Assembly (NCBI GenBank): GCA_049840735.1
Contig: JASGJN010000020.1
Coordinates: 832,001 to 896,000 of the forward strand
Reading direction: 5' to 3'
Length of the DNA: 64,000 nt
Origin: Anaeromyxobacter sp.
GTDB lineage: Bacteria > Myxococcota > Myxococcia > Myxococcales > Anaeromyxobacteraceae
In this document: in pieces, positions 1 to 64,000 of the stretch
How the letters are laid out: every line of letters starts with the position of its first letter
Numbering within the stretch: the stretch's first letter is position 1
Position numbers and translations under genes: made by a program
Notes under the pieces: model-generated
What the model saw: the letters and a program-made list of their open reading frames with translations, nothing else
Databases searched by the model: none
Told to the model about the DNA's origin: nothing

Positions 1-116
1 TCCTCCACCTTGACGACGTCCGCGCCCAGGTCCGCCAGCACGAGCGTGGCGAAGGGCCCAGGCAGGAGCCGGGTCAGGTCCAGGATGCGGACGCCCGCGA
101 GCGGCAGCCGCTCCAC
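1..116 (-). CDS. CaiB/BaiF family III CoA-transferase, N-terminal part (runs off the window start)
   Basis: Manual translation from GTG at 116 gives [38 protein letters not shown], the typical family III N-terminus. Confidence 0.85.
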
Positions 117-129
117 GGTCAGCCCGGGC

Positions 130-459
130 TCAGGTGAGGATCTGCTGCAGCTTCATGGCCAGCCCCATGTCGCCCTGGATCTTGAGCTTGCCGGACATGA
201 AGGCCATCTGCGGGTTGAGCTTCCCGTTCACGATGGCGAGGAAGTCGGCGTCGGTGGCCGCCACCGTGCACTTCGCGGCGGTGACCGCACCCTCGGTCAC
301 CTTCCCGCCGGGCGCCGTGCAGTCCACCGTCCAGGCGCCGCCGCCGGGGCCGGAGATGTTGAACTGGTAGACCGCGTTGATCTTCGTGACCACGTCCGGC
401 TTGGCCTGGAACTTGTGCGGGATGTGGTTCTCGAAGACTTCCTTGACCGTCGTGGCCAT
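130..459 (-). CDS. SCP2 sterol/lipid-binding domain protein
   Basis: [13 protein letters not shown]...[29 protein letters not shown]2 signature; GGAG RBS. Confidence 0.9.
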
Positions 460-578
460 GGCGCTCCTCGCGCGCGGCGCGAGCCGCGATCGACCCGTGA
501 ATCGGCCTTCCTAAGTATTGGCGCGGGAAGGGCGTGTCAAGCGCACCGCGTCATCGAAGGCGAGGGGTGCTCGCTCGC

Positions 579-971
579 TCAAGGCGCAGGGGACGGCCGG
601 CCGCCGGACAGGACCTCCTGCAGCGTGCCGGTGAGCGTGTCCGGATCGACGGGCTTGATGAGGATGGCGTCCACCTCGTGGCCGCGCGCCTGCGTGATGT
701 CCTCGCGCTCGGCCCAGCCGGTCACGACCACCACCGGTATGCCGGGCGAGATGGCCTTGGCGGCGCGCGCCAGCTCGAGGCCGCCCATGCCCGGCATGCC
801 CACGTCGGTCACCACGGCGGCGACCGGGCCCTCGGCGAGCAGCTGCAGGCCGATCTGCCCGGTGGCCGCCGGCACCACCTCGTAGCCGGAGCCGGCCAGC
901 ACCTCGGCCATGAGCTCCCGGTTGTCGTCGTCGTCCTCCACCAGCAGGACGCGTTGCCGCTCGGACTCCAT
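579..971 (-). CDS. Single-domain response regulator
   Basis: VLLVEDD, TDVGMPGMGG, VTG and KP receiver motifs. Confidence 0.9.
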   Translation of the reverse strand: MESERQRVLLVEDDDDNRELMAEVLAGSGYEVVPAATGQIGLQLLAEGPVAAVVTDVGMPGMGGLELARAAKAISPGIPVVVVTGWAEREDITQARGHEVDAILIKPVDPDTLTGTLQEVLSGGRPSPAP

Positions 972-1085
972 CCGGACTCACCCCATCAAGGCCTGGGGGC
1001 CCCGCCGGCTGGCGCCAGCGGGTCCCGGGTCAGTCTTGCACCTCCACGCCGGGCGGGGCGACCGCCTCATGGGGTGGCCCCCCGG

Positions 1086-2897
1086 CTATTCGGCGTAGAA
1101 GGCGTCGAGCAGGGCCTTGTGCTTCTGCGTGACCACCTTGCGCTTGACCTTGAGCGTGGGCGTGAGCTCGCCCGTCTCCTGCGTGAAGTCGCGCGGCAGG
1201 ATCTCGAACTTCTTGATGGTGGAGTAGCTGGCCTGGCGCGCGTTGAGCGCGTCGATCGCCTCCTGGATGCGGGCGCGCAGCTTGGGATCGCGGTGCACGC
1301 CCTCGCTCCAGGGCAGGTGGTGCTCGCTGGCCCAGCGCCGCGCGTTCTCCTCGTTGAGCGTGACGAGCGCGGAGAGGAACTTGCGCTGGTCGCCGTGGAC
1401 CATCACCTGCGAGATGAGCGGGTCGGTCTTGAGCTCGTTCTCGAGGTTCTGGGGGGCCACGTTCTTGCCGCCGGCGGTGACGATGATGTCCTTCTTGCGA
1501 TCGGTGATCTTGAGGCAGCCGGCCTCGTCCACGTGGCCGATGTCGCCGGTGCAGAGCCAGCCGTCCTTGAGCGCCTCGGCGGTGGCGGTGGGGTTGTTGT
1601 AGTAGCCCGTCATGATCCCCGGCCCCTTGATGAGGATCTCGCCGTCCTCGGCGATCTTCACCTCGGTGCCCGGGACCGGCGGCCCCACGGTGCCGATCCG
1701 GATGCGGCCCGGCCGGTTGACGAAGGTCCCGGCGGAGGACTCGGTAAGCCCGTAGCCCTCGGCGATGGAGAAGCCCAGCTGGTCGAAGAAGTGGGCGATC
1801 TTGGGCGAGAGCGGCGCGCCGCCGGAGACGAAGAGCCGGATGCGCCCGCCGAACCGCTCGCTGAGCGTGTGCGCCAGCTTGGGGAAGACCAGCTTTCGCC
1901 CGACCAGCAGGCCGAAGGAGCTGAACTCCTTGCCGACCTCCTTGGCCGCGGCGTAGCCCTCGAAGCTCTCCAGCGCCAGCGCGAAGAGCTTCCCCTTGAG
2001 GCCGGGCGTGGCCAGCCCCTTGGTCACCACCGCGTTGTAGGCCTTCTCGAAGATGCGCGGCACCGAGGGCATCACGGTGGGGCGCACCTCGCCGGCGTTC
2101 TCGACGATCTTCTCCAGCGACTCGACGAACGCGCAGGTGGCGCCGGTCGAGAACCAGACCGCCTCGATCACCTTGGCGAAGGAGTGGGCCATGGGCAGGA
2201 ACATCAGCACCAGGTCCTCGGGCTGGACGATCTTGAGCTCCTCGACCGCCATCCCCTCGTAGACCCAGTTGCCGTGGGTGAGGATCACGCCCTTGGGGTT
2301 GCCGGTGGTGCCGGAGGTGTAGATGAACGAGGCCGCGTCGTCCTTGCCCACCGACGCCAGCCGCTCGGCGTGGGCGCCGGGGTGGGCCTGCCGCCAGGCC
2401 GCGCCCAGCTGCTCCAGGTCCGCCAGCGTCCGCTCGAACCCGTCGGCTGCGCCGCCGGAGGCGCGGATGATCCCCTCCAGCGCCGGCAGCTGCCCGCGGA
2501 CCTCGCGGATCTTGTCCACCTGGGTGGCGGAGTCGCAGAAGATGAAGCGCGCCCCCGAGTCGGCCAGGATGTACTGGCACTCGGCGGCCTTGTTGGACTG
2601 GTAGATGGTGACGGTGATGCCGCCCGCGCCCAGGATGCCCAGGTCGGCCAGGATCCACTCCAGCGCCGTCTCCCCGATGACCGCCACGCGGTCGCCGCGC
2701 CGGAGTCCCAGCGATGCCAGGCCGTCGGCGACGTCGCGCGCCCGCCGGGCCATCGCGGCCCAGGACACGTCGCTCCAGGCGCCGTCGCGCTTGTGTCGCA
2801 CGGCGGTCCGCTCGCCCCGCCGCTGCGCCTGCGCCTCGAACAGCTCCACCAGGTTCCGCGCCACCGCGCCCTTCCGGATCTCGGCCTCGGCGATCAT
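1086..2897 (-). CDS. Long-chain fatty-acid-CoA ligase (AMP-binding)
   Basis: IYTSGTTGNPKG, EGYGLTE, TGDIG, DRKKD; start set at ATG 2897 (MIAEAE) after a GGAGG RBS. Confidence 0.9.
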   Translation of the reverse strand: MIAEAEIRKGAVARNLVELFEAQAQRRGERTAVRHKRDGAWSDVSWAAMARRARDVADGLASLGLRRGDRVAVIGETALEWILADLGILGAGGITVTIYQSNKAAECQYILADSGARFIFCDSATQVDKIREVRGQLPALEGIIRASGGAADGFERTLADLEQLGAAWRQAHPGAHAERLASVGKDDAASFIYTSGTTGNPKGVILTHGNWVYEGMAVEELKIVQPEDLVLMFLPMAHSFAKVIEAVWFSTGATCAFVESLEKIVENAGEVRPTVMPSVPRIFEKAYNAVVTKGLATPGLKGKLFALALESFEGYAAAKEVGKEFSSFGLLVGRKLVFPKLAHTLSERFGGRIRLFVSGGAPLSPKIAHFFDQLGFSIAEGYGLTESSAGTFVNRPGRIRIGTVGPPVPGTEVKIAEDGEILIKGPGIMTGYYNNPTATAEALKDGWLCTGDIGHVDEAGCLKITDRKKDIIVTAGGKNVAPQNLENELKTDPLISQVMVHGDQRKFLSALVTLNEENARRWASEHHLPWSEGVHRDPKLRARIQEAIDALNARQASYSTIKKFEILPRDFTQETGELTPTLKVKRKVVTQKHKALLDAFYAE

Positions 2898-2917
2898 CTC
2901 GCTCCCCTCCGTCGTGT

Positions 2918-3694
2918 TCACTCGGCGTCCATCAGCTTCCGGGCCACGGCCTGCCAGCGCCGCTCCTCGGGTGCATCGTACCGGCCCGGCGGGTTGGCCA
3001 GGGCCTTCTCCAGCTGCGCCCGCGCCTCCTTGCCGTGCCCTTCCTTTCGGTACAGCTCGGCCAGGTAGACCCGGGCGCGGACGTTGTCCGGGTTGCGGCC
3101 CAGGGCCGCCAGCAACGCCTTCTCGCTCTTCTCCGCGTCGTACTTGGGCCAGGGCAGCTTGAACCAGAACCGGCCCCAGGCCGTCTGGATGGCGCCGTGC
3201 TCGAAGGCGGGGTCCAGCTTCTCGGCCCGGGACAGCGCCGCCTTGAACTTGCCCTCGATCCCCTCGCGCAGGGCCCGGAAGACGCCGATGCCGAGCGAGT
3301 AGTTGCCCATCCCGGCGGCGGCGTAGTGGTGCCCCTCCACCCGGCCCGGATCGGCCTTCTCGGCGCGCTCGGCGTAGCCCCAGCCCTGCTTCCCGGTCCG
3401 GCTCTTCACCTCGTCCTTGAGCGCCGGGTCGTCCGACTCCCAGAAGCAGCGCCGCGCCTGCCGCCACAGGACCTCGTAATCCTCCGGCGCCAGCTGCTCG
3501 GCCTCGTCCAGCCTGGCCCGCAGCTCATCCAGCGCGCCGGGCTCGTCCCGGCGGGCGTAGGCGGCGTCGGCCTGCTGGAGCAAGGCGGCGAGCCCTGCCG
3601 GCTCACGACGCGACGCGTCAGGAGCCCCTGGATCCTGGGCCAGGGCGAGCGCCGGAACGAGGGCGACGCTCCACAGGAGGACTGGTCGAAGCAT
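2918..3694 (-). CDS. Secreted TPR-repeat protein (TatT/RMDN-like helical repeat)
   Basis: Signal peptide (ALA-Q); TPR-like helices YEVLWRQAR, EGHHYAA, GRFWFKLPWP, VRARVYLAE. Confidence 0.65.
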   Translation of the reverse strand: MLRPVLLWSVALVPALALAQDPGAPDASRREPAGLAALLQQADAAYARRDEPGALDELRARLDEAEQLAPEDYEVLWRQARRCFWESDDPALKDEVKSRTGKQGWGYAERAEKADPGRVEGHHYAAAGMGNYSLGIGVFRALREGIEGKFKAALSRAEKLDPAFEHGAIQTAWGRFWFKLPWPKYDAEKSEKALLAALGRNPDNVRARVYLAELYRKEGHGKEARAQLEKALANPPGRYDAPEERRWQAVARKLMDAE

Positions 3695-3754
3695 GGGCCC
3701 ATGCATGGTGCGCATGCGGCAACCTGTCCGCAACGACCAAGCGAGGCGTTAACG

Positions 3755-3797
3755 AAAAGTAGAAACGCGAGAACCCGGCCTCGCGACCGGGTTCTCG
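3755..3797 (-). terminator. Rho-independent terminator after the Cys-rich lipoprotein gene
   Basis: 11-bp stem CGAGAACCCGG (3768-3778) / CCGGGTTCTCG (3787-3797), followed on the minus strand by TTTCTACTTTT. Confidence 0.7.
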
Positions 3798-3841
3798 GAA
3801 CGTCAACCCTGCCGGGGCCGCCCCAGGGCGGCGGGGGCCGT

Positions 3842-5806
3842 CTAGTACGGCCCGCCCGGCCCGGGGTTGTTCGCGTCGCCCGTGGAGCAGAGGCAGGTGC
3901 CCACGCTGGTCGGGCTCGGCACCACGAACTCGCCGCTGGGCAGCACGCCGGCGAAGCAGCTCCAGTCGTCGGACCGGCCGCCCAGGACCGAGGCGCACTG
4001 GGCCTTCGACTGGCAGCCGCCCGCCGGCAGCTGGCCGATGTAGTCGGCCGAGTAGGTCTCGCCCGCGCCCGCCTCGCAGGCGTGCGTGGCGTGGTTGATG
4101 AAGACGTAGCGGCTGGCGGCGGTGGGCCTCTTCTGGTCGGCGGTCACCTGCTCGGCCGAGGCGGTGAACCACCAGTCCCACCCCGCGGCGACCGCCTCGT
4201 CGGCGGTCAGGTTGACCGGCGCCGGCCCGTGGCAGGTCTTGCGCGTGGTGCCCTTGGTGTCGGCGATGCGCAGCAGGGTGATGTCGCTGCTGGCGGGCTG
4301 CGTGGGCAGGGTGAGGCCGGTGGGCGGCTTCACGATGTCTGCGATGCGGTCGAGGATGACGTCGAAGTCGGGGTCGCAGATGGAGCCGACCACCACGTCC
4401 GCGCCCTTGGACCTGAACTGGGCCGCGGCCTGCAGCAAGCGCGAGCCAGGGGCCTGGCCGCCGCAGGTGGCGCTGGTGCACGTGCTGGTGCTGCCGGTGC
4501 AGGCGTAGTCGCAGCAGATGCCGGGCGTGCAGCTGGCGTCCTCGCACACGCCCTGGGTCGAGGTGATGAAGGCGGCGCCCAGCGGGCGGCCCAGGCCGGT
4601 GAAGTAGCTCACCATGTCGCTCACGGCGTACTGCTTGCGCTGGCCGTCGGGCAGGCCGGCGTCGGCCACGCAGGTGTCGCTGCCGGGCGGGCCGCTCAGG
4701 ATCACGCCGTTCACCGCGTCGGCCGGCGAGGAGCAGTCGTCCTCGTCACCCACGAACACCAGCACCAGCTTGGCCTTGTCGGCGGCGTGCGGCCAGAGGG
4801 CCTTGGCGGTGGTGACCTCGCCGGCCTCGTTGCGCGTGTCCTGCTGCCCCTCGGCGGAGAGCGCCTTCTGCAGCGCCAGCTTGCCGGCCTGGAGCCCCTG
4901 CTCCTCGCCCGAGCCGCAGGTGCCGGCGATGACGTTGCCCTGCCAGGTGCCGCCCACCTGCTGCGCGAACCAGCCCTGCAGCTGCGCCGAGGTGTAGCCC
5001 TGGCGGTTGCAGGAGGTGCCGGAGCTGCAGGCCGGCAGGCCGGACGGGCGGGTGTCCGCGTAGATCTCCTTGTCGAAGTGGAGCACGCGCGGGTTGTCGC
5101 CCTGCCCGATGAAGGCGCCGCCCGGGTAGGCGCCGCCGTTGGTGGCGTTGCCGGGGGAGCAGGTGGAGTCGAAGCGGAAGCGCGTCTGCAGGTCACCGCA
5201 GGCGGCGCCGGCGGTGGCCGCGCTGGCCTCGCAGAGCACCGGCTCGGTGCGGGCCGGGTTGTTGCTGCTGTCGCAGCAGACCAGCGAGCCGGTGAAGCCG
5301 TTGCAGGTGGTCTTGCAGGTGTCGCCCGGGCGCGTCGGGTTGCAGGCGTCGCTCGCGCTGGCGCAGGCCTTCACCTGCTTGAGCGGCGCGATGGCGCTCG
5401 TGCCCGAGGTGTTGCAGCAGACCGGCGTCCCCGCGGTCACGCCGGGGCAGTCGGTCCGGCAGAACGCCGTGGTGGGCGCGCTGTAGAAGACCGAGGTGCT
5501 GGTGACGGCGACGTGGAAGTCGATGGTGGGGACGGCGTTGGCCTTCCGGTCCAGGTTGGTCTGATCCAGGTTCTGGATGAAGGACTGGAAGTTCTCGGCG
5601 ATCTTCTGCTGCTCGCCGCCCATGGAGCCCGAGTCGTCCACGACGAAGAGGACGTCGGCCGTCGAGATGTCCGACAGCTTCACGCGCTCCGAGCCGGGCT
5701 GGATGAGGCAGTGCCCGACCGGATTGAAGTTGTAGTTCTGGCAGCCCGTCGCAGCGAGCGTCAGGGCGGCGATCAGGATCCCGTGGCGCCGGGACGGTTG
5801 CAGCAT
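3842..5806 (-). CDS. Cysteine-rich VWA-domain lipoprotein (CglB-like)
   Basis: Lipobox LAATG-C; N-terminus GCQNYNFNPV; MIDAS-like DVLFVVDDSGSM and VFVGDEDDCS; many Cys. Confidence 0.7.
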   Translation of the reverse strand: MLQPSRRHGILIAALTLAATGCQNYNFNPVGHCLIQPGSERVKLSDISTADVLFVVDDSGSMGGEQQKIAENFQSFIQNLDQTNLDRKANAVPTIDFHVAVTSTSVFYSAPTTAFCRTDCPGVTAGTPVCCNTSGTSAIAPLKQVKACASASDACNPTRPGDTCKTTCNGFTGSLVCCDSSNNPARTEPVLCEASAATAGAACGDLQTRFRFDSTCSPGNATNGGAYPGGAFIGQGDNPRVLHFDKEIYADTRPSGLPACSSGTSCNRQGYTSAQLQGWFAQQVGGTWQGNVIAGTCGSGEEQGLQAGKLALQKALSAEGQQDTRNEAGEVTTAKALWPHAADKAKLVLVFVGDEDDCSSPADAVNGVILSGPPGSDTCVADAGLPDGQRKQYAVSDMVSYFTGLGRPLGAAFITSTQGVCEDASCTPGICCDYACTGSTSTCTSATCGGQAPGSRLLQAAAQFRSKGADVVVGSICDPDFDVILDRIADIVKPPTGLTLPTQPASSDITLLRIADTKGTTRKTCHGPAPVNLTADEAVAAGWDWWFTASAEQVTADQKRPTAASRYVFINHATHACEAGAGETYSADYIGQLPAGGCQSKAQCASVLGGRSDDWSCFAGVLPSGEFVVPSPTSVGTCLCSTGDANNPGPGGPY

Positions 5807-5962
5807 CGAGAACCTCCGTTTCGCCGCAATGATAGCCGTCTTCGTCCCACGGGCAAACGACGCGGACGTGTTTCGGCCCATTTCACTCGCCGCGCACGGG
5901 CGCGCAGGGCGACGCACCTTGCCCCACCCGGCGGCGTCCGGCGCCGGCCCCGCGCCCCTCCC

Positions 5963-7528
<1,566 letters not shown>

Positions 7529-7619
7529 GGCGGCCTCTCGCCCCTGCGCAGGTCCTGGAGAGAACGGCCGCCCGCCCCGCGCCTGCCGGCGGGACGGGCG
7601 GAGGAGAACCTCGGGGAGA

Positions 7620-9227
<1,608 letters not shown>

Positions 9228-9321
9228 TCACCGGAGCGGCAACGCCGCCGCGCGCCGGCGGCCGCGCGGACGGGCGGTCGGTGCCTTGCCCCGGGCTCGT
9301 CCGCAAAGTGATAATCGCGCC

Positions 9322-11757
9322 GTGGATCCCCACGACAAGCGAGGAGCCGAGCGCGCGCCCGCCGCGATGCTGGTCCGCGTGGCGTATGGGTCCATCGACG
9401 AGTTCGCCGAGAAGTTCGCGGTGAACGTGTCGCGCGGCGGCGTGTTCCTCCGCACCCGCGAGCCCAGGCCGGTGGGCACGGCGCTGTCGCTGGAGCTGCG
9501 GCTCCAGGACGGCTCCGCCGCGCTCCGGGCCCGGGGGGTGGTGCGCTGGGTCCAGACCGAGGACCTGCACGCCCACCCGCCCCGCGCGCCCGGTATCGGC
9601 GTCCAGTTCACCTGGCTGGACGAGCCCTCGCGCGAGCTGCTGGAGCGCATGGTGGCGCTCCGCGAGCGCGCCACGGCGGGGGCGCCCGGCCCCACCCTCA
9701 CCCCGCCGCCCATCGCCGCGGGCGCGCCGGCCGCGCCGCCGGTGCTCACGCCGCCGCCCGCGCCGGCCGTCACCGCGCCGCCGGTCCTGACGCCCGCCCC
9801 GGCCTTCACCCCGCCCCCGGCGCGGGTCCGGCCGGCCACCACGCCCGGGCCCATCCCGGTGCTGACGCCCTCGCCGACCCGCTCGCCGCCGCCCATCCCG
9901 GCGCCCGCGCCCGCCGAGGCGGCGCCGCCCGAGGCCGTCACCCCGCCGCAGCCCCCGCGCATCCCGGCCCAGGCCGACCTCTCCGCCCCGCACCGGATCG
10001 AGCAGCTCTCGGCCGGCCCGGCCCGGCTCGCGATCGGCCTGCCCGACGCGCCCGAGCCCATCACCAGGCTCTCGCGCACCATCATCGGCATCGACCTCGG
10101 CACCACCAACTCCTGCGCGGCGGTGGTGAAGGACGGCCGGCCCTACGTGATCCCCTCGCGCGAGGGCTACAACACCGTCCCGTCCATCGTGGCGCTCAAC
10201 GCGCGCAACCGGATCGTGGTCGGCCACCTCGCCAAGGCGCAGCTGCTCACCAACCCGCGCGCCACGGTCTGGGGCGCCAAGCGGCTGGTGGGCCGCCCCT
10301 TCGACTCGCAGGTGGTGCAGGAGATCAAGAGCAAGTTCGCCTACGAGATCGTGGCCGGCCCGGACGGCCTGGCCGCGGTGCAGCTGGGGCCGGAGACGCT
10401 CACGCTGGAGCAGGTCTCGGCGCTGGTGCTGCGCGAGGTGAAGGAGGTCGCGCAGAACCACCTCGGCGAGGAGGTGAACCGGGCGGTCATCACCGTGCCG
10501 GCCTACTACAACGAGCGGCAGCGCGCCGCGGTCCGGCTGGCGGGCGCGCTGGCGGGGCTGCAGGTGGAGCGGATCCTCAACGAGCCCACCGCCGCCGCCA
10601 TCGCCTACGCCCACGGGCGCCACCTCACCCAGCGCGTGATGGTCTACGACCTGGGCGGCGGCACCTTCGACGCCTCGGTGCTGGAGCTCTCGGACAACGT
10701 CTACGAGGTGGTCTCGACCGGCGGCGACACGTTCCTGGGCGGCGTGGACTTCGACGCCCGCATCGTGGACCGGCTCCTGGCCGACTGGGAGGCCCGGACC
10801 GGCGCGCCGTTCGAGGGGGACCGCGTGGCGCTGTCGCGCCTGGTGGACGCGGCCGAGCGGGCCAAGTGCGGCCTCTCCGAGCGGACCGAGTTCCCCATCC
10901 AGCTGCCGTTCCTGGCCATGCGCGACGGCCAGCCGGTGGGGCTGGAGACGGCGCTGGGGCGCGACGCCGTGGTCGGGCTGGTGGAGCCGCTGGTGGACCG
11001 GACGCTGGAGGTCTGCCAGGAGGTGCTGGCGGCCAAGGACCTCACGCCCGCCGACGTGGAGGAGATCCTGCTGGTGGGCGGCCAGTCGCGCATGCCGCTG
11101 GTCCACGAGAAGGTGGCCGCCTTCTTCGGCCGGGCGCCCTCGCGCGCCGTCCACCCCGACGAGGCGGTGGCGGTGGGCGCGGCGCTGCTGGCCCACTCCC
11201 TGGGCAGCGCCGAGGGGATGGTGCTGATCGACGTGCTGCCCATGTCGATCAACATCGGCCTGCCCGGCGGCCGCGTGAAGACCATCATCGAGCGGAACAC
11301 GCCGCTGCCGGCGCGCAAGCAGTACGGGCTGGCCACCACCCGCGACGGCCAGACCGAGTTCGAGCTGGTGGTGCTGCAAGGCGAGGGGCCGGCGGCCACC
11401 GACTGCGAGTACCTGGGGACGCTGCGCCTGACCGGGCTGCCGGCCGGACCGCGCGGCATGGTGAAGATCGCCGTCACCTTCGAGCTGGGCGCCGAGTGCC
11501 TGCTCACCGTGACCGCCCGCGAGCTCAACACCGGGCGGCAGGTGCAGGCGGTCATGTCCACGGTGGACGGGCCGGAGGCCGCGCGCCGGAAGCTGGACGA
11601 CGGCCTGATGCGCGGGGCCACCGGGGCCATCCCGCTGCAGACCACGCCGCCGGGCGGCTTCCCGCGCCCGCCGGCAGCGCCTGAGGTGCCGCCCATGCGC
11701 AAGGTCGGCCTGGGCGGGCTGATCCGGCGGCTGCTGGGCCGGGGCGAGGCGCGCTGA
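9322..11757 (+). CDS. TIGR02266/PilZ-like domain + Pro-rich linker + Hsp70 (DnaK-like) fusion
   Basis: KRGAER...NVSRGGVF...GIGVQF PilZ-like; [40 protein letters not shown] Hsp70 motifs; GTG start inferred. Confidence 0.85.
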
Positions 11758-11763
11758 GGAAGG

Positions 11764-12492
11764 TCAGGTCCGGTCGGCCGGATCGCCGCGCGGGGCCTGG
11801 TCGGCCGGGGCCGCGTCGTCCGGGGCCGGCTCGCCCGCCGGCGAGGCGCGCCGCTGCTGCAGCCAGCGCAGCGTGAGCCCCAGCACCACCACCACCGCGG
11901 CGGCCAGGATCCACCAGCTGAAGCGGTGCGCCCAGTGCGCCGCCTCCTGGATGTTGGAGCCGAACCAGTAGCCCAGGCACACCCAGAGCGGCGCCGAGAC
12001 CAGCGCGGCCACGCCGTCGAAGAGCAGGAACTCCCAGTACGGCAGGCGGGAGTGGCCGGCGGTGAAGTAGGTCGGGGCGCGCAGCCCGGGCAGGAAGCGG
12101 GCCACCACCACCACCAGGTTGCCCCGCCGGCGCATCAGCTTCTCGACGTGCTCCAGCTTGGCGGGCGTGATCACGCGGCGCAGCGGGCGGAAGTCGGCCA
12201 CGTGCGCGCCGAAGCGCCGCCCCAGGAGGTAGATGGCCGAGTCGCCGACCAGGATGCCGGCCAGCCCGACCACGATCATGCCCAGCAGCCCGCGGTCGCG
12301 GAGCATGAGGTGGACGGTGGCCGCGTCGGCGTCGTTGGTGCGGGCCAGCCACGCCAGCACGCCGCCGGTGACCAGCACCACGTCCTCGGGCATGGGCAGC
12401 CCGAAGCCGCAGAGCACCAGCACCACGAAGACGAAGGCGAACCCGAGGTGGAGCGAGTGCCCCCCCAGCAGGTTGACCAGCCAGTCCAGCAT
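11764..12492 (-). CDS. DedA family membrane protein
   Basis: GLPMPED, GDSAIYLLGRRFG, ARFLPGLR motifs. Confidence 0.9.
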   Translation of the reverse strand: MLDWLVNLLGGHSLHLGFAFVFVVLVLCGFGLPMPEDVVLVTGGVLAWLARTNDADAATVHLMLRDRGLLGMIVVGLAGILVGDSAIYLLGRRFGAHVADFRPLRRVITPAKLEHVEKLMRRRGNLVVVVARFLPGLRAPTYFTAGHSRLPYWEFLLFDGVAALVSAPLWVCLGYWFGSNIQEAAHWAHRFSWWILAAAVVVVLGLTLRWLQQRRASPAGEPAPDDAAPADQAPRGDPADRT

Positions 12493-12627
12493 CCGCTCCC
12501 CTGCTCCTTCCGCGCAGCCCAGGGCTCCCCTGGGTGGCCGCGACCCGTCACGGGCGCGCGCCGAGCCCGCTTCGTACCGGAGTCCGGCCGCGCCGTCCAC
12601 CGGCGCGAGACCGTCCCGGCGACGACC

Positions 12628-13089
12628 TCACCCGCCTTGCGGCTTGAGCGCGGCCCGCTGGACGAGTTCGCGCGCCTCGCCCATGCGCGCGGCCAGGTCG
12701 GCCGCGATGGCCAGGGCCAGCTTCAGGCAGGCCTGGGGCTTGGTCGCCTGCAGCGCCAGGAAGTCGCGGTGGGCCAGCTCCACCACCTCGGTCTGGGAGG
12801 CGGCCACCGCCGAGACCAGCCGGACGCTGCGGGCCAGGATGCCCAGCTCGCCCAGGTGCTCCCCCGGGCCGAGCACGGTCAGCTCCCGCTCGCCGCCGTC
12901 GGACTTCTGGACCACGCGGACCGACCCGGCCTTCACGATGAAGAGCGACTCCCCCACCATGCTCTCCACGAAGAGCGGGCTGCCGGCAGGGAAGGCCTTC
13001 TCCTGCGCGATGCGCGCGAAGAGCTGGATCCCCACGTCGGAGAAGTCCTTGAAGAGCGTCGAGCTGCGCAGGGCCTCGGCCACCGTCAT
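12628..13089 (-). CDS. Cyclic nucleotide-binding domain protein
   Basis: LFIVKAGSVRV, LGPGEHLGELGIL, RLVSAVA cNMP fold; no HTH. Confidence 0.85.
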   Translation of the reverse strand: MTVAEALRSSTLFKDFSDVGIQLFARIAQEKAFPAGSPLFVESMVGESLFIVKAGSVRVVQKSDGGERELTVLGPGEHLGELGILARSVRLVSAVAASQTEVVELAHRDFLALQATKPQACLKLALAIAADLAARMGEARELVQRAALKPQGG

Positions 13090-13616
13090 CGCGCTGACCA
13101 CCCTTCCCTCACGTACTGCGCCGCGTAGGCCACGTAGTGGGCCGCGCTCACCGGCAGGTGCGCCAGCTCCTCCGGCGTGAGCGGGCGCTTCACCTTCGCC
13201 GGCTGCCCCAGCACCAGCGTGCCCGGGGGGACCACCATGCCCGGCGGGACCAGCGCCCCGGCGCCGACCATCGCGTCCGGGCCGATCACGGCCCCGTCCA
13301 GCACGATGGCCCCGATGCCGATCAGGCACCGGTCCTTGACCGTACAGCCGTGCAGCACGGCGCGGTGACCGACCGTGACGTCGTCGCCGAGGGTGGTGGG
13401 ATGGGTGTGCGAGGTCACGTGGACCACGCACTGGTCCTGGAGGTTGGTGCGGGCGCCGATGCGGACGGCGTTCACGTCACCGCGGACGACGGCCCCGAAC
13501 CAGAGCGAGCCGCCCTCCCCGATCTCCACGTCCCCGATCACCGCGCTGCCCTCCATCACGAAGACCGATGGGTGCAGGCGCGGCGACTTTCCGCCGAACG
13601 GCCGGATGATCGCCAT
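13086..13616 (-). CDS. Gamma carbonic anhydrase family protein (YrdA/CaiE-like)
   Basis: IGDVEIG, VVRGDVN, NLQD, VH, VGHRAVLHGC hexapeptide repeats with His ligands. Confidence 0.92.
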   Translation of the reverse strand: MAIIRPFGGKSPRLHPSVFVMEGSAVIGDVEIGEGGSLWFGAVVRGDVNAVRIGARTNLQDQCVVHVTSHTHPTTLGDDVTVGHRAVLHGCTVKDRCLIGIGAIVLDGAVIGPDAMVGAGALVPPGMVVPPGTLVLGQPAKVKRPLTPEELAHLPVSAAHYVAYAAQYVREGWSAR

Positions 13617-13860
13617 CAACGGCGGATGCTAAGAGATGTCCCACGGTTCGCCAAGTGGCAAAGCGTGGGCCAGGTCGGTTCGCCATCGGGCCCGCTCGGG
13701 CGTGGTCTGGCTTTCGCCAGCCTCATCCCGGGTTGGGCCCGTGGCCGTGCCGACGATTCGCCGAGCCACCGGCTTGCTTGCCGGTGTGGACGTCCGCCAT
13801 GCGAAGGACGGCTCGCGGGCGAAGAGGTCGGTTGACTCGGACCGGGCGTCTTGCCGCCCG
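13612..13860 (-). ncRNA. Putative omega-RNA scaffold plus flanking guide
   Basis: Nested stems at the tnpB 3' end and element end, including CUGGC-GAAA-GCCAG and CACCGGC/GCCGGTG; boundaries are inferred. Confidence 0.55.
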
Positions 13861-15614
13861 AGACAGCAAGGGCTTCGAAGAAGGCTCCCGATTTGTTCGC
13901 GGGCGCGCTTGGTCGCATCGTAGTCGACGCGCGCCGAGCCGGGCTCGCCGGGCCGATTGAGGACGAGGAAGGCGCCGAGGACCGCGGAGACGGCGTCCCT
14001 GTCCCCTTCCAGCCCGCATCGGGGGCAACGGTGGACCCGTTCGGCAAGCGACTTCTCCACCCGGGCGCCGCAGGGGCAGTGCTGGGACAGGGCTGTGGTC
14101 TGCGTGGGGATCCGGACCACGCCGCCAACGCCCCCGGCAAACGCAGCGACGGCCCGAGCCTCCCGGTCGATGGCAGCGACCAGCGTCCCCGGCGTGAACG
14201 CGGCCACACCGCGCCCCCATCTGCGCGCCCAGACGGAGATGGCCACGTCCTCGACGAAGAGGCGGTAGCCGTGAGTCCGCACAACCTCTGCCGCGGACTG
14301 CCGAGCCCGGCCGCGCCGTGCCTGGCCGCACGACGCTGCATCGGCAGCCTGCGCTGCGCGGAGAAGGCGGTAGCGCTTCGAGAGCGAGTCCCGCCGGTGG
14401 GCCTGGAGCGGGACGCCATCGAACCGCGCCAACCGTGGACCTCCAGGGATCACCTCGACCGGCGGGAGGCCGGCGGCAGCCCGCCGGCGGGCCCGCTTCT
14501 CCTGCCGCCTGGAGAGCTGGTACTCCGCCCGGTTTGCCGCCCGGCGCGACCGCTCCAGGGCACGCTGCCTGCGCCGTTCACGGCGCTTGCGACCCCGGTC
14601 CCGCACCTTGGCCTGGCCGTCCAGCTCCATCTTTGTGAGCCGCAGGCCCGCCCCAGCCATCTGGGAGACGACAGTCAAGTTGGACACGTTGACGTCAATC
14701 CCCGCCATGCGCTCCGCTTCGTCCTTGGCCGCCGCTTCCCGCCGCGCCTGCGTCGAAGGTGAGACGTACGGCTGGGCGAGGACCATCAGATGCGCCTCGT
14801 ACCGCCAGCCACCGGGCGCATACGGCGCGCGCGTACGCACGAGGTCGACCTTGTGCCAGCGGGCCGGGTCGACCAGGTGATGGTCCAGGATGGGCTGGTT
14901 GCACGGGGCGGTGGGGAGACGGACCGGCAGGACCAGGGCGCCTCCAGCCAGGCCGCTGAAGACCAGGGCCAGCGGCCCCTGGTAGGCCCACCAGTCGGTT
15001 CGCGGGGCAGCGGCCTCGGGGAGCTGGAGTCGCCTCGGCTGCACGAAGCTGCCGTCTGGCCTGGTGTACCTGGCCCGGTGGCCGGCGAGGGAGCCGTGGA
15101 GCCGGAAAGTCTCCCATTTCCGCTCCCGGGTGTGTGAGCGGGCCCGGCCAGGGAGCCGGGTGAAGTCGAACCAGCGCCCGACGTGGAGGAGCCCATGCCG
15201 CTTGCCGGTAGCGTCGGGGAACAGGTGGCGCTCCACCGACGTCCAGACCGAGTCGGCAAGGTGCATCGCCAGCGCCTTGGTGACGTTCCGCCGGAGGTGA
15301 GGCGCCGCGTCGAGGTGGGCGTAGGCTGTCTGCTCCAGCGCCTCACGCGTGAGTCCCAGTCTGGTGCGGGTCTCGGAGGCGCTTCGGGCCCGCGCATCCC
15401 CCGCCGCCCAGTAGGCCCGCACCCGGTCCCTTGCCGTCCGCTGCAGCGCTCGCCGGAGCTGGTAGGCCCCGGAGAAGATTCCCTCGAGCCGACGTCGCTG
15501 CACCGGGTCGTGGATGTCCAGCGCGAGCCGCAGCACAGAGAGCCCGTCCTCGGGCCGGCGGCTCCAGGGCCGCTGCCGGTTCGGACCACGGGTTGGCTTG
15601 GCAGACGCGCTCAC
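13629..15614 (-). CDS. tnpB: TnpB/Cas12-like RNA-guided RuvC endonuclease (C2c8/V-U2-like clade), ~661 aa
   Basis: RuvC-I AGIDVNVS, Arg-rich bridge region, RuvC-II LFVEDV, TTALSQHCPCG..HRCPRC zinc finger, RuvC-III DRDAVSA; GTG 15614 preferred as start, the ORF extends to 15821. Confidence 0.85.
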   Translation of the reverse strand: MSASAKPTRGPNRQRPWSRRPEDGLSVLRLALDIHDPVQRRRLEGIFSGAYQLRRALQRTARDRVRAYWAAGDARARSASETRTRLGLTREALEQTAYAHLDAAPHLRRNVTKALAMHLADSVWTSVERHLFPDATGKRHGLLHVGRWFDFTRLPGRARSHTRERKWETFRLHGSLAGHRARYTRPDGSFVQPRRLQLPEAAAPRTDWWAYQGPLALVFSGLAGGALVLPVRLPTAPCNQPILDHHLVDPARWHKVDLVRTRAPYAPGGWRYEAHLMVLAQPYVSPSTQARREAAAKDEAERMAGIDVNVSNLTVVSQMAGAGLRLTKMELDGQAKVRDRGRKRRERRRQRALERSRRAANRAEYQLSRRQEKRARRRAAAGLPPVEVIPGGPRLARFDGVPLQAHRRDSLSKRYRLLRAAQAADAASCGQARRGRARQSAAEVVRTHGYRLFVEDVAISVWARRWGRGVAAFTPGTLVAAIDREARAVAAFAGGVGGVVRIPTQTTALSQHCPCGARVEKSLAERVHRCPRCGLEGDRDAVSAVLGAFLVLNRPGEPGSARVDYDATKRAREQIGSLLRSPCCLGRQDARSESTDLFAREPSFAWRTSTPASKPVARRIVGTATGPTRDEAGESQTTPERARWRTDLAHALPLGEPWDIS

Positions 15615-15875
15615 CCGCTCATCGTGAATCCGGACCCTGACATTCCGTTCAGCACGACGGAGCAGGTCGTCCGCGGATCGACGGCGACCAAACCGGATCG
15701 TTCGCGACGCCGGCCTGGCGCCGTCACCGCAAAGCGCGCCCGCGTCGAGCACGTCCTCGCTCGCCTCAACGACTGGAGCGTCCTCGGGACCACCGCCGAC
15801 GGGGGTGCCACCCGAATGCACCGTCGCCGCCCGGCCTTCCTCTACGACCTCAAGCTCGAAGTTCGGGACGCCTCT
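13632..15875. mobile_element. Non-autonomous TIR element (IS5/ISL2-derived) carrying a TnpB-like nuclease
   Basis: Ends AGAGATGTCCC (13632-13642) and GGGACGCCTCT (15865-15875) form a 9/11 inverted repeat; flanked by TA (13630-31) and TG (15876-77); removing it restores the vanZ frame (..ARASIRR*) with a TGATG overlap into the next gene. Confidence 0.85.
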
Positions 15876-15878
15876 TGG
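15690..15878 (+). pseudogene. 3' relic of an IS5-family (ISL2/IS112-like, Harbinger-related) DDE transposase
   Basis: Across frameshifts reads NRIVRD..WRRHRK/RARVEHVLARLNDWSVL/RDHRRRG../AFLYDLKLEVRDAS; contains the R..VE...ARL..W catalytic-Glu signature and ends in the right TIR. Confidence 0.75.
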
Positions 15879-16260
15879 CCCGCGCCCCGGCGCGCCGCAA
15901 GGCGATGGTCACCGCGACCGCGCCGGCCAGCGCCCCGGCGGTATCGGCGGCCCAGTCGGTCGGGTCGCTGGAGCGGCCCGGCACGTAGGCCTGGTGCCAC
16001 TCGTCGGTCACGCCGTAGAGGCTGCCCACCGCGGCGGCCAGCAGCAGCACGCGCGCAGATCGGACCCCCGCCGCGTGCAGGGCGCCGGCCAGCAGCGCGC
16101 CCAGCACCGCGTAGCCCGCGCCGTGCGAGAGCTTGTCGTGCAGGAGGAAGGCCTCGGGGAACGGCGGCCGGGCGAGCGACGAGAGCCAGGCGATGAGCCC
16201 GGCCCACGCCACCGCGGCGAGCCCCAGCGCCAGGGCGGTGCGCCTCGCTGCGCCGCTCAC
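15850..16260 (-). CDS. VanZ family membrane protein (C-terminus altered by the insertion)
   Basis: DKLSHGAGY, YGVTDEWHQAYVPGR, DWAADTAG motifs; GTGA overlap with the miaB stop. Confidence 0.85.
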   Translation of the reverse strand: MSGAARRTALALGLAAVAWAGLIAWLSSLARPPFPEAFLLHDKLSHGAGYAVLGALLAGALHAAGVRSARVLLLAAAVGSLYGVTDEWHQAYVPGRSSDPTDWAADTAGALAGAVAVTIALRRAGARAKRRPELRA

Positions 16261-17648
16261 GCCAGCACGCCAGAGAGCGAGCTGCCCCCGGAGCGGGTGA
16301 TGCGCGCGCGCACCAGCGCGCCGGCCGGGGCCTCCGCCTCGCTCGCCGCCAGGTGGACCATCCGGTTCTCCGGGGTCCGTCCCAGCCGCTCGCCGGGCTC
16401 CTCCGACGGGCCCTCCACCAGCACCTCCACCTCGGCCCCGAGCTGGCTGGCCAGGATCCCGACGGCGATGTGGCGCTGGGCGGCCAGCATCCGCTCCAGC
16501 CGCGCCACCGCCAGCTCGCGCGGCACCTCCTGCCACTCCGGCCCGGAGCCGAGCCGCAGGCTGGCCACCGTGTGCGGCCGCGGGCTGAAGACGAAGGCGA
16601 AGATCTGCTCGTAGCGCGCCCGCTCCAGCAGGGCCATGGAGCGCTCGAAGTCCTGGTCCGTCTCGCCCGGGAAGCCCACGATGAAGTCGGTGGTGACGGC
16701 GATGCCGGGGCGCGCCGCGCGCAGCCGGTCGAAGCGCTCCAGGTACGCCTCCACCCCGTAGTCGCGCCGCATCCGCGCCAGCACCGGGTCCGAGCCGGAC
16801 TGCACCGGCAGGTGGAAGTGCGGCATCACCTTGGGCTCGTCGCGGAAGGCCTCGATGAGCGCGTCGGAGAGGTCGTGGGGGTGGCTGGTGGTGAAGCGGA
16901 TGCGGGCGATCCCCGGCACCGCCGCCACGCGCCGGAGCAGGTCGGCGAAGGTGCAGCGGCCGGCGTAGGAGTTGACGTTCTGGCCGATGAGCGTCACCTC
17001 GCGGACGCCCACCTCGGCCAGCGCGGCGCACTCGGCCACCACCTCCGGGAACGGCCGCGACACCTCGCGGCCGCGGGTGTGCGGCACGATGCAGAAGGCG
17101 CAGACGTTGTCGCAGCCCTTCATGGCGGTGACGAAGGCGGTGGCCCGCCCCCGGGCCGCCTCCGGGTCGGCGCGGGGGAAGACGTACTCCTCCGAGTCCA
17201 TCCACCCGGTCTCGGCGAACCGCTCGCTGGCCCGCGCGCGGGCCACCAGCTCCGGCAGCCTGCCGATGTTGTCCGGCCCGAAGACGAAGTCCACGTAGGG
17301 GACCCGCTGCAGCAGCCGGTCCTTCTCCTGCTGCGCCACGCAGCCGGAGACGGCGATCAGCGCCCCGCGGCGCGCCTTCACCTCGCGGTAGCGCCCCAGC
17401 GCCGATAGCAGCTTCTGCTCCGCCTTCTCGCGCACCGCGCAGGTGTTGAGCAGGATGAGGTCGGCCTCGTCCGGCGTGGCGGCGCGGCCGAAGGCGTGGC
17501 GGCCCAGCAGCTCGACCATGCGGTCGGAGTCCGACTCGTTCATCTGGCAGCCGAAGGTGTGGACGTACACCTTCTGCGCCGGCGGCGCGGACGGCGCCGG
17601 GGCGGGCTCGCCGGCGGGCTTCCTGGTGAGCGGGACGAGATCGGACAC
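16257..17648 (-). CDS. miaB: tRNA ms2i6A37 methylthiotransferase
   Basis: TFGCQMNESDS, NTCAVREKAE, GCDNVCAFCIVP, FIVGFPGET, C-terminal TRAM domain. Confidence 0.95.
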   Translation of the reverse strand: MSDLVPLTRKPAGEPAPAPSAPPAQKVYVHTFGCQMNESDSDRMVELLGRHAFGRAATPDEADLILLNTCAVREKAEQKLLSALGRYREVKARRGALIAVSGCVAQQEKDRLLQRVPYVDFVFGPDNIGRLPELVARARASERFAETGWMDSEEYVFPRADPEAARGRATAFVTAMKGCDNVCAFCIVPHTRGREVSRPFPEVVAECAALAEVGVREVTLIGQNVNSYAGRCTFADLLRRVAAVPGIARIRFTTSHPHDLSDALIEAFRDEPKVMPHFHLPVQSGSDPVLARMRRDYGVEAYLERFDRLRAARPGIAVTTDFIVGFPGETDQDFERSMALLERARYEQIFAFVFSPRPHTVASLRLGSGPEWQEVPRELAVARLERMLAAQRHIAVGILASQLGAEVEVLVEGPSEEPGERLGRTPENRMVHLAASEAEAPAGALVRARITRSGGSSLSGVLA

Positions 17649-17687
17649 GGGGCGGTAGGTATTGAATCCGGCGGCCGCAGTCAACTG

Positions 17688-17860
17688 AACGGGGGCCTGC
17701 GGCCCCCGCCCCGCCGGCAGAGCCGTCGGGGCCCCACCCCTGCTGCGGCGGAGCCTGGCGCGCTGCGGCCTGTCGGCCTTTGCGCGCTATCCGCCGGAGA
17801 GGGGCTGCGCCCCTCCCCCAGCTGCGCTGGGGCCCCCACCCCGCGGACCGCGACAGGCCT
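17688..17860. repeat. Intergenic palindrome cluster, REP-like family B
   Basis: GAGGGGCTGCGCCCCTC-CCCCAGCTGCGCTGGGG-CCCCCACCCCGC (17799-17844) recurs at 62421-62475; further nested hairpins. Confidence 0.6.
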
Positions 17861-17885
17861 GCGCCCCATCGACCGCTCGTCCCCT

Positions 17886-19280
17886 TCAGCGCGGCACGAG
17901 CGCGTCGGCGATCCCCTCCAGCTCGGCCAGGGTGGTCACCGGCGCCACCCGATCGCAGCGGCGCGCGTAGAGCGGCATGTCGCTGTCCCCCGAGCCCCAG
18001 GCCTGGCGCGGCTCGGGGCAGATCCAGAGCACCCGCCGGGCGCGCCGCCGCAGCTCCTCCAGGACCCACGCCTCCGGCGGGTTGTAGTTGTTGCGGCCGT
18101 CCCCCACCACCAGCACGGTGGTCCGGCGCGTGACGGCGCCCAGGAAGTCGCGGTGGAAGGTGCGCAGCACGCGGCCGTAGTTGGAGTTCGCGGCCAGGCT
18201 CACCGCCCGCGCCGCCACCGCCAGGTCCGCGGCGCGCGAGGGATCCCGCTCGGCCCGGAGCTGGGCGGTCACCTCGGCCAGGTCGGAGACGAAGACGAAG
18301 GTCCGCACCCGGGTGAAGAGCGTCTGGAGCGTGTAGAGGAAGAGCAGCATGAGCCGGGTGACGTGGCGCACCGACTCGGACACGTCGCACAGCACCACCA
18401 GCTCGGGCCGGTGCGGCCGGCGCAGCCGGAAGAGCAGCCGGGCCGGGAAGCCGCCCAGCCCCAGGTTCCGCCGCAGCGTGCGCCGCACCGCCAGCACCCC
18501 GCGGCGCCGCGAGCGGTCGCGCCGCACCAGCCGCGTGCGGAGCCGCTCCGCCAGCCGCCGCACCGCCGCCTCCACGCGCACCGCCTCCTCGCGCGAGACC
18601 GGCGCCAGCCCGGCGGCGGCGTCCTGGCGCTCGCGCACCGTCCGCGCCCGCCCCTCCAGCTCGGCCACGGTCCGGGCCGCCGCCTCCACCTTGCGCAGCG
18701 CCGCGTCCAGCCGCTCGGCCACCAGCTGCACCCGGTCCGGATTCGAGCCCGCGCTCGCGCAGGGCCGCCTCGAGCCGCGCCAGGTCGTCCTCCAGCGCGG
18801 CGCCGCCCGCGGCGGCCAGGACCCGCCGCGCCTGGAAGCCGGCCGCGCCGGCCGAGCCGCCGGAGAAGTCCACCTGCAGCGCCGCGCCGCGGAGCAGCCG
18901 CGCCAGCAGCGCCGGGTCGCCCTCCAGCGCGGCCCGGGCCAGCGGGCTCATCCCCGCGGTGAGCTGCTCCAGCGTGCGGGCGATCATCTCAGATCGTCCC
19001 CCTCCAGCAGCCCCTGCTCGCGCAGCTCGCGCAGCAGCCCGCGCTCCAGCCCCTCCAGCAGGCGGCCGGCCGGGGAGAAGAAGAGCTCGAAGAGCCCGTC
19101 GAAGACCTTCACGTCGGCGGCGCGCTTCACCAGCGTGGCGCGCAGCGCGCCGCGGAGGGCGGCCCGATCCTCGACCCCGGTCAGCGCGGCCGCGGCCACG
19201 GCGTCGGCCACCTCGGCCGGCGAGGCGCGGACCCCGTTGGACCGGAGCAGGCCGGCGAACTCGACGACGCGCGCGTCCAC
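17886..19280 (-). CDS. VWA/CoxE-like protein, split by two compensating single-base indels
   Basis: MDARVVEFAGLLR N-terminus, LCDVSESV, SNYG, VVGDGRNN, WICPEP; -1 at ~18990 and +1 at ~18742; total span is 465 codons. Confidence 0.8.
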
Positions 19281-19409
19281 GCGTGGACTGTAGCGGGCAA
19301 CGGACCTCGGGCGTCAGGCCTCAGGTGGAGCGCTCGCTGGGTCCGGGGGCCCCAGGGCTGGTGCCTTCCCGGCTGCGCCCCGCCCCGGAACCGGGTACAC
19401 CAGTGGCCC

Positions 19410-20651
19410 ATGGGCTCGCCCGTCACCTGGCTCTTCCTGGCGTTCTTCACCGCCCAGCTCGCCATCGAGGCCAGCCTGCTCGTCCTCAACCTGCGCCGCG
19501 CCTCGGAGCGGCACGGCGTGCCCCCGGCGCTGGCCGGCCTCATCGACCCGGCGGTCGCCCAGCGCAGCCGGGCCTACACGCTGGCCAACGGTCGCTTCGC
19601 GCTGGTCTCGATGGTCTTCTCCGCCGCGACCACGCTGGTGGTGCTCCTCTCCGGCCTGCTGCCCTGGCTGGACCGCACGCTGGCCGCCGCAGGCCTGCAG
19701 GGCGCGCACCGCTTCGTCGCGTTCCTGGTGGCGCTCTCGCTGGGCGCCAGCCTGCTGGGCCTCCCCTTCTCCGTCTACCGGACCTTCGTGCTGGAGCAGC
19801 GGTTCGGCTTCAACCGGGTGGGCCCGCGGCTCTGGATCCTGGACCGGGTGAAGGGGCTCGCGCTCCAGGCGCTGCTGGGCATCCCGCTGCTGTACGCGGT
19901 CCACGCCTTCATGCGCTACGCGGGCGGCCTGTGGTGGCTGTGGCTGTTCGGGTTCCTGCTGCTGGTCCAGGTGCTGCTGCGCTGGGCCTACCCGACGCTC
20001 ATCGCCCCGCTCTTCAACCGCTTCGCGCCGCTGCCGGTGGGGCCGCTGCGGGAGCGGCTGGAGGCGCTGGCCAGCGAGGCCGGCTTCGAGAACCGGGGGC
20101 TGTTCGTGATGGACGCCTCGCGCCGCTCCGGCCACTCCAACGCCTACTTCACCGGCATCGTGCGGCCGCGCATCGTCCTGTTCGACACGCTGGTGCAGGC
20201 CATGAGCGTGGACGAGGCCGCGAGCGTGCTGGCCCACGAGATTGGCCACTTCCGCCGCAGGCACGTGCACAAGGGGCTGGCGCTCTCGGCCGCCATGACG
20301 CTGGCGCTGCTCTACGCGCTCTCGCTGCTGGTCGCCTGGACGCCGCTCTACGCCGCCTTCGGCTTCGACGCCCCCTCGTTCCACGCGGCGCTGGCGCTGT
20401 TCACGCTGGGCGGGGGCGCGTTCCTGTTCTGGATGGCGCCGCTGGGCGCCCTGCTCTCGCGGCGGCACGAGTACGAGGCCGACCGCTACGCGGTGGCCCT
20501 GGCGCGCGCGCCGGCCTCGCTCAAGAGCGCGCTGCTGCGGCTCAACGGGGAGAACCTCTCCAACCTGCACCCGCACCCGTGGTACAGCGCCTGGCACTAC
20601 AGCCACCCGGCGCTGGTGGAGCGGCTGGCGGCGATAGATCGCGCGGCGTGA
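19410..20651 (+). CDS. M48 family (Ste24-like) membrane zinc metalloprotease
   Basis: DASRRSGHSNAYFTG, HEIGH, EYEADRYA, YSHPALVER. Confidence 0.92.
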   Translation: MGSPVTWLFLAFFTAQLAIEASLLVLNLRRASERHGVPPALAGLIDPAVAQRSRAYTLANGRFALVSMVFSAATTLVVLLSGLLPWLDRTLAAAGLQGAHRFVAFLVALSLGASLLGLPFSVYRTFVLEQRFGFNRVGPRLWILDRVKGLALQALLGIPLLYAVHAFMRYAGGLWWLWLFGFLLLVQVLLRWAYPTLIAPLFNRFAPLPVGPLRERLEALASEAGFENRGLFVMDASRRSGHSNAYFTGIVRPRIVLFDTLVQAMSVDEAASVLAHEIGHFRRRHVHKGLALSAAMTLALLYALSLLVAWTPLYAAFGFDAPSFHAALALFTLGGGAFLFWMAPLGALLSRRHEYEADRYAVALARAPASLKSALLRLNGENLSNLHPHPWYSAWHYSHPALVERLAAIDRAA

Positions 20652-20667
20652 GGCGCTCGCCCCGCCC

Positions 20668-21621
20668 CTACCCGAACTTGAACGGCATCACCACCGAGAG
20701 CTCGAGCGGGCCCTGGGCGTTCGACCCGGGCACGAACTTGCAGCCCTTGACCGCATCCCAGATGGCGTCGCTGACGCGCTTGTCGGGCGGGGTGCCCAGC
20801 ACCTCGAACTGCTTGGGGACGCCGTCGGTGCCCACCGCGAACTTGACCGTGACGGCGCCGGGCGGCGTGGAGAGGCGCGGCAGGCGGATGGCGTCCATCA
20901 CGCAGCGCGGGCTCTCCAGCCTCGGCTTCACGATGTCGCCGGAGACGGGCGCGGGGCGCGGGGGCGTGGTCACCGCGACCGGCTGCACCGGGGCGGGCGC
21001 TGGCGCGGCCGGAGCCGGAGCCGGAGCCGGCGCGGGCGCGACGGCCACGATTGGCGCTGGGGCCGGAGCGGCGGGAGCGGCGGCCGGCGCGGCGGCGGTC
21101 CGGGCCGGCCTGGCCCTGGGCTCGGGGCGCGGCTTCTCGTGGGCTCGGGCGGGCTTGTCCGCGGCGGGCGCGGCCGGGGCGGCCGGCGCAGGGGCCGGCG
21201 CGACCTCGGCGACCGGGGCCGGGGCGGGCTGGACCGGCGCGGCCGCGACCGGGGCCGGCGGCGGCGTGGCGGCGGGGGTGGGCTCGGGGGGCGGGCCACC
21301 GCTGGTGGCCCACCAGGCGGCGCCGCCCACCACGGCGGCAGAGAGCACCACCACGCCGATCAGCAGCGGCGCCGCGCTCCCCTTCTTCGTGGCCGGCACG
21401 GCGGCGAAGGCGGGCCCCGCCTCCGGCCCCTTGTAGCGCCGGCGGGCGTCCGGGGTGGGCGTGTGGCGCGGTCCGGGCGCGGGCGCCCCGGGCGCCTGGT
21501 CGTCCAGCACGAAGTCCTCGTACCCGCCCGCAGGCGCGACCGCGGCTCCGCAGGCGGGGCAGCGCTGGGCGGTGCCCGGCACGGCGGCGCCGCACGAGGC
21601 GCAGGTGGCGTCGGACTTCAT
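20668..21621 (-). CDS. Zinc-ribbon / TM / Pro-Ala linker / TonB-C-like protein
   Basis: CASCG..CPACG, one TM helix, PA repeats, GAVTVKFAVGTDG...CKFVPG...VVMPFKF; GGAGG RBS. Confidence 0.7.
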   Translation of the reverse strand: MKSDATCASCGAAVPGTAQRCPACGAAVAPAGGYEDFVLDDQAPGAPAPGPRHTPTPDARRRYKGPEAGPAFAAVPATKKGSAAPLLIGVVVLSAAVVGGAAWWATSGGPPPEPTPAATPPPAPVAAAPVQPAPAPVAEVAPAPAPAAPAAPAADKPARAHEKPRPEPRARPARTAAAPAAAPAAPAPAPIVAVAPAPAPAPAPAAPAPAPVQPVAVTTPPRPAPVSGDIVKPRLESPRCVMDAIRLPRLSTPPGAVTVKFAVGTDGVPKQFEVLGTPPDKRVSDAIWDAVKGCKFVPGSNAQGPLELSVVMPFKFG

Positions 21622-21775
21622 GGCTCTCCTCCCGGCCGGCGCGTCCTCCAGGGCGCGCGGGCACACCCTCCTTGTACCAGCCTGGACGCGGCCGGCCCAG
21701 ATCGGAGGGGAACCGTGAGTCCTACCTTGGCGCCTGCGCCTTCCGGCGGCCGCGCTCAGCGCGCGTGACGTGCGC

Positions 21776-23590
21776 TCAGACCGCGCCGTAGATGGCGGCG
21801 ACCTTGGGACCGATGGAGGCCAGCAGCGCGTCGCGCTTGAGCTTCAAGGTCGGGGTGACCAGGGCCGGGTGGTCCTGGGGCGAGCCGGCGATGACCACCA
21901 GCCGCTTGGGCTTCTCGTACTCGCTGAACTCGCGCAGCGCCCCGCGCGCCCGCGCCAGCAGCGCCTCGGCCGCGTCCTGCCCGCTCGCGGCCAGCCGCTC
22001 CAGCTCCTCGCGGGCCACGAACACCGCCGCGGCCACGAACGGCTTGCCCTCGCCCAGCAGCACCGCGCCCTCGAACGGCGCGGCCGAGGCGATGGCCTGC
22101 TCGATGGGCTCGGGCGAGAGCTTCTTGCCGGTGGAGAGGACCATGAGGTGCTTCTTGCGCCCCTCGATCCGGAGCAGGCCCTCGTCGTCGATGCGCCCCA
22201 GGTCGCCGGTGCGGAAGAAGCCGTCCGGGGTGAAGGCGGCCTCGTCGTCGGCGGCGTCCAGGTAGCCGGAGAAGAGCAGCGGGCCGCGCAGCCAGAGCTC
22301 CCCGTCGGGCGCGAACCGGACCTCGTGGTCCGGCGTGATCAGCCCGGCGCTGGCGGCCCGGCGCGGGCCGGTGAAGAGGTTGGAGGAGATGAGGCCGGCC
22401 GTCTCGCTCATCCCGTAGAGCTCGACGTAGGGGATCCCCAGCGACTCGAAGAAGCGGAACAGCCCCGGGGACGCCGGCGCGCCGCCGGAGAACAGGCCCT
22501 TCACGCGGCCGCCCAGCCGCTGCCGCACCGCCCGCCCCACCAGCCGGTCGGCCAGCCGGGCCAGCAGCCGGTCCGCCACCGTCCCCGCGCCGTCCACCCG
22601 CACCCGCGCCGCGCCCTCCAGGGCCCGCCGGGCCAGGGCCCGCAGCGGCGCCGGCAGGCTCTCCAGCCGGGCCTCCACCGCCATGCGGATCCGGTCGTAG
22701 ACCAGCGGCACGGAGAACAGGTAGGTGGGCCCGAAGCCCATGGCGCGCTCGATGTCCTCGCGCCGCGCCACCATCACCAGCCCGTGCCCCTGCGCCACCG
22801 CCAGCGCGAACTGGTCGTGGCCGGCCACGTGGGCGAAGGGCAGGAAGTGGAGCCCGAGGTCCTGGTCGGTGGTCCCCACCGCCAGGTTGCCGCCGTCGAT
22901 GGCGTGCACGATGGCGCGCTGCGGGACGCGCACGCCCTTGGGCCGGCCGGTGGTGCCGCTGGTGAAGAGGAGCAGGTAGGGATCCTCCTGCCCGACCGCC
23001 GCGGCCAGCGCCTCCAGCTCCGCCACCGGCAGCGCCGGCGCGTCCGGGCCGGTCAGCGCGTCCAGCGCCACGGTGCGGACCGTCTCCGGGACCCCCTGGA
23101 GCGGCTCGGCGCTGGCGACGAGCCGCAGCCCGGCCGCGGCCAGCGCGCCGGCCACCGGCGCGAGCTTGGCCCACTGCTTGGCCGAGGAGACCACCAGCGC
23201 CCGCGGCGACACCCGGCCGGCGATGGCCTGCACCTGGTCGGCGGAGAGGCTGGAGAAGAGCGCGGCCGGCTCGGCCCGCAGCAGCTGCGTGCCCAGCGCC
23301 ACCAGCTGCCAGTCCGGCGAGTTCTCCGCCAGCAGCAGCACCCGGTCCCCCGCCGTCACGCCGGCCGCGCGCAGCGCGCCCGCCGCGCGCCCGGCGCCGT
23401 CGCGGAACGCGGCGAAGGTGAAGCTGCGCGGGGGCGCCTCGGGCGACGCCGGGTCGATGAAGCGGAGGAAGGTCCGCTCCGGGTGACGGGCTGCGCTGGC
23501 CACCATCAGGGCGGGCAGCGTCCGGCCTGCGAAGCGCTCGAATCGGAAGGTTGCGGGGCATCCGGGCGGAGACTCCTCCCGGGATGTCAC
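21776..23590 (-). CDS. AMP-binding long-chain acyl-CoA ligase
   Basis: LFTSGTTGRPKG, LYGMSET, FRTGDLG, GRKK; start approximate. Confidence 0.88.
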   Translation of the reverse strand: MTSREESPPGCPATFRFERFAGRTLPALMVASAARHPERTFLRFIDPASPEAPPRSFTFAAFRDGAGRAAGALRAAGVTAGDRVLLLAENSPDWQLVALGTQLLRAEPAALFSSLSADQVQAIAGRVSPRALVVSSAKQWAKLAPVAGALAAAGLRLVASAEPLQGVPETVRTVALDALTGPDAPALPVAELEALAAAVGQEDPYLLLFTSGTTGRPKGVRVPQRAIVHAIDGGNLAVGTTDQDLGLHFLPFAHVAGHDQFALAVAQGHGLVMVARREDIERAMGFGPTYLFSVPLVYDRIRMAVEARLESLPAPLRALARRALEGAARVRVDGAGTVADRLLARLADRLVGRAVRQRLGGRVKGLFSGGAPASPGLFRFFESLGIPYVELYGMSETAGLISSNLFTGPRRAASAGLITPDHEVRFAPDGELWLRGPLLFSGYLDAADDEAAFTPDGFFRTGDLGRIDDEGLLRIEGRKKHLMVLSTGKKLSPEPIEQAIASAAPFEGAVLLGEGKPFVAAAVFVAREELERLAASGQDAAEALLARARGALREFSEYEKPKRLVVIAGSPQDHPALVTPTLKLKRDALLASIGPKVAAIYGAV

Positions 23591-23640
23591 CGCCGTGTCA
23601 CGGCCGCGCAGCGAGAAGTGGGCCCGTTCCCCACCTGGAC

Positions 23641-24966
23641 CTACTTCACCAAGAGGGCCACGCCTTCGACGTGGTGCGTCATGGGGAACATGTCCACCGG
23701 CACCACCTCGGCCAGGGCGAAGCCGGCCTCGGCGCAGGCCCGCAGGTCGCGCGCGAAGGTGGCCGGGTCGCAGGAGACGTAGACCGCGCGGCTCACGCCC
23801 AGCTCGCGCAGCGCGGGGCCGATGCCCTTGGCCCCGTCGCGCGGCGGGTCGAGCAGCACCGCGTCGAAGCGGCGCGCGGCCGGCCCGCGCTCGCGCGCCA
23901 GGGCCAGCGCCAGCTTGAGCGCGTCGCCGCCGAAGAAGCGGACCTCGGCCCCGCCGCGCCGCTCCGCCTGGTCGGCGCGCGCCAGCTCCAGCGCCGGCCC
24001 CTGCACCTCCACGGCCGCCACCGCCCGGGCCCGGGCCGCCAGCGCGCCGGTGAAGTTGCCGGCGCCGCAGTGCAGCTCCAGCACGTCGGCGCCCTCGGGG
24101 CGCAGGAGCCGCAGCGCCACCTCCACCAGCGCCGCGTTGGCGCCGCGGTTGGCCTGCTGGAAGACGTCGGGCCGGGTCCGCTGCAGCCCGGCCTCGGGGC
24201 GGGCCGGGTCGCGCGCCAGCCGCAGCACCGGGTCGCCCACCAGGGCGGGCGGGCCGGCCTCGGCCTGGAGCACCAGCCCGGCCAGCGCCGGCACCTCCTC
24301 CAGCAGCCGCGCGGACCGCTCGCGCAGCGCCGCGGTCACCTCCGGCACGCGCAGCAGCGCCGCGCCGCGCCGCTCCGCCTCCGACCACTCCAGCGCCACC
24401 TCGTGGGCCGGCAGCCGCGCCGCCACCAGCGCCGGCCCCAGCACCTCGCGCAGGGCGTCCAGCCCCGGCTCCAGCAGGTGGCAGGTGCGCAGCCGGACCG
24501 GCTCGTGCGAGCGGCGGCGGAAGAACACCAGCCCGCCGGAGGCGCGGTCCAGGTGGAACTTGGCCCGGGACCGGTAGCGGAGCGAGGCGGGGGACGGGAC
24601 GATGGGCCGCAGCGGCAGGCCAGCCGGGTCGAAGCGGCCGATCCGCTGCAGCGCGGCGGTCAGGGTCCGGACCTTGGCCTCGAGCTGGAGCCCGTAGTCC
24701 ACGTGCTGCCACTCGCAGCCGCCGCAGCCGGCGTCGAGCCCCGGCCCGGCCCCCAGGCCGAAGTGCGGGCAGGAGGCGGCGATGCGGGCCGGGCCTGGGC
24801 GCACCACCTCGAGCAGCTCGGCGTGCGCGGCCCCCTCCCCCGCCGCGAAGCGCACCCGCACCCGGTCGCCGGGGGCGGTGCAGGGGACGAAGACGGGACG
24901 GGCGCCCTGGCGGGCGACGCCCTCGCCGCCCGGTGCCAGCTCCTCGATGTCGATGATCTCTTCCAC
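23641..24966 (-). CDS. RNA m5U methyltransferase (RlmD/TrmA family)
   Basis: TRAM N-terminus, CPHF..GCGGCEWQH Fe-S motif, FQQAN, LDPPRDG, YVSCDP, DMFPMTHHVE. Confidence 0.9.
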   Translation of the reverse strand: MEEIIDIEELAPGGEGVARQGARPVFVPCTAPGDRVRVRFAAGEGAAHAELLEVVRPGPARIAASCPHFGLGAGPGLDAGCGGCEWQHVDYGLQLEAKVRTLTAALQRIGRFDPAGLPLRPIVPSPASLRYRSRAKFHLDRASGGLVFFRRRSHEPVRLRTCHLLEPGLDALREVLGPALVAARLPAHEVALEWSEAERRGAALLRVPEVTAALRERSARLLEEVPALAGLVLQAEAGPPALVGDPVLRLARDPARPEAGLQRTRPDVFQQANRGANAALVEVALRLLRPEGADVLELHCGAGNFTGALAARARAVAAVEVQGPALELARADQAERRGGAEVRFFGGDALKLALALARERGPAARRFDAVLLDPPRDGAKGIGPALRELGVSRAVYVSCDPATFARDLRACAEAGFALAEVVPVDMFPMTHHVEGVALLVK

Positions 24967-25006
24967 GGCGGGGAGATGGCGGGCGAGGTCCGGCCGCGCC
25001 AGCGGA

Positions 25007-25363
25007 TCAGACCTGCTCCAGCCCTTGGCGCAGCCGCTGGACGAACGCCTCCAGCTCGGCGCGCTGCGTCTCCTCGATGCCGGTGAACTCGACGCCCATG
25101 CCCGGGACCATGTTGGCCCGGTTGTCGAACTCGGTGACGCGGGTCACCCGGCCGGCGAGCTGGCAGGGGAAGGAGGCGCCGGGGAGCTGGATGAGGATGG
25201 TGACCGGCGTACCCACCGGCAGCGGCTTGCGGGTGTTGATGAAGAGGCCGCCCTGGCTGATGTTGGTGGCCCAGTCGGAGAGGAAGCTGCCCACGCTCCG
25301 GTACGCGACCGGGATGGCGTGGTGCAGGCGCATCGCGCGCCGCTTGTTATCCCTCGCCGTCAT
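25007..25363 (-). CDS. TIGR02266 family PilZ-like protein
   Basis: KRRAMR, NISQGGLFI, PGMGVEF. Confidence 0.88.
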   Translation of the reverse strand: MTARDNKRRAMRLHHAIPVAYRSVGSFLSDWATNISQGGLFINTRKPLPVGTPVTILIQLPGASFPCQLAGRVTRVTEFDNRANMVPGMGVEFTGIEETQRAELEAFVQRLRQGLEQV

Positions 25364-25378
25364 CTCGGAAAAACTCTA

Positions 25379-26176
25379 TCAGGCGGGCGAGGCGGGGCCA
25401 AGGAGGAGTCGGACCGCGACACCGCGCCTCCGGCCCAGCCGCTCGGCCGCGCTCCCCTCGCGCACCGACACCTCCACCCGGCCGCCGCTGCCCACCAAGG
25501 CCAGCAGCGCGCCCCGCTCCACCTCCCCGAAGGTCCGCACGAACGGGACGGGCGCCCCGTCCACCTGCGCCTCGCGGACCGGGCGGCCCTCCAGGTCGGC
25601 GCCGCGGATGGAGGTCACGAGGTTCCCGTAGGGATCGGCCGCCAGCGTCACGCCGCCCACCTCGTCCCCCGCCTCGCTGGCGGTCGCCTCCGGCCAGTCC
25701 AGCCGGACCGGGTCGGTCACCTCCGGCCCCAGCGCCGCCGGCGTGCCGCCGCGGGCCAGGTAGGCGGCCGCCGGTGCGAACAGGTCGCGGCCGTGGAAGG
25801 TGGCGCTGCGCGGCAGCGGCAGGATGCCCCCGCCCAGCAGCGAGCGGACGCGGGTGCCCCGGCCCAGGAACGGGGTGAGCAGCCCGTTGTCCGGCCCGAG
25901 CAGCCGGCGCCCCTCTGCGTCGATGACGCAGAGCGCGCGCCGGGCGGTGCCCACGCCGGGATCGACCACCGCCAGGTGGATGGCGTCGCGCGCGAACCAG
26001 GGGAGGCAGGCCTCCAGGAGCAGCGCGCCGGCCAGGATGTCGTAGGGCGGGACCTCGTGCGTGACGTCCACGATGCGCGCGTCGGGGTGGGCGGCCAGCA
26101 GCACGCCCTTCACCTGCGCCGGATACCCGGAGCCGGCGCCGAAGTCGGTGGTGAGCGTGAAGAGCGGCCCGGCCAT
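25379..26176 (-). CDS. SAM hydroxide adenosyltransferase / chlorinase-fluorinase family (DUF62)
   Basis: [33 protein letters not shown]. Confidence 0.9.
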
Positions 26177-26181
26177 CCCGC

Positions 26182-26838
26182 TCACGCGGCCATCGGCTTC
26201 AGCTCGGGCGCCACGATCAGCCTCGGCTCGGTCAGCGCCTGGACGGTCTCGACCGTCTCGCCCGGCGCCAGCTCGCGGAGCACCAGGCCGTCCGGCGAGA
26301 CGTCGATCCAGGCGCGGTCGGTGCACAGCGCCGACACGCAGCGCAGCCCGGTGATGGGCAGCGTGCACTGGCGGAGGATCTTGGGCTTCCCGTCCTTGGT
26401 GGCGTGCTCCATCATCACCACCACGCGCTTCGCCCCCACCACCAGGTCCATCCCGCCGCCCATCCCCTTCACCATCTTGCCCGGCACCAGCCAGTTGGCC
26501 AGGTCGCCGCGCTCGGAGACCTCGAGCGCGCCCAGGATGGCCAGGTCGATGTGGCCGCCGCGGATCATGGCGAAGGACTCGGCCGACGAGAAGAAGGCGG
26601 CGCCGGGGAGCACCGTGACCGTCTCCTTGCCGGCGTTGATGAGGTCCGCGTCCTCCTCGCCGTCCACCGGGTACGGGCCCACGCCCAGGATCCCGTTCTC
26701 CGACTGGAGCACCACCTCCACGCCGGCCGGCACGTAGTTCGCGACCAGGGTGGGCATCCCGATGCCCAGGTTGACGTAGAAGCCGTCGCGCAGCTCCCGG
26801 GCGACGCGCGCGGCGATCTGCTCTCGCGTGAGCGGCAT
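26182..26838 (-). CDS. 3-oxoacid CoA-transferase subunit B
   Basis: [16 protein letters not shown] (catalytic Glu), GMGGGMDL. Confidence 0.93.
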
Positions 26839-26850
26839 GAGCGGTTCCTC

Positions 26851-27550
26851 CTAGGTGCGGGGACGGACGGTGCGGCGCTCGATCCAGCGCTCGTAGCGCT
26901 CGCCGCGGACCAGCCGCTTCACGTAGATGCCGGGCGTGTGGACCTGGTCCGGGTCCAGCTCGCCCGGCTTCACCACCTGCTCCGCCTCGGCGATGGTCAC
27001 GGCCGCGGCCGCGGCCATCATGGGCCTGGAAGTTCCGGGTGGTCTTCCGGAAGACGAGGTTGCCCCAGGTGTCGGCCTTCCAGGCGCGGACCAGCGCGAA
27101 GTCGGCCTTGAGCGGCAGCTCCAGCAGGTACTCGCGCCCGGCCAGCGTGCGGGTCTCCTTGCCCTGCGCCACCTGCGTGCCCACGCCGGTGGCGGTGTAG
27201 AAGCCGCCGATGCCGGCGCCGCCGGCGCGGATCCGCTCCGCCAGCGTGCCCTGCGGCACCAGCTCCACCTCCAGCTCGCCGGAGAGGTACTGGCGCTCGA
27301 ACTCCTTGTTCTCGCCCACGTAGGACGCGACGATCCTGCGGATCTGCCGCGCCTTGAGCAGCACCCCCAGCCCCAGGTCGGTGGTGCCGCAGTTGTTGGA
27401 GATGAGGACCAGGTCCTTCACGCCCTTGCGGTGCAGCGCCTGGATCAGGTTCTCCGGGTTCCCGCACAGCCCGAACCCGCCCACCATCACGGTGGCGCCG
27501 TCCCGGATGTCCGCCACCGCCGCGTCGGCCGACTCGACCCGCTTGTCCAT
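26851..27550 (-). CDS. 3-oxoacid CoA-transferase subunit A, +1 frameshift at ~27025
   Basis: [23 protein letters not shown]; continues in another frame [15 protein letters not shown]; 700-nt span is 3n+1. Confidence 0.88.
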
Positions 27551-27563
27551 GTGGCCTCCCGGG

Positions 27564-28745
27564 CTAGCGCTCCACCACCACCGCCACCGCCTCGCCGCCG
27601 CCGATGCAGAGCGAGGCCAGCCCGCGCCGCAGGCCGCCGTCCTCCAGGGCGTGCAGCAGCGTCACCAGGATCCGCGCGCCCGACGCGCCGATGGGGTGGC
27701 CGAGCGCCACCGCCCCGCCGCGCACGTTCACCTTGCGTGGATCGAGCCCGAGCAGGCGGTTGTTGGCGATGGCCACCACCGCGAAGGCCTCGTTGATCTC
27801 CCACAGGTCCACGTCCTGCACGCCCAGTCCGGCCCGCGCCAGCGTGGTCCGGATGGCGTCGGCCGGCGCGATGGTGAACTCGATGGGCGCGCGGGCGGCG
27901 CCCCCCCAGGCGGTGATGCGGCCCAGCACCGTGCGCCCCTCGGCCCTGGCCCGCTCGGCGCTCATCAGCACCAGCGCGGCGGCGCCGTCATTGATGGAGG
28001 AGGCGTTGGCGGCGGTGACGGTGCCGTCCTTCTTGAAGACCGGCTTGAGCGTGGGGATCTTGTCCGGGCGGGCGCCGCGCGGCCCCTCGTCCTCGGCCAC
28101 GGTGACCGGGTCGCCCTTCTTCCCCTCAATCACCACCGGCACCATCTCCGCCTTGAACAGGCCGGCCTTCTGCGCCTCCTGCGCGCGGCGGGTGGACTCC
28201 AGCGCGTACTCGTCCTGGGCGGCCCGCGGGATGTCCTGGGTGGCGGCGCAGTGCTCGGCGCACATCCCCATGTGCTGCTGGCCGTACACGTCCCACAGGC
28301 CGTCGTGGATCATCCCGTCCACCAGCTCGATGTTCCCCATCCGCGCGCCGGTGCGGGCCACGCGGTCGTAGTACGGGACGTTGGACATCGACTCCATGCC
28401 GCCCGCCACCACCACCTCGGCGTCGCCGAGCGCGATGGCCTGGGCGCCGGAGATGACCGCCTTGAGCCCGGAGCCGCAGACCTTGTTGAGCGTCCAGGCC
28501 GGCGTCTTCTCGGGCAGGCCGGCGTGGATGGCCGCCTGGCGGGCCGGGGCCTGCCCCTCGCCCGCCTGCAGCACGTTGCCCATGATCACCTCGTCCACGG
28601 CCGCCGGCGCCACGCCGGCGCGCTCGAGCGCCGCGCGGATGGCCACCGCGCCGAGGCGCGGGGCGGGCACGGGCGCGAGCCCGCCGAGGAAGGAGCCGAT
28701 CGGTGTGCGGGCAGCGCCGACGATGACGACCTCGCGTCCGGCCAT
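27564..28745 (-). CDS. Acetyl-CoA C-acetyltransferase (thiolase)
   Basis: [25 protein letters not shown]. Confidence 0.95.
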
Positions 28746-28910
28746 GACGTCCTCCGATGTGATCTCGCTGGGTGGGAAGCCGGCCCGGCTCTCCCGGGCG
28801 CGCCTGGAACATTAGGGAGCAGCGCGCGCGGCCGTCAACCGGACGTGCAGGGCGCTGCCCGGCGATCCTTGCCCCCGGTCCGCCCGCCCGGCACGCCACC
28901 CATTCCAGGG

Positions 28911-31395
28911 TCAGGCGGCCGCCACCTCGCGCACCAGCCGGCGAAGGTCGTCGGCGCCGAACGGCTTCTCCAGCCGGGCGTTCGGGACGCGCTCCAGGAA
29001 CTCGCCCGCCCGGGCGGTGAACGCGCCGCCGGTCAGGAACACCATGCGCCGCGCCACCTCCGGCGCCCGGACCTCCAGCAGGCCGTGCAGCTCCATGCCG
29101 GTCATCTCGGGCATCATCAGGTCGCAGAGCACCACGTCGAACCGGGCCCCGGTTCCCAGCCGCTGCAGCGCCTCAGCCCCGCTGGACGCCAGCTCCACCT
29201 CGAAGGCCCCGGCCAGCATCCTTTGCATCGCCCGGGCCACCGCGCGATCGTCGTCCACCACCAGCACCCGGAGCTTCCCCTCGGCCGTGCCGGGGCCCGG
29301 TGTGGGCGGTTCCGCCTCTGCCTGTGCCGGCGGCGGCGGCTCCGGCTGTACCGGCACAGCTGCCGGCGCCGGCGTGAACGCAGGCGCCACCACCGCCTCC
29401 GCCCCGGCGGCCGGCAGCGCGACGCGGAAGGTGCTCCCCTTCCCCGGCGCGCTCTCCAGCTCGATGGAGCCGCCCAGGCCGGTCACGATGCCGAGGCAGA
29501 TGGAGAGCCCCAGCCCGGTGCCGGCGCCGACCGGCCTGGTGGTGAAGAACGGCTGGAAGGCGCGCGCCTGCACCTCGGCGGTCATGCCCTCGCCGGTGTC
29601 CACCACCTCCAGGACCACCGACCGCCCGGCGCGGCGAGCCGAGACCCGCACCTCGTTGGCGTGGGCGTGGCCCTCCGGGATGGCCTGGGCAGCGTTGACG
29701 AGCAGGTTGACCAGCACCTGCACCAGCCGCCCCTCGCTCCCCAGCACCGGCGGCAGCCCGGGCTCGAGCTGCACCACCAGGCGCGCCCGCTGCCTGAGCT
29801 CCGACTCGGCCAGCGCCACCGCCGAGCGGAGCACGCCGGCCAGGTCCACCGGCTCCGGCGGCGTGTTCTCCGGCTCGCGCGAGAACACCCGCAGCCCGCG
29901 CACCACCTCGCGCACCCGCGCCGCCCCCTCGCCCGCGTCGCGCAGCGCCGCGGTCACCTCGGCCGCCGCGGCCGGGTCGGCGCCCGCCAGCGCCTCGATC
30001 CGCTCCGTGGCCACCTGCACGTTGGCGATGACGTAGGCCAGCGGGTTGTTGACCTCGTGGGCCACGCCCGCGGCCAGCGTGCCCACGCCGGCCAGGCGGT
30101 AGGCCTCCTCGGCCCGGCGGCGATCGGTCAGGTCGCGCACGGCGCAGATGGCCACCGCCCCCCCGGCGCGGTCCATGAGCGTGGCGGCCACCTCCACCGG
30201 GAGCGCGCCGCCCCCGGGGACCTGCAGGTGCGTCTCGAAGACGGCGCTCCGCTCCCGCTGCAGCGCCTCCCAGCGCGCGCGCCACTCCGGCTCGCCGGCC
30301 CCCACCACGAACCGCCAGATGGGCGGCGTGCCCGGCCCGCCCAGCTCCGGCCCGACCAGCCGCCGGGCGGCGGCGTTGGCGTAGACGATGCGCCCGGCGG
30401 CGTCGAGGATGCCCACCGGGTCGAAGCTGCGATTCGAGCGCCTCGGTGGTGAAGCGGAGCCGCTCGGCGGCGGCGGCCAGCGCCACCGCGGCCCGGCGCC
30501 GCTCGGCGACGGTGGCGGCCACCAGGTACTGCGTGGAGATGAGCATCCCCAGGAACAGCTGCAGCGCCGGGCCGACGTCGAAGCCGTCGCCGAGCGGCCC
30601 GCGGAAGAGCCGGGTGCCGGCGAAGGAGATGGCCGAGACGCCCAGCGCGGCCGCGGTGGTCCCGCGCGTGCCGAAGCGGAGCGCGCCCCAGAGCATGACC
30701 GGGATGACCAGGTACTCCTGCGCCAGCCAGTGGTCGCGCGGCGCGAAGAAGACCAGCGCCGCCGACCCGGTGGTGGCGGCGGTGGCCGCGACCGCCTCCA
30801 GCGCCCGCCCGGGCCGGCGGAGCAGCGGCGGGACGGGACGGCCCCACCAGGCCAGCACCGTCCCGGCCACCAGCAGCGTGCCCAGCGCCGAGCCGGCCGA
30901 CCAGCGCGCCCAGTCGAGGCCGAACCCCTGGCTGGTCAGCAGCGCCACCGCGACGGCCCCGATCATCCCGGACAGCGTGGTGCAGGCGAAGGCGGCCACG
31001 ACGATCAGCACCGCGACGTCGCGCAGCCGCGACATGGAGGGGCGCTCGCCGCCGGCAGCCCGCTGCAGGGCCCAGGCGCCCAGCAGCGACTCGGCGGAGT
31101 TGCCGGCGAAGAAGAGCAGCGAAGCCCAGACCGGCTGCCCGTGCAGCAGGTTGGAGGCGAGGTTGGCGGGCAGCGCGGCCGCCACCACCCAGGGCCAGGC
31201 GCGCCGCGGCCAGAGCAGCAGCGGCACCAGGTACACGCCGCTGGCCGGCCAGAAGGTGGAGTAGTAGGTGGTGCCGATGGTGAGCTGGCGCCCCAGCTCC
31301 GCCGAGAGCAGGTAGGCCACCGAGAACAGCACCAGCGCCAGCGGCGAGGGGCGCCTGCCGGCGCTCGTCGCGGGCCGGGTCATGCCGGAGTCCAT
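28911..31395 (-). CDS. Hybrid histidine kinase MASE1-PAS-HisKA-HATPase-REC, +1 frameshift at ~30433
   Basis: FWPASG and GNSAES (MASE1); AHEVNNPL, NLLVNA, DTGEG, GTGLGL; C-terminal receiver CDLMMP; span is 3n+1. Confidence 0.85.
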
Positions 31396-31553
31396 GTGGC
31401 CCTCCCGGGCCACTATAGGCGCAGGAGGCCTCGCCCCCCGGCGATCCGGCGCGCCTGCGCCCCTCAAGGGCGCCGCCTGGTGCGCCCGCGACCCGCTGGC
31501 GTTTGCGCCGGGTCCGGGCAGCCGGGGAAGGCCGGAGCGGAGCCGCGCCGTGA

Positions 31554-32282
31554 CTATCGGTGCGTGATCTCGCCGCTCCCTGCAACGGAGGCGCTGCGCA
31601 CCTGGCCGGGCCCGTCCCACTGGACCTCGCCCGAGCCGGAGACCGCGGCGTCCAGCCAGCCGCCGCCCAGCCGGAGCTCGACGTCGCCCGAGCCGGCCAC
31701 CGAGACCTTGGCGTCGTGGGCGGTGAGCTGGTCCGCGTCCACGCCACCGGAGCCGGAGATGGCGATCTGGAGCAGGTCGGCCGACCCGGAGAGCTCCACG
31801 TCGCCGGAGCCGTTCACGTCCACCCCCAGCGCGGCGGCCTGGCCCGACCAGCGCACGTCGCCCGAGCCGGAGATGGAGACGTTGAAGTCCCCGCCCTTCG
31901 TCCCCTCGAGCTGGGCGTCGCCGGAGCCGGAGAGGGCCACGCCGCGCAGCTCGGGCACGGTCACGCGGACCTTGCCCTCGCCCTGGTAGTTCATGTCGTG
32001 GAGGGTGGAGACGACCAGCGTGTCGCGCTCGACGCGGGTCTCGATCCCGGGCTGCAGGTTGCCGTCGATGACGACCGCCACCGACTGCGCCGGCCCCACC
32101 TTCACCTCGACGTCCAGCGAGCCCTCCATCCTGAGGGCGCGGAAGGGCGGCAGCTCGCGCTGCTGGGTGACCTTCTTCCCGTCGCCGGTGACGGCGCCGG
32201 GCGACCAGTGGAAGCCGCCGGCGTGGGCGGGCGTGGCGCAGGCGAAGCTGGCGAGGGCGAGCAGGACGGCGGCGTGGCGCAT
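31554..32282 (-). CDS. DUF2807 / head GIN domain exported protein
   Basis: Signal peptide and repeated SGSG(D/E)V beta-helix motifs. Confidence 0.85.
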   Translation of the reverse strand: MRHAAVLLALASFACATPAHAGGFHWSPGAVTGDGKKVTQQRELPPFRALRMEGSLDVEVKVGPAQSVAVVIDGNLQPGIETRVERDTLVVSTLHDMNYQGEGKVRVTVPELRGVALSGSGDAQLEGTKGGDFNVSISGSGDVRWSGQAAALGVDVNGSGDVELSGSADLLQIAISGSGGVDADQLTAHDAKVSVAGSGDVELRLGGGWLDAAVSGSGEVQWDGPGQVRSASVAGSGEITHR

Positions 32283-32366
32283 GGTGGTCTCCCCGCCAGG
32301 GAGTCGGCGAGGGGGCGCGCACGGACCACCCGCACGCGCCCCCGGCCGGGTCCTCTCTCCCCAGAG

Positions 32367-32395
32367 CGGACGCTCCTCCCTACGCGGAGCGTCCG
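32367..32395. terminator. Hairpin just downstream of the SPFH gene
   Basis: 10-bp stem CGGACGCTCC/GGAGCGTCCG; no clear U-tract. Confidence 0.4.
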
Positions 32396-32398
32396 GCC

Positions 32399-33172
32399 CT
32401 ATTTCGCGGCCGGCGGCAGGCTGGCCTGCGCCAGCTCGATGAACGGCTTCACCAGGTCGATGGGGAGCGGGAAGACGATGGTGGAGTTCTTCTCGGCCGA
32501 GATCTCCACCAGGGTCTGGAGGTAGCGCAGCTGCAGCGCACCCGGGGAGCGGGCGATCACGTCGGCGGCCTGCCCCAGCTTCTCGGCCGCCTGGAACTCG
32601 CCCTCGGCGGCGATCACCTTGGCCCGCCGCTCGCGCTCGGCCTCGGCCTGGCGCGCCATGGCCCGGCGCATCTCCTCCGGCAGGTCCACCTGCTTCACCT
32701 CCACCGCGGTCACCTTCACGCCCCAGGGCTCGGTGTGCCGGTCGATGATCTCCTGCAGCTGCCGGTTGATCTTCTCGCGCTGCGAGAGGAGGTCGTCGAG
32801 CTCGCCCTGCCCCAGCACCGAGCGGAGCGTGGTCTGGGCGAACTGGTTGGTGGCGAAGAGGAAGTCGGTCACCTGCAGGAAGGCGCGGTCCGCCTGCATG
32901 ACGCGGAAGTAGATCACCGCGTTGACCTTCACCGACACGTTGTCACGCGTGATCACGTCCTGCGGCGGCACCTGCTCCGCGGTCACGCGCATGTCGATGA
33001 TGATCATCCGCTCGACGAAGGGGATGATCCAGCGGAGCCCGGCGGTGCGCAGCCCGGCGTAGCGGCCCAGCCGCAGCACCACGGCCTGCTCGTACTCGTT
33101 GACGATGCGCAGGCCGGAGATGAACCACAGGATGATCAGCGCGACGGGGATGAAGAGGCCGATGGCGGGCAC
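32399..33172 (-). CDS. Slipin/stomatin (SPFH) protein
   Basis: [40 protein letters not shown]. Confidence 0.93.
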
Positions 33173-33241
33173 GTTCCCTCCGTGACGGCGGCGGCAGGGC
33201 CCGGCCACCGGGCTGGAGCGCCGCGCCGCCCCGGGCCCGTG

Positions 33242-34616
33242 TTATCCCACCGTGCGCTCGGCCTCAACCGTCACGACGAGGCCCTCCACCGCCACCACCC
33301 GCACCCGGGCGCCGCGCGGGATGGGCCCGAGGCTGCGCGCCTGCCAGTACTCGCCGTGCAGGAACACCTCGCCGCCCTCCGGCGAGAGGTCGGAGAGCGC
33401 CTCGGCGCCGGCCCCCACCAGCCCGGGCGCGCCCACCACCGGCCGCGCCCGGCGGGTGGCGGCCACCTTCCAGCCGGTGAAGAGCAGCAGCGCCGCCGTG
33501 GCCAGCGGCGTGGGCCAGACCACCCAGGGCGAGAGCCGCAGGCCGGCCGGATCGAGCCACTGATCCGGGGCGGCGGTGTCCACGAAGAAGAGCAGCCCCA
33601 GCACCAGGCAGGCGGCGCCGCCCAGCCCGGCCAGGCCGTGGGTGGTGAGGAAGGCCTCCGCCACCAGCAGCCCCACCCCGACCAGCACCAGCAGCACCGC
33701 CCCCACGTTGACCGGGACCACCCGGGTGCCCAGGAACGCCAGGAAGAGCAGCAGCGCGCCGGTGGCGCCCGGGAAGACGGCGCCCGGGTGGTAGAACTCG
33801 ATGCCGATCCCCAGCGTGCCGAGGAGCATCAGCAGGGCCACCACGGTGGGGTCGGCCAGGAAGCCGAACAGCCGCTGCCGCAGCGTGGGGACCAGCGGCT
33901 CGACCACCGCGCCACGCAGCCGCAGCGTCCGCGCCTCGCCGCCGCCCGGGGTCACCTTCCGCCCATCCGCCGCCGCGAGCGCCGCCTGCACGTCACCGGC
34001 GGTGAAGTCCACCACCCGCTCCTTCACCGCCTCGGCGGCGGTGGCGGAGACGCTCTCGCGGACCGCCTTCTCGGCCCAGTCGGCGTTGCGCCCGCGGGCG
34101 GCCGCCACCGAGCGGGCGAAGGCGGCGGTGTCGTTCTCGACCTTGCGGGCCATGTCCTTGCCCGCCTCGGCCTCCACGTCGCCGCCCGAGCCGGTCACCG
34201 GGTGGGCCGCGCCGATGTTGGAGGTGGGGTGCATGGCCGCGACGTCGGCGGCCAGGGTGAGGAAGGTGCCGGCCGAGGCGGCCTGCGCGCCGGCCGGGCC
34301 GACCCAGACGATCACCGGCACCGGGCTGGCCAGCAGGCCCCGCACGATGTCGCGGGTGGAGCGGGAGATCGCCGCCGGGCGTGTCGAGGCGGAGCAGCAG
34401 CGCCTCGTGGCCGCCCTCCCGCGCCCGCGCCAGCGCGGCCGCCACGTACTCGGCGGTGGCGCCGGTGATGACGCCCTCCACGTCCGCCTCCAGCACCCGC
34501 GGCGTGGCCCCGGGCTGCGCACCCGGCTCCCCCGGCCCCGCCAGCGCCAGCGTGGCCAGCGCCAGCGCCAGGAAGGCGGCGGCGCGGCGGAGGGGGCGGA
34601 GCGCGCGGCGGGACAT
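33242..34616 (-). CDS. nfeD: NfeD long-form membrane serine protease, +1 frameshift at ~34364
   Basis: LDTPGG / STRDIV, AASAG, NIGAAHPV, C-terminal OB fold GEVFLHGEYW; adjacent to SPFH; span is 3n+1. Confidence 0.85.
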
Positions 34617-34618
34617 GG

Positions 34619-35473
34619 TCACCTCCCGGGGAGCGGCTTGCCCAGCTCCCGCATCACCAGCTGCAAATCCTCCCAGGCCTTCTTCTTCTCGTCCGGGCTG
34701 CGGAGCAGGTAGGCCGGGTGGAAGGTGGGCATCAGCTTCACGCCCTCGTAGCTGGCCCAGCGCCCGCGCAGGCGCGAGATGGGCGTGGGGTCGCGCAGGA
34801 GGGTCTGGGCGGCGAACTTGCCCAGCGCCACGATCACCTTGGGGCGGATGGCCGAGAGCTGCGCCCGCAGGAACGGCTCGCAGGCGGCGATCTCGTCCGG
34901 CTCGGGGTTGCGGTTCCCGGGCGGCCGGCACTTGACCACGTTCGCGATGTAGACGTCGGCGCGGCGGTAGCCCATGGCCTCGATCATCTTGGTGAGGAGC
35001 TGGCCGGCCCGCCCCACGAACGGCTCGCCCTGCTGGTCCTCGTCCTCGCCCGGCCCCTCGCCCACGAAGACCAGCTCCGCCCGCGGATCCCCCACGCCGA
35101 AGACCAGGTGCTTGCGGCCGCCCGACAGCTTGCAGCGGGTGCAGTCGCCCAGCTCGCCCCGGATGGCCAGGAGGTGCTCGCTCCCGCAGCCCTTGTCGGC
35201 GGTGGTCCAGCGCGAGGCGGCCGCCGCCGGCGCGGCGGGGTGAGCCGCCGTGGCCGCCCCGGCGGGAGGCCCCTCTAGGACGGAAGACGGCGGGGCGACC
35301 GACGCCTCGCCTTCCCGGGAAGGCGCAGCCCCAACCGGCTGTTCGGTGAACGGAAGCGAGCCCGGAGGCGGCACCTCCTCGACGCCCGCGCTGGAGAGCC
35401 AGGCCAGGTGCCGGACCGCCTCGGCCGCGATGGCGGCCACGGCGGAGTTGCGCGTCTGTGCGTCGTCGCTCAC
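34619..35473 (-). CDS. Uracil-DNA glycosylase, family 4
   Basis: [29 protein letters not shown]. Confidence 0.93.
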
Positions 35474-35537
35474 ATCACCCTCTCATCCGTAGGTGCCGTT
35501 GCGACCGGCGCCCTGCGGAACCTAGAATCCATACCCG

Positions 35538-36482
35538 ATGGATCTGAAGCGCCTGCTCGCCCTGCTGGGCCTCGGCACCCTGGCCGCCGCCATCCTGCTC
35601 TGGCCGTCCGACGCCCACGCCTGGGGGCCGCTCGCCCACCTCAGCTTCTCCGCCCAGGCGCTGGCCAACCTCGGCGTGGTGCAGCCCGCCTTCCGCGGCG
35701 TGCTCCAGGAGTTCGGCAACGAGTTCCTGTACGGCTCGCTCGCCGCCGACATCGTGGTCGGCAAGAACATGGCCAAGTACCTGTACCACTGTCACAACTG
35801 GCGCGTGGGCTTCAACGTGTTCAAGCAGGCCAAGCCCGGCGCCGAGCAGGCCTTCGCGCTCGGCTTCATGGCCCACCTGGCGGCCGACACCGTCGCGCAC
35901 AACTACTACGTGCCCTACAAGACGGTGCACTCGTTCCACAAGACCAGCACCCGCCACGCCTACTGGGAGCTGCGCTACGACCAGCGCATGGACCGCGACC
36001 TGTCCAGGCTGGCCAAGCAGGTCTCCACCCGCGCCATCCGCGGGCACGACGCGTTCCTGGCGCGCACGCTCGACAACGCCTCGGTGCTCCCCTTCGGCGT
36101 GTCCAAGCAGCTCTTCCGCTCGCTGCTGGCCAGCGCGCGCATGAGCCGCTTCCACCACGTCTCGCGCCTGGCCCTGGCCCGCGAGCGCAACCTGGTGCTG
36201 GAGCCGGACCTCGTCGTCGAGACCAACGGCCTCGCCCTGGAGGCCATCACCGGCCTCCTGGCCGAGGGCGAGCGCTGCGAGGCCGCGCGCGCCGACGCCA
36301 CCGGCGCCCGCAACATCAAGCTCGCCTCCGACCTGCGCAAGCAGCTCAAGCTGCGCACCGCCAGCAAGCACATCCTCTTCCGCGACGCCGCCGACATCGC
36401 CGCCGAGACGCGCCAGAGCTTCCTCAAGGCCATCCACGGCAAGCTCGTCCTGCCGCCGTCGATCGGGAAGCTGGCGGCGTAG
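35538..36482 (+). CDS. Zinc-dependent phospholipase C family protein
   Basis: Signal peptide then WGPLAH, HLAADTVAHN, HAYWE. Confidence 0.8.
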   Translation: MDLKRLLALLGLGTLAAAILLWPSDAHAWGPLAHLSFSAQALANLGVVQPAFRGVLQEFGNEFLYGSLAADIVVGKNMAKYLYHCHNWRVGFNVFKQAKPGAEQAFALGFMAHLAADTVAHNYYVPYKTVHSFHKTSTRHAYWELRYDQRMDRDLSRLAKQVSTRAIRGHDAFLARTLDNASVLPFGVSKQLFRSLLASARMSRFHHVSRLALARERNLVLEPDLVVETNGLALEAITGLLAEGERCEAARADATGARNIKLASDLRKQLKLRTASKHILFRDAADIAAETRQSFLKAIHGKLVLPPSIGKLAA

Positions 36483-36493
36483 GGCGGGCCCTG

Positions 36494-36542
36494 CCCTTCG
36501 ACTCCGCCGCGGCTTTGCCGCGGCTACGCTCTGGGCGGACGG
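36494..36542 (+). repeat. REP-like family A, copy 1
   Basis: CCCTTCGAC-hairpin-CTACGCTCTGGGCGGACGG; matches the copies at 40067 and 40148. Confidence 0.75.
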
Positions 36543-36562
36543 GGACGGAGAGAGCTCGGCGT

Positions 36563-37780
36563 CTACCCTCGCGGCCGCCTCGCGTCCAGCACCGGCAGGA
36601 TCCACTCGAGGATGGCCGCGGCCACCTCGTGCTTGCTGCCCTCGATCTCGGCCAGCTCCGCGGCCGAGACCAGCGCCACACGGTTCGTGTCCGCGCCGAA
36701 GCCGGCCCCGGGCGCGCCCACCTTGTTGGCCACCACCAGGTCGCAGCGCTTGCGCTTGAGCTTCTCGCGGGCGTTGCCGATCACGTCCTCGGTCTCGGCC
36801 GCGAAGCCCACCAGCACCGGGCCGCCGGGCTTGCCGCCCAGCCGCTCCCCCAGCGCGCCCAGGATGTCCGGCGTGCGGGTCAGCACCAGCGCCTCGTCCG
36901 CCGCGCCCTTCTTGATCTTGTGGCCCGCGGCCTGCGCCGGGCGGTAGTCGGAGACGGCCGCGGCGCCGATGAAGAGATCCATGCCCGGGGCCGCCGCGCC
37001 CACCGCGGCCGCCATCTCCTCGGCGGTCGAGACCCGCACCACCTGCACGCCGTCGGGGTCGGCCAGCTGCGTGGGGCCGGAGACCAGCACCACCTCCGCC
37101 CCGCGCTGCGCCGCGGCCTGGGCCAGCGCGTAGCCCATCTTGCCGGTGGAGGGGTTGGAGATGAACCGGACCGGATCGATGGGCTCGCGGGTGGGGCCCG
37201 CGGTCACCACCACCTTGCGTCCGGCCAGGTCCTGCGCCCCCAGCAGCGCCGCCGCCGCCCGCCCGATCTCCAGCGGATCGGCCAGGCGCCCCTCGCCCAC
37301 GTCGCCGTCGGCCAGCTCGCCGGCCCCGGGGCCGACCACGTGCATCCCGCGCCGGCGCAGCGCCTCGAGGTTCTCCTGCGTGACCGGGTTCTGCCACATG
37401 CGCGTGTTCATGGCCGGCGCCAGCAGCACCGGGCAGGTGGCGGCCAGCACGGTGGTGGTCACCGCGTCGTCGGCCATGCCGGCGCGGATGCGGGCCAGGA
37501 GGTCGGCGGTGGCGGGCGCCACGATGACCAGGTTGGCCATCCGCGCCATGGCCAGGTGGCCGTAGGTGGTCTCGGCGGCCGGGTCCAGCAGGTCGGTGAG
37601 GACCGGCGCGCCGGAGAGCGCCTGGAAGGTGAGCGGGCCCACGAACCGCGTCGCGGCCGGTGTCATGGCCACCCGGACGGTGCCCCTCCCCTTCACCACC
37701 AGGCGCGCGATCTCGCAGGCCTTGTAGGCCGCGATGCCGCCGCCGACGCAGAGCACCACCGTGCGGTTCTGGAAGCTCAT
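36563..37780 (-). CDS. coaBC: Phosphopantothenoylcysteine decarboxylase/ligase
   Basis: GGIAAYK, APAMNTRMW, TAGPTREPIDPVRFISNPSTGKMG, AAVSDY. Confidence 0.96.
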   Translation of the reverse strand: MSFQNRTVVLCVGGGIAAYKACEIARLVVKGRGTVRVAMTPAATRFVGPLTFQALSGAPVLTDLLDPAAETTYGHLAMARMANLVIVAPATADLLARIRAGMADDAVTTTVLAATCPVLLAPAMNTRMWQNPVTQENLEALRRRGMHVVGPGAGELADGDVGEGRLADPLEIGRAAAALLGAQDLAGRKVVVTAGPTREPIDPVRFISNPSTGKMGYALAQAAAQRGAEVVLVSGPTQLADPDGVQVVRVSTAEEMAAAVGAAAPGMDLFIGAAAVSDYRPAQAAGHKIKKGAADEALVLTRTPDILGALGERLGGKPGGPVLVGFAAETEDVIGNAREKLKRKRCDLVVANKVGAPGAGFGADTNRVALVSAAELAEIEGSKHEVAAAILEWILPVLDARRPRG

Positions 37781-37806
37781 GGGCGCGCATCTTAGCCGCT
37801 CCCGTT

Positions 37807-38817
37807 ATGATGCGGCGCTTGAATCCCACCCTGCCCCCCGCGCCGCCCCCCGAGCCGGGCGATCCTGCCGCACCCGCCCCCACTCCGGTGGCCGACCCGG
37901 GCCCGCCCCTCTTCCGCAAGAGCGGGCTGCTCTTCTTCGGCGCGCTGGCCCTGCTCTTCCTGCCGGGCCAGGTGGCGCAGGGGCTGAGCCTTGCGGTGGG
38001 GCTGCCCTGGACGGAGCTGTTCGGGTTGCTGCTGCCGGTCTACGTGGCCACCGCCGGGTCCAACCTGCGCGTGCGGCGCTACCTGGGGCTGCGCTGGCCC
38101 GGGCTGGCGCCGGCGCTGCTGGCCCTCCCGCTGGGCCTGGCCGGCTACGCGGCCGCGCAGGGGGTGGCCCTGGTCTGGCTGCGCGTCTTCCCGCCCGAGG
38201 TGCTCGACCGCTTCAACGCCGCGCGCCTCTTCCACGCCGGTCCGGTCGAGCAGGTGGTGGTGACGGCCAGCGCGGTGCTGCTGGCGCCGCTCTGCGAGGA
38301 GCTGGCCTTCCGCGGCTACCTGCAGCGGACCTTCACGCTCCGGCGAGGCCCGGCGCTGGCGGTGGCCGCCTCGGCGGTGCTCTTCGCGCTGCTCCACCTC
38401 AACCCGGTGCTCTTCCCGTCGCTGGTGGTGCTTGGGCTGGTCTGGGGCTGGGTGAACTGGCGCACCGGCTCGGTCTGGCCGTCCATCATCGCCCACGCGG
38501 TCAACAACGGGCTGGTCTCCGGGCTGGCGCTGGCGCTGCCGGAGCAGGTGGGCGCCCCGGCCGCCGAGCCGCCACCGCTCGCCGCCGCGCTGGTCTGGGT
38601 GGTCGCCGGCACCACGCTGCTCCTGGCCTTCGCGGCGCTGCTCGACCGCTGCGCGCGCCGGCCGCCGCCGGCCGAGGACGCGCTGGAGCTGCGCGACCCG
38701 TCCGACCCGGACCTCGCGTTCCGCAGCCGCCGCGTGCCGCCGCTGGGCATGCTGGGCATCTCGGTGGCGCTGGCGATCCTCTCCGGCCTGTTCTGGTGGG
38801 CCGCGCGCCGCGGCTGA
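37807..38817 (+). CDS. CPBP (CAAX/Abi) intramembrane metalloprotease
   Basis: EELAFRG, FALLH, HAVNN; start uncertain. Confidence 0.88.
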   Translation: MMRRLNPTLPPAPPPEPGDPAAPAPTPVADPGPPLFRKSGLLFFGALALLFLPGQVAQGLSLAVGLPWTELFGLLLPVYVATAGSNLRVRRYLGLRWPGLAPALLALPLGLAGYAAAQGVALVWLRVFPPEVLDRFNAARLFHAGPVEQVVVTASAVLLAPLCEELAFRGYLQRTFTLRRGPALAVAASAVLFALLHLNPVLFPSLVVLGLVWGWVNWRTGSVWPSIIAHAVNNGLVSGLALALPEQVGAPAAEPPPLAAALVWVVAGTTLLLAFAALLDRCARRPPPAEDALELRDPSDPDLAFRSRRVPPLGMLGISVALAILSGLFWWAARRG

Positions 38818-38831
38818 CGGCGCCGGCGGCC

Positions 38832-39431
38832 TCAGCGTCGCGAGGCCAGGAACGCCACCGCCTTGCGGCCCGCCGCGGGCAGGCCGGCCAGCAAGGCGGG
38901 GTCGGCCCCCTCGATCAGCTCCACCCGCCCGCGCGCCCCCAGCGCCGCCGCCACCGCGTCCGCCGGCGGCCCGCCGCGCTCGGGCAGGAGCGCCAGCGCC
39001 GTCGCCGGCGCCTGGTCCGGAATGACGTCCGGCGCGAGGAGCACCACCCGGTCGATCTCCGGGTGCGCGCGCGAGAGCGCGAAGGCCAGCCGCCACCCGC
39101 CGCCCACCGCCGCCAGCGCGATCCGCCCGCCGGCGGTCTGCGCCAGGTGCTCGTGCGCGGCCTCGGCGTCCTCCAGCGCCCGCTCCGGCGCGGGGGAGCC
39201 GGTGGAGGCCCCCACCCCCCGGAGCTGGAACCGGAGCGACGGGTGGCCGGCGCGGGCGGCGGCCCAGGCCAGCTCGGCCACCGCCGCCTCGTCCATGCCC
39301 CCGCCCGGGCCAGGCGGAGGGATGACCAGCAGCGCGGGGAGCTGTGCCCCGCGGTGGTAGAGCCCCTCCAGCGTGGCATCGCCGGCGGGGATGAGCGCCG
39401 GTCGCTCGAGATACTGGCCAGCCAGGACCAT
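38832..39431 (-). CDS. Alpha/beta hydrolase-fold protein
   Basis: GGGMD, LRFQLRGVGASTG; nucleophile elbow degenerate (AVGGG). Confidence 0.7.
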   Translation of the reverse strand: MVLAGQYLERPALIPAGDATLEGLYHRGAQLPALLVIPPPGPGGGMDEAAVAELAWAAARAGHPSLRFQLRGVGASTGSPAPERALEDAEAAHEHLAQTAGGRIALAAVGGGWRLAFALSRAHPEIDRVVLLAPDVIPDQAPATALALLPERGGPPADAVAAALGARGRVELIEGADPALLAGLPAAGRKAVAFLASRR

Positions 39432-39508
39432 CCCGGCGATGTTAGCCGGACCGCCTGGGGTACCGCACGGGCCCGTGGCCGGTTAATGGGTACTGCCAGG
39501 AGATCGAC

Positions 39509-40054
39509 TTGAACCGCACCCGCCCCGCCCTCGCCTTCGCCCTGCTGGCCGCCCTGGCCGTCGCCCCTGGCCCCGCCGCGGCGCGCGGCCCGTCCACGCC
39601 GCAGGAGCGCCAGCGCGCCCTCAAGCTCACCCGGCAGCTGGAGCGCCAGCCGCTCTCCGACGACGCGAACAGGGACCGGCGCTGGCTGGTGCAGTGGATC
39701 GCGGAGATCCCGGACATCAACGTGCGCAGCTGCTCCGGCCCGCTGGACGGCCTGCTGGCGGACGACGGGAGCAAGCACGGGAAGGCGCTCTACGCGCAGT
39801 CGATCTTCGGCATGGCCGCGTTCCTGATCGAGCACCCGCGCGACAAGGACGACTGGCTCTCGGTGCAGACCGCCGGCGTGGAGAGCACGCTCAAGGCCTA
39901 CAAGGCGATGGTGGACGCCGACCCGTCCACGCGCTGGGAGGAGCTGGACCAGCTGCTCGAGCTGCGCGCCCGCGGCCGGCTCAAGGACGTGCTGGAGCTG
40001 GCCATGCGCGATTGCGGCGACGCGACGGCGCCGGGGCCGGGGGACGCCATCTGA
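39509..40054 (+). CDS. Hypothetical exported protein
   Basis: Signal peptide, GGAG RBS, host-like codon usage. Confidence 0.7.
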   Translation: MNRTRPALAFALLAALAVAPGPAAARGPSTPQERQRALKLTRQLERQPLSDDANRDRRWLVQWIAEIPDINVRSCSGPLDGLLADDGSKHGKALYAQSIFGMAAFLIEHPRDKDDWLSVQTAGVESTLKAYKAMVDADPSTRWEELDQLLELRARGRLKDVLELAMRDCGDATAPGPGDAI

Positions 40055-40066
40055 GCGGGACCCTGG

Positions 40067-40194
40067 CCTTCGACTTCGGGCCGCTTCGCGGCCCTACGCT
40101 CAGGCCGAACGGTTGAAGCCCGGAGCGCGGGGTCCTGATCCTCGCGGCCGTTCGTCCTGAGCGTAGCGGCGGGTAGCGCCGCGGCGTCGAAGGG
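40067..40194. repeat. REP-like family A, inverted pair (copies 2 and 3)
   Basis: 40067-40112 CCTTCGAC..CTACGCTCAGGCCGAACGG and 40148-40194 reverse copy CCGTTCGTCCTGAGCGTAG..GTCGAAGGG, between convergent genes. Confidence 0.8.
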
Positions 40195-40199
40195 CGCCC

Positions 40200-41429
40200 C
40201 TACCCTCTCCGCAGCACCAGCGTCTTGAGGTACCGCCCCTCGGGGAACTGCAGCGACACCGGGTGGTCGGGCGGCTGGCGGGTCTCGCGCACCAGCGCGA
40301 GGTCCACCCGCGCCTTGAAGGCCGCCTCCTTCACCGCGTCGGAGAAGGCCTCGGCCGAGACGCGGGCCGAGCAGCTGCAGGTGACCAGCAGGCCGCCCGG
40401 GGCCAGCACCGCCAGCGCGGCGCGGTTGAGCGAGGCGTAGCCGGCCAGCGCGCCCTCCACCGCCTTCTGCGACTTGGCGAAGGCGGGCGGGTCGCAGACC
40501 ACCAGGTCGAAGCGGCGCCCCTCCTTCTTGTAGCGGGCCAGGAGGTCGAAGCAGTCCTCGGTGGCGAAGGCGTGGTCGGCCGCGTCCAGGCCGTTGGCGC
40601 GGAAGTTCTCGCGCGCCAGCGCGATGGCGTCGCGGTCCACGTCCACCGAGACCACGTGCTTCGCGCCGCCCAGCGCGGCCGCCACCGAGAAGCCGCCGGT
40701 GAAGGAGAAGAGGTTGAGCGCCTCGGGGCGCCCCGCCGCCAGCTGGCGCACCAGGGCGCGGTTCTCGCGCTGATCGAGGAAGTGGCCGGTCTTCTGCCCC
40801 CGGCGCACGTCCACCAGCACCACCATCCCGCCCTCGTCGATGGCGATCCGCTCCGGCGGCTCGGCGCCCCACAGCACCCGGCCGGCCGGCGCGCCGCCCT
40901 CCTCCTCGTCGTCGTCGCGGGGGATCTCGTCGCGGCCGAAGACGCCGGCCAGCCCCTCCACCTCGGCCCGCAGCGCCTCCACGATGGCGGCGCGGTGCGG
41001 GGTGAGCCCCGCCGAGTAGAGCTTCAGCACCGCGAACCGGTCGTAGCGGTCCACGATCACGCCCGGCAGCCCGTCGGCCTCGCCGTGCACCAGCCGGTAG
41101 CCGGTGGTGCCCTGCACCAGCTCGCGCCGCAGCTGGACGGCGCGCGCCACCCGGCGCCGCCAGAAGGCCGCGTCGATCACCTCGGCCGGCTCGCGGGTGA
41201 GGATGCGGACCGAGATGGCCGAGTGCGGGTCGAAGTAGCCGCGGGCCACGAAGCGCCCGTCGTCCGTCACGTCCACGATGGCGCCGGCCGGCAGCCGCCC
41301 CGGCGCGCGATCCACCGCCCGCCGGAAGACCCAGGGGTGGCCGGCCTTCAGGTGCCGGGCCAGGTCCTTGCGGAGCGGGAGGGCCGCCTCCACCCCCGCC
41401 GCCACCGGGTTCCGCCGCACGTCGCTCAT
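40200..41429 (-). CDS. RlmI-family class I SAM-dependent rRNA methyltransferase
   Basis: GHPWVF (PUA), GEADGLPG, GQKTGHFLDQRENR, LNLFSFTGGF, DPPAF, TCSCS. Confidence 0.9.
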   Translation of the reverse strand: MSDVRRNPVAAGVEAALPLRKDLARHLKAGHPWVFRRAVDRAPGRLPAGAIVDVTDDGRFVARGYFDPHSAISVRILTREPAEVIDAAFWRRRVARAVQLRRELVQGTTGYRLVHGEADGLPGVIVDRYDRFAVLKLYSAGLTPHRAAIVEALRAEVEGLAGVFGRDEIPRDDDEEEGGAPAGRVLWGAEPPERIAIDEGGMVVLVDVRRGQKTGHFLDQRENRALVRQLAAGRPEALNLFSFTGGFSVAAALGGAKHVVSVDVDRDAIALARENFRANGLDAADHAFATEDCFDLLARYKKEGRRFDLVVCDPPAFAKSQKAVEGALAGYASLNRAALAVLAPGGLLVTCSCSARVSAEAFSDAVKEAAFKARVDLALVRETRQPPDHPVSLQFPEGRYLKTLVLRRG

Positions 41430-42751
41430 CGCCGCTCCTGCCTGCGCCCCGGGGCGGCCGGGCTGCGCCGCTCGGTCCGGGATCTCGAGAAGTTGCCCAC
41501 CACCAGCCCGGGCCGCGCCGCGCGCAGCGCCCGCACCAGCGCCGGGATGCCCAGCGCCGGGCCCGCGCCGCCCTTGCCGCGCGCCAGGGCCAGGTACACG
41601 TCGGGGTCGATGGCCAGCGGGCGGGTCTGCACCTGGTCCACCTGCGCGCCCGCCACCAGCGCGCAGAGCCGGCGCACCTCGCCTTCACGGTCGGTCACGC
41701 CGGGGAAGGTGAGCAGGTTGAGCGCCACGTAGGCGCCCCTGCGCCGGGCCAGCTTGGCGGAGCGGATCACGTCCGGCAGCGCGTAGCCGGTGGGCCGGTA
41801 GTAGGCCGCGTAGAGGTCGGGCGAGGCGCTGTTGAGGGAGATGCGGACCGAGTCCAGGCCAGCGTCGAGCAGCTCGCCCAGCGCCTCGGTGAGCGAGCCG
41901 TTGGTGTTGGCGTGGATGGAGCCGCGGCGGGTCCGGGCGCGGACGAGCCGGATGGCCTTCACGATCTCCTTCCAGCGCGTCAGCGGCTCGCCCTCGCACC
42001 CCTGGCCGAAGCTGACCATCACGCGGCCGGTGGCCGTCTCGAGGTGGCGGACGGCCAGGTCGGCCATCTCCTCGGCGGTGGGCGGGCGGGTGATGCGCTC
42101 GTGGGAGGAGGGGGGCATGCCCTCCTCCGACTCGGACAGGCAGCCGACGCAGGCGGCGTTGCAGGAGGCGGAGGACGGGATGGCCCCCTCGTCGCGGCCG
42201 TAGAAGGTGTTCTGGGCGGTGAAGCAGCGCCACTCCAGCGCGCAGCGCGAGAGCTGGCGGTAGATGGGGTTGCCGGTGGACACCAGCGCCGCCACCCGGC
42301 CCGGCAGGTCGGGGGTGTTGTGGCAGGAGGGGTCCCAGTGGCCGCGCCGGTCGGTGCGCAGCGCCCAGACCACCGGGCCCTGCTCGCCCCAGCCGGCCGC
42401 CGTGTAGGCCCACTGCGGCAGGACCGGCGTCTCGGCCACCGCGGCGAGCGGCGGGCGGGCGGCCGCCGGCAGGAGCGTCCGCGTGAAGCCCGGCGGGAGG
42501 GTCGCGCCCACGGCGTGCGGCACCACGCGCCTGCGCCCGAGCTTCACCTCCCGCAGCACCACCTGCTCCCCGGTGGCCGGGTCCACGCCCACCGGCCGCC
42601 GCCCCGGCAGGAGGCACAGGGTGGCGCCCTCCGGGAGCGGCAGCGGGCGGCCGCGCGCCAGCGAGATCTCGTCGCCGCTGCGGGCGGCGGCGAGGAGCTC
42701 GGGGTGGTCGTACACCGTCCCGCGATCGTCGGCGAAGAGGAGCCTGGGCAT
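41426..42751 (-). CDS. Radical SAM protein of unknown function
   Basis: CNAACVGC, SFGQGCEGEP, NTNG, RISLNS; ATGA overlap with the methyltransferase gene. Confidence 0.88.
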   Translation of the reverse strand: MPRLLFADDRGTVYDHPELLAAARSGDEISLARGRPLPLPEGATLCLLPGRRPVGVDPATGEQVVLREVKLGRRRVVPHAVGATLPPGFTRTLLPAAARPPLAAVAETPVLPQWAYTAAGWGEQGPVVWALRTDRRGHWDPSCHNTPDLPGRVAALVSTGNPIYRQLSRCALEWRCFTAQNTFYGRDEGAIPSSASCNAACVGCLSESEEGMPPSSHERITRPPTAEEMADLAVRHLETATGRVMVSFGQGCEGEPLTRWKEIVKAIRLVRARTRRGSIHANTNGSLTEALGELLDAGLDSVRISLNSASPDLYAAYYRPTGYALPDVIRSAKLARRRGAYVALNLLTFPGVTDREGEVRRLCALVAGAQVDQVQTRPLAIDPDVYLALARGKGGAGPALGIPALVRALRAARPGLVVGNFSRSRTERRSPAAPGRRQERR

Positions 42752-42954
42752 GGTGGCCCGCCCGGGCGCCGGAGCGCAGCCCAGGGGGACCGGGTTCTTA
42801 CCACGCCCGCGCCTGCCCGCCACCCGGGCTTCGCGCCCCAAGCTCCGCCCCGTAGGCGGGTGCAGCCCCGCGCGGCGATCTGCTAGAATCCCGTGTAGTT
42901 ACCGTACGCTTGGTGGCAGCCACTCCGGGGGGGCCGGGGGGCGCCCGCCCGGCG

Positions 42955-42980
42955 GGAATCGGACCGGGCCCGAGACCGTT
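42955..42980 (+). promoter_or_regulatory. Putative autoregulatory ECF (SigR/SigH-type) promoter GGAAT-N18-GTT
   Basis: GGAAT at 42955-59, 18-nt spacer, GTT at 42978-80, 77 nt upstream of the sigma gene. Confidence 0.6.
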
Positions 42981-43057
42981 CTACCCTCAGCCGGGGAGCA
43001 CGGCGCGGAGGCCTGCGGTAGAAGTAGCTTGAGCAGGAAGGAAGCCAGACGTCCCTC

Positions 43058-43696
43058 ATGTTCGACCTCCGCCACAACGACCTGACCCGCGACGAGTTCC
43101 AGGAGCTCGCGCTCAAGCACATCGACCCGCTCTACTCGGCGGCCCTGCGGCTCACCAAGAACGACCGCGACGCCGAGGACCTGGTCCAGGACACGTTCCT
43201 GCGGGCCTACCGCTTCTTCGACAAGTTCGAGCGCGGCACCAACATCAAGGCCTGGCTGTTCAAGATTCTCACCAACACGTTCATCAACCGGTACCGCCGC
43301 TCGGTGAAGGAGCGGAACATCGTCGAGGGCACCGAGCGCGACGCCGTGCACGAGCGGTTCGTCTCCCGCGACGCCGCCGAGTACGCCGCCAACCCGGAGC
43401 AGTACTTCTTCGACCGGCTCCTCTCCGACGACGTCCTCAAGGCGGTGGACTCCCTCCCAGTGGACTTCCGGATGGTGGTGATCCTGGCCGACCTGCAGGA
43501 GTTCTCGTACAAGGAGATCGCCGAGATCCTGGACGTGCCGGTCGGCACGGTGATGAGCAGGCTCTACCGTGGCCGCCGGCTGCTGCAGAAGGCGCTGGCC
43601 AGCTACGCCGTGGTGGCGGGCGTCCTGCAGGACCCAGGTGACGGCGAGAGCATCGACCTGGAGGCCTACCGCCGCCGCCGCGGCAAGTCGGCCTGA
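43058..43696 (+). CDS. ECF sigma factor (SigR/SigH-like)
   Basis: [59 protein letters not shown]. Confidence 0.93.
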
Positions 43697-43748
43697 GCCG
43701 TCCCGTCCCCGGAACCCCGCGATGCCGATCGACACGCTCACCGCCGCC

Positions 43749-44513
43749 ATGGACTGCAGCGAGCTCGAGCGATCGATCGACGCCTACCTCGACGGCGAGT
43801 TCGACGCGCGCGAGCGCGCCGAGGCCGACGCCCACCTGACCGGCTGCGCGCGCTGCCGGGGGACGGTCGAGGCCCAGGGCCAGGTCCGGACCGCGCTCCG
43901 CGCGCGGCTGCGCGAGGCCACCTCCACCCCCGCCCCCGCCGCCCTGAAGGAGCGGCTGGGCCGGTCGCTGGCGCGCGAGCGCCGCCCGCTCTGGCGCCGC
44001 GCGCTGGGGCCGCTGCCGCTGGCCACCGTGGCCGCCTGCGCCGCAGGTGCGCTGGTGGTGCTGGCCACCCACACCGGCGACGACGCCCTCCTGGAGGACG
44101 CCATCCGCTACCACCACCGGGCCCTGCCGCTCGAGGTGGACGCGGCCGCCATGCCCGGCTGGTTCGCCGGCAAGCTCGACTTCCGCCCCGCCCCGCCGCA
44201 CTTCACCATGGCCAACGTCCAGGTGGAGGGCGCGCGCCTGTCCAACCTGCGCGAGTGGCCGGCTGCCTACATCCGCTACCGCCTGCCCCGCGGCCAGGCC
44301 GGCCTCTTCATCATCGACGACCCGGGCCGGCGCTTCGACGCGCCGGGGCGCGAGGTGAAGGTGGGACAGGACGTGGTCCGGGTGGCCAGCTCGCGCGGCT
44401 ACAACGTGGCCGTGTGGCGGCACGACGAGATCGTCTACTCCCTCGTCTCCGACCTGGACGAGAACGCGCTCTTCCAGCTGGTCCAGACCGCCCAGGTCGA
44501 CAGCGGACGATAG
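43749..44513 (+). CDS. Zinc-binding (zf-HC2) transmembrane anti-sigma factor
   Basis: MDC..AYLDGE..HLTGCARC (HxxxCxxC), TM helix, periplasmic domain; alternative start at 43722. Confidence 0.88.
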   Translation: MDCSELERSIDAYLDGEFDARERAEADAHLTGCARCRGTVEAQGQVRTALRARLREATSTPAPAALKERLGRSLARERRPLWRRALGPLPLATVAACAAGALVVLATHTGDDALLEDAIRYHHRALPLEVDAAAMPGWFAGKLDFRPAPPHFTMANVQVEGARLSNLREWPAAYIRYRLPRGQAGLFIIDDPGRRFDAPGREVKVGQDVVRVASSRGYNVAVWRHDEIVYSLVSDLDENALFQLVQTAQVDSGR

Positions 44514-44642
44514 CGCGTCCCCGCGCCGCGGCACCTTCGCGCTTTTGACACCCCGGCCGGCCCGCGGGTAACATTTTGCCCTGCTATTTCCGGGTCGTGC
44601 GCCGCCTGCGCTGCGCCGCCCGCGCTCCACCCCAGGCCTCCG

Positions 44643-46529
44643 ATGCCCAAGAAGATCCTGCTCATCGAGAACGACTCCGCCTTCGCCGCCCAGATCTCGG
44701 AGTCGCTCGAGTCGAGCGGCTTCGACGTGCGCGTGGCGCCGGAGGGCAAGGGCGGCCTGGATCTCGCGCGCGAGTGGGGCCCGGACGCGGTGGTGCTCTG
44801 CGTCGAGCTCCCGGGGATGAGCGGATACCTGGTCTGCCAGAAGCTGCGCAAGGAGGAGGCGACGCGCGCGCTCCCGCTCATCCTCACCAGCGCCGAGGCC
44901 ACGCCGGACACCTTCGAGAAGCACCGGGCCCTCAAGGTCCGCGCCGACGAGTACCTCTTCAAGCCCTACGTCCCCGGCGACCTGCTGGCGAAGCTGGCCG
45001 CCATCGGCCTGCCGGCCGAGGCGCCCGCGGAGGCGCTCGAGGAGGAGCCGGCCGGCGACGCCGAGGAGCTGGTGAGCCTCGAGGAGGAGATGGGGCTGGA
45101 GGCGCTGGCGCAGGAGCCGGAGGGCGAGCTGCCCCCGTTCGACCTGCAGTCGCTCCCCGACGAGCCCGGCCCCGCCGCCTCGGCCTCGCCCGGGCTGGAC
45201 GACCTCTCGCTCCTGGACGAGGCCTTCGACGGGCTCGCCCCGTCCCGCCCCGCCGATCCGGGCGAGGCCCTCGAGCTGGAGCTGGGCGGCGGCCCCGCCG
45301 GCGACGAGGCCCCGGCCGCCGGCGGCGACGAGCCCTTCTCGTTGGGTGAAGACGGCCCGCTCGGCGACGAGAACCCGCTGGGCGACCTGACCACCGACGC
45401 CGACGCGGCGCTCGGCGCGCTGGGCATGGACTCCGGCGCCGACGAGGGCCCTGGCCTCGAGCTGGACCCCGAGCCGGAGCAGCCGATCCGCGGCGCCAGC
45501 GCCGGCGCGCTCCGCGCCGCCGGCATCCACCTGCTGGACGATCCCGCCCCTGCGCCGGCGCCCATCCGCGCCGCCCCGACGCCGCCTCCGCCCGCGCCGG
45601 AGTCCACCGAGCGAATCACCATCCCCGGCCTGCGCCGGCCGGTGCTCGACCTGCCCACCCCCGCCGCGCGCGCCGAGCGCGCCGAGGCGCCCGAGCCGCG
45701 CGCCTCCGCCGCCTCCTCCGCCGCCGTCGAGCGGCTGGAGCGCGAGCTGGCCGACGCCCGCCACGCCGCGGAGGACGCCCGCGCGGCGGCCGCCGCCCGC
45801 GACACCGAGCTGCGCCAGCTGCGCCAGCGCGCCGACGACTCCGCCCGCCGCGCCGACGAGGCCGAGGCGGCGCTCTCGGAGCGCGACGCCGACCTGGCCT
45901 CGCTGCGCGCCAAGCTGGAGACCATCACCGGCCAGGCCCGCAAGGCCGAGACCGAGCTCAAGACCGTCCGCGAGGAGGCCCGCCGCTCCGCCGACGAGGC
46001 CTACCAGGCCCGCGGCCGGGTGGAGGAGATCGAGCGCCGCGCGGCCCAGGCCGATCAGCGCGTCCAGGCCGCCGAGCGGCGCGCCGAGGCGGCCGAGCGG
46101 CGCGCGGACGAGGCGCAGCACCAGGCGGCCGAGTCCACCGAGCGGATCGAGGCGGCCGAGGCCGAGGTGGTCCGCCGCCAGCAGGAGGTGGACGGCGTGC
46201 TGCAGCGGCTGGAGGCCACCGAGCGGGAGCTGGACGGCCTCCGCACCGACCTGGTGGTCGCGCGCGGCGAGGTGGAGGGGGCGCGGAGCGAGGTGGAGAA
46301 GCGGACCGCCGAGCTGCGCAAGCGGATCTCCGAGCTGGAGGCCGCCGGCGCCAAGAACGAGGAGCGCGTCCTCAAGGCGTACCAGAAGATCAAGGGCGAC
46401 GAGAAGGTGAAGGACAAGGTCCGCAAGGCCATCGCCATCGCGGCGCAGCTGCTCGAGGAGGGCCTGCCGCCCGAGGCGCCCGCCGAGAAGCCGCGGTCCG
46501 GCGCGGCCGTGCTGCTGGAGCGCGAGTAG
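44643..46529 (+). CDS. frzS: FrzS-like pseudo-receiver + coiled-coil protein
   Basis: KKILLIEND..DAVVLCVEL..GYLVCQKL..HRALKVRADEY resembles the FrzS receiver as recalled; acidic/Pro linker; long coiled coil; follows the ECF/anti-sigma pair. Confidence 0.65.
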   Translation: MPKKILLIENDSAFAAQISESLESSGFDVRVAPEGKGGLDLAREWGPDAVVLCVELPGMSGYLVCQKLRKEEATRALPLILTSAEATPDTFEKHRALKVRADEYLFKPYVPGDLLAKLAAIGLPAEAPAEALEEEPAGDAEELVSLEEEMGLEALAQEPEGELPPFDLQSLPDEPGPAASASPGLDDLSLLDEAFDGLAPSRPADPGEALELELGGGPAGDEAPAAGGDEPFSLGEDGPLGDENPLGDLTTDADAALGALGMDSGADEGPGLELDPEPEQPIRGASAGALRAAGIHLLDDPAPAPAPIRAAPTPPPPAPESTERITIPGLRRPVLDLPTPAARAERAEAPEPRASAASSAAVERLERELADARHAAEDARAAAAARDTELRQLRQRADDSARRADEAEAALSERDADLASLRAKLETITGQARKAETELKTVREEARRSADEAYQARGRVEEIERRAAQADQRVQAAERRAEAAERRADEAQHQAAESTERIEAAEAEVVRRQQEVDGVLQRLEATERELDGLRTDLVVARGEVEGARSEVEKRTAELRKRISELEAAGAKNEERVLKAYQKIKGDEKVKDKVRKAIAIAAQLLEEGLPPEAPAEKPRSGAAVLLERE

Positions 46530-46560
46530 CGCGGCGCTCACTCCGAGGCCAATCACCCCA

Positions 46561-46587
46561 CGGGCCAGCCCACGCAGGGCTGGCCCG
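46561..46587. terminator. Hairpin terminator between convergent genes
   Basis: 11-bp perfect stem CGGGCCAGCCC/GGGCTGGCCCG. Confidence 0.6.
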
Positions 46588-46685
46588 CTGCATTTCCTGG
46601 CCCCGCCTCGCCGCCCATTGAAATCGGGCCGCGCCCGGAGGGGTCGGCGGCCCGTTTCACCAGCCAGGATCGGAGGACGGCGACC

Positions 46686-46985
46686 TTACCCCGCAGCCTC
46701 GCCGTGGTACTCGGCCGAGGTGTCGAGGCCGAGGTAGCGGAACAGCCGCTCCTGGTGGCGCCCCAGCCCGACCAGCTGGATGGCGCGCCTGGCGACCAGC
46801 CGCGGCGCGACGACCGCGACCCCCACGTCGAGCAGCTGGCGGACCCGGGTGAAGTCGATCACCAGCGGCGTCGCCTCCGGAAGCTCGCCGAGCCAGGCGG
46901 AGAGTCGCGCCGCCGCAGGGGCATCGAACGTTCCGTCGATGCGCACCACCGTCTCGCCCCGGGCACCGCGCGTCACATCCATCAT
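46686..46985 (-). CDS. STAS domain protein
   Basis: VVRIDGTFD, LVIDFTRV, LFRYLGL; GGAGG RBS. Confidence 0.75.
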   Translation of the reverse strand: MMDVTRGARGETVVRIDGTFDAPAAARLSAWLGELPEATPLVIDFTRVRQLLDVGVAVVAPRLVARRAIQLVGLGRHQERLFRYLGLDTSAEYHGEAAG

Positions 46986-47179
46986 GATTTTTCACCTCCG
47001 CGCGAGAAGTCCATGGTGCCTTCGCTCGGAGTCGCAGTCAACCTGCTTCCCCCACTGGGAGCGAAAAACACTCGCAGTACGGCTGTGCGCGCTCACAGCG
47101 GCGAGAGCCCTGAGCCGCAGCGAAAGCGCCACGCGGTTGCCCCAGGGCCGTCACCCACCACCACGGAGGTATGGGGTCC

Positions 47180-47542
47180 TCAGTGCGTCTCGGGGACCGG
47201 CGCCGACTCGTCGCGGTCGCCCTCCGCGCGCGCTCCGGCGGCGCGGAGCGCGCCGACGGCGGCCCCGATGGCCAGCAGATTGGCGGGAGAGAGCGCCGTC
47301 CGGGCCGCAGCCTTCACGAACGGCCTGAGCACCGGCCAGAGCCCTCCGCCCAGGACGAACCCGGCGGCCGCGGCCACGCCGAGCACCACCATGGGCGTCT
47401 CTTGCATCCGGCGCTCCAGCTCCAGCCGCTCGGCCAGCCGCTCGACGCCCTCCCTGGCCTCGCCCGCCAGCTCGCGGAGCGCCTGGCTCAGGTCGCCGAA
47501 GTCCGCCTCTTCCACGGCTCCTCCCCCCACCCTGTCGTTCAT
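47180..47542 (-). CDS. Hypothetical small membrane-anchored protein
   Basis: GGAGG RBS; helical N-terminus plus PMVVLGVAAAAGFVLGGG anchor. Confidence 0.6.
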   Translation of the reverse strand: MNDRVGGGAVEEADFGDLSQALRELAGEAREGVERLAERLELERRMQETPMVVLGVAAAAGFVLGGGLWPVLRPFVKAAARTALSPANLLAIGAAVGALRAAGARAEGDRDESAPVPETH

Positions 47543-47556
47543 GGCAAGCGCCTCCC

Positions 47557-47778
47557 TCACGCCCTGGAGAGCAGCCGGCCGAGCACGAAGCCCAGCCCCA
47601 CGGCCATCCCCACGGCAGCCAGCGGCCGCTCCCGGGCGAAGCTGCGGACGAATTCCCCGGCGTCCTCCGCGTAGCCTCGCATCCCCTCCAGCCGCTGCTG
47701 GGCGTCGGACGCCAGCTCCTCTGCCTTGCGCCGCACCCCTTGCGCCGCCTCCTCCACGCTCCTGCCGCCGTCTTCCAT
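47557..47778 (-). CDS. DUF883/ElaB/YqjD-like tail-anchored protein
   Basis: FARERPLAAVGMAVGLGFVLGRLLSR C-terminus. Confidence 0.8.
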   Translation of the reverse strand: MEDGGRSVEEAAQGVRRKAEELASDAQQRLEGMRGYAEDAGEFVRSFARERPLAAVGMAVGLGFVLGRLLSRA

Positions 47779-48050
47779 GGTCTCTCCGCCGGCGGGCGCC
47801 GCGCCCACCTCTCGCGGCAAGGTAGGCTGCGCGCCACGGTGTGGCCAAAGCCCCGGGCAGGCGCGGCCCCGCACGCCCGCTCTGGTGACTGTGCGAGGAG
47901 GCTCGCTGGGCGGGGTGGGTCACCCGCGAGTCCGCTCGGACTCACGGTCCCATCCGGCTCGACCCACGGGTCGATCCCGAGAAATCCCCGACAAATCAAC
48001 GTTGATTGCGGGACGCGGGACGACCGGGCGGCTTGGCACGCAGGGTGGAT

Positions 48051-49829
48051 ATGGCCCTGGCGCGGATGACTACGCCTTCGGACCTCCCGGCAGCACTCGA
48101 CGCGTCGCGTGAGCGGCTCGGCCTGGCTGCGCGAGCGCTGGAGGCCTTCCTGACCGGCTCCGAGGACGTCTTCCTCGACGTGGGGCGGCGGCTGGGCGGG
48201 CTGGGCGACAGCGCCCGCCAGCTGGTGTCTGCGTCCACCGCCGACGGCGAGGCCGCACCCGATGGCGGGGAGAGCCCGGTCGATCAGCTCCAGCGGGCCT
48301 TCGACCGCCTGGAGCTCCACGTCGGCGCCACCCGCGACGCGGCGGCGGCCGGCCTGGAGGGGCTGGTGAAGCTGCTGGCACGCGCCGAGGAGATCACCAG
48401 CGCCCGCGACGAGCTCGAGAACGTGCCGCGGACCCTGCGGGTGCTGGGGATGAACCTCCGCATCGAGACGGCCCGGGTGCTGAACGGCAGCGCCGGGCTC
48501 GACTCGGTCGCGTCCGAGGTTCGCCGACTGGCCGACCTGGTCGAGCCGAAGTTCAGGGCGGTCGTCGAGCAGGCGGGAACGCTCCACGCCACCGCGGCCT
48601 CGGCCCGGGAGGCCTCGCAGGCCATCCTGGCCAGGCAGTCGGGCTGGTCGCGGGACCTGCTCCAGGACACCCGGGCCGCGCTGGGCTCGCTGCGGGAGCA
48701 CGCCCTGGCCCAGGGCGCGCTGACCGCCCAGGCTGGGAACGCCGCGATCCAGATCAAGCGCGACGTGGACCAGGTGCTGGTCTCCCTGCTGGCCCACGAC
48801 GCGACGCGCCAGGTGATCGAGCACGTCATCGAGGAGCTGGCCGCCTTCGAGGCCGACGTCGAGGCCGCGTCGCCCGGGCTGGACGCAGAGGCGTGGCTGG
48901 GCGAGGCCGGCGCGCTGGCCCGGCTGCTGGCGGCGCAGCTGACCGGCGGGCGGGAGCGGCTGGTGGCCGCGTTCCGGGGCATCGACGCCCACCTCGGCGC
49001 CCTGGCGCGCCGGGTGGACGAGCTGGGCGGCGAGGCGGGGCGGCTGGCCGGGCTGGGCGGCGACGGCTCCAGCCTGGAGCGGGTGCACGCCGCGGTCGGG
49101 CAGGCCTCCGCGGCGCTGCGCCAGCACGCGGCCCACGGCGCCGAGATGGCGGCGGCGCAGCAGCGGGTGACCGCGACGGTCCGCGCCACGGTGGCCCACG
49201 TCCGCGACCTGGAGCAGATCGCCGGCGCCATCAAGATCATCGCCCTCAACGCGCTGGTGGAGACCGAGCGCTCCGGCGACAGCGGGCGGGTGCTGGCCGT
49301 GCTGGCCCGCAGCATCGGCGGCCTGGCCACCGACGTGGTTCGGCGCACCGGCGAGGTGTCCCGCACGCTGCAGGCCATCGGGCAGCTCGCGGAGGGGCTG
49401 GGGGCCGGCGGCGCCGCCGAGGGCGAGGCGGCCACGCTCACCGGCGCGCTGGAGTCGCTCGCGGCCCGCCTGGGCGACGGGCAGGCGGCGCTGCGCGCCG
49501 GCGCCGAGGCGGTGCACCGCGGCAGCGCGGTCCTGCAGCGGGAGGTGGCCGCGATCGCGGACCGGCTCCGCGAGCAGGCCGAGGCCGCCCAGCGGCTGAC
49601 GCGGCTGGAGCAGGGCCTGACCCGCCTGGCCGAGGCGGCCGAGCGGCTCGCCTCGCCCGAGGCCGCGACGCGCCTGGAGGGGCGCCGCGCGGCCGCCCTC
49701 GGGCGCTACACGATGAACGCCGAGCGCGACATCCATCACCGCCTCTCCGGCCGGTCGCCGCTGCCGGCCGCCGCGGCCTCCGCCTCCGGCGGCGGCAGCG
49801 GCCTGGGCGACAACGTGGAGCTCTTCTGA
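48051..49829 (+). CDS. Soluble MCP-like coiled-coil chemotaxis protein
   Basis: No TM helix; two degenerate signalling-tip motifs; C-terminal GDNVELF; start uncertain (48051 or 48066). Confidence 0.7.
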   Translation: MALARMTTPSDLPAALDASRERLGLAARALEAFLTGSEDVFLDVGRRLGGLGDSARQLVSASTADGEAAPDGGESPVDQLQRAFDRLELHVGATRDAAAAGLEGLVKLLARAEEITSARDELENVPRTLRVLGMNLRIETARVLNGSAGLDSVASEVRRLADLVEPKFRAVVEQAGTLHATAASAREASQAILARQSGWSRDLLQDTRAALGSLREHALAQGALTAQAGNAAIQIKRDVDQVLVSLLAHDATRQVIEHVIEELAAFEADVEAASPGLDAEAWLGEAGALARLLAAQLTGGRERLVAAFRGIDAHLGALARRVDELGGEAGRLAGLGGDGSSLERVHAAVGQASAALRQHAAHGAEMAAAQQRVTATVRATVAHVRDLEQIAGAIKIIALNALVETERSGDSGRVLAVLARSIGGLATDVVRRTGEVSRTLQAIGQLAEGLGAGGAAEGEAATLTGALESLAARLGDGQAALRAGAEAVHRGSAVLQREVAAIADRLREQAEAAQRLTRLEQGLTRLAEAAERLASPEAATRLEGRRAAALGRYTMNAERDIHHRLSGRSPLPAAAASASGGGSGLGDNVELF

Positions 49830-49837
49830 GGCCCCCC

Positions 49838-50128
49838 ATGCCCATCGTCCTGCCCACCGCGCTGACCGTGCTCACCGCCGCCGACGTGAAGGCGCTGCTG
49901 CTCCCGGCCCTGGCGGCCGGCGGCCCGCTGGAGCTGGACGGGCGCGCCGTGGCGGAGGTGGACGCGGCGGGGCTGCAGCTGCTGGTGGCCGCGGGGCGGA
50001 GCGCGCGGGCAGGCGGCGGCGCGGCCCGGTTCGTGCCCGGCGGCCACAGCCACGCGCTGCGCGAGGCGCTGGCGGCGGGTGGGCTGGGCGCCGGCGAGGA
50101 CGGCTGGCTGGTCGAGGAGGACGGGTGA
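49838..50128 (+). CDS. STAS domain protein (chemosensory operon)
   Basis: LELDGRAVAEVDAAGLQLL. Confidence 0.85.
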   Translation: MPIVLPTALTVLTAADVKALLLPALAAGGPLELDGRAVAEVDAAGLQLLVAAGRSARAGGGAARFVPGGHSHALREALAAGGLGAGEDGWLVEEDG

Positions 50129-50496
50129 TGGCGAAGCGCGTGCTGGTGGTGGACGACTCGGCGAGCGTGCGCCAGGTCTCGGCGATGGTCCTGGCCGGCG
50201 CCGGCTACGAGGTGCTGGAGGCGTCGGACGGGAATGACGCGCTGCGCGCGCTGACCGCCGGCCGCGTGAACCTGATCCTCACCGACCTCAACATGCCCCA
50301 CCTGGACGGCATCGGCCTGATCCGCGCCGTGCGGGCCGACGCCACCCACCGCCTCACGCCGATGGTGATGGTCACCACCGAGTCCCAGGCCGAGCGCAAG
50401 GCCGAGGGGAAGGCCGCGGGCGCCACCGGGTGGGTGGTGAAGCCGTTCACGCCGGACCAGCTGCTGGCGGTGGTCCGGAAGGTGCTGGGGGCCTGA
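50128..50496 (+). CDS. cheY: CheY-like response regulator
   Basis: VVDDS, TDLNMP, VTTES, GATGWVVKPF. Confidence 0.93.
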   Translation: MAKRVLVVDDSASVRQVSAMVLAGAGYEVLEASDGNDALRALTAGRVNLILTDLNMPHLDGIGLIRAVRADATHRLTPMVMVTTESQAERKAEGKAAGATGWVVKPFTPDQLLAVVRKVLGA

Positions 50497-50503
50497 GGCA
50501 GCC

Positions 50504-52534
50504 ATGAAGACCTTCGACCAGCTGGCGGCGGCATACCGGGAAGAGGCGGCGGAGCGGATCGCCGAGCTGGAGGCGGCGCTGCTGCAGCTCGAGGAGCGCC
50601 CGGCCGATGACGCCCTGGTGGACCAGGCCTTCCGGGCCATGCACACCATCAAGGGCTCCGGGGCGATGTTCGGCTTCGACGACGTCGCCGCCTTCACGCA
50701 CGAGGTGGAGACCATCTTCGAGCTGGTGCGGTCCGGGCAGGTGCCGGTCTCGCGCGAGCTGATCCGCCTGACGCTCCACGCCAAGGACCTGATCCGCGAT
50801 CTGCTCGAGGGCGCGGGCGCCGCGTCCGCCCCGGCCCGCGCCCACGTGGTGGCGGCGCTCCGCGCGCTCCGCCCCGGCGCCGTCCCCGAGGCCGCGCCGG
50901 GCACGGCCGGGCCGCCGTCGGTCGCGGCGCCCCCCACGCCGGTCTCCGGCCACCGGGTCCGCTTCCAGCCCGGACCGGAGCTCTTCCTCGACGGCACCAA
51001 CCCCCTCGGCCTGCTGGGCGAGCTGCGCAGCATGGGCCCGTGCCAGGTGGTGGCCGACACCTCCGCCGTCCCGCCGCTGGAGACGCTCGACCCGGAGCGC
51101 TGCCACCTGGCCTGGGAGGTCTCGCTGACCACGCAGCGGGGCGCCGACGCCATCCGCGACGTCTTCATCTTCGTCGAGGACCACTGCCAGCTGCGGATCG
51201 AGCCGATCGAGGTGGCGCCGTCCGCGCTCCCTCTGGCTCCAGCCCCGGCGGCCGCCGCCGCGGCGACCGCCCCGCCCAACCTCCCGCCCCCGCCGACCGC
51301 CGAGCCGGCACCGGCGCCCGCGCCGGCCGCTGGGCCCGCGCCGGCGACGTCGGCCGCCGCGTCCCCTCCGGCGGCGAGCATCCGCGTGGCGGCCACCAAG
51401 CTCGACCGGCTGGTGGACCTGGTGGGCGAGCTGGTCATCGCCCAGGCGCGCCTGAGCCGCCTGGCCTCGCTGCGCGAGGACGCCGAGCTCCTGGCCATCT
51501 CCGAGGACGTGGAGCGGCTCTCGGCCGAGCTGCGGGACGGCACGCTGGACGTCCGCATGCTCCCCATCGGCACCACCTTCGGTCGCTTCCAGCGGGTGGT
51601 CCACGACCTCGCCGCCGAGCTGGGCAAGGAGGTCGTGCTCGAGACGGAGGGCGCGGACACGGAGCTGGACAAGACCGTCATCGAGCGGCTGGTGGACCCG
51701 CTGGTCCACCTGATCCGGAACGCCTGCGATCACGGCCTGGAGCAGCCCGCGGCCCGCGTGGCGGCCGGCAAGCCGGCCCGCGGCACGGTGCGCCTCTCCG
51801 CCAGCCACTCCGGCGGCAGCGTCCTCATCGACATCCAGGACGACGGCCGGGGGCTGGACCCGGAGCGGATCCGCGCCAAGGCCGTCGAGAACGGCGAGAT
51901 CGCGCCCGACGCGCAGCTGTCCGAGGCGGAGATCTTCGAGCTGATCTTCCGCCCTGGCCTCTCCACCGCCCGCAGCCTCTCCAGCGTGTCCGGGCGGGGC
52001 GTGGGGATGGACGTGGTGAAGTCCTCGGTGGAGGCGCTGCGCGGCACGGTCCGGGTGGAGAGCGTGCACGGCCGCGGCACCTCCGTGCACATCACCCTCC
52101 CCCTCACCCTGGCCATCATCGACGGCCTGCTGGTCACCGTCGGCGAGGGCACCTACGTGCTGCCGCTGTCGAGCGTCGAGGAGTGCGTCGAGCTCACCGC
52201 CGCCGAGGTGGAGCGCGGGCACGGCTCGCGCCTGGCCGCCGTCCGGGGCGAGCTCATCCCCTACCTCCGGCTCCGCGAGGTCTTCGACGTGCCCGGCGAG
52301 CGGCCGGCCATCGAGGAGCTCGCCATCGTCCGCGTGGACGGCGTCCGCTACGGGCTGACCGTGGACGACGTGGTCGGGCAGCACCAGACCGTCATCAAGT
52401 CCCTGGGCCGCATGTACCGCGGCCTCCGGGGCCTCTCAGGCGCCACCATCCTCGGCGACGGCGCAGTGGCGCTGATCGTCGACGTGGCGGCCCTCATCTC
52501 CAGCATCGAGCGCAGGAAGGAGCGCGTGGCATGA
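50504..52534 (+). CDS. cheA: Chemotaxis histidine kinase
   Basis: Hpt [10 protein letters not shown]2 domain, [32 protein letters not shown], CheW domain. Confidence 0.96.
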
Positions 52535-54591
52535 AGAAGTTCAACGACCTCGGCCTCTCCACCAAGCTCATCGCGAGCTTCATCCTGGTCGCCTGCGGCG
52601 CAGCCGCCGTGGGCGCCCTGGGCTATTTCAGCATCGTCCGCATGGAGCGCGCGGACACCTTCCTCTACGAGCGGGTCACCCAGCCGCTCAAGCACCTGGG
52701 CGCCGCGTACGGCGAGTTCCGCTCGCAGCGGTCGGACCTGTACGACGGGCTGACGGCCAGGACCCCGGCCGAGCGCGACGGGGCCTTCAAGTCGGCCGCG
52801 GAGTGCGACGGCGACATGCGCGCCGCGCTGGCGCTCTACGAGGAGACCCTGGCCGCCGGCGACGCGCGCGCCACCGAGCTGGCCGAGCTGCGGCGGCTCT
52901 ACGACGCCTACGCCGCGGTGCGCGGCCAGGGCATGGACCTGATCCGGGCCGGCAACGCGGGCAAGTCGGCCGCCTTCCTCCAGGGCGAGCTGCAGAAGGC
53001 GCGCGGCCCGGTGTCGAAGCAGTTCAAGAAGATGATGGACGGCGAGACCGCCCTGGCGGAGAGCACCTCCGCCCAGAACACCGAGCTGGCCCACGCCGCC
53101 GGCAACCAGATGGTGGCCGTGGCCGGCGCGGCGCTGGCCCTGGCGCTCCTGCTGGGCATCTTCATCGCCCGCTCGCTGGCCGGGCCGGTCAAGGCGCTGG
53201 TGGCCGCGGCCAACAAGATCGCGGCCGGCGACCTGGAGGTCGAGCTCGAGACCGGGCGGCGGGACGAGATGGGCGAGCTGGCCGGCGCCTTCACCCGCAT
53301 GGTCGAGGCCATCCAGGCCCTCTCCACCGACGCCCACCAGCTGGTGGAGGCGGCCGGGAACGGCCGGCTGGCGGTGCGGGCCGACGAGACCCGCCACCAG
53401 GGCGACTTCCGCAAGATCGTGGGCGGCGTCAACGCCACGCTGGACGCGGTCATCGGGCCGCTCAACGTGGCCGCGGCCTGCATCGACCGGATCTCCAAGG
53501 GCGACGTCCCGCCGCGCATCACCGAGACCTACCGCGGCGACTTCGACGGGCTGAAGCAGAACCTCAACCTGCTCATCGAGGCCATGGAGCGCGTCACCCG
53601 CGTGGCCCAGGAGATCGCCTCGGGCAACCTGCAGCTGGAGGTGCGCGAGCGCTCCTCGCAGGACGAGCTGATGCGGGCGCTGGCGGCCATGGTCCGCAAG
53701 CTCACCATGGTCGTGCAGGGCGTGCAGGGCGCCTCGGACAACGTGGCCTCCGGCTCGCGCCAGCTGAGCTCCTCCTCCGAGCAGCTCTCGCAGGGCGCCA
53801 CCGAGCAGGCCTCCTCCATCGAGGAGATCTCCTCCTCCATGGAGCAGATGGGCGCCAACATCCGGCAGAACGCCGACAACGCCTCCCAGACCGAGCGCAT
53901 CGCGCTCAAGGCCGCCGCCGACGCCCGCGAGGGCGGCGACGCGGTTCCCCGCACCGTGGAGGCCATGAAGCAGATCGCCGCCAAGATCTCCATCATCGAG
54001 GAGATCTCCCGGCAGACCAACCTGCTGGCCCTCAACGCCGCCATCGAGGCCGCCCGCGCCGGCGAGCACGGCAAGGGGTTCGCGGTGGTGGCCTCCGAGG
54101 TGCGGAAGCTGGCGGAGCGGAGCCAGAAGGCCGCCGCCGAGATCACCGGCCTGTCCGGCACCAGCGTGGCGGTGGCCGAGAAGGCGGGCGGGCTGCTCTC
54201 GCGCATCCTGCCCGACGTGCAGCGCACCGCCGAGCTGGTCCAGGAGATCACGGCGGCCAGCCGCGAGCAGGACAACGGCGCCGCCCAGATCACCAAGGCC
54301 ATCCAGCAGCTGGACCAGGTGATCCAGCAGAACGCCTCCAGCGCCGAGGAGACCAGCGCCACCGCCGAGGAGCTGACGGCCCAGGCGAGCCACCTGCAGG
54401 CCACCATCGCCTTCTTCAAGGTGGAGGCGCTGGGGCGGGCCGAGCCGCCGCCGCCGCGCCCGGCCCGGGCCTCCGCGCCCGCGCCGCGCCCGCAGCGCGT
54501 GCTCCCCGCGCCGGCCCCGGCCGTCGCGGCGGAGGGCGTCAACCTCGACCTGGGGCCAGAGGAGCCGGAGCCCGGCTTCCGGGCCTACTAG
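52531..54591 (+). CDS. Methyl-accepting chemotaxis protein (4HB sensor, poly-HAMP)
   Basis: Two TM helices, HAMPs, [28 protein letters not shown]-terminal GFRAY pentapeptide. Confidence 0.95.
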
Positions 54592-54604
54592 CGGGAGCCC
54601 CGCC

Positions 54605-55105
54605 ATGCCTGCCGACATCGCGCCCTCCCAGTACCTCACCTTCACCCTCGACCAGGAGCGCTACGCGGTCGAGATCGCCCGGGTGCGGGAGGTGCTGGAG
54701 TTCACCACCGTCAACAAGGTCCCGCGCACGCCCGACTTCATGCGCGGCATGATCAACCTGCGCGGCAACGTGGTCCCGGTCATCGACCTGCGGCTCAAGT
54801 TCGGCCTGGGCCCCACCCAGCGCACCGTCGACACCTGCGTCATCATCAGCGAGGTGATGGTGGACGGCGAGGCGCTGGTGCTGGGGGCGCTGGCCGACTC
54901 GGTCCAGGAGGTGATCGAGCTCGACGCCGCCAGCATCGCGCCCCCGCCGCGCATGGGCACCCGCGTGGCCATGGAGTTCATCCGCGGCGTGGGGAAGCGG
55001 GACGACCAGTTCCTGATCCTCCTCGACCTGGACCGCGTCCTGGCCGAGGACGAGCTGCAGGCCGTGGCCGCCGTCCCCGCCACGGCCCCCGCCCCCAGCG
55101 CCTGA
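54605..55105 (+). CDS. cheW: Chemotaxis coupling protein
   Basis: QYLTFTL, VREVLE, GMINLRGNVVPVIDLR. Confidence 0.95.
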   Translation: MPADIAPSQYLTFTLDQERYAVEIARVREVLEFTTVNKVPRTPDFMRGMINLRGNVVPVIDLRLKFGLGPTQRTVDTCVIISEVMVDGEALVLGALADSVQEVIELDAASIAPPPRMGTRVAMEFIRGVGKRDDQFLILLDLDRVLAEDELQAVAAVPATAPAPSA

Positions 55106-55112
55106 GCGCCCC

Positions 55113-56038
55113 GTGCCGGATCGCCTGCCCCCCTCCCCGCCTCCGCCCCGGCCCCCGGGCCCCGTCGGCGAGGCGGGGGAGGCGGGCGAGGACCGCCTGG
55201 GCGCGGGCAGCCGCCCCCTGCTCTCGGCCGCCGACTTCGCGCGGCTGGGCGCCTTCATCCAGGACCGGTTCGGCATCCGCATGCCGCCCGCCAAGCGGAC
55301 GCTGCTGGAGGCGCGGCTGGCGAAGCGCGTCCGGGCGCTGGGGCTGTCCGGGTTCACCGCCTACTGCGACCTGGTCCTGGGCGGCGGTCGCACCGACGAG
55401 CTGGTCGAGCTGGTGGACCGCGTCACCACCCACAAGACCGACTTCTTCCGCGAGCCGCAGCACTTCGAGATCCTGGTGCAGACCGTGCTGCCCGAGCTCG
55501 CGGCCCGGCGCGCCGCCGGGCGCGACCGCGAGCTGCGGGTCTGGAGCGCCGCCTGCTCCACCGGCGAGGAGCCCTACACGCTCGCCATGGTGCTTGCCGA
55601 GCAGCCGGGGCTGCGCTTCAGGATCCTGGCCACCGACCTCTCCGAGGGCGTGCTCAGGCAGGCCGCCGAGGCCACCTACCCCGAGCCGCTGATCGCCCCC
55701 ATCCCGCTGCCGCTGCGGCGCAAGTACCTGATGCGCAGCGTCGCCGACCCGGAGGTGGTCAAGGTGCGGCGGAGCCTGCGCGCCACCGTGGGCTTCCAGC
55801 AGCTGAACCTGCTCGCCCCGTCCTACGCGGTGGGGGGGAGGCTCGACGTGATCTTCTGCCGGAACGTGTTCATCTACTTCGACCGGCCCACGCAGGGGGA
55901 GATCCTGCGCCGCTTCGAGGCCGCGCTGGGGCCGGGGGGGTACCTGTTCATGGGCCACTCGGAGTCGATCAACGGCCAGGCGGGCGCGTTCCAGGCGGTG
56001 GCGCCCACCGTCTACCGGGTCCGCCAGGAGGGCGGCCC

Positions 56039-56042
<4 letters not shown>
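55113..56042 (+). CDS. cheR: Chemotaxis methyltransferase
   Basis: [41 protein letters not shown]. Confidence 0.95.
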
Positions 56043-58749
<2,707 letters not shown>

Positions 58750-58751
58750 GA

Positions 58752-59891
58752 TCAGTGCTTCCCGCCCTCGGGCCCCTTGGCCGCCTGCTCCTTCTTCATC
58801 ACCCAGGCCTTGGCCTGCGCCTGGATGGTCTGCGGCACGTTCCGGTCGCGGGCCAGCTCCTTGATGTCCTTCTCCTGCAGCGTGAGCAGGAACTTGAGCG
58901 CCGTGGGGAGCGGGACCTTGGGGTTCTTCACCAGCGAGATCTTGATGGCGTAGGTCCGGAGGAACTCGCGGTTGGAGTAGATGTAGCGGAGCACGTCGGC
59001 GTTGACGGTGCGCGAGTTGGCCAGCGAGATCACCTCGCCGTCGGTGATGCGCGGGCTGGTGGCGGCCGCCATGCAGACCAGCTTGTTGGCGTCGCGCAGC
59101 AGGATGGTGCGCGCCTCCTTGTTGCCCAGCGTGGCCAGCTTGATCTTCTCCGAGACGCTCATGCGCATGATGCGCTGGGTGATGTTGAGCTTTTTCTGGG
59201 CGCTCTCGTCGGTCTCCGCCACCGGCGCGCCGTCCGCGCCCTCCACGGCCAGCTCGGAGGAGTACTCGGCCATCAGCCCGGCGGCGGTGTCGGCGGGGTC
59301 CACGGGCTTGTGGCTGGGATCCACGCCGTGGATGCGCTTGTGCGCCTCGACCAGCTGCGGGACGTCGAGCAGCGTGAGGCCGTTGCGGACGCAGAAGTCG
59401 CAGGCGCCGTCGATGGTGGAGGCCAGCGCGCTGGGGTTCTGGCACAGCCCCCGGATGATCCCCTCGTGGCGCAGGATGCGGAGCTCGTTCTGGCGGACCA
59501 CCTCGGAGAGCTTCTGCGAGACGGCGGGCGCCAGGCGGGCGAAGGTGTCGTCGGGCGTGGTGGGGTTGAGGAGGATCAGCTCCAGCGCGGCGTCCTTGGT
59601 GGCGAGCCGGTCGGCCAGCCAGTCCAGCACGGCGCCGGCCACGCCCTCGGAGCGGAGGGCCACGCCCCAGATCTTGTCGGGCAGCCCCTCGGCGGTCTTC
59701 ACCGCGGTCTCGCGCACGGTGGCGTCGCCGTCGAACGAGAGCATGAAGAGCAGCGTGGAGAGGTCCACCGGGGCCACGGCGGGGACGAGCCCCTTCGCCC
59801 CCATCGTCCGGAGCGGCGCCGGCGCGCCGGGATCGGCGTGCTTCTGCAGCGGCTTGGGCAGCGCGTCGAGCGGCAGCGGACAGTCGGCCAT
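58752..59891 (-). CDS. Conserved hypothetical helical-repeat protein
   Basis: Host-like ORF; C-terminal MSVSEKIKLATLGNKEAR..LVKNPKVP helical (HEAT-like) region. Confidence 0.75.
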   Translation of the reverse strand: MADCPLPLDALPKPLQKHADPGAPAPLRTMGAKGLVPAVAPVDLSTLLFMLSFDGDATVRETAVKTAEGLPDKIWGVALRSEGVAGAVLDWLADRLATKDAALELILLNPTTPDDTFARLAPAVSQKLSEVVRQNELRILRHEGIIRGLCQNPSALASTIDGACDFCVRNGLTLLDVPQLVEAHKRIHGVDPSHKPVDPADTAAGLMAEYSSELAVEGADGAPVAETDESAQKKLNITQRIMRMSVSEKIKLATLGNKEARTILLRDANKLVCMAAATSPRITDGEVISLANSRTVNADVLRYIYSNREFLRTYAIKISLVKNPKVPLPTALKFLLTLQEKDIKELARDRNVPQTIQAQAKAWVMKKEQAAKGPEGGKH

Positions 59892-59893
59892 GG

Positions 59894-60472
59894 TCAGCGG
59901 TCCTCGGGTGCGGCGGGCGGCGGCGCGGCGGGGCCGGCGGCCTCGGGCGCGGCGGGCTGGTCGATCATGCCCAGCGCCACGGGGGAGAGCTCGTAGGCGG
60001 GCGCGTGGCGGTGGCGCCAGCGGTGGCGCCACCGGCCGAGCGCGCGGTTGAGGGGGTTGCCCCGCGCCAGGAAGGGCAGCACCGGCTCGCTGCGCGTGCC
60101 CAGGGCGGCCAGCGCGGCCTGCAGCCGCGGCTCGTCCGGCCACAGGTCCAGCCCGCGGGAGACGGCCTTGACCGCCCGGTCGCGCTGGTTGAGCGCCAGG
60201 TGGACGCGGGCCAGGTTGAGGAGCAGGTCGGGCTGCACGCCGCCCAGCCGCAGGGCCTGGTCGCACAGCTGCACGCCCAGGTTGGAGTTCTTCTCCACCA
60301 GCACCAGCGTGACGCCGTACCACGACATCATCCGCACGTCGCGGGTGTCGCGGCGGTGGGCGCGCGCGAAGGCGGCGTGCGCGGCGTCGAGGTCGCGCGC
60401 CTGGAAGGCGGCGAGCCCCTCGTCGAGGGCGGCCTGGGCGGAGGGGTCGGCGGACGGCGGGGCGGGGCTCAT
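59894..60472 (-). CDS. TPR-repeat protein
   Basis: TPR-like helices LLLNLARVHL..AVKAVSRGL. Confidence 0.75.
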   Translation of the reverse strand: MSPAPPSADPSAQAALDEGLAAFQARDLDAAHAAFARAHRRDTRDVRMMSWYGVTLVLVEKNSNLGVQLCDQALRLGGVQPDLLLNLARVHLALNQRDRAVKAVSRGLDLWPDEPRLQAALAALGTRSEPVLPFLARGNPLNRALGRWRHRWRHRHAPAYELSPVALGMIDQPAAPEAAGPAAPPPAAPEDR

Positions 60473-60476
60473 GGGC

Positions 60477-61259
<783 letters not shown>

Positions 61260-61346
61260 GGCCGGAGCCTAGCGTCGGGCACCCGGGCGGTCAATCGTGC
61301 CGTCGCCTCAGGGGAATTCGGGCTTCAGCGACGGGACCGCCAGGGC

Positions 61347-62354
61347 TTACCGCTTCCCGTCCTTCCCCCGCAGCAGCAGCACGTCGCCGGCGAGGATCCG
61401 CTCCAGGCGGCCTCCGCAGCGGACCAGCAGGGCGCCGGACTCGTCCACGTCCTCGGCCACGCCGGTCAGCTCCCGCCCCTCGGCCTTGACGACCACCTCC
61501 TGGCCCAGGGTCACGCTGCGCGCCTTCCAGGCCTCGCGGACCGCCGCGAAGCCGTCCTCGGCGTGCCGGTCCAGCCACTCCTCGAGCGAGCCGAGACAGG
61601 CCGCCAGGAACAGCGCGCGCGGCGCGGGCTCTCCGCGCTCCACGCGGACGCTGGTGGCCTCGTCGCGGAGCTCCGGCGGGAAGTCCTCGGTGCGGGCGTT
61701 CACGTTCACGCCCACCCCAAGCACCACCCACTGGACGCGGTCGGGCTCGGCCGCCAGCTCGGTCAGGATGCCGGCGATCTTGCGGCCGCCCACCAGCAGG
61801 TCGTTGGGCCACTTGATGCCGGCGCCGGGGACGCCGGCGTGGCGGAGGGCGTCGCAGATGGCGACCGAGGCCACCAGCGTCAGCTCCGGGGCGCGCGCGG
61901 GGGGCAGCTCCGGGCGCAGCACCACCGAGAAGGAGACGTTCATGCCCGGCGGCGAGACCCAGCTGCGCCCACGCCGGCCGCGGCCGGCGGTCTGGCGCTC
62001 CGCCACCACCACCTCGCCGTGGGCCGCCCCGTCCTCGGCCAGCGCCTTGGCGTGGTCGCTGGTGGAGCCCAGCTCTTCGAAGGCGTGGAGCGTCTGGCCC
62101 AGGTCGTGGGTGCCGAGCAGCGGCCGCAGCTCCAGGCCGGTCAGGCGGTCGGGGATGGCGACCAGCCGGTAGCCGCGGGCCGGGACGGCGTCGACCCGGT
62201 AGCCCTTGGTGCGCAGCGCGTTGACGTGCTTCCAGACCGCGGCGCGCGAGAGCCCGAGCTTGTCCGAGATGGCCTCGCCGGAGACGAACTCGTCCCCCGC
62301 CTCGGCGAGGAACGAGAGGACGAGCTCCTCGGAGTCGGGCGGGTCGGGGGGCAC
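61347..62354 (-). CDS. birA: Bifunctional biotin ligase/repressor
   Basis: HTH SGEAIS..SRAAVWK, QTAGRGRRGR, KWPND, KIAGIL; start approximate. Confidence 0.94.
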   Translation of the reverse strand: MPPDPPDSEELVLSFLAEAGDEFVSGEAISDKLGLSRAAVWKHVNALRTKGYRVDAVPARGYRLVAIPDRLTGLELRPLLGTHDLGQTLHAFEELGSTSDHAKALAEDGAAHGEVVVAERQTAGRGRRGRSWVSPPGMNVSFSVVLRPELPPARAPELTLVASVAICDALRHAGVPGAGIKWPNDLLVGGRKIAGILTELAAEPDRVQWVVLGVGVNVNARTEDFPPELRDEATSVRVERGEPAPRALFLAACLGSLEEWLDRHAEDGFAAVREAWKARSVTLGQEVVVKAEGRELTGVAEDVDESGALLVRCGGRLERILAGDVLLLRGKDGKR

Positions 62355-62420
62355 CGGTGCGAGATCCTCGGGGGGCGGGACCGAGGTGTCAATGGGTACC
62401 GTGATGCTGGGCGGTGAAAG

Positions 62421-62475
62421 GAGGGGGCCTGGGCGGCCCCCTCCCCCCAGCAAAGCTGGGGCCCCCCACCCCCGC
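62421..62475. repeat. REP-like family B, second copy
   Basis: GAGGGGGCC..GGCCCCCTC-CCCCCAGCAAAGCTGGGG-CCCCCCACCCCCGC; same architecture as 17799-17844. Confidence 0.6.
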
Positions 62476-62478
62476 CAG

Positions 62479-63315
62479 TCAGGCCAGCTCGAACGAGATG
62501 TCCACGGCCTTGGCGCTGTGGGTGACGGCGCCCATCGAGACGAAGTCCACGCCGGTGGCGGCCACGCGCGGCAGCCGCTCCAGGGTCATGTTCCCGCTGG
62601 CCTCGAGCAGCACCCGGCCGTTCGTCCGCTTCACGGCCTGGGCGATCATGTCGTCGCTCATGTTGTCGAGCAGGACGATGTCGGCCCCGCCGGCGATGGC
62701 GGTCTCCAGGCCCAGCAGGTCGGTGACCTCCACCTCGATCCGGAACATCGCGCCCGCCCGGGCGCGCGCCCGGCGGACCGCCTCCGCCACGCCACCGCAG
62801 GCGGCGACGTGGTTGTCCTTGATGAGCACGCCGTCGCCCAGGCTGAACCGGTGGTTCTTGCCGCCACCCGCGCGGACCGCCGCCTTCTCCAGCATGCGCC
62901 AGCCGGGCGTGGTCTTGCGGGTGTCGAGCAGCCGGGTGCGGGCCCCGCCGGCCTCCAGCGCGTCCACGCAGCGGCGCGTGGTGGTGGCCACGCCCGAGAG
63001 GCGCTGGAGGAAGTTGAGGGCGGTGCGCTCGGCGGAGAGCAGCGCGCGCACCGGCCCGCGGGCGACCCCGATCACCTCGCCGCGGGCGACGCGCGCGCCG
63101 TCTTCGCGCACGAACCGGCAGGACGCGCCGAGCCGCTCGAACACGCGGGCCGCGACGGCGCTGCCGGCGAGGACGAGGTCCTCCTTCACCAGGAAGGACC
63201 CCTCGCCCTCGGAGGACGGATCGATGGTGGCCTCGCTGGTCGCGTCGCCGAGGAGGAGGTCCTCCTCCAGCGCGAGATCCAGGAGCCGTTCTGCGTGAGC
63301 CTGGAGCTGGGGCAT
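62479..63315 (-). CDS. nadC: Nicotinate-nucleotide diphosphorylase (quinolinate PRTase)
   Basis: ERTALNFLQ, DTRKTTPG, NHRFSL, LIKDNH, LLDNM, EASG. Confidence 0.96.
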   Translation of the reverse strand: MPQLQAHAERLLDLALEEDLLLGDATSEATIDPSSEGEGSFLVKEDLVLAGSAVAARVFERLGASCRFVREDGARVARGEVIGVARGPVRALLSAERTALNFLQRLSGVATTTRRCVDALEAGGARTRLLDTRKTTPGWRMLEKAAVRAGGGKNHRFSLGDGVLIKDNHVAACGGVAEAVRRARARAGAMFRIEVEVTDLLGLETAIAGGADIVLLDNMSDDMIAQAVKRTNGRVLLEASGNMTLERLPRVAATGVDFVSMGAVTHSAKAVDISFELA

Positions 63316-63324
63316 CTCGAGCTG

Positions 63325-63696
63325 CTAGCGCCCCTTCTTCCTGGCCGGCTTCTTCGCCGGCTTCTTCACGGCCTTCTTGGCCGCCACCTTCTTGGCCGGC
63401 TTCTTCGCGACCTTCTTGGCCGCCTTCTTGGCCGGGGCCTTCTTGGCCGCCTTCTTCACCGGCTTCTTCGCGGCCTTCTTGGCGGCGGGCTTCTTCGCCG
63501 TCGCCCGCTTGAGGGCCTTCCTCGCCTTGGGGCCTGCCGCCTTCACCTTCTCGACCACCGCCTCGACGGCGCTGGCGACCGCGGCCATGACCGGCTTCGC
63601 AGCCTCGGTCACCTTCTCGGTGACCTCGGCGGCCACGGACTGCATGGTGGGGGCGGCGGGAGCCGCCTCCGGGGCCTTCTGCTCGTTGTTCTCCAT
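63325..63696 (-). CDS. Histone H1-like (HctB/AlgP-type) protein, internal in-frame start within valS
   Basis: AGGAGG..ATG at 63696; KKPAAKKAAKK repeats; 123 aa. Confidence 0.6.
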   Translation of the reverse strand: MENNEQKAPEAAPAAPTMQSVAAEVTEKVTEAAKPVMAAVASAVEAVVEKVKAAGPKARKALKRATAKKPAAKKAAKKPVKKAAKKAPAKKAAKKVAKKPAKKVAAKKAVKKPAKKPARKKGR

Positions 63697-64000
63697 GGTG
63701 TCCCTCCTGTCGGAAGTGGGCTCCGCACCGGAAAGCATCGCACGATGCGCTTCGAGCTTGCTTCTTTTTTCACGCAGCTCGTCCGCCCGCGCACGGTCCT
63801 TCTCGACCACCTCGGGCGGCGCCTTCTGCACGAAGGACGGATTCTGGAGCTTCTTCTCGATTCCGGCGAGGTCCTGTTCGAGCTTCGCGAGCTCCTTCTC
63901 GACCCGGGCCGCCTCGGCGGCCAGGTCCAGGACGCCGGCCAGGTGCACCCGGAGCTCGAAGCCCGGGCCCACCGCGACGGCGGTCTGGGGCGCGGCCGGG
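63325..64000 (-). CDS. valS: Valyl-tRNA synthetase C-terminus (5' part outside the window), fused in frame to a Lys/Ala-rich tail
   Basis: LAGVLDLAAEAARVEKEL..KKLQNPSFVQKAPPEVVEK, the ValRS tRNA-binding coiled-coil arm. Confidence 0.85.
   Translation of the reverse strand, partial: PAAPQTAVAVGPGFELRVHLAGVLDLAAEAARVEKELAKLEQDLAGIEKKLQNPSFVQKAPPEVVEKDRARADELREKRSKLEAHRAMLSGAEPTSDRRDTMENNEQKAPEAAPAAPTMQSVAAEVTEKVTEAAKPVMAAVASAVEAVVEKVKAAGPKARKALKRATAKKPAAKKAAKKPVKKAAKKAPAKKAAKKVAKKPAKKVAAKKAVKKPAKKPARKKGR

Follow-up and report, generated by a model that had tools for sequence, protein, structure and literature searches.

Omega-RNAs that overlap the 3' end of a tnpB gene and take their guide from the flank of the element are already established, and TnpB proteins borne by DDE elements have already been reported. 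The text of Altae-Tran et al. (2023, PMC10691335) describes, on computational grounds, six DDE-associated TnpB branches with inverted repeats (DDE-1 to DDE-6), and a 2026 review (PMC13565253) names, in the sections available, ISL2, IS630 and IS1031 as partners of the DDE branches and treats TnpB in cut-and-paste DDE elements as rare and unexplained. The tested prokaryotic TnpBs that we found in print come from elements that excise scarlessly, and the literature searched, which covered few subscription papers, yielded no experimental study of a TnpB borne by an ISL2 or IS5 element. In the present study, we analyzed 64,000 nucleotides of an Anaeromyxobacter genome (contig JASGJN010000020.1, positions 832,001 to 896,000; hereafter the window), in which a tnpB-like gene ends at the right end of an IS5-type DDE element (Table 1). 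We propose, with a probability of roughly 80%, that the RNA encoded at this gene end is an omega-RNA that would guide the TnpB-like protein, with about 16 bases of host flank, to cut the empty CTAG site. What is new here is a predicted pseudoknot of the 5' loop AAGA with the terminal UCUU, which uses a T of the target duplication.

Table 1. Features of the element and its surroundings, in window coordinates
Feature	Position	Strand	Remarks
Hexapeptide-repeat host gene	13086..13616	-	Pfam Hexapep; start codon inside predicted guide
Predicted 16-nt guide, host flank	13613..13628	-	CAUCCGCCGUUGAUGG; start inferred from pseudoknot register
tnpB-like ORF	13629..15614	-	~661 aa; RuvC D307, E455, D540; zinc finger CPCG/CPRC; terminal TAG as stop
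Predicted omega-RNA scaffold	13629..13860	-	~230 nt; overlaps codons ~585-661 and the stop codon
Right TA target-site duplication	13630..13631	-	Left counterpart 15876-15877 altered in window copy
Pseudoknot 3' strand UCUU	13631..13634	-	Its final U corresponds to the T in the duplicated TA
IS5-type DDE element	13632..15875	-	Terminal inverted repeats are short (AGAG-n-TGTCCC in the family consensus); window copy has a degenerate left end
3' stem with right inverted repeat, variable inner hairpin	13637..13672	-	78% of cells paired; double changes at 7/8 pairs
Long interrupted stem-loop	13674..13754	-	Includes the CGGGCCC and CUGGC stems of the initial annotation
5' domain	13761..13840	-	Closed by 13840-13835/13766-13761; inner hairpins 13816-13801, 13785-13768
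5' hairpin P1, loop GCAAGA	13843..13860	-	Pairs 38-49 and 39-48 of alignment A2 double-changed in 15 and 28 of 73
Pseudoknot 5' strand AAGA, in P1 loop	13849..13852	-	Complements terminal UCUU
Initial annotation: CCCACG/CGTGGG	13640/13664
Initial annotation: CGGGCCC/GGGCCCG	13687/13735
Initial annotation: CUGGC-GAAA-GCCAG	13720-13707
Initial annotation: TTCGCC/GGCGAA	13757/13818
Initial annotation: CGAGCC/GGCTCG	13762/13810
Initial annotation: CACCGGC/GCCGGTG	13767/13780
Initial annotation: CGTCC/GGACG	13791/13806
DDE transposase C-terminal remnant, frameshifted	15681..15875	+	Divergent from tnpB; from translation
vanZ-like host gene	15850..16245	-	Pfam VanZ 41.4 bits; 3' end interrupted by element

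The element is 2.2 kb long and has five further copies in the same genome. The right end GGGACA-n-CTCT-TAG is common to all copies, and the left end C-TA-GGAGCTGTCCC is found in four of them; a repeat search of the window missed the terminal repeats of the element, which are short and degenerate. Scans for homologous loci gave 130 (50 from genomes and 80 from metagenomes), and the RuvC-III codon could be anchored in 105. The 3' end of tnpB thus coincides with the end of a mobile element present as six copies with differing flanks, and 97 of the 105 anchored loci share the right-end motif, the other eight being truncated or divergent. The left-end motif was detected in 66 of the 115 loci that include the gene start (59 non-redundant). 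C precedes TA in 58/59 left ends and G follows TA in 79/79 right ends. Furthermore, of 16 orthologous loci of the same genus, 15 have CTAG at the uninterrupted vanZ junction. The empty sites therefore indicate that the target is CTAG and that TA is duplicated, and they led us to reject ends of the form CTAA..TTAG without duplication. Terminal inverted repeats with a short target-site duplication are as in IS5-type DDE elements.

CTAG is scarce in the G000 genome (1415 seen, 6392 expected). Among the 54 right flanks that are long enough, the opposite-strand frame of the TAG has at least 100 open codons in 42, and the other frames in 27 and 13; insertions favour host stop codons, and the element end then provides a TAA stop. 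At the window locus, the downstream host gene (13086..13616) presumably encodes a gamma carbonic anhydrase-like protein, a label taken from the initial annotation. The target lies within a conserved TAGCAT 7-10 nt ahead of the downstream start codon in 15/16 relatives (window 13616-13631; L158-L173), and this sequence may resemble the -10 box of a leaderless transcript.

The transposase of the family has about 250 residues and is encoded on the opposite strand, ~780 nt upstream of tnpB, and its gene likewise ends at the target TA. It combines HTH_Tnp_4 and DDE_Tnp_4 domains (above the cut-off in 2/3 and 3/3 homologues, respectively). Its best NCBIfam match is NF033581 (IS5_4), with 38.6-50.2 bits against an IS5 cut-off of 140. 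The element may belong to the ISL2-like, PIF/Harbinger-related subgroup of the IS5 family. Of 59 homologous left ends, 31 retain an open transposase frame, so that many intact two-gene elements exist. For the window genome, one query against the 94%-complete assembly found only remnants and no intact transposase, and the left end of the window copy departs from the family consensus at three positions, TA included. Because of this altered end and the lack of an intact transposase in the assembly, the window copy is probably stranded and unable to vacate its site. Its tnpB is the only intact one among the six copies in the genome.

Four other copies in the genome retain most or all of the RNA. 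A mini-copy of 550 bp (G000:C13:617628-618179) has both ends, the N-terminus of the transposase and the whole RNA (218 bits) without tnpB, and could supply a guide in trans. At G000:C16:37960-38045, the C16 copy stands directly behind the apparent decayed right end of an older copy ending in CTAG, and at about 686550-687040 of G000:C22, inspection by eye revealed a tandem array of ~10 copies of a ~51-nt unit, 1.1 kb past the C22 copy. Two divergent copies (L152:4207-4493 and L126:3633-3892) have altered terminal bases without the TAG and early tail stops (63 and 109 codons), as fits copies that decayed once they were immobile.

From its homologues, the tnpB-like ORF appears to start with GTG at 15614, and it stops with the TAG at 13631-13629. 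The initial annotation had the nuclease ORF continue ~120 codons beyond RuvC-III to the end of the element, and we count 121 codons from the RuvC-III aspartate (D540, codon at 13997) to this stop. The protein narrowly passes Pfam PF07282 (TNB; 26.8 bits, cut-off 26.3) and is far below the cut-off of NCBIfam guided_TnpB (38.6, cut-off 100) as well as those of the IS607 (23.7, cut-off 350) and IS200 (13.7, cut-off 425) models. With a DDE partner, inverted repeats, a TA duplication and these low scores, membership in IS200/IS605 or IS607 was rejected. The split-RuvC D-E-D triad is intact and is accompanied by the zinc-finger TNB domain, as in TnpB/OMEGA nucleases. The top Foldseek matches are Cas12f, Cas12m and TnpB (19 at E<=0.001), obtained with a weak protein model (pLDDT 63, pTM 0.43, below 50 in the RuvC-I region; TM-scores up to 0.24), and an ESM Atlas search returned TNB-domain clusters only. 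The nuclease family is large: of 8000 proteins scored, 920 reach E<=0.001. Among homologues with a named source, the closest come from Anaeromyxobacter-type and Kofleriaceae genomes. We predict that the system works like a TnpB OMEGA system outside IS605 and IS607.

The protein is about 250 residues longer than typical TnpB and its fold matches include the DNA-binding Cas12m, which would suit a complex that carries a real guide but mainly binds DNA without cutting it, or that works in choosing targets or regulating transposition and not in homing. In addition, the benefit of a nuclease is unclear where cut-and-paste excision already leaves a break, as the review (PMC13565253) points out in the part available. 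However, D307, E455 and D540 are invariant or nearly so among 35 proteins (alignment A1), the RuvC-III position is D in 104/105 loci, and the guides differ per insertion and are not conserved; we regard such a binding role as improbable.

The last ~230 nt of the gene had been described in the initial annotation as nested stems of an omega-RNA overlapping the nuclease tail. Both strands of the 3' region fold better than shuffled sequences (z -3.81 for the tnpB strand, -4.33 for its complement; 0/200 shuffles each), and therefore energy gives neither proof nor strand; as strand evidence it was rejected. Among 22 tiled 232-nt windows between 11.1 and 16.6 kb, this region gives the lowest z (-4.32; -5.26 for 13629-13860). 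Since both strands fold equally well and one unrelated tiled window reaches -3.34, the hairpins could be ascribed to chance, arising from high G+C and conserved protein sequence, and three stems of the initial annotation are indeed not conserved. We thus turned to homologues. The tails were reduced to 79 at <92% identity (mean 65%) and 73 were aligned, leaving out L046, L049, L052, L068, L132 and L148 as divergent or odd-ended; the covariance model later matched the five of these that were searched. RNAalifold on the 73 homologues gave 45 pairs, 31 of them double-changed. In an unbiased all-against-all scan of column pairs (G-test with APC, our own implementation), the ten best-ranked were all base pairs, canonical in 88-100% of the sequences, including 217-254, 230-244, 210-260, 193-277 and 194-276 of the long stem-loop. 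At E<0.05, eight pairs are significant against 20 R-scape-like tree nulls, and a stricter column-rate null leaves three to four. The 64-pair structure has changes on both sides in 46/64 pairs and 89.5% of cells paired, a figure favoured by its derivation from the same 73-sequence alignment; slid partners pair in 33-41% of cells and 0/500 shuffles reach its level. Helices 4 and 6 are weak (67% and 65% paired) and helix 11 is moderate (78%). The closing helix of the 5' domain is 99.8% paired, and its hairpin pair 83-93 is double-changed in 36/73. Because the homologues are kin, all of these counts overstate independence.

Constraint on synonymous sites agrees with the covariation. In 17 disjoint pairs, dS is 0.50-0.53 in the core and three-fold lower, 0.167, over codons 585-661, and four-fold sites conserved at >=90% make up 13/21 in the overlap and 5/174 in the core. 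No such drop is seen in the transposase's final 77 codons, at the opposite end of the element (0.69 vs 0.62; 9 pairs). Nucleotide conservation stays at 1.00 up to and including the terminal G and falls to background, 0.31, with the first flank base, the drop that the initial annotation had expected at the element end. Furthermore, the compensatory pairs in P1 swap the encoded residues W/R and T/A/I/V, which a conserved protein sequence does not account for. The covariation scan, the paired-cell test, the fall of dS and the constraint-free transposase end refute chance folding, which we consider next to negligible. Thus, a conserved base-paired RNA, likely an omega-RNA, is encoded at the tnpB-like gene's 3' end, and covariation in the last ~250 nt, which the initial annotation had named as the check, was found.

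The details of the earlier fold fared unevenly. All seven of its stem pairs are present in the window. CCCACG, CGGGCCC and CUGGC hold across the 73 homologues, as does the outer CACC part of CACCGGC. The three others do not belong to the family fold, with single pairs of TTCGCC/GGCGAA and CGAGCC/GGCTCG in 8/73 and 24/73 and pairs of CGTCC/GGACG in 25/73 and 33/73; as judged from the alignment, they are window-specific alternatives. The GNRA loop used to assign the strand occurs in only 4/73. The strand follows instead from the 255 G-U against 50 A-C cells in the tnpB-strand reading of the 73 homologues, which place the RNA on the tnpB strand. The window copy forms 57 of 60 family pairs at a cost of 0.3 kcal/mol relative to the minimum, and the covariance model scores its RNA at 220 bits and also matches seven divergent loci at 46-69 bits. 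Rfam gave 0 matches in window positions 10000-17000, and only one irrelevant 25-bit snoRNA match in five homologous loci.

The 5' hairpin and the pseudoknot were absent from the earlier list of stems. Three pseudoknot positions are invariant or G-U and the fourth, at the loop end, varies: it is A-U in 67, G-C in 3, A-C in 2 and a gap in 1 of the 73 sequences. Outside the alignment, L070, L072, L148 and L152 have G-C, and L068 has G-A. On the protein tree, the G-C state arose independently at least three times. Comparison of homologues thus shows a pseudoknot between the 5' loop and the terminal bases. Compensation occurred in no fewer than three lineages; the support is one covarying position, and A-C in two lineages and G-A in one divergent locus break the pairing. 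The left ends serve as an internal control: the two repeat bases beside TA vary in 0/79 sequences at the RNA end and in 8/59 each at the left ends (Fisher p 0.0009, overstated by kinship). For the invariant T at -4, we considered the pseudoknot and the avoidance of a self-directed TAM, which explain it equally. By this comparative evidence, the right end carries a structured RNA closed by a pseudoknot, as in TnpB/OMEGA systems.

The tail also keeps its reading frame. As the initial annotation had suggested for this copy, it runs to the element end, with in-frame reading to the terminal, target-supplied TAG in 65/79 homologues (14/79 not), and the repeat-encoded [RW][DE]xx forms the C-terminus of 102 of 119 database proteins. 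In 66 tails of in-frame length, stops within the RNA part occur in 1 in frame 0, compared with 21 and 33 in the other frames; shuffling of variable columns gave 42 stop-bearing tails on average over the whole tail. Of 154 length changes between anchors, 129 are multiples of three (26/45 classes; 75/79 sequences anchored, two with mis-hit anchors), and 12 of the 25 non-triplet changes fall within the last 20 codons. On the other hand, the tail is broken in 12/70 homologues with an intact core, and its dN/dS of 0.75 indicates weak selection on the peptide. Residues 581-661 are modelled at pLDDT <50, as low as some other segments, and with this dN/dS a folded C-terminal domain is unsupported. In ISDra2, the residues encoded over the RNA are disordered and dispensable, according to the available text (PMC10097598). 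The stop and length statistics show selection for an open frame up to the target-supplied stop, with the peptide under weak selection only; since the frame is kept while the peptide is poorly constrained, the peptide seems largely a by-product of the selected frame. Distant relatives (P0121-P0261) have post-RuvC-III tails of 100-136 residues with unrelated sequence, several ending in RNSS, RDSS or RVNS; because these ends are repeat-like, read-through to the element end may be clade-wide.

A frame kept through the fold means that the region acts as mRNA, and the 3' stem is built from the inverted repeat itself. The fold might thus be a cis element of the tnpB mRNA (for stability, termination or control of translation) or a DNA-level end for the transposase, with no guide. 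However, the opposite end is bound by the same transposase and has no constraint on synonymous sites, and the tolerance of G-U points to RNA. Moreover, as in the guides of TnpB and Fanzor2, closure of the pseudoknot falls exactly on the element end, and the tnpB-less C13 mini-copy retains the whole fold. A guide-less cis element therefore seems very improbable to us.

The preferred reading, an omega-RNA with a guide from the flank, requires a guide start. In ISDra2, positions -5 to -3 are paired, -6 and -2 are non-canonical and -1 is free before the guide, as far as the available text goes (PMC10097598). The pseudoknot here pairs -6 to -3, and A and G follow. By analogy, the guide probably starts at C13628, after UAG, with a TAM of 5'-CTAG. 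The pseudoknot of Fanzor2 is stated, in the text available, to pair through the last scaffold base (PMC11832414), and because of this a register shift of one or two bases is possible. A TAM of CTA, to which the initial annotation would have reduced it, is doubtful, as the register points to CTAG instead, and any other TAM is still less to be expected. The earlier proposal that the guide comes from the flank holds in that the empty vanZ/gamma-carbonic-anhydrase junction carries the predicted flank; the guide start is moved one base later. With TTAG at its filled right junction, the element would escape self-cutting. A search elsewhere in the genome for CTAG-preceded matches to the predicted guides of five copies found none, and the empty sites of relatives match the predicted guide at 7-15 of 16 bases.

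The most likely course of events is as follows. A transcript would run through the right end into the flank and then be processed to the RNA; self-processing has been reported for another TnpB, in the part of the source available (PMC10278001). Once released from the tnpB transcript, the RNA would bind TnpB, and the complex would cut the CTAG-plus-flank site left empty by cut-and-paste excision, so that repair from a filled sister copy might restore the element (homing). This model requires that excision restores CTAG exactly, which may be so by analogy to eukaryotic PIF/Harbinger elements, for which precise excision is reported in the text available (PMC4561436). Expression, processing and homing are all inferred, and for the window copy the cycle of re-cutting is probably broken. 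More speculatively, and we would sooner expect some part of it to fail, a bacterial Harbinger-like element would complete its guide RNA only on insertion, the target TA giving the last pseudoknot pair, both stop codons and the TAM, with selected translation of the whole RNA, precise excision and CTAG-directed homing. The selected read-through could, for example, bring newly made TnpB together in cis with the transcript that encodes it, or extend transcription into the flank. If true, precise excision with homing to CTAG would explain why DDE elements retain an RNA-guided nuclease.

Among the described systems, the DDE-1 to DDE-6 branches are alike in having TnpB in an inverted-repeat DDE element, with the gene end near the element end, and transposase-less copies with the same ends (PMC10691335, text), and the window family is probably one of them. 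For the ISL2-type branch, the text of that paper gives no RNA structure, pseudoknot, target site, TAM or experiment, which its figure and data files may hold. IS5 elements share the ~250-aa HTH_Tnp_4 and DDE_Tnp_4 transposase, short inverted repeats and a short duplication; the present element differs in carrying a divergent tnpB and in a transposase below the NCBIfam IS5 cut-offs. The family offers a concrete model, with an RNA fold, a covariance model, a pseudoknot, a predicted guide start, a CTAG TAM and intact two-gene elements.

[quoted passage not shown] It differs in its Y1 transposase, the lack of inverted repeats and duplication, its 408 residues and a stop inside the element, whereas the window family has ~660 residues, takes the stop and the last three scaffold bases from the target, and has no Rfam match. 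Its pseudoknot includes a base of the duplication and would thereby make the RNA dependent on TA targets. In Fanzor1 and Fanzor2 of eukaryotic DDE transposons, the 3' duplication is likewise in the scaffold and the 5' one would join the TAM, as outlined in the review (PMC13565253, sections available); Fanzor1 has lost the pseudoknot according to the same source, whereas the window family, in a bacterial host, keeps it. The family thus parallels, in a bacterium, the arrangement of Fanzor in DDE elements, and adds a large nuclease family to it.

Follow-up and report, generated by a model that had tools for sequence, protein, structure and literature searches.

An ISL2-like transposon of Anaeromyxobacter sp. 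combining a relic DDE transposase with an intact tnpB gene and a predicted omegaRNA

In a 64,000-nucleotide stretch of the Anaeromyxobacter sp. genome (GCA_049840735.1, contig JASGJN010000020.1; hereafter the window) a 2244-bp element is inserted at a CTAG site at positions 13632-15875. As judged from sequence comparison, it is a non-autonomous deletion derivative of a composite element of about 2.75 kb, in which tnpB and a DDE transposase gene lie between shared terminal inverted repeats (TIRs). Our preferred interpretation, which we regard as probable, is a non-autonomous ISL2-like insertion sequence of the IS5 family with a stably captured TnpB-omegaRNA module that would restore or spread the element by RNA-guided cutting. 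The initial annotation had already delimited the 2244-bp segment by inverted ends with 9/11 matching positions; its coordinates and content were confirmed, and four further two-ended copies exist in the same genome. The element and its surroundings comprise the following features:

13609..13628, minus strand: predicted guide, the host flank just past the TIR, inferred from TnpB/Fanzor biology
13629..15614, minus strand: tnpB, about 661 aa, intact (ORF, domain matches, conserved motifs, dN/dS)
13630..13631, no strand: left target-site duplication TA (target C-TA-G; empty site in 10/14 loci)
13630..13860, minus strand: predicted omegaRNA scaffold, about 230 nt (covariation, z-score, dN/dS of the tail, disorder)
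13632..13648, plus strand: TIR at the tnpB 3' end, AGAGATGTCCCACGGTT, common to copies and relatives
15653..15875, plus strand: relic 3' end of an IS5/ISL2-like DDE transposase gene, aligned to intact relatives
15859..15875, minus strand: TIR at the transposase end, AGAGGCGTCCCGAACTT read inward, common to copies and relatives
15876..15877, no strand: right duplication, TA mutated to TG (empty-site comparison and reading frame)

The left end AGAGATGTCCC begins at 13632 and is preceded by C-TA, the right end GGGACGCCTCT stops at 15875 and is followed by TG-G. Both ends agree at 9/11 and 11/17 positions, a match that falls outside the top 25 by length of the 1074 inverted pairs in window 12-18 kb and is weak when taken alone. 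The TIRs are nevertheless regarded as real, because copies in the genome end at the same bases, orthologous sites are empty and homologous loci carry the same TIR. Comparison of the ends and of the whole element with the host genome, as proposed in the initial annotation, revealed five further related copies at different sites, with homology ending at the same bases as in the window element. Four of them (C26, C16, C22 and C13) are two-ended with the pattern CTA-AGAGTTGTCCC ... GGGACAGCTCC-TAG, and C2 has the tnpB end only. The five are 85-98% alike overall, and each has its own internal deletion when mapped on the full element; the two-ended ones are 93-98% alike in their overlaps and 88-91% alike to the window copy. 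C13 is a 547-bp miniature retaining the whole omegaRNA region, which could feed guides to the window TnpB in trans.

The empty site ATGCTAGCCCGCG with joined flanks was detected in 10 of 14 orthologous loci of related genomes (one locus differs and three are without flank match). From this we deduced that CTAG is the target, that TA is duplicated and that the TG on the right, correctly noted earlier together with the TA on the left, is a later change of the duplicated TA. A 4-bp duplication of CTAG is ruled out: the junctions have the sequences CTAA and TTAG, and only one CTAG is present at the empty site. The change to TG is synonymous within the interrupted upstream host ORF, the last four codons of which were replaced through the insertion; CTAG is no host stop codon at this site.

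The element is located downstream of miaB, between an ORF which we take to be vanZ-like, and for which no Pfam match was obtained, and a hexapeptide-repeat gamma-carbonic-anhydrase-like gene. In relatives the stop codon of the upstream ORF and the start of the gamma-carbonic-anhydrase-like gene overlap in TGATG (window 13616-13631 and 15850-15900); here the insertion separates both genes and alters the last residues of the upstream protein. The tnpB gene runs in the direction of the miaB operon, whose transcription it may use. A scan for sigma-70 promoters gave no sites, which at 72% GC carries no information. Among the 20 largest repeat families listed for window 12-18 kb none is regularly spaced, so that the locus shows no adjacent array of a CRISPR-Cas12 system. 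Elsewhere, window 9228-11757 (plus strand) encodes a DnaK/Hsp70-like protein with a Pro-rich linker (read by eye), the N-terminal region of which presumably resembles myxobacterial TIGR02266/PilZ-type domains.

The nuclease gene is the long minus-strand ORF ending at TAG 13629-13631, a stop codon composed of the duplicated TA and base 13629. Its start is probably the GTG at 15614, from where the homologues begin, resulting in 661 aa. The RuvC/zinc-finger nuclease read from the letters at first was verified: the ORF passes the cut-off of Pfam Cas12f1-like_TNB with E 6e-6, and its match to NCBIfam guided_TnpB (E 7.5e-10) stays short of the required 100 bits. Numbered as in P0001, the protein has the RuvC triad D316/E464/D549 and a C4 zinc finger formed by C522/C524/C539/C542. 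All of these residues are invariant across 26 close homologues; among 120 homologues the RuvC-I aspartate was counted in 120, the glutamate in 115, DRD in 117 and the zinc finger in 120, the motifs GIDVN and DRDAV being slightly atypical. AF2 modelled the protein poorly (pLDDT 56), and Foldseek ranks 1-11 are Cas12f, TranC, Cas12m and TnpB, all of them weak (best E 8.5e-4); a PDB sequence search with the TnpB alignment gave no matches. On the basis of the D-E-D triad, the zinc finger and the TnpB/Cas12f-like predicted fold the protein is assigned to TnpB (OMEGA). Its length is unusual for the kind, and long helices rich in Arg separate RuvC-I from RuvC-II. In 10 comparisons with the window copy the dN/dS of the tnpB core was 0.17-0.25 (Nei-Gojobori; approximate values, as pS is high), which indicates purifying selection on the core.

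The last ~230 nt of tnpB, ending at the TIR, form a conserved structured RNA with strong covariation, the predicted omegaRNA, which overlaps the last ~78 codons of the gene. For 59 sequences with <90% identity, taken from 85, RNAalifold proposed 47 pairs, 29 of them with double-sided changes. After addition of the terminal stem and a pseudoknot by hand 94% of the cells pair and 33 of 59 pairs show double-sided changes; the covariation score is 0.306 vs. 0.138 for shuffled and <=0.076 for slid alignments, and the top mutual-information pairs are mostly those canonical pairs of the model. The window copy folds alike (z -4.83). The terminal stem is weaker (77% paired), and the UGAG/CUUA pseudoknot, which would engage the duplicated TA, is without covariation support because it is invariant; no UGAG is apparent in the members from Dactylosporangium or Mycobacterium. 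Rfam returned two chance-level matches only. The TIR at 13632..13648, which in frame encodes the last TnpB codons, is also the predicted 3' end of the omegaRNA. TnpB residues 591-670 are disordered in the AF2 model, and for this tail dN/dS is 0.8-1.4 and pS 0.15-0.33 vs. 0.52-0.65 in the core. The dN/dS together with the low pS indicates that the constraint acts on the nucleotides, and a functional C-terminal protein tail as its cause is ruled out by the disorder and the dN/dS. The locus carries the conserved structured 3' RNA with a sharp boundary between scaffold and flank that is expected of OMEGA systems. The predicted guide overlaps the start of the gamma-carbonic-anhydrase-like gene; its exact start is inferred. 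For the five copies tested, no other genomic target with CTAG plus the first 12 guide bases (<=2 mismatches) was found. The last TIR base is T in 73/73 tnpB ends, whereas the equivalent base differs in 8/51 transposase ends (Fisher p 0.0006, inflated by kinship); the invariant T would fit self-avoidance or the pseudoknot.

On the other strand most of the transposase gene is deleted and the remainder is frameshifted. The tail gave no Pfam or NCBIfam match of its own. Against the transposase of an intact relative it can be aligned over residues 204-252 (E 4e-8), in agreement with the decayed DDE transposase tail postulated beforehand. In relatives the stretch from the tnpB start to the distal TIR encodes a transposase of ~250 aa, divergent from tnpB. 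All of seven intact relatives tested matched DDE_Tnp_4 above the Pfam cut-off and HTH_Tnp_4 (five above cut-off); the best NCBIfam match is IS5_4, below cut-off. Invariant residues are D103, D151, D173, P185 and R205-x3-E209, which fit most of the IS5/PHIS motif spacing given in PMC4122938. The same source supports the relationship between IS5/ISL2 and Harbinger on which the initial annotation had relied. With ~17-bp TIRs and TA duplicated in CTAG, corresponding to the short TIRs and 2-3 bp duplications of IS5/ISL2, the transposase is classified as IS5 family and, by its Pfam domains, as probably ISL2-like.

A search for TnpB homologues yielded 976 proteins at E<=0.001, the best 120 of which are ~600-780 aa long and 62-80% identical. 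The loci analysed comprise 80 of 91 metagenome matches and those on 49 genome contigs; most of the contigs belong to myxobacteria, among them Anaeromyxobacteraceae and Kofleriaceae. By a motif test the TIR at the tnpB end was detected in 80/88 eligible loci, the one at the transposase end in 58/75 and both in 48, of which 35 span 2.71-2.84 kb. As this test required TA/TAG and is circular for the flanks, the count was redone on the TIR core alone (11 loci without core were dropped): CT/TAG is found in 73/73 distinct tnpB ends, and CTA precedes 51/55 transposase ends. The full element of ~2.75 kb reads C-TA[TIR <-tnp / tnpB-> TIR]TA-G, with imperfect TIRs of ~17 bp. Both ORFs usually read through their own TIR and stop at the target-site TAG, and 102/120 TnpB homologues have RD or WD immediately before the final two residues. 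Beyond CTAG/TAG no conservation of the insertion site was seen in 70 and 75 distinct flanks, which rules out a target-adjacent motif (TAM) longer than CTAG. An intact divergent transposase ORF is present in 41 of 77 loci having the transposase end. Both the composite arrangement and the non-autonomous state of the window copy, as suggested in the initial annotation, were borne out by many relatives, in which the TIRs and the CTAG/TA target are the same.

This layout ranges from Myxococcota to plasmids of Actinomycetota. The plasmid search matched six records, four of which were fetched; three (Euzebya, Mycobacteroides and Mycobacterium; TnpB identity 44-48%) exhibit the same layout and flanks, and the Streptomyces member has the tnpB end and no transposase upstream. 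The family is sparse: at least 6 of 401 genomes of the host phylum contain a member, as do 2 of 201 genomes of the class Actinomycetes, one of which was the search centre; in a phage collection there was no match to the family. TnpB and transposase distances correlate with a Mantel rho of 0.90 (16 pairs), or 0.75 without the plasmid pairs (13 pairs), each with 0/2000 permutations; both genes co-diverge across two phyla.

Several loci deviate from the common pattern. One to three tandem TTAG units directly follow TAG in 5 of 146 distinct flanks (L096, L099, L115 and L129 at the transposase end, L081 at the tnpB end) and at 0/2830 CTAG sites of the host genome; they are possibly footprints of repeated excision with re-insertion, or slippage. 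Members without transposase from Dactylosporangium and one from a metagenome (L042:2887-5015, L044, L120:1333-3400) have another TIR (AGGCGTGTTT ... AAACAG) and yet the same CTA/TAG flanks; they may have been mobilised by, or have moved into, a different IS5 subgroup. A 3.7-kb member (L038:1302-4998), ~0.9 kb above the usual length, and L002, with a second DDE transposase immediately upstream of tnpB, are probably nested insertions. On a Mycobacterium plasmid the composite element has, at a distance of ~0.7 kb, an IS607 element as neighbour (L161:5164-6704), which is unrelated and encodes a TnpB of its own.

TIR-bounded elements with DDE transposase and TnpB, the ISL2 type included, are already known and catalogued by computer, and the novelty implied by the initial annotation was thus overstated. 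Altae-Tran et al. (2023; PMC10691335) described six such prokaryotic branches, DDE-1 to DDE-6, and a 2026 review citing them names ISL2, IS630 and IS1031 as DDE types (PMC13565253). Like these branches, the present clade combines TnpB and a DDE transposase within inverted terminal repeats, has the tnpB 3' end at the transposon end (<250 bp) and includes transposase-less copies with the same ends. DDE-6 is ruled out, being IS630, and DDE-5, described with a TA motif at 8 bp distance from the end and as one of the branches with rearranged catalytic sites (PMC10691335), does not fit. As members occur in complete RefSeq plasmids, the clade is on balance likely to be one of the described branches, with which it was compared by description. 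For an ISL2 branch the accessible text of PMC10691335 states neither an omegaRNA structure nor a CTAG target or a TAM; for the present clade there are a structure model, the CTAG target and a predicted TAM. Our literature search, with subscription journals largely outside its coverage, found no paper describing the clade or testing an ISL2-TnpB. Table S5 of PMC10691335 contains a 676-aa 'Actinobacteria specific' active TnpB of Streptomyces bingchenggensis, listed as non-mobile, with a length like that of the clade.

With the TnpBs of IS200/IS605 and IS607 (e.g., ISDra2) the window protein shares the RuvC D-E-D triad, in which a C4 zinc finger is placed between the E and the second D, the structured RNA overlapping the tnpB 3' end and presumably the derivation of the guide from the flank. 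Those elements differ by HUH or serine transposases, asymmetric ends and lack of a duplication, and their TnpBs typically have 300-450 aa (PMC10691335) vs. ~660 aa here. The TIRs, the TA duplication and the absence of any Y1 or serine transposase among 115 ORFs upstream of 18 loci (17 without the usual transposase end, and L159) speak against membership in either group and against IS605/IS607-type ends, which would have contradicted the initial annotation. Fanzor1/2 in eukaryotic TIR transposons including Harbinger are likewise OMEGA nucleases inside elements with TIRs and target-site duplications, with the 5' duplication in the TAM and the 3' duplication in the scaffold (PMC13565253), as is predicted here. 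In Fanzors, however, the RuvC-II glutamate precedes the zinc finger by about six residues (PMC13565253), whereas E464 lies 58 residues ahead of C522. This rules out a Fanzor or pro-Fanzor with rearranged RuvC-II, and the likeness is therefore considered convergent.

Related transposases without tnpB were found in 18 of 19 Actinomycetes loci. Of 15 such solo loci scanned, about 5 showed both ends, spaced by ~880 bp and carrying a TIR identical or related to that of the composite. These solo ISL2-group elements, which we take to be IS112-like, likewise encode a ~250-aa HTH_Tnp_4 and DDE_Tnp_4 transposase and have CTA/TAG flanks; they lack tnpB and omegaRNA, and the composite has ~2 kb more between the transposase start and one TIR. 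As they share the TIR family, the composite element arose from a solo element of this sort.

In the mechanism that we favour, a transposase acting in trans would excise the element and insert it at CTAG. Transcription through tnpB would yield an omegaRNA with a scaffold ending in TIR plus TA and the adjoining host DNA as guide, and the remaining part of the target, CTA(G), is predicted to be the TAM by analogy with TnpB and Fanzor. Whenever healing returns a donor site to CTAG, or an allele lacking the element enters the cell, TnpB would recognise the TAM and the guide match and cut, and recombination with an occupied copy would then restore or spread the element. The occupied junction would be spared since it reads TTAG before the guide instead of the CTAG of the empty site. 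Homing pays only if excision often heals precisely. Harbinger-type elements excise precisely in yeast assays, through end joining (PMC4561436), and the two Ku genes encoded by the host genome are counted in favour of such healing. DDE excision by itself already leaves a break, so that the benefit of a homing nuclease is puzzling (PMC13565253, section 6.2). It is also weighed against by the thriving tnpB-less relatives and by the loss of tnpB, which is nearly as frequent as that of the transposase gene (12 vs. 17 among the 48 two-ended loci; the motif test applied was strict). The mutated right duplication and the lack of an assembled intact transposase gene in the host genome (94% complete) count against our explanation as well.

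These decay counts also bear on an unlikely alternative, namely that an active TnpB-omegaRNA mainly drives the element into empty alleles (multicopy plasmids, incoming DNA) or kills element-free cells or replicons, however excision heals. It would be in line with tnpB remaining intact where the transposase gene is decayed, with the members on Actinomycetota plasmids and with a reported plasmid gene-drive role of TnpB (bioRxiv 10.1101/2025.02.20.638934); the nearly equal frequency of the reverse decay disagrees, as does the position of the host-genome copies on large contigs amid housekeeping-type genes where checked. Even less probable is a ribonucleoprotein which binds without cutting (cf. 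Cas12m, Cas12k, TldR) and serves as a regulator or targeting aid, e.g., by damping or steering the transposase. The unusual protein length with its Arg-rich helices, Cas12m among the fold matches and the tandem TTAG units, hinting at one site reused, could be read this way, but all three catalytic acids are conserved, insertion sites are unconserved beyond CTAG and solo elements share the target without TnpB.

The last alternative considered, an IS605/IS607-type tnpB that inserted once into an IS5 element and is passive cargo, is largely refuted and very improbable. Capture must have happened at some time, given the ~880-bp solo elements of the same TIR family. The omegaRNA and the ORF reach the TIR itself, however, leaving no separate right end, and purifying selection on tnpB, the co-divergence across two phyla and the missing Y1 or serine transposases all oppose a passenger. 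The initial annotation had named such a single insertion as a possible refutation of its proposal.

More tentatively, and in our view rather doubtfully, the clade may represent an uncatalogued or uncharacterised prokaryotic counterpart of Fanzor in Harbinger, in which an ISL2-type cut-and-paste element took up a large TnpB, the omegaRNA 3' end is built of TIR and TA, CTA(G) is the TAM, TTAG provides self-protection through a single base and the nuclease is retained via precise excision. If this is true, precise healing after ISL2/Harbinger-type excision would explain why an OMEGA nuclease is kept in a DDE element. Prokaryotic DDE-TnpB elements are described as rare and puzzling, and their mechanistic study has been called for (PMC13565253). 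The family offers a test set for it, with exact ends, a proven empty site, intact transposase-TnpB pairs, a covariation-backed omegaRNA model and a TAM prediction, and possibly a nuclease whose TAM, CTA(G), is short, though at ~660 aa not a compact one. It could show whether RNA-guided restorative homing extends to bacterial cut-and-paste elements.

Follow-up and report, generated by a model that had tools for sequence, protein, structure and literature searches.

A TnpB and omega-RNA module, probably of IS5-family (ISL2-like) transposons that insert at CTAG

Introduction

TnpB proteins linked to DDE transposases, including those of the ISL2 type, are already in print. Six DDE-associated branches (DDE-1 to DDE-6), with inverted ends and solo copies, have been described (Altae-Tran et al. 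2023, PMC10691335), and a review gives the names ISL2, IS630, and IS1031 to DDE-associated branches (PMC13565253). What cut-and-paste DDE transposons gain from TnpB is treated as unresolved in that review (section 6.2), the puzzle being that excision already breaks the donor (PMC13565253). For the TnpB of IS605 elements, a cut-and-copy cycle has been shown, in which the empty allele is cleaved and then repaired from the filled one (bioRxiv 2023.03.14.532601). Experimental study of IS5- or ISL2-linked TnpB is apparently lacking; none was found in the literature covered, which mostly leaves out subscription papers.

Here, a tnpB locus of Anaeromyxobacter sp. is described within a 64-kb window (the whole stretch of DNA analysed, contig JASGJN010000020.1, to which all positions and strands refer unless another contig or locus is named). 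The gene and its RNA probably constitute the TnpB/omega-RNA module of IS5-family (ISL2-like) cut-and-paste transposons that insert at CTAG and duplicate TA. As the family fits what has been written of DDE-associated TnpB, its kind is already known, a comparison made by description.

Results

The limits of the element were set from the ends common to other copies and related loci and from the empty site in relatives:

13632..15875, − strand: non-autonomous insertion sequence, probably IS5-family (ISL2-like), 2244 bp, with tnpB and omega-RNA
13632..13642, − strand: terminal inverted repeat, omega-RNA end
15865..15875, − strand: terminal inverted repeat, transposase end, with 2 mismatches against the other end
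13630..13631, − strand: target-site duplication TA, omega-RNA side, from the empty site in relatives
15876..15877, − strand: left target-site duplication, CA instead of TA (mutated)

Copies in this genome end in CTA(A/G)GAG..GTCCC and GGGACA..CTCTTAG, and inverted ends of the form CTA(A/G)..TTAG bracket six places in this genome as well as related loci. At the empty site in relatives, CTAG stands directly before the window's right flank in 17 of 19 loci and both flanks abut in 13 of the 19, which places the element at 13632–15875, inserted into CTAG with TA duplicated. A 3- or 4-bp duplication was rejected, since no more than TA is shared by the two sides and agrees with the empty site. The omega-RNA end is TTAG in all loci (77/77), and the transposase end, read the same way, is TTAG (75/90), CTAG (9/90), TTAA (4/90), or another sequence (2/90). 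Membership of IS200/IS605 or IS607 was ruled out by the inverted ends, the TA duplication, and a DDE transposase instead of a Y1 or serine TnpA. CTAG occurs once per 4.7 kb in this genome. With its transposase lost and its left end damaged, the window copy probably no longer moves; judged from sequence, its nuclease and guide look intact.

The transposase itself is reduced to a remnant in the window:

15732..15878, + strand: C-terminal remnant of a DDE transposase, probably IS5-family, oriented divergently to tnpB and otherwise deleted (tblastn E = 1.9e-8 to residues 200–248 of an intact relative)

Only the last 48 codons are recognisable here, longer remnants are present in other copies, and a search of this genome with one query (assembly 94% complete) returned no intact cognate transposase. 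In complete relatives, the 780–850 nt between the left end and tnpB contain a divergent ORF, and this ORF ends in TAG or TAA at its element end. DDE_Tnp_4 scored above cut-off in all five ORFs scanned and HTH_Tnp_4 matched all five (above cut-off in 2), a Pfam layout from which we take the transposase to belong to the ISL2 group; the best NCBIfam model was NF033581 (IS5-family), at 40–54 bits against a cut-off of 140. A metagenome search gave 122 confirmed transposase loci, of which 80 were kept and 72 had at least 150 nt upstream. The transposase lies head-to-head with this tnpB in 69 of those 72 (2 of the 69 partly deleted), a count restricted to the near kin of a query transposase that itself came from an element with tnpB. 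These loci have the mark of DDE-associated TnpB, a DDE transposase no more than 1 kb from the tnpB, of which the window copy keeps the remnant only. Across 31 complete elements, TnpB and transposase identities correlate (Spearman 0.53, 0/2000 permutations).

The tnpB gene occupies most of the element and encodes the residues expected of a RuvC nuclease with a zinc finger:

13629..15614, − strand: tnpB ORF, 661 codons, folded part about residues 10–582
14694..14696, − strand: RuvC-I Asp307 (GIDVN), kept in 120/124 rows of the alignment
14250..14252, − strand: RuvC-II Glu455 (VED), kept in 116/124 rows, aligned to ISDra2 TnpB
14016..14078, − strand: C4 zinc finger (C513, C515, C530, C533; CPCG..CPRC), PF07282 above cut-off
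13995..13997, − strand: RuvC-III Asp540 (DRDAV, without Asn), kept in 114/123 rows, aligned to ISDra2 TnpB

A preliminary description of this DNA had reported the open frame of 661 codons and the motifs GIDVN, VED, CPCG..CPRC, and DRD, all of which lie where it put them. The frame upstream of the assumed start is open to 15821, and homologues align from residues 1–9 of the 661-aa form, in support of that start. Conservation was read from alignment A1 (124 sequences, hand-picked for length and spread from 120 + 150 listed matches and six loci), in which the four cysteines are kept in 112–116 of 123 rows and the misses at D307, E455, and D540 are mostly gaps in fragments. E455 and D540 align with the motifs around E278 and D361 of ISDra2 TnpB (numbering of PMC10097598), the triad being assigned only from position in the sequence and in the secondary structure. 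In RuvC-III, where DRDxN is usual, V takes the place of Asn in 94 of 123 rows, giving DRDAV, and with this replacement found across the clade nuclease activity could be low.

In an AlphaFold model (mean pLDDT 86.8; below 50 for residues 583–661), the window protein is a TnpB with a WED/REC/RuvC/TNB fold and ~575 folded residues. The best structural match is ISDra2 TnpB (8exa; Z 16.0, rmsd 3.5, 334 aligned, window residues 23–562). The VIA structure ranking sets TnpB (Z 16.0) above Cas12m (Z 12.3), and Foldseek lists Cas12m2 first by E-value (the top two matches), with poor TM-scores. The low pLDDT of residues 583–661 and their overlap with a structured RNA put the true folded size at ~575 aa; the term 'oversized' thus stands against the 408 aa of ISDra2 TnpB, but the 661 aa on which it was based overstate the protein. 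Residues 331–445 form an Arg-rich insertion (26% Arg).

The family comprised 910 proteins among 8000 scored candidates, mostly of 630–680 aa among the matches listed, with 161 family clusters at E ≤ 1e-30, and an Atlas search gave TnpB-like clusters only. The best named matches point to a host in Anaeromyxobacteraceae. A single-sequence search of solved structures with the window TnpB gave no match; in a profile search TnpB/TranC matched, only across the RuvC-II to -III stretch. A phage collection contained no match. Nucleotide conservation of the tnpB body by codon position (0.82/0.86/0.64) leaves the third position free and so indicates selection at the protein level.

Nucleotide conservation runs beyond the folded protein and ends exactly after TTAG, over the following features:

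13629..13859, − strand: predicted omega-RNA scaffold, ~230 nt, 5′ end approximate, overlapping the disordered last 79 codons (from fold z, covariation, and flat codon-position conservation)
13849..13854, − strand: GCAAGA loop of the 5′ hairpin; a predicted pseudoknot joins its last four bases to TCTT at 13631–13634
13613..13628, − strand: predicted guide, taken from the host sequence past TTAG and reaching into the first bases of the gamma-carbonic-anhydrase-like gene (assuming the ISDra2 length)

Unlike the tnpB body, the tail is conserved evenly over codon positions (0.80/0.78/0.80), pointing to selection as RNA. The last 250 nt of the window copy fold with z = −4.2, better than 200 of 200 shuffles. 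A consensus from 47 Myxococcota-type tails (chosen out of 60, near-duplicates dropped) has 43 pairs, 25 of them with compensatory changes; once the terminal hairpin and the pseudoknot were added by hand, 95.8% of cells were paired and 29 of 53 pairs showed two-sided changes, the weakest helix being the terminal hairpin (84%). Covariation exceeds all 500 shuffles and all slid controls, p-values from these related sequences being overstated. At the 77 loci with both anchors found (of 148), the variable pseudoknot pair is A-U in 54, G-C in 18, G-U in 1, and A-C in 4. One actinobacterial group supplies 15 of the 18 G-C pairs, so that this covariation amounts to few independent events, and the other group has 3 G-C pairs against 4 A-C mismatches. 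Rfam held no matching family, with two chance-level matches only. By these computational measures, an omega-RNA overlaps the 3′ end of tnpB and stops at the element boundary.

The pseudoknot of the ISDra2 omega-RNA ends two bases before the guide (PMC10097598). If the same register is applied here, the guide would begin right after TTAG and CTAG would be the TAM; as the filled junction never rebuilds CTAG, this would give self-protection. The fixed T at the end is explained by the pseudoknot alone, and TAM avoidance need not be involved. CTAG followed by a match to a 12-nt guide was absent from this genome for all five copies searched (5/5).

The reading frame is kept through the RNA. The stop of the window tnpB (TAG) is made of the duplicated TA and a host G, and a target-derived TAG ends the ORF in 63 of 77 loci. 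Tail length is a multiple of three in 68 of the 77 loci and in 16 of 22 distinct lengths (binomial p = 2e-4, kinship ignored). The tail peptide is predicted to be disordered, yet its frame is maintained; it is possible that translation protects against transcription termination before the guide, or that it releases the folded TnpB beside its own RNA.

Both flanks carry host genes, the downstream one reached by the predicted guide:

13086..13619, − strand: gamma-carbonic-anhydrase-like host gene, downstream of and outside the element (NF050158, 191.9 bits, below the cut-off of 250)

The empty site in many relatives (L151–L168) has TTGCG, 17–18 bases, and TAGCAT, resembling −35 and −10 boxes, before this gene. 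The element landed in the −10-like box (13624–13654 and 15878–15900, − strand), and its end offers TTGGCG 17 bases before TAGCAT, which, read by eye, is possibly a hybrid promoter; a sigma-70 scanner flagged no promoter in 13400–16100. The upstream gene (15821–16260, − strand), which we assume to be VanZ-like, now reads into the element, and its C-terminus has been changed by the insertion.

TnpB matches six places in this genome, with an unbroken frame in the window copy only. The copy at C13:617628–618180 has both ends and the whole omega-RNA with almost no tnpB, C22:684344–685391 is without omega-RNA, C16:38040–39587 has an internal deletion, C26:346621–348944 a frameshift, and C2:52620–53340 is rearranged. 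The window TnpB could serve the guides of broken copies in trans.

A strict search found the family in 3 of 301 genomes of the phylum. The same tnpB–transposase layout occurs on Euzebya and Mycobacterium plasmids, and complete elements are present in cultured Actinomycetota (e.g., Euzebya pacifica). Dactylosporangium has a broken autonomous copy and solo copies; the solo elements there, 2.1 kb long, contain the same tnpB and RNA between a second set of ends, which differ but keep the form CTA(G/C)..TTAG; a pattern search for the autonomous partner of these solo elements in Dactylosporangium salmoneum recovered only the solo elements' own ends. The solo tnpB elements L050 and L051 directly adjoin a transposase gene, presumably IS630-like, with a CTAG-type boundary in common, an arrangement that is probably a nested insertion.

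In genome G316, ~390-bp elements consist of just the RNA scaffold and a sequence that resembles a promoter (five are nearly identical, and another three are at 86–88%). In the guide-RNA-only MITEs L211, L214, L221, L222, and L223, TTGACT-17-TATTCT lies upstream of the scaffold. The last 29 bases of the ~390-bp elements match the end of an IS5 element (L213), whose transposase is above the cut-off of NF033580, another IS5 model. These sequence matches suggest that two IS5 groups, both targeting CTAG, have had the module pass between them. IS605 has guide-only elements of its own, known as PATEs (bioRxiv 2023.03.14.532601). The same genome has a tnpB-free 1.3-kb element with similar ends (L180:885–2208), its transposase 44% identical to the query and preceded by ~400–600 bp of other sequence.

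Discussion

The family has defined ends and a defined target site, complete relatives with a divergent DDE transposase, a TnpB fold with its triad, and an RNA that covaries and stops at the end of the element. By analogy, the most likely use of this machinery is a cut-and-copy cycle as in IS605 TnpB. Transcription would run through tnpB and the element end into host DNA, and the folded RNA would be closed by a pseudoknot at UCUU, two bases short of the flank, in the manner of ISDra2. With the guide taken from the host sequence past TTAG and with CTAG as the TAM, TnpB would cut empty alleles (CTAG + flank) and spare the filled allele (TTAG + flank), and recombination would copy the element back into the cut empty allele. 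For this, a DDE element would need sister or incoming DNA to supply empty alleles, or an excision precise enough to restore CTAG. The excision sites of the PIF/Harbinger MITE mPing are reported to be repaired precisely (PMC4561436), and Harbinger has been grouped with the IS5 family (PMC12730594).

The same element and RNA might instead serve a protein that binds but makes double-strand cuts poorly if at all, a roadblock in the style of Cas12m or TldR that, for instance, guards or silences the empty allele or the neighbour gene. The missing RuvC-III Asn, the Arg-rich insertion, and the Cas12m2 matches that head the Foldseek results would suit such a protein, as would a predicted guide that covers the −10-like box and the start of the host gene. 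We nonetheless regard it as unlikely: all three acidic residues are conserved in >90% of rows, the VIA ranking favours TnpB over Cas12m, the Cas12u1 profile has no match to the window TnpB at E ≤ 1, and the element is mobile with guides that differ at every copy, unlike a domesticated regulator. Less probable again, and very much so, is that tnpB is inert cargo, the relic of an IS605-type element that once landed in an IS5 element and has been carried without function. Five of the six places in this genome are broken and the family is sparse in the phylum, as that would predict, but the body is selected as protein and the tail as RNA, the IS5 end is both the exact limit of the RNA and one of its pairing partners, and the link between tnpB and IS5 holds across Myxococcota and Actinomycetota.

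The preliminary description had likened the protein to C2c8, the type V-U2 effector, a kinship that does not survive comparison with cyanophage CL131 gp061, which has been assigned to type V-U2 (PMC6293099). The two share a TnpB-family RuvC and zinc finger. The PADLOC Cas12u2 profile, however, scores 525.9 bits over the length of gp061 (466 aa, with an adjacent CRISPR array) and 19.4 bits on the window TnpB, restricted to residues 506–551 in the zinc-finger/RuvC-III stretch; gp061 aligns with A1 over 70 columns only, and it lacks the W..RWG, TPG, and T.LSQ motifs that were said to be V-U2-like. On these grounds, V-U2 membership was rejected. That the 64-kb window has no repeat-spacer array was correctly noted: repeat finders reported none there (nor did they report the 11-bp element ends), and none was found beside the gene in 151 loci (795,659 bp; simple scanner; many short contigs), where the scan gave two matches, both coding repeats. 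This genome does hold two CRISPR-like arrays (C12:53240–53800 and C13:473940–474200) far from the element copies, that on C13 ~140 kb from the nearest one. An orphan C2c8/V-U2 effector using such a distant array, or a descendant of that clade, could draw on these two arrays and on the weak Cas12u2 match; set against the profile scores, the scanned loci, and a gene with its own omega-RNA and transposon ends, we hold it to be extremely improbable.

The preferred reading, a TnpB/omega-RNA module of CTAG-targeting IS5-family transposons, may be extended, tentatively and with more doubt than belief, to a long-lived IS5–TnpB partnership locked to CTAG. CTAG would be insertion site, TAM, and source of the stops of both genes; the duplicated T would close the pseudoknot; translation through the whole RNA would be required (e.g., for loading of its own guide in cis); and the module would have spread to the ends of another IS5 group that targets CTAG and given rise to guide-only MITEs with a promoter. 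If true, this would be the first worked example of a bacterial DDE transposon gaining from RNA-guided homing.

A derived, oversized TnpB with an intact-looking triad and an omega-RNA in place of a CRISPR array, as the preliminary description had it, is supported computationally, cleavage being predicted. Its picture of the locus kept the gene, overlooked both the inverted ends and the omega-RNA as well as what remains of the transposase, and missed the probable IS5-family DDE context. Its suggestion of a compact genome editor is weak, since ~575 folded residues and a 230-nt RNA make it larger than the TnpBs characterised so far and the CTAG predicted as its TAM is rare; as an editing tool the protein is unremarkable in size and its range is probably limited by that TAM. 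The value of the family lies in how completely a test can be specified (from the ends, the target site, and the transposase to the fold of the omega-RNA, the boundary of the guide, and a predicted TAM), and it makes a good test case for why cut-and-paste elements retain TnpB.

Among known systems, the DDE-associated TnpB are like this family in having a DDE transposase beside TnpB inside terminal inverted repeats, the 3′ end of tnpB within 250 bp of the element end, and solo tnpB in the same ends (PMC10691335). For the ISL2-linked branch, the text consulted describes neither an omega-RNA structure, a TAM, or a target site, nor a constraint on the frame or an experiment. ISDra2 TnpB of the IS605 family (PMC10097598; PDB 8exa, 8h1j) has the same fold, D-E-D triad, and C4 zinc finger, a disordered C-terminal tail overlapping the RNA, and a pseudoknot closing two bases before the guide, as is predicted here. 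It differs in having ~375 folded residues, a 33-residue tail, and DRDEN, where the window TnpB has ~575, 79, and DRDAV, and in belonging to an element with a Y1 transposase and hairpin ends, where the window family has a DDE transposase, inverted ends, and a TA duplication; unlike in ISDra2, the window ORF reaches the very end of the element. The Fanzors in TA-duplicating DDE transposons (PMC13565253) are alike in that the 5′ duplication is expected in the TAM and the 3′ duplication in the RNA scaffold, as predicted for this locus. These are eukaryotic, and Fanzor1 is without the pseudoknot that, at this locus, is predicted to include the duplicated T.

Follow-up and report, generated by a model that had tools for sequence, protein, structure and literature searches.

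The 64,000-nt window analysed here, a contiguous stretch of an Anaeromyxobacter sp. genome, holds a tnpB gene that seems to stand alone, and beside it a short tract of broken coding sequence that a preliminary description had taken for the frameshifted 3′ end of a DDE transposase. We asked what this tract is, whether it identifies the mobiliser and the ends of the element, and how the two genes have fared since. The tract is the final ~60 codons of an IS5-family-like (DDE_Tnp_4) transposase, and the insertion sequence that contains it is a non-autonomous deletion derivative of a ~2.8-kb IS5-like element with tnpA and tnpB. Its parts and surroundings are as follows.

13086..13616, minus strand: host gene, gamma-carbonic-anhydrase-like; in congeners it lies immediately downstream of the empty site
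13629..15614, minus strand: tnpB, 661 aa from GTG (profile, alignment and structure-model evidence)
13630..13631, plus strand: TA target duplication on the tnpB side (in an alternative reading without duplication, flank plus terminal base)
13632..15875, no strand: insertion sequence of 2,244 bp; sister-copy homology ends there, and congeners have the empty site
13632..13642, plus strand: terminal inverted repeat (TIR) AGAGATGTCCC at the tnpB 3′ end
15655..15690, plus strand: ~35 nt without clean alignment, probably further decayed transposase sequence at the deletion junction
15691..15878, plus strand: transposase 3′ relic, HMM positions 186-248 (peptides, alignment to sister copies and relatives)
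Near 15712 (+1), 15733 (-2), 15785, 15812 and 15832 (-1 each), plus strand: indels of the relic
15747-15749, plus strand: codon of the third catalytic Glu of the transposase
15842..16207, minus strand: host membrane-protein ORF (ORF call; no Pfam match)
15865..15875, plus strand: TIR GGGACGCCTCT at the transposase 3′ end, with 2 mismatches against the other TIR
15876..15877, plus strand: other copy of the TA duplication, now TG through erosion (congener empty site GGATGC-TA-GCCCGCG)

All five peptides quoted in the preliminary description are present, at 15691-15708, 15716-15733, 15735-15785, 15785-15805 and 15834-15875, distributed over the three plus-strand frames. The DNA of 15690-15878 aligned with intact transposase genes from four other genomes at local alignment scores of 72-143; because the maxima of 300 shuffles for each were 33-39, this similarity is not due to chance. 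An HMM made from nine intact relatives, run against the entire genome in six frames, matched one unstitched frame of the relic at E 3.6e-5, and the peptide joined across its breaks with X scored 72.9 bits against the same HMM, a value that is partly circular, the breaks having been placed by alignment. The proposed identity of the relic, as an IS5-family-like DDE transposase, is supported. Pfam and NCBIfam gave no transposase match for the three single frames, and a genome search with DDE_Tnp_4 at E<=10 missed the relic copy and matched three other places, which are sister copies. Intact relatives show the DDE triad in the motifs W(I/V)(V/I)DGT, ADGGY and RAR(V/A)EH; the relic retains only the last, and its copy lacks the full ORF, the HTH and the complete set of three catalytic residues of a functional transposase. 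Loss of the 5′ part had also been claimed, and only the listed HMM positions are left, with five breaks among them. The relic overlaps the right TIR, and its TAG stop has been lost as stated, 15876-15878 being TGG where the sister copies have TAG. The placing of the relic in a tnpB leader was mistaken: the 730-aa ORF call only runs antisense through it.

Relatives place the relic in a family. A TnpB search gave 68 loci, 25 of which match a transposase stub query. Transposase status was scored in the 26 of the 68 loci that have a pattern-found transposase-side end, the other 42, among them most of the actinobacterial loci, being excluded. In nine the transposase is complete and in a single frame, in 17 it is broken, and in six of the 17 no more than a short piece is left, lying within 331 nt of tnpB. 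Stub derivatives are common in the family (6/26 relatives), which the preliminary description did not note. Two near-identical ones, L014 and L015, occupy two sites of one genome that holds an intact transposase. A transposase-first search, which avoids ascertainment through TnpB, gave 80 loci, 64 of them with at least 300 nt upstream, and a divergent tnpB is carried by 62 of these 64 informative loci. The intact transposases L006 and L009 scored 36.9 and 38.8 bits against DDE_Tnp_4 (cut-off 24.8), with DDE_Tnp_1 also above its cut-off and HTH_Tnp_4 below; an HTH plus DDE transposase of this kind is what the relatives have in common with the IS5 family (ISL2/IS427-type, prokaryotic PHIS kin). 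The best NCBIfam model for the intact relatives is IS5_4, below its cut-off, with IS5 models at 38-52 bits against a required 140. The subgroup label ISL2 rests on DDE_Tnp_4 together with the partner list in the accessible part of a review (PMC13565253).

The ends of these relatives are uniform. Flanks begin TA at 69/70 transposase-side and 32/32 tnpB-side ends, and the third flank base is G at 66/70 and 31/32, respectively. At five of the 70 transposase-side ends (L130, L131, L140, L146 and L184) the flank past the TIR starts with TAGTTAG, some TAGTTAGTTAG; these could be traces of repeated insertion and excision, or else artefacts of assembly. Most of the actinobacterial loci inspected carry tnpB alone; their TIRs differ, but the CTA...TAG junctions are the same. 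Another transposon type was considered for them and ruled out, since solo tnpB copies also have CTA...TAG ends; membership of IS200/IS605 or IS607 was ruled out by the TIRs and the DDE partner found throughout the loci examined. Dactylosporangium and its kin (L036-L071) have multi-copy solo tnpB with different TIRs, the CTAG target and a compensatory AAGG/CCTT pseudoknot.

Short TIRs, a TA-centred target and a stop codon made at the element end are traits of IS5 subgroups. The window element shares all three, its TIRs being 11 bp long, and differs in that it also carries a structured RNA and another gene, divergently oriented. It is inserted at C^TA^G, and the empty site GC-TA-GC lies between the same two host genes in four congeneric genomes (two of four loci in the first comparison; the motif is missing from a fifth locus, and no alignment was obtained for another). 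Among 36 congeners no filled allele was found at this site. Because TA is palindromic, the same junctions would arise from a 2-bp TA duplication and from blunt insertion at CT^AG if the element were taken to have one more base at both termini. The tnpB stop codon, TAG at 13631-13629, is shared with the tnpB-side TA, and the erosion of TA to TG on the other side is synonymous in the minus-strand host ORF. The element sits in the last codons of that ORF, which we take to be VanZ-like by its motifs, and gives it a new C-terminus and stop. Its final residues (15842-15877) have been swapped for KRRPELRA, encoded by the element end. A candidate hybrid outward promoter over the left junction (TTGGCG-17 nt-TAGCAT) was rejected, being below the scan threshold and unconserved among 27 ends.

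The genome, which is 94% complete, holds six copies of the element, the window one included, and none of the six has an intact transposase; the statement that mobilisation would need one in trans agrees with this. Transposase remnants cover residues 105-248, frameshifted, in C22, residues 163-248 in C26 and C16, and residues 1-83 in C13. An intact tnpB is present in the window copy alone. All five sisters are broken in this gene: C26 has a +2 insertion, C16 has lost 750 and 23 nt by deletion, and no more than fragments remain of C22, C13 and C2. C26 and C16 carry a transposase stub that is still in one frame and ends in TAG at the TIR, so that, as a rule, retention of tnpB with loss of the transposase fails: these two copies show the reverse. 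They share deletion junctions at unrelated sites, and together with L014 and L015 they would fit movement in trans.

Three further features of this genome were noted. A degenerate second tnpB-side end (G000:C16:37990-38044) directly abuts the TIR of the C16 copy, which suggests that this copy inserted next to an older one. A ~550-bp miniature copy (G000:C13:617628-618180) with the omegaRNA region, the 5′ third of the transposase and both ends could serve in trans as a source of guide RNA for the window TnpB. There are two Ku genes (G000:C13:397154-397690 and 309355-309894), and end-joining by Ku after excision could restore a clean empty site, which could then be a TnpB target.

We then considered what the other gene encodes and how its RNA is laid out, for which these further features are needed.

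14696 (D307), 14252 (E455) and 13997 (D540), minus strand: RuvC residues of tnpB, with a C4 zinc finger
Residues 583-661 of tnpB, minus strand: unstructured read-through of the RNA region
13630..13860, minus strand: omegaRNA-like scaffold of ~230 nt (covariation), overlapping the tnpB tail
13852-13849 with 13634-13631, minus strand: pseudoknot, stem-1 loop AAGA pairing with terminal UCUU
13610..13629, minus strand: predicted guide, host flank past TA (by analogy, with an inferred length)

The start of tnpB is most likely the GTG at 15614, because homologues are mostly ~640-670 aa and the starts of the two genes lie ~20-90 nt apart in most relatives in which both could be placed. D307, E455, D540 and the four zinc-finger Cys are invariant in 56/56 aligned TnpB sequences. 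A structure model (pLDDT 79.7, with residues 583-661 disordered) has Cas12m, Cas12f and TnpB as its top Foldseek matches, at E 1e-9 to 1e-6. The NCBIfam NF040570 score is below cut-off, and in a PDB sequence search the single TnpB gave no match and a profile two weak ones. From its residues and its modelled structure, we read the 661-aa protein as a TnpB with the RuvC D/E/D triad, a C4 zinc finger and a TnpB/Cas12f fold, and thus as a predicted nuclease.

Over its final 85 codons, tnpB has a dS of just 0.08 and a dN/dS of about 1.2, which suggests constraint at the nucleotide level. Of the 42 pairs predicted, 28 covary across 27 aligned ends, and 94% of cells pair, with the structure derived from the same 27-end alignment as was used for the test; none of 500 shuffles matched 28/42, and slid controls dropped to 33-41%. 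The window scaffold retains 40 of the 42 pairs. The pseudoknot loop AAGA pairs with terminal TCTT in all 108 cells across the 27 rows, and the last base of TCTT is the T of TA. Among 69 pattern-matched loci, 67 have a fully pairing pseudoknot: 52 are AAGA/TCTT, 13 are compensatory AAGG/CCTT and 2 pair by wobble, the last 2 being mismatched. Two of the AAGG/CCTT cases are independent on a 52-row tree, and the other 11 are related actinobacterial loci outside it. An Rfam search with the scaffold gave no meaningful match. Known TnpB RNAs offer a template for the geometry of scaffold end, guide start and TAM. By analogy with them, the scaffold is predicted to end at TA, the guide to start at the next G and the TAM to be CTA. 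The predicted target, CTA plus guide, is present in the empty alleles, and CTA followed by 12-16 nt of the guide occurs nowhere in the genome.

The claim that the relic has really decayed turns on its indels. Aligned with three sisters and four relatives over 184 columns, it has five (+1, -2, -1, -1 and -1), all of them confined to the window copy, and besides these it differs from C26 by 18 substitutions. Long-read consensus errors in a stub that is really in frame, like those of C26 and C16, would account for an unusually high indel-to-substitution ratio (5:8) and for the position of some indels, here and in sister copies, within short base runs. Host genes, however, have at most one frameshift per 28,275 aligned nt, and two 16S copies differ by 1 indel in 1,500 nt; these rates are far below that of the relic, and real decay is therefore favoured. 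The relic has also gained several replacement substitutions, and the 5′ deletion does not depend on whether the indels are real. We regard assembly error as very unlikely. Across tnpB there is no frameshift in 1,983 nt, and for all five frameshifting indels to fall within 184 of 2,167 nt has p=4e-6 if they are uniformly placed. The dN/dS of the gene is 0.26 in the comparison with C26 and about 0.2 in that with three relatives, and 32 synonymous and 17 replacement changes are polarised to the window branch. Fifteen codons of the relic are changed relative to C26, and in 6/6 synonymous differences the window agrees with the outgroup, so the changes of the window's own relic are almost all replacements. 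The earlier statement that selection kept tnpB thus stands for the window copy, with its low dN/dS and unbroken frame, and falls as a general rule: retention is not obligatory, because the five sisters have lost the gene.

Those same five broken sisters would suit a reading in which the whole window copy is a neutral fossil, its tnpB open for want of elapsed time and its low dN/dS inherited from autonomous ancestors. The relic points to little elapsed neutral time (8/184 sites), the target duplication and several end bases have drifted, and in indel-free simulations at 4.3% divergence 12% of runs left tnpB open. When indels were allowed at a modest rate, however, at most 0.6% did so, and the unequal distribution of frameshifts between relic and tnpB, the retained catalytic residues and the nearly complete set of RNA pairs also speak against this reading, which we judge unlikely. 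The timing argument itself is soft because branch lengths appear to differ: measured on tnpB synonymous sites, the window branch seems ~3x as long as when measured on the relic. Recombination between copies may have given a mosaic element with a different history for each half. Alternatively, tnpB could have been kept for the host, its transcript or ORF aiding expression of the downstream gamma-carbonic-anhydrase-like gene, which the insertion would have severed from its operon, or its protein having been domesticated. The insertion does part two genes that overlap, stop codon with start codon, in some congeners, and only 13 nt separate the end of tnpB from the start of the downstream gene, which has the same orientation. 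Against such a role, tnpB keeps the full RuvC triad, like its mobile relatives, the insertion is at this site in 0/36 congeners, and the promoter scan was empty, with a -35-like hexamer at the end that is unconserved; a benefit to the host is very improbable.

We consider instead that the element probably arose by deletion of tnpA, with the stub kept by its overlap with the TIR, tnpB and omegaRNA kept by selection through homing, and mobilisation left to a transposase in trans. Judging from relatives, the ancestor would have been a ~2.8-kb cut-and-paste insertion sequence with a ~250-aa HTH and DDE transposase and a divergent TnpB, each gene extending out to one element end, and its target would have been the C^TA^G seen here. 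In the window lineage an internal deletion would have taken about three quarters of tnpA. The 3′ stub may have persisted because its last codons are also the right TIR, needed in cis, and subterminal DNA, a point missed in the preliminary description. Thereafter the stub decayed, as its indels show, presumably for lack of constraint, and purifying selection held tnpB and the omegaRNA, as their substitution patterns indicate. Transcription of the omegaRNA would cross the left TIR; a pseudoknot that closes on the terminal UCUU implies a guide that would begin just past TA, copied from the host flank, and a TnpB that should cut the empty allele. By analogy with IS200/605 and IS607 homing, TnpB would cut the element-free allele at the 5′-CTA TAM and flank, and repair from the filled allele would restore or spread the element. 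Movement to new sites would call for a transposase from elsewhere, none being intact in the assembly. More tentatively, one may picture an active bacterial family of RNA-guided nucleases tied, with hardly an exception, to one IS5-like cut-and-paste lineage, which would have its own answer to the problem posed by target duplication: the TnpB pseudoknot is retained and closes on the duplicated T, the TAM is the insertion target CTA and all guides start with the fixed G of CTAG. In this picture the window copy is held at one site by TnpB homing alone.

Elements of this type have been catalogued. The accessible part of Altae-Tran et al., 2023 (PMC10691335) sets out six DDE-associated TnpB branches, DDE-1 to DDE-6, that have inverted ends, along with solo TnpB copies whose ends match these and which are taken as mobilised in trans. 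The window element resembles these in having TnpB in an inverted-end DDE element with the tnpB 3′ end within 250 bp of the element end, and in 62/64 loci its family has the arrangement that marks the class, tnpB in inverted-repeat ends beside a DDE transposase. The window clade may already be listed there; in the available passages no divergent layout, CTAG target, pseudoknot or TAM is described for it. The available text of the review PMC13565253 names ISL2, IS630 and IS1031 as the DDE partners of TnpB, citing PMC10691335, describes restorative and non-restorative homing, and deems DDE+TnpB elements rare, with their benefit open since cut-and-paste excision already breaks DNA. PMC12730594, in the part available, gives the PHIS/IS5 context. 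IS1341-type and other solo-TnpB derivatives of IS200/IS605 and IS607 have likewise lost the transposase and kept TnpB and omegaRNA, with a pseudoknot that links the stem-1 loop to the element end; they differ in having no TIRs or target duplications and HUH or serine enzymes, and their TnpB is ~400 aa as against ~660 (~580 folded) in the window. Fanzor1 and Fanzor2* in eukaryotic cut-and-paste transposons also have the TIR and target duplication within the guide-RNA scaffold, target duplications built into Fanzor scaffolds being described in the accessible part of PMC10711439. The window element differs in being bacterial, with canonical RuvC spacing and a retained pseudoknot, which is lost in Fanzor1; no ancestry is claimed.

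On this evidence the relic is real, an unremarkable remnant of a transposase within a non-autonomous element whose class has been described. The DDE+TnpB type is already catalogued, and laboratory work on the IS5-linked kind apparently does not yet exist: we found no experimental paper on IS5/ISL2-linked TnpB in a literature search whose coverage left out most subscription journals. As such the relic is routine decay of an insertion sequence, and the omegaRNA and TAM geometry of the family is of more interest. What the relic does is link a seemingly solo tnpB to a real mobiliser and fix the ends of its element. With these fixed, exact predictions follow for the scaffold (13860-13630), the guide start and the CTA TAM. 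The linkage of transposase and tnpB in 62 of 64 loci, together with many natural stub derivatives, would make this family a good system for testing what benefit the pairing of DDE transposase and TnpB confers.
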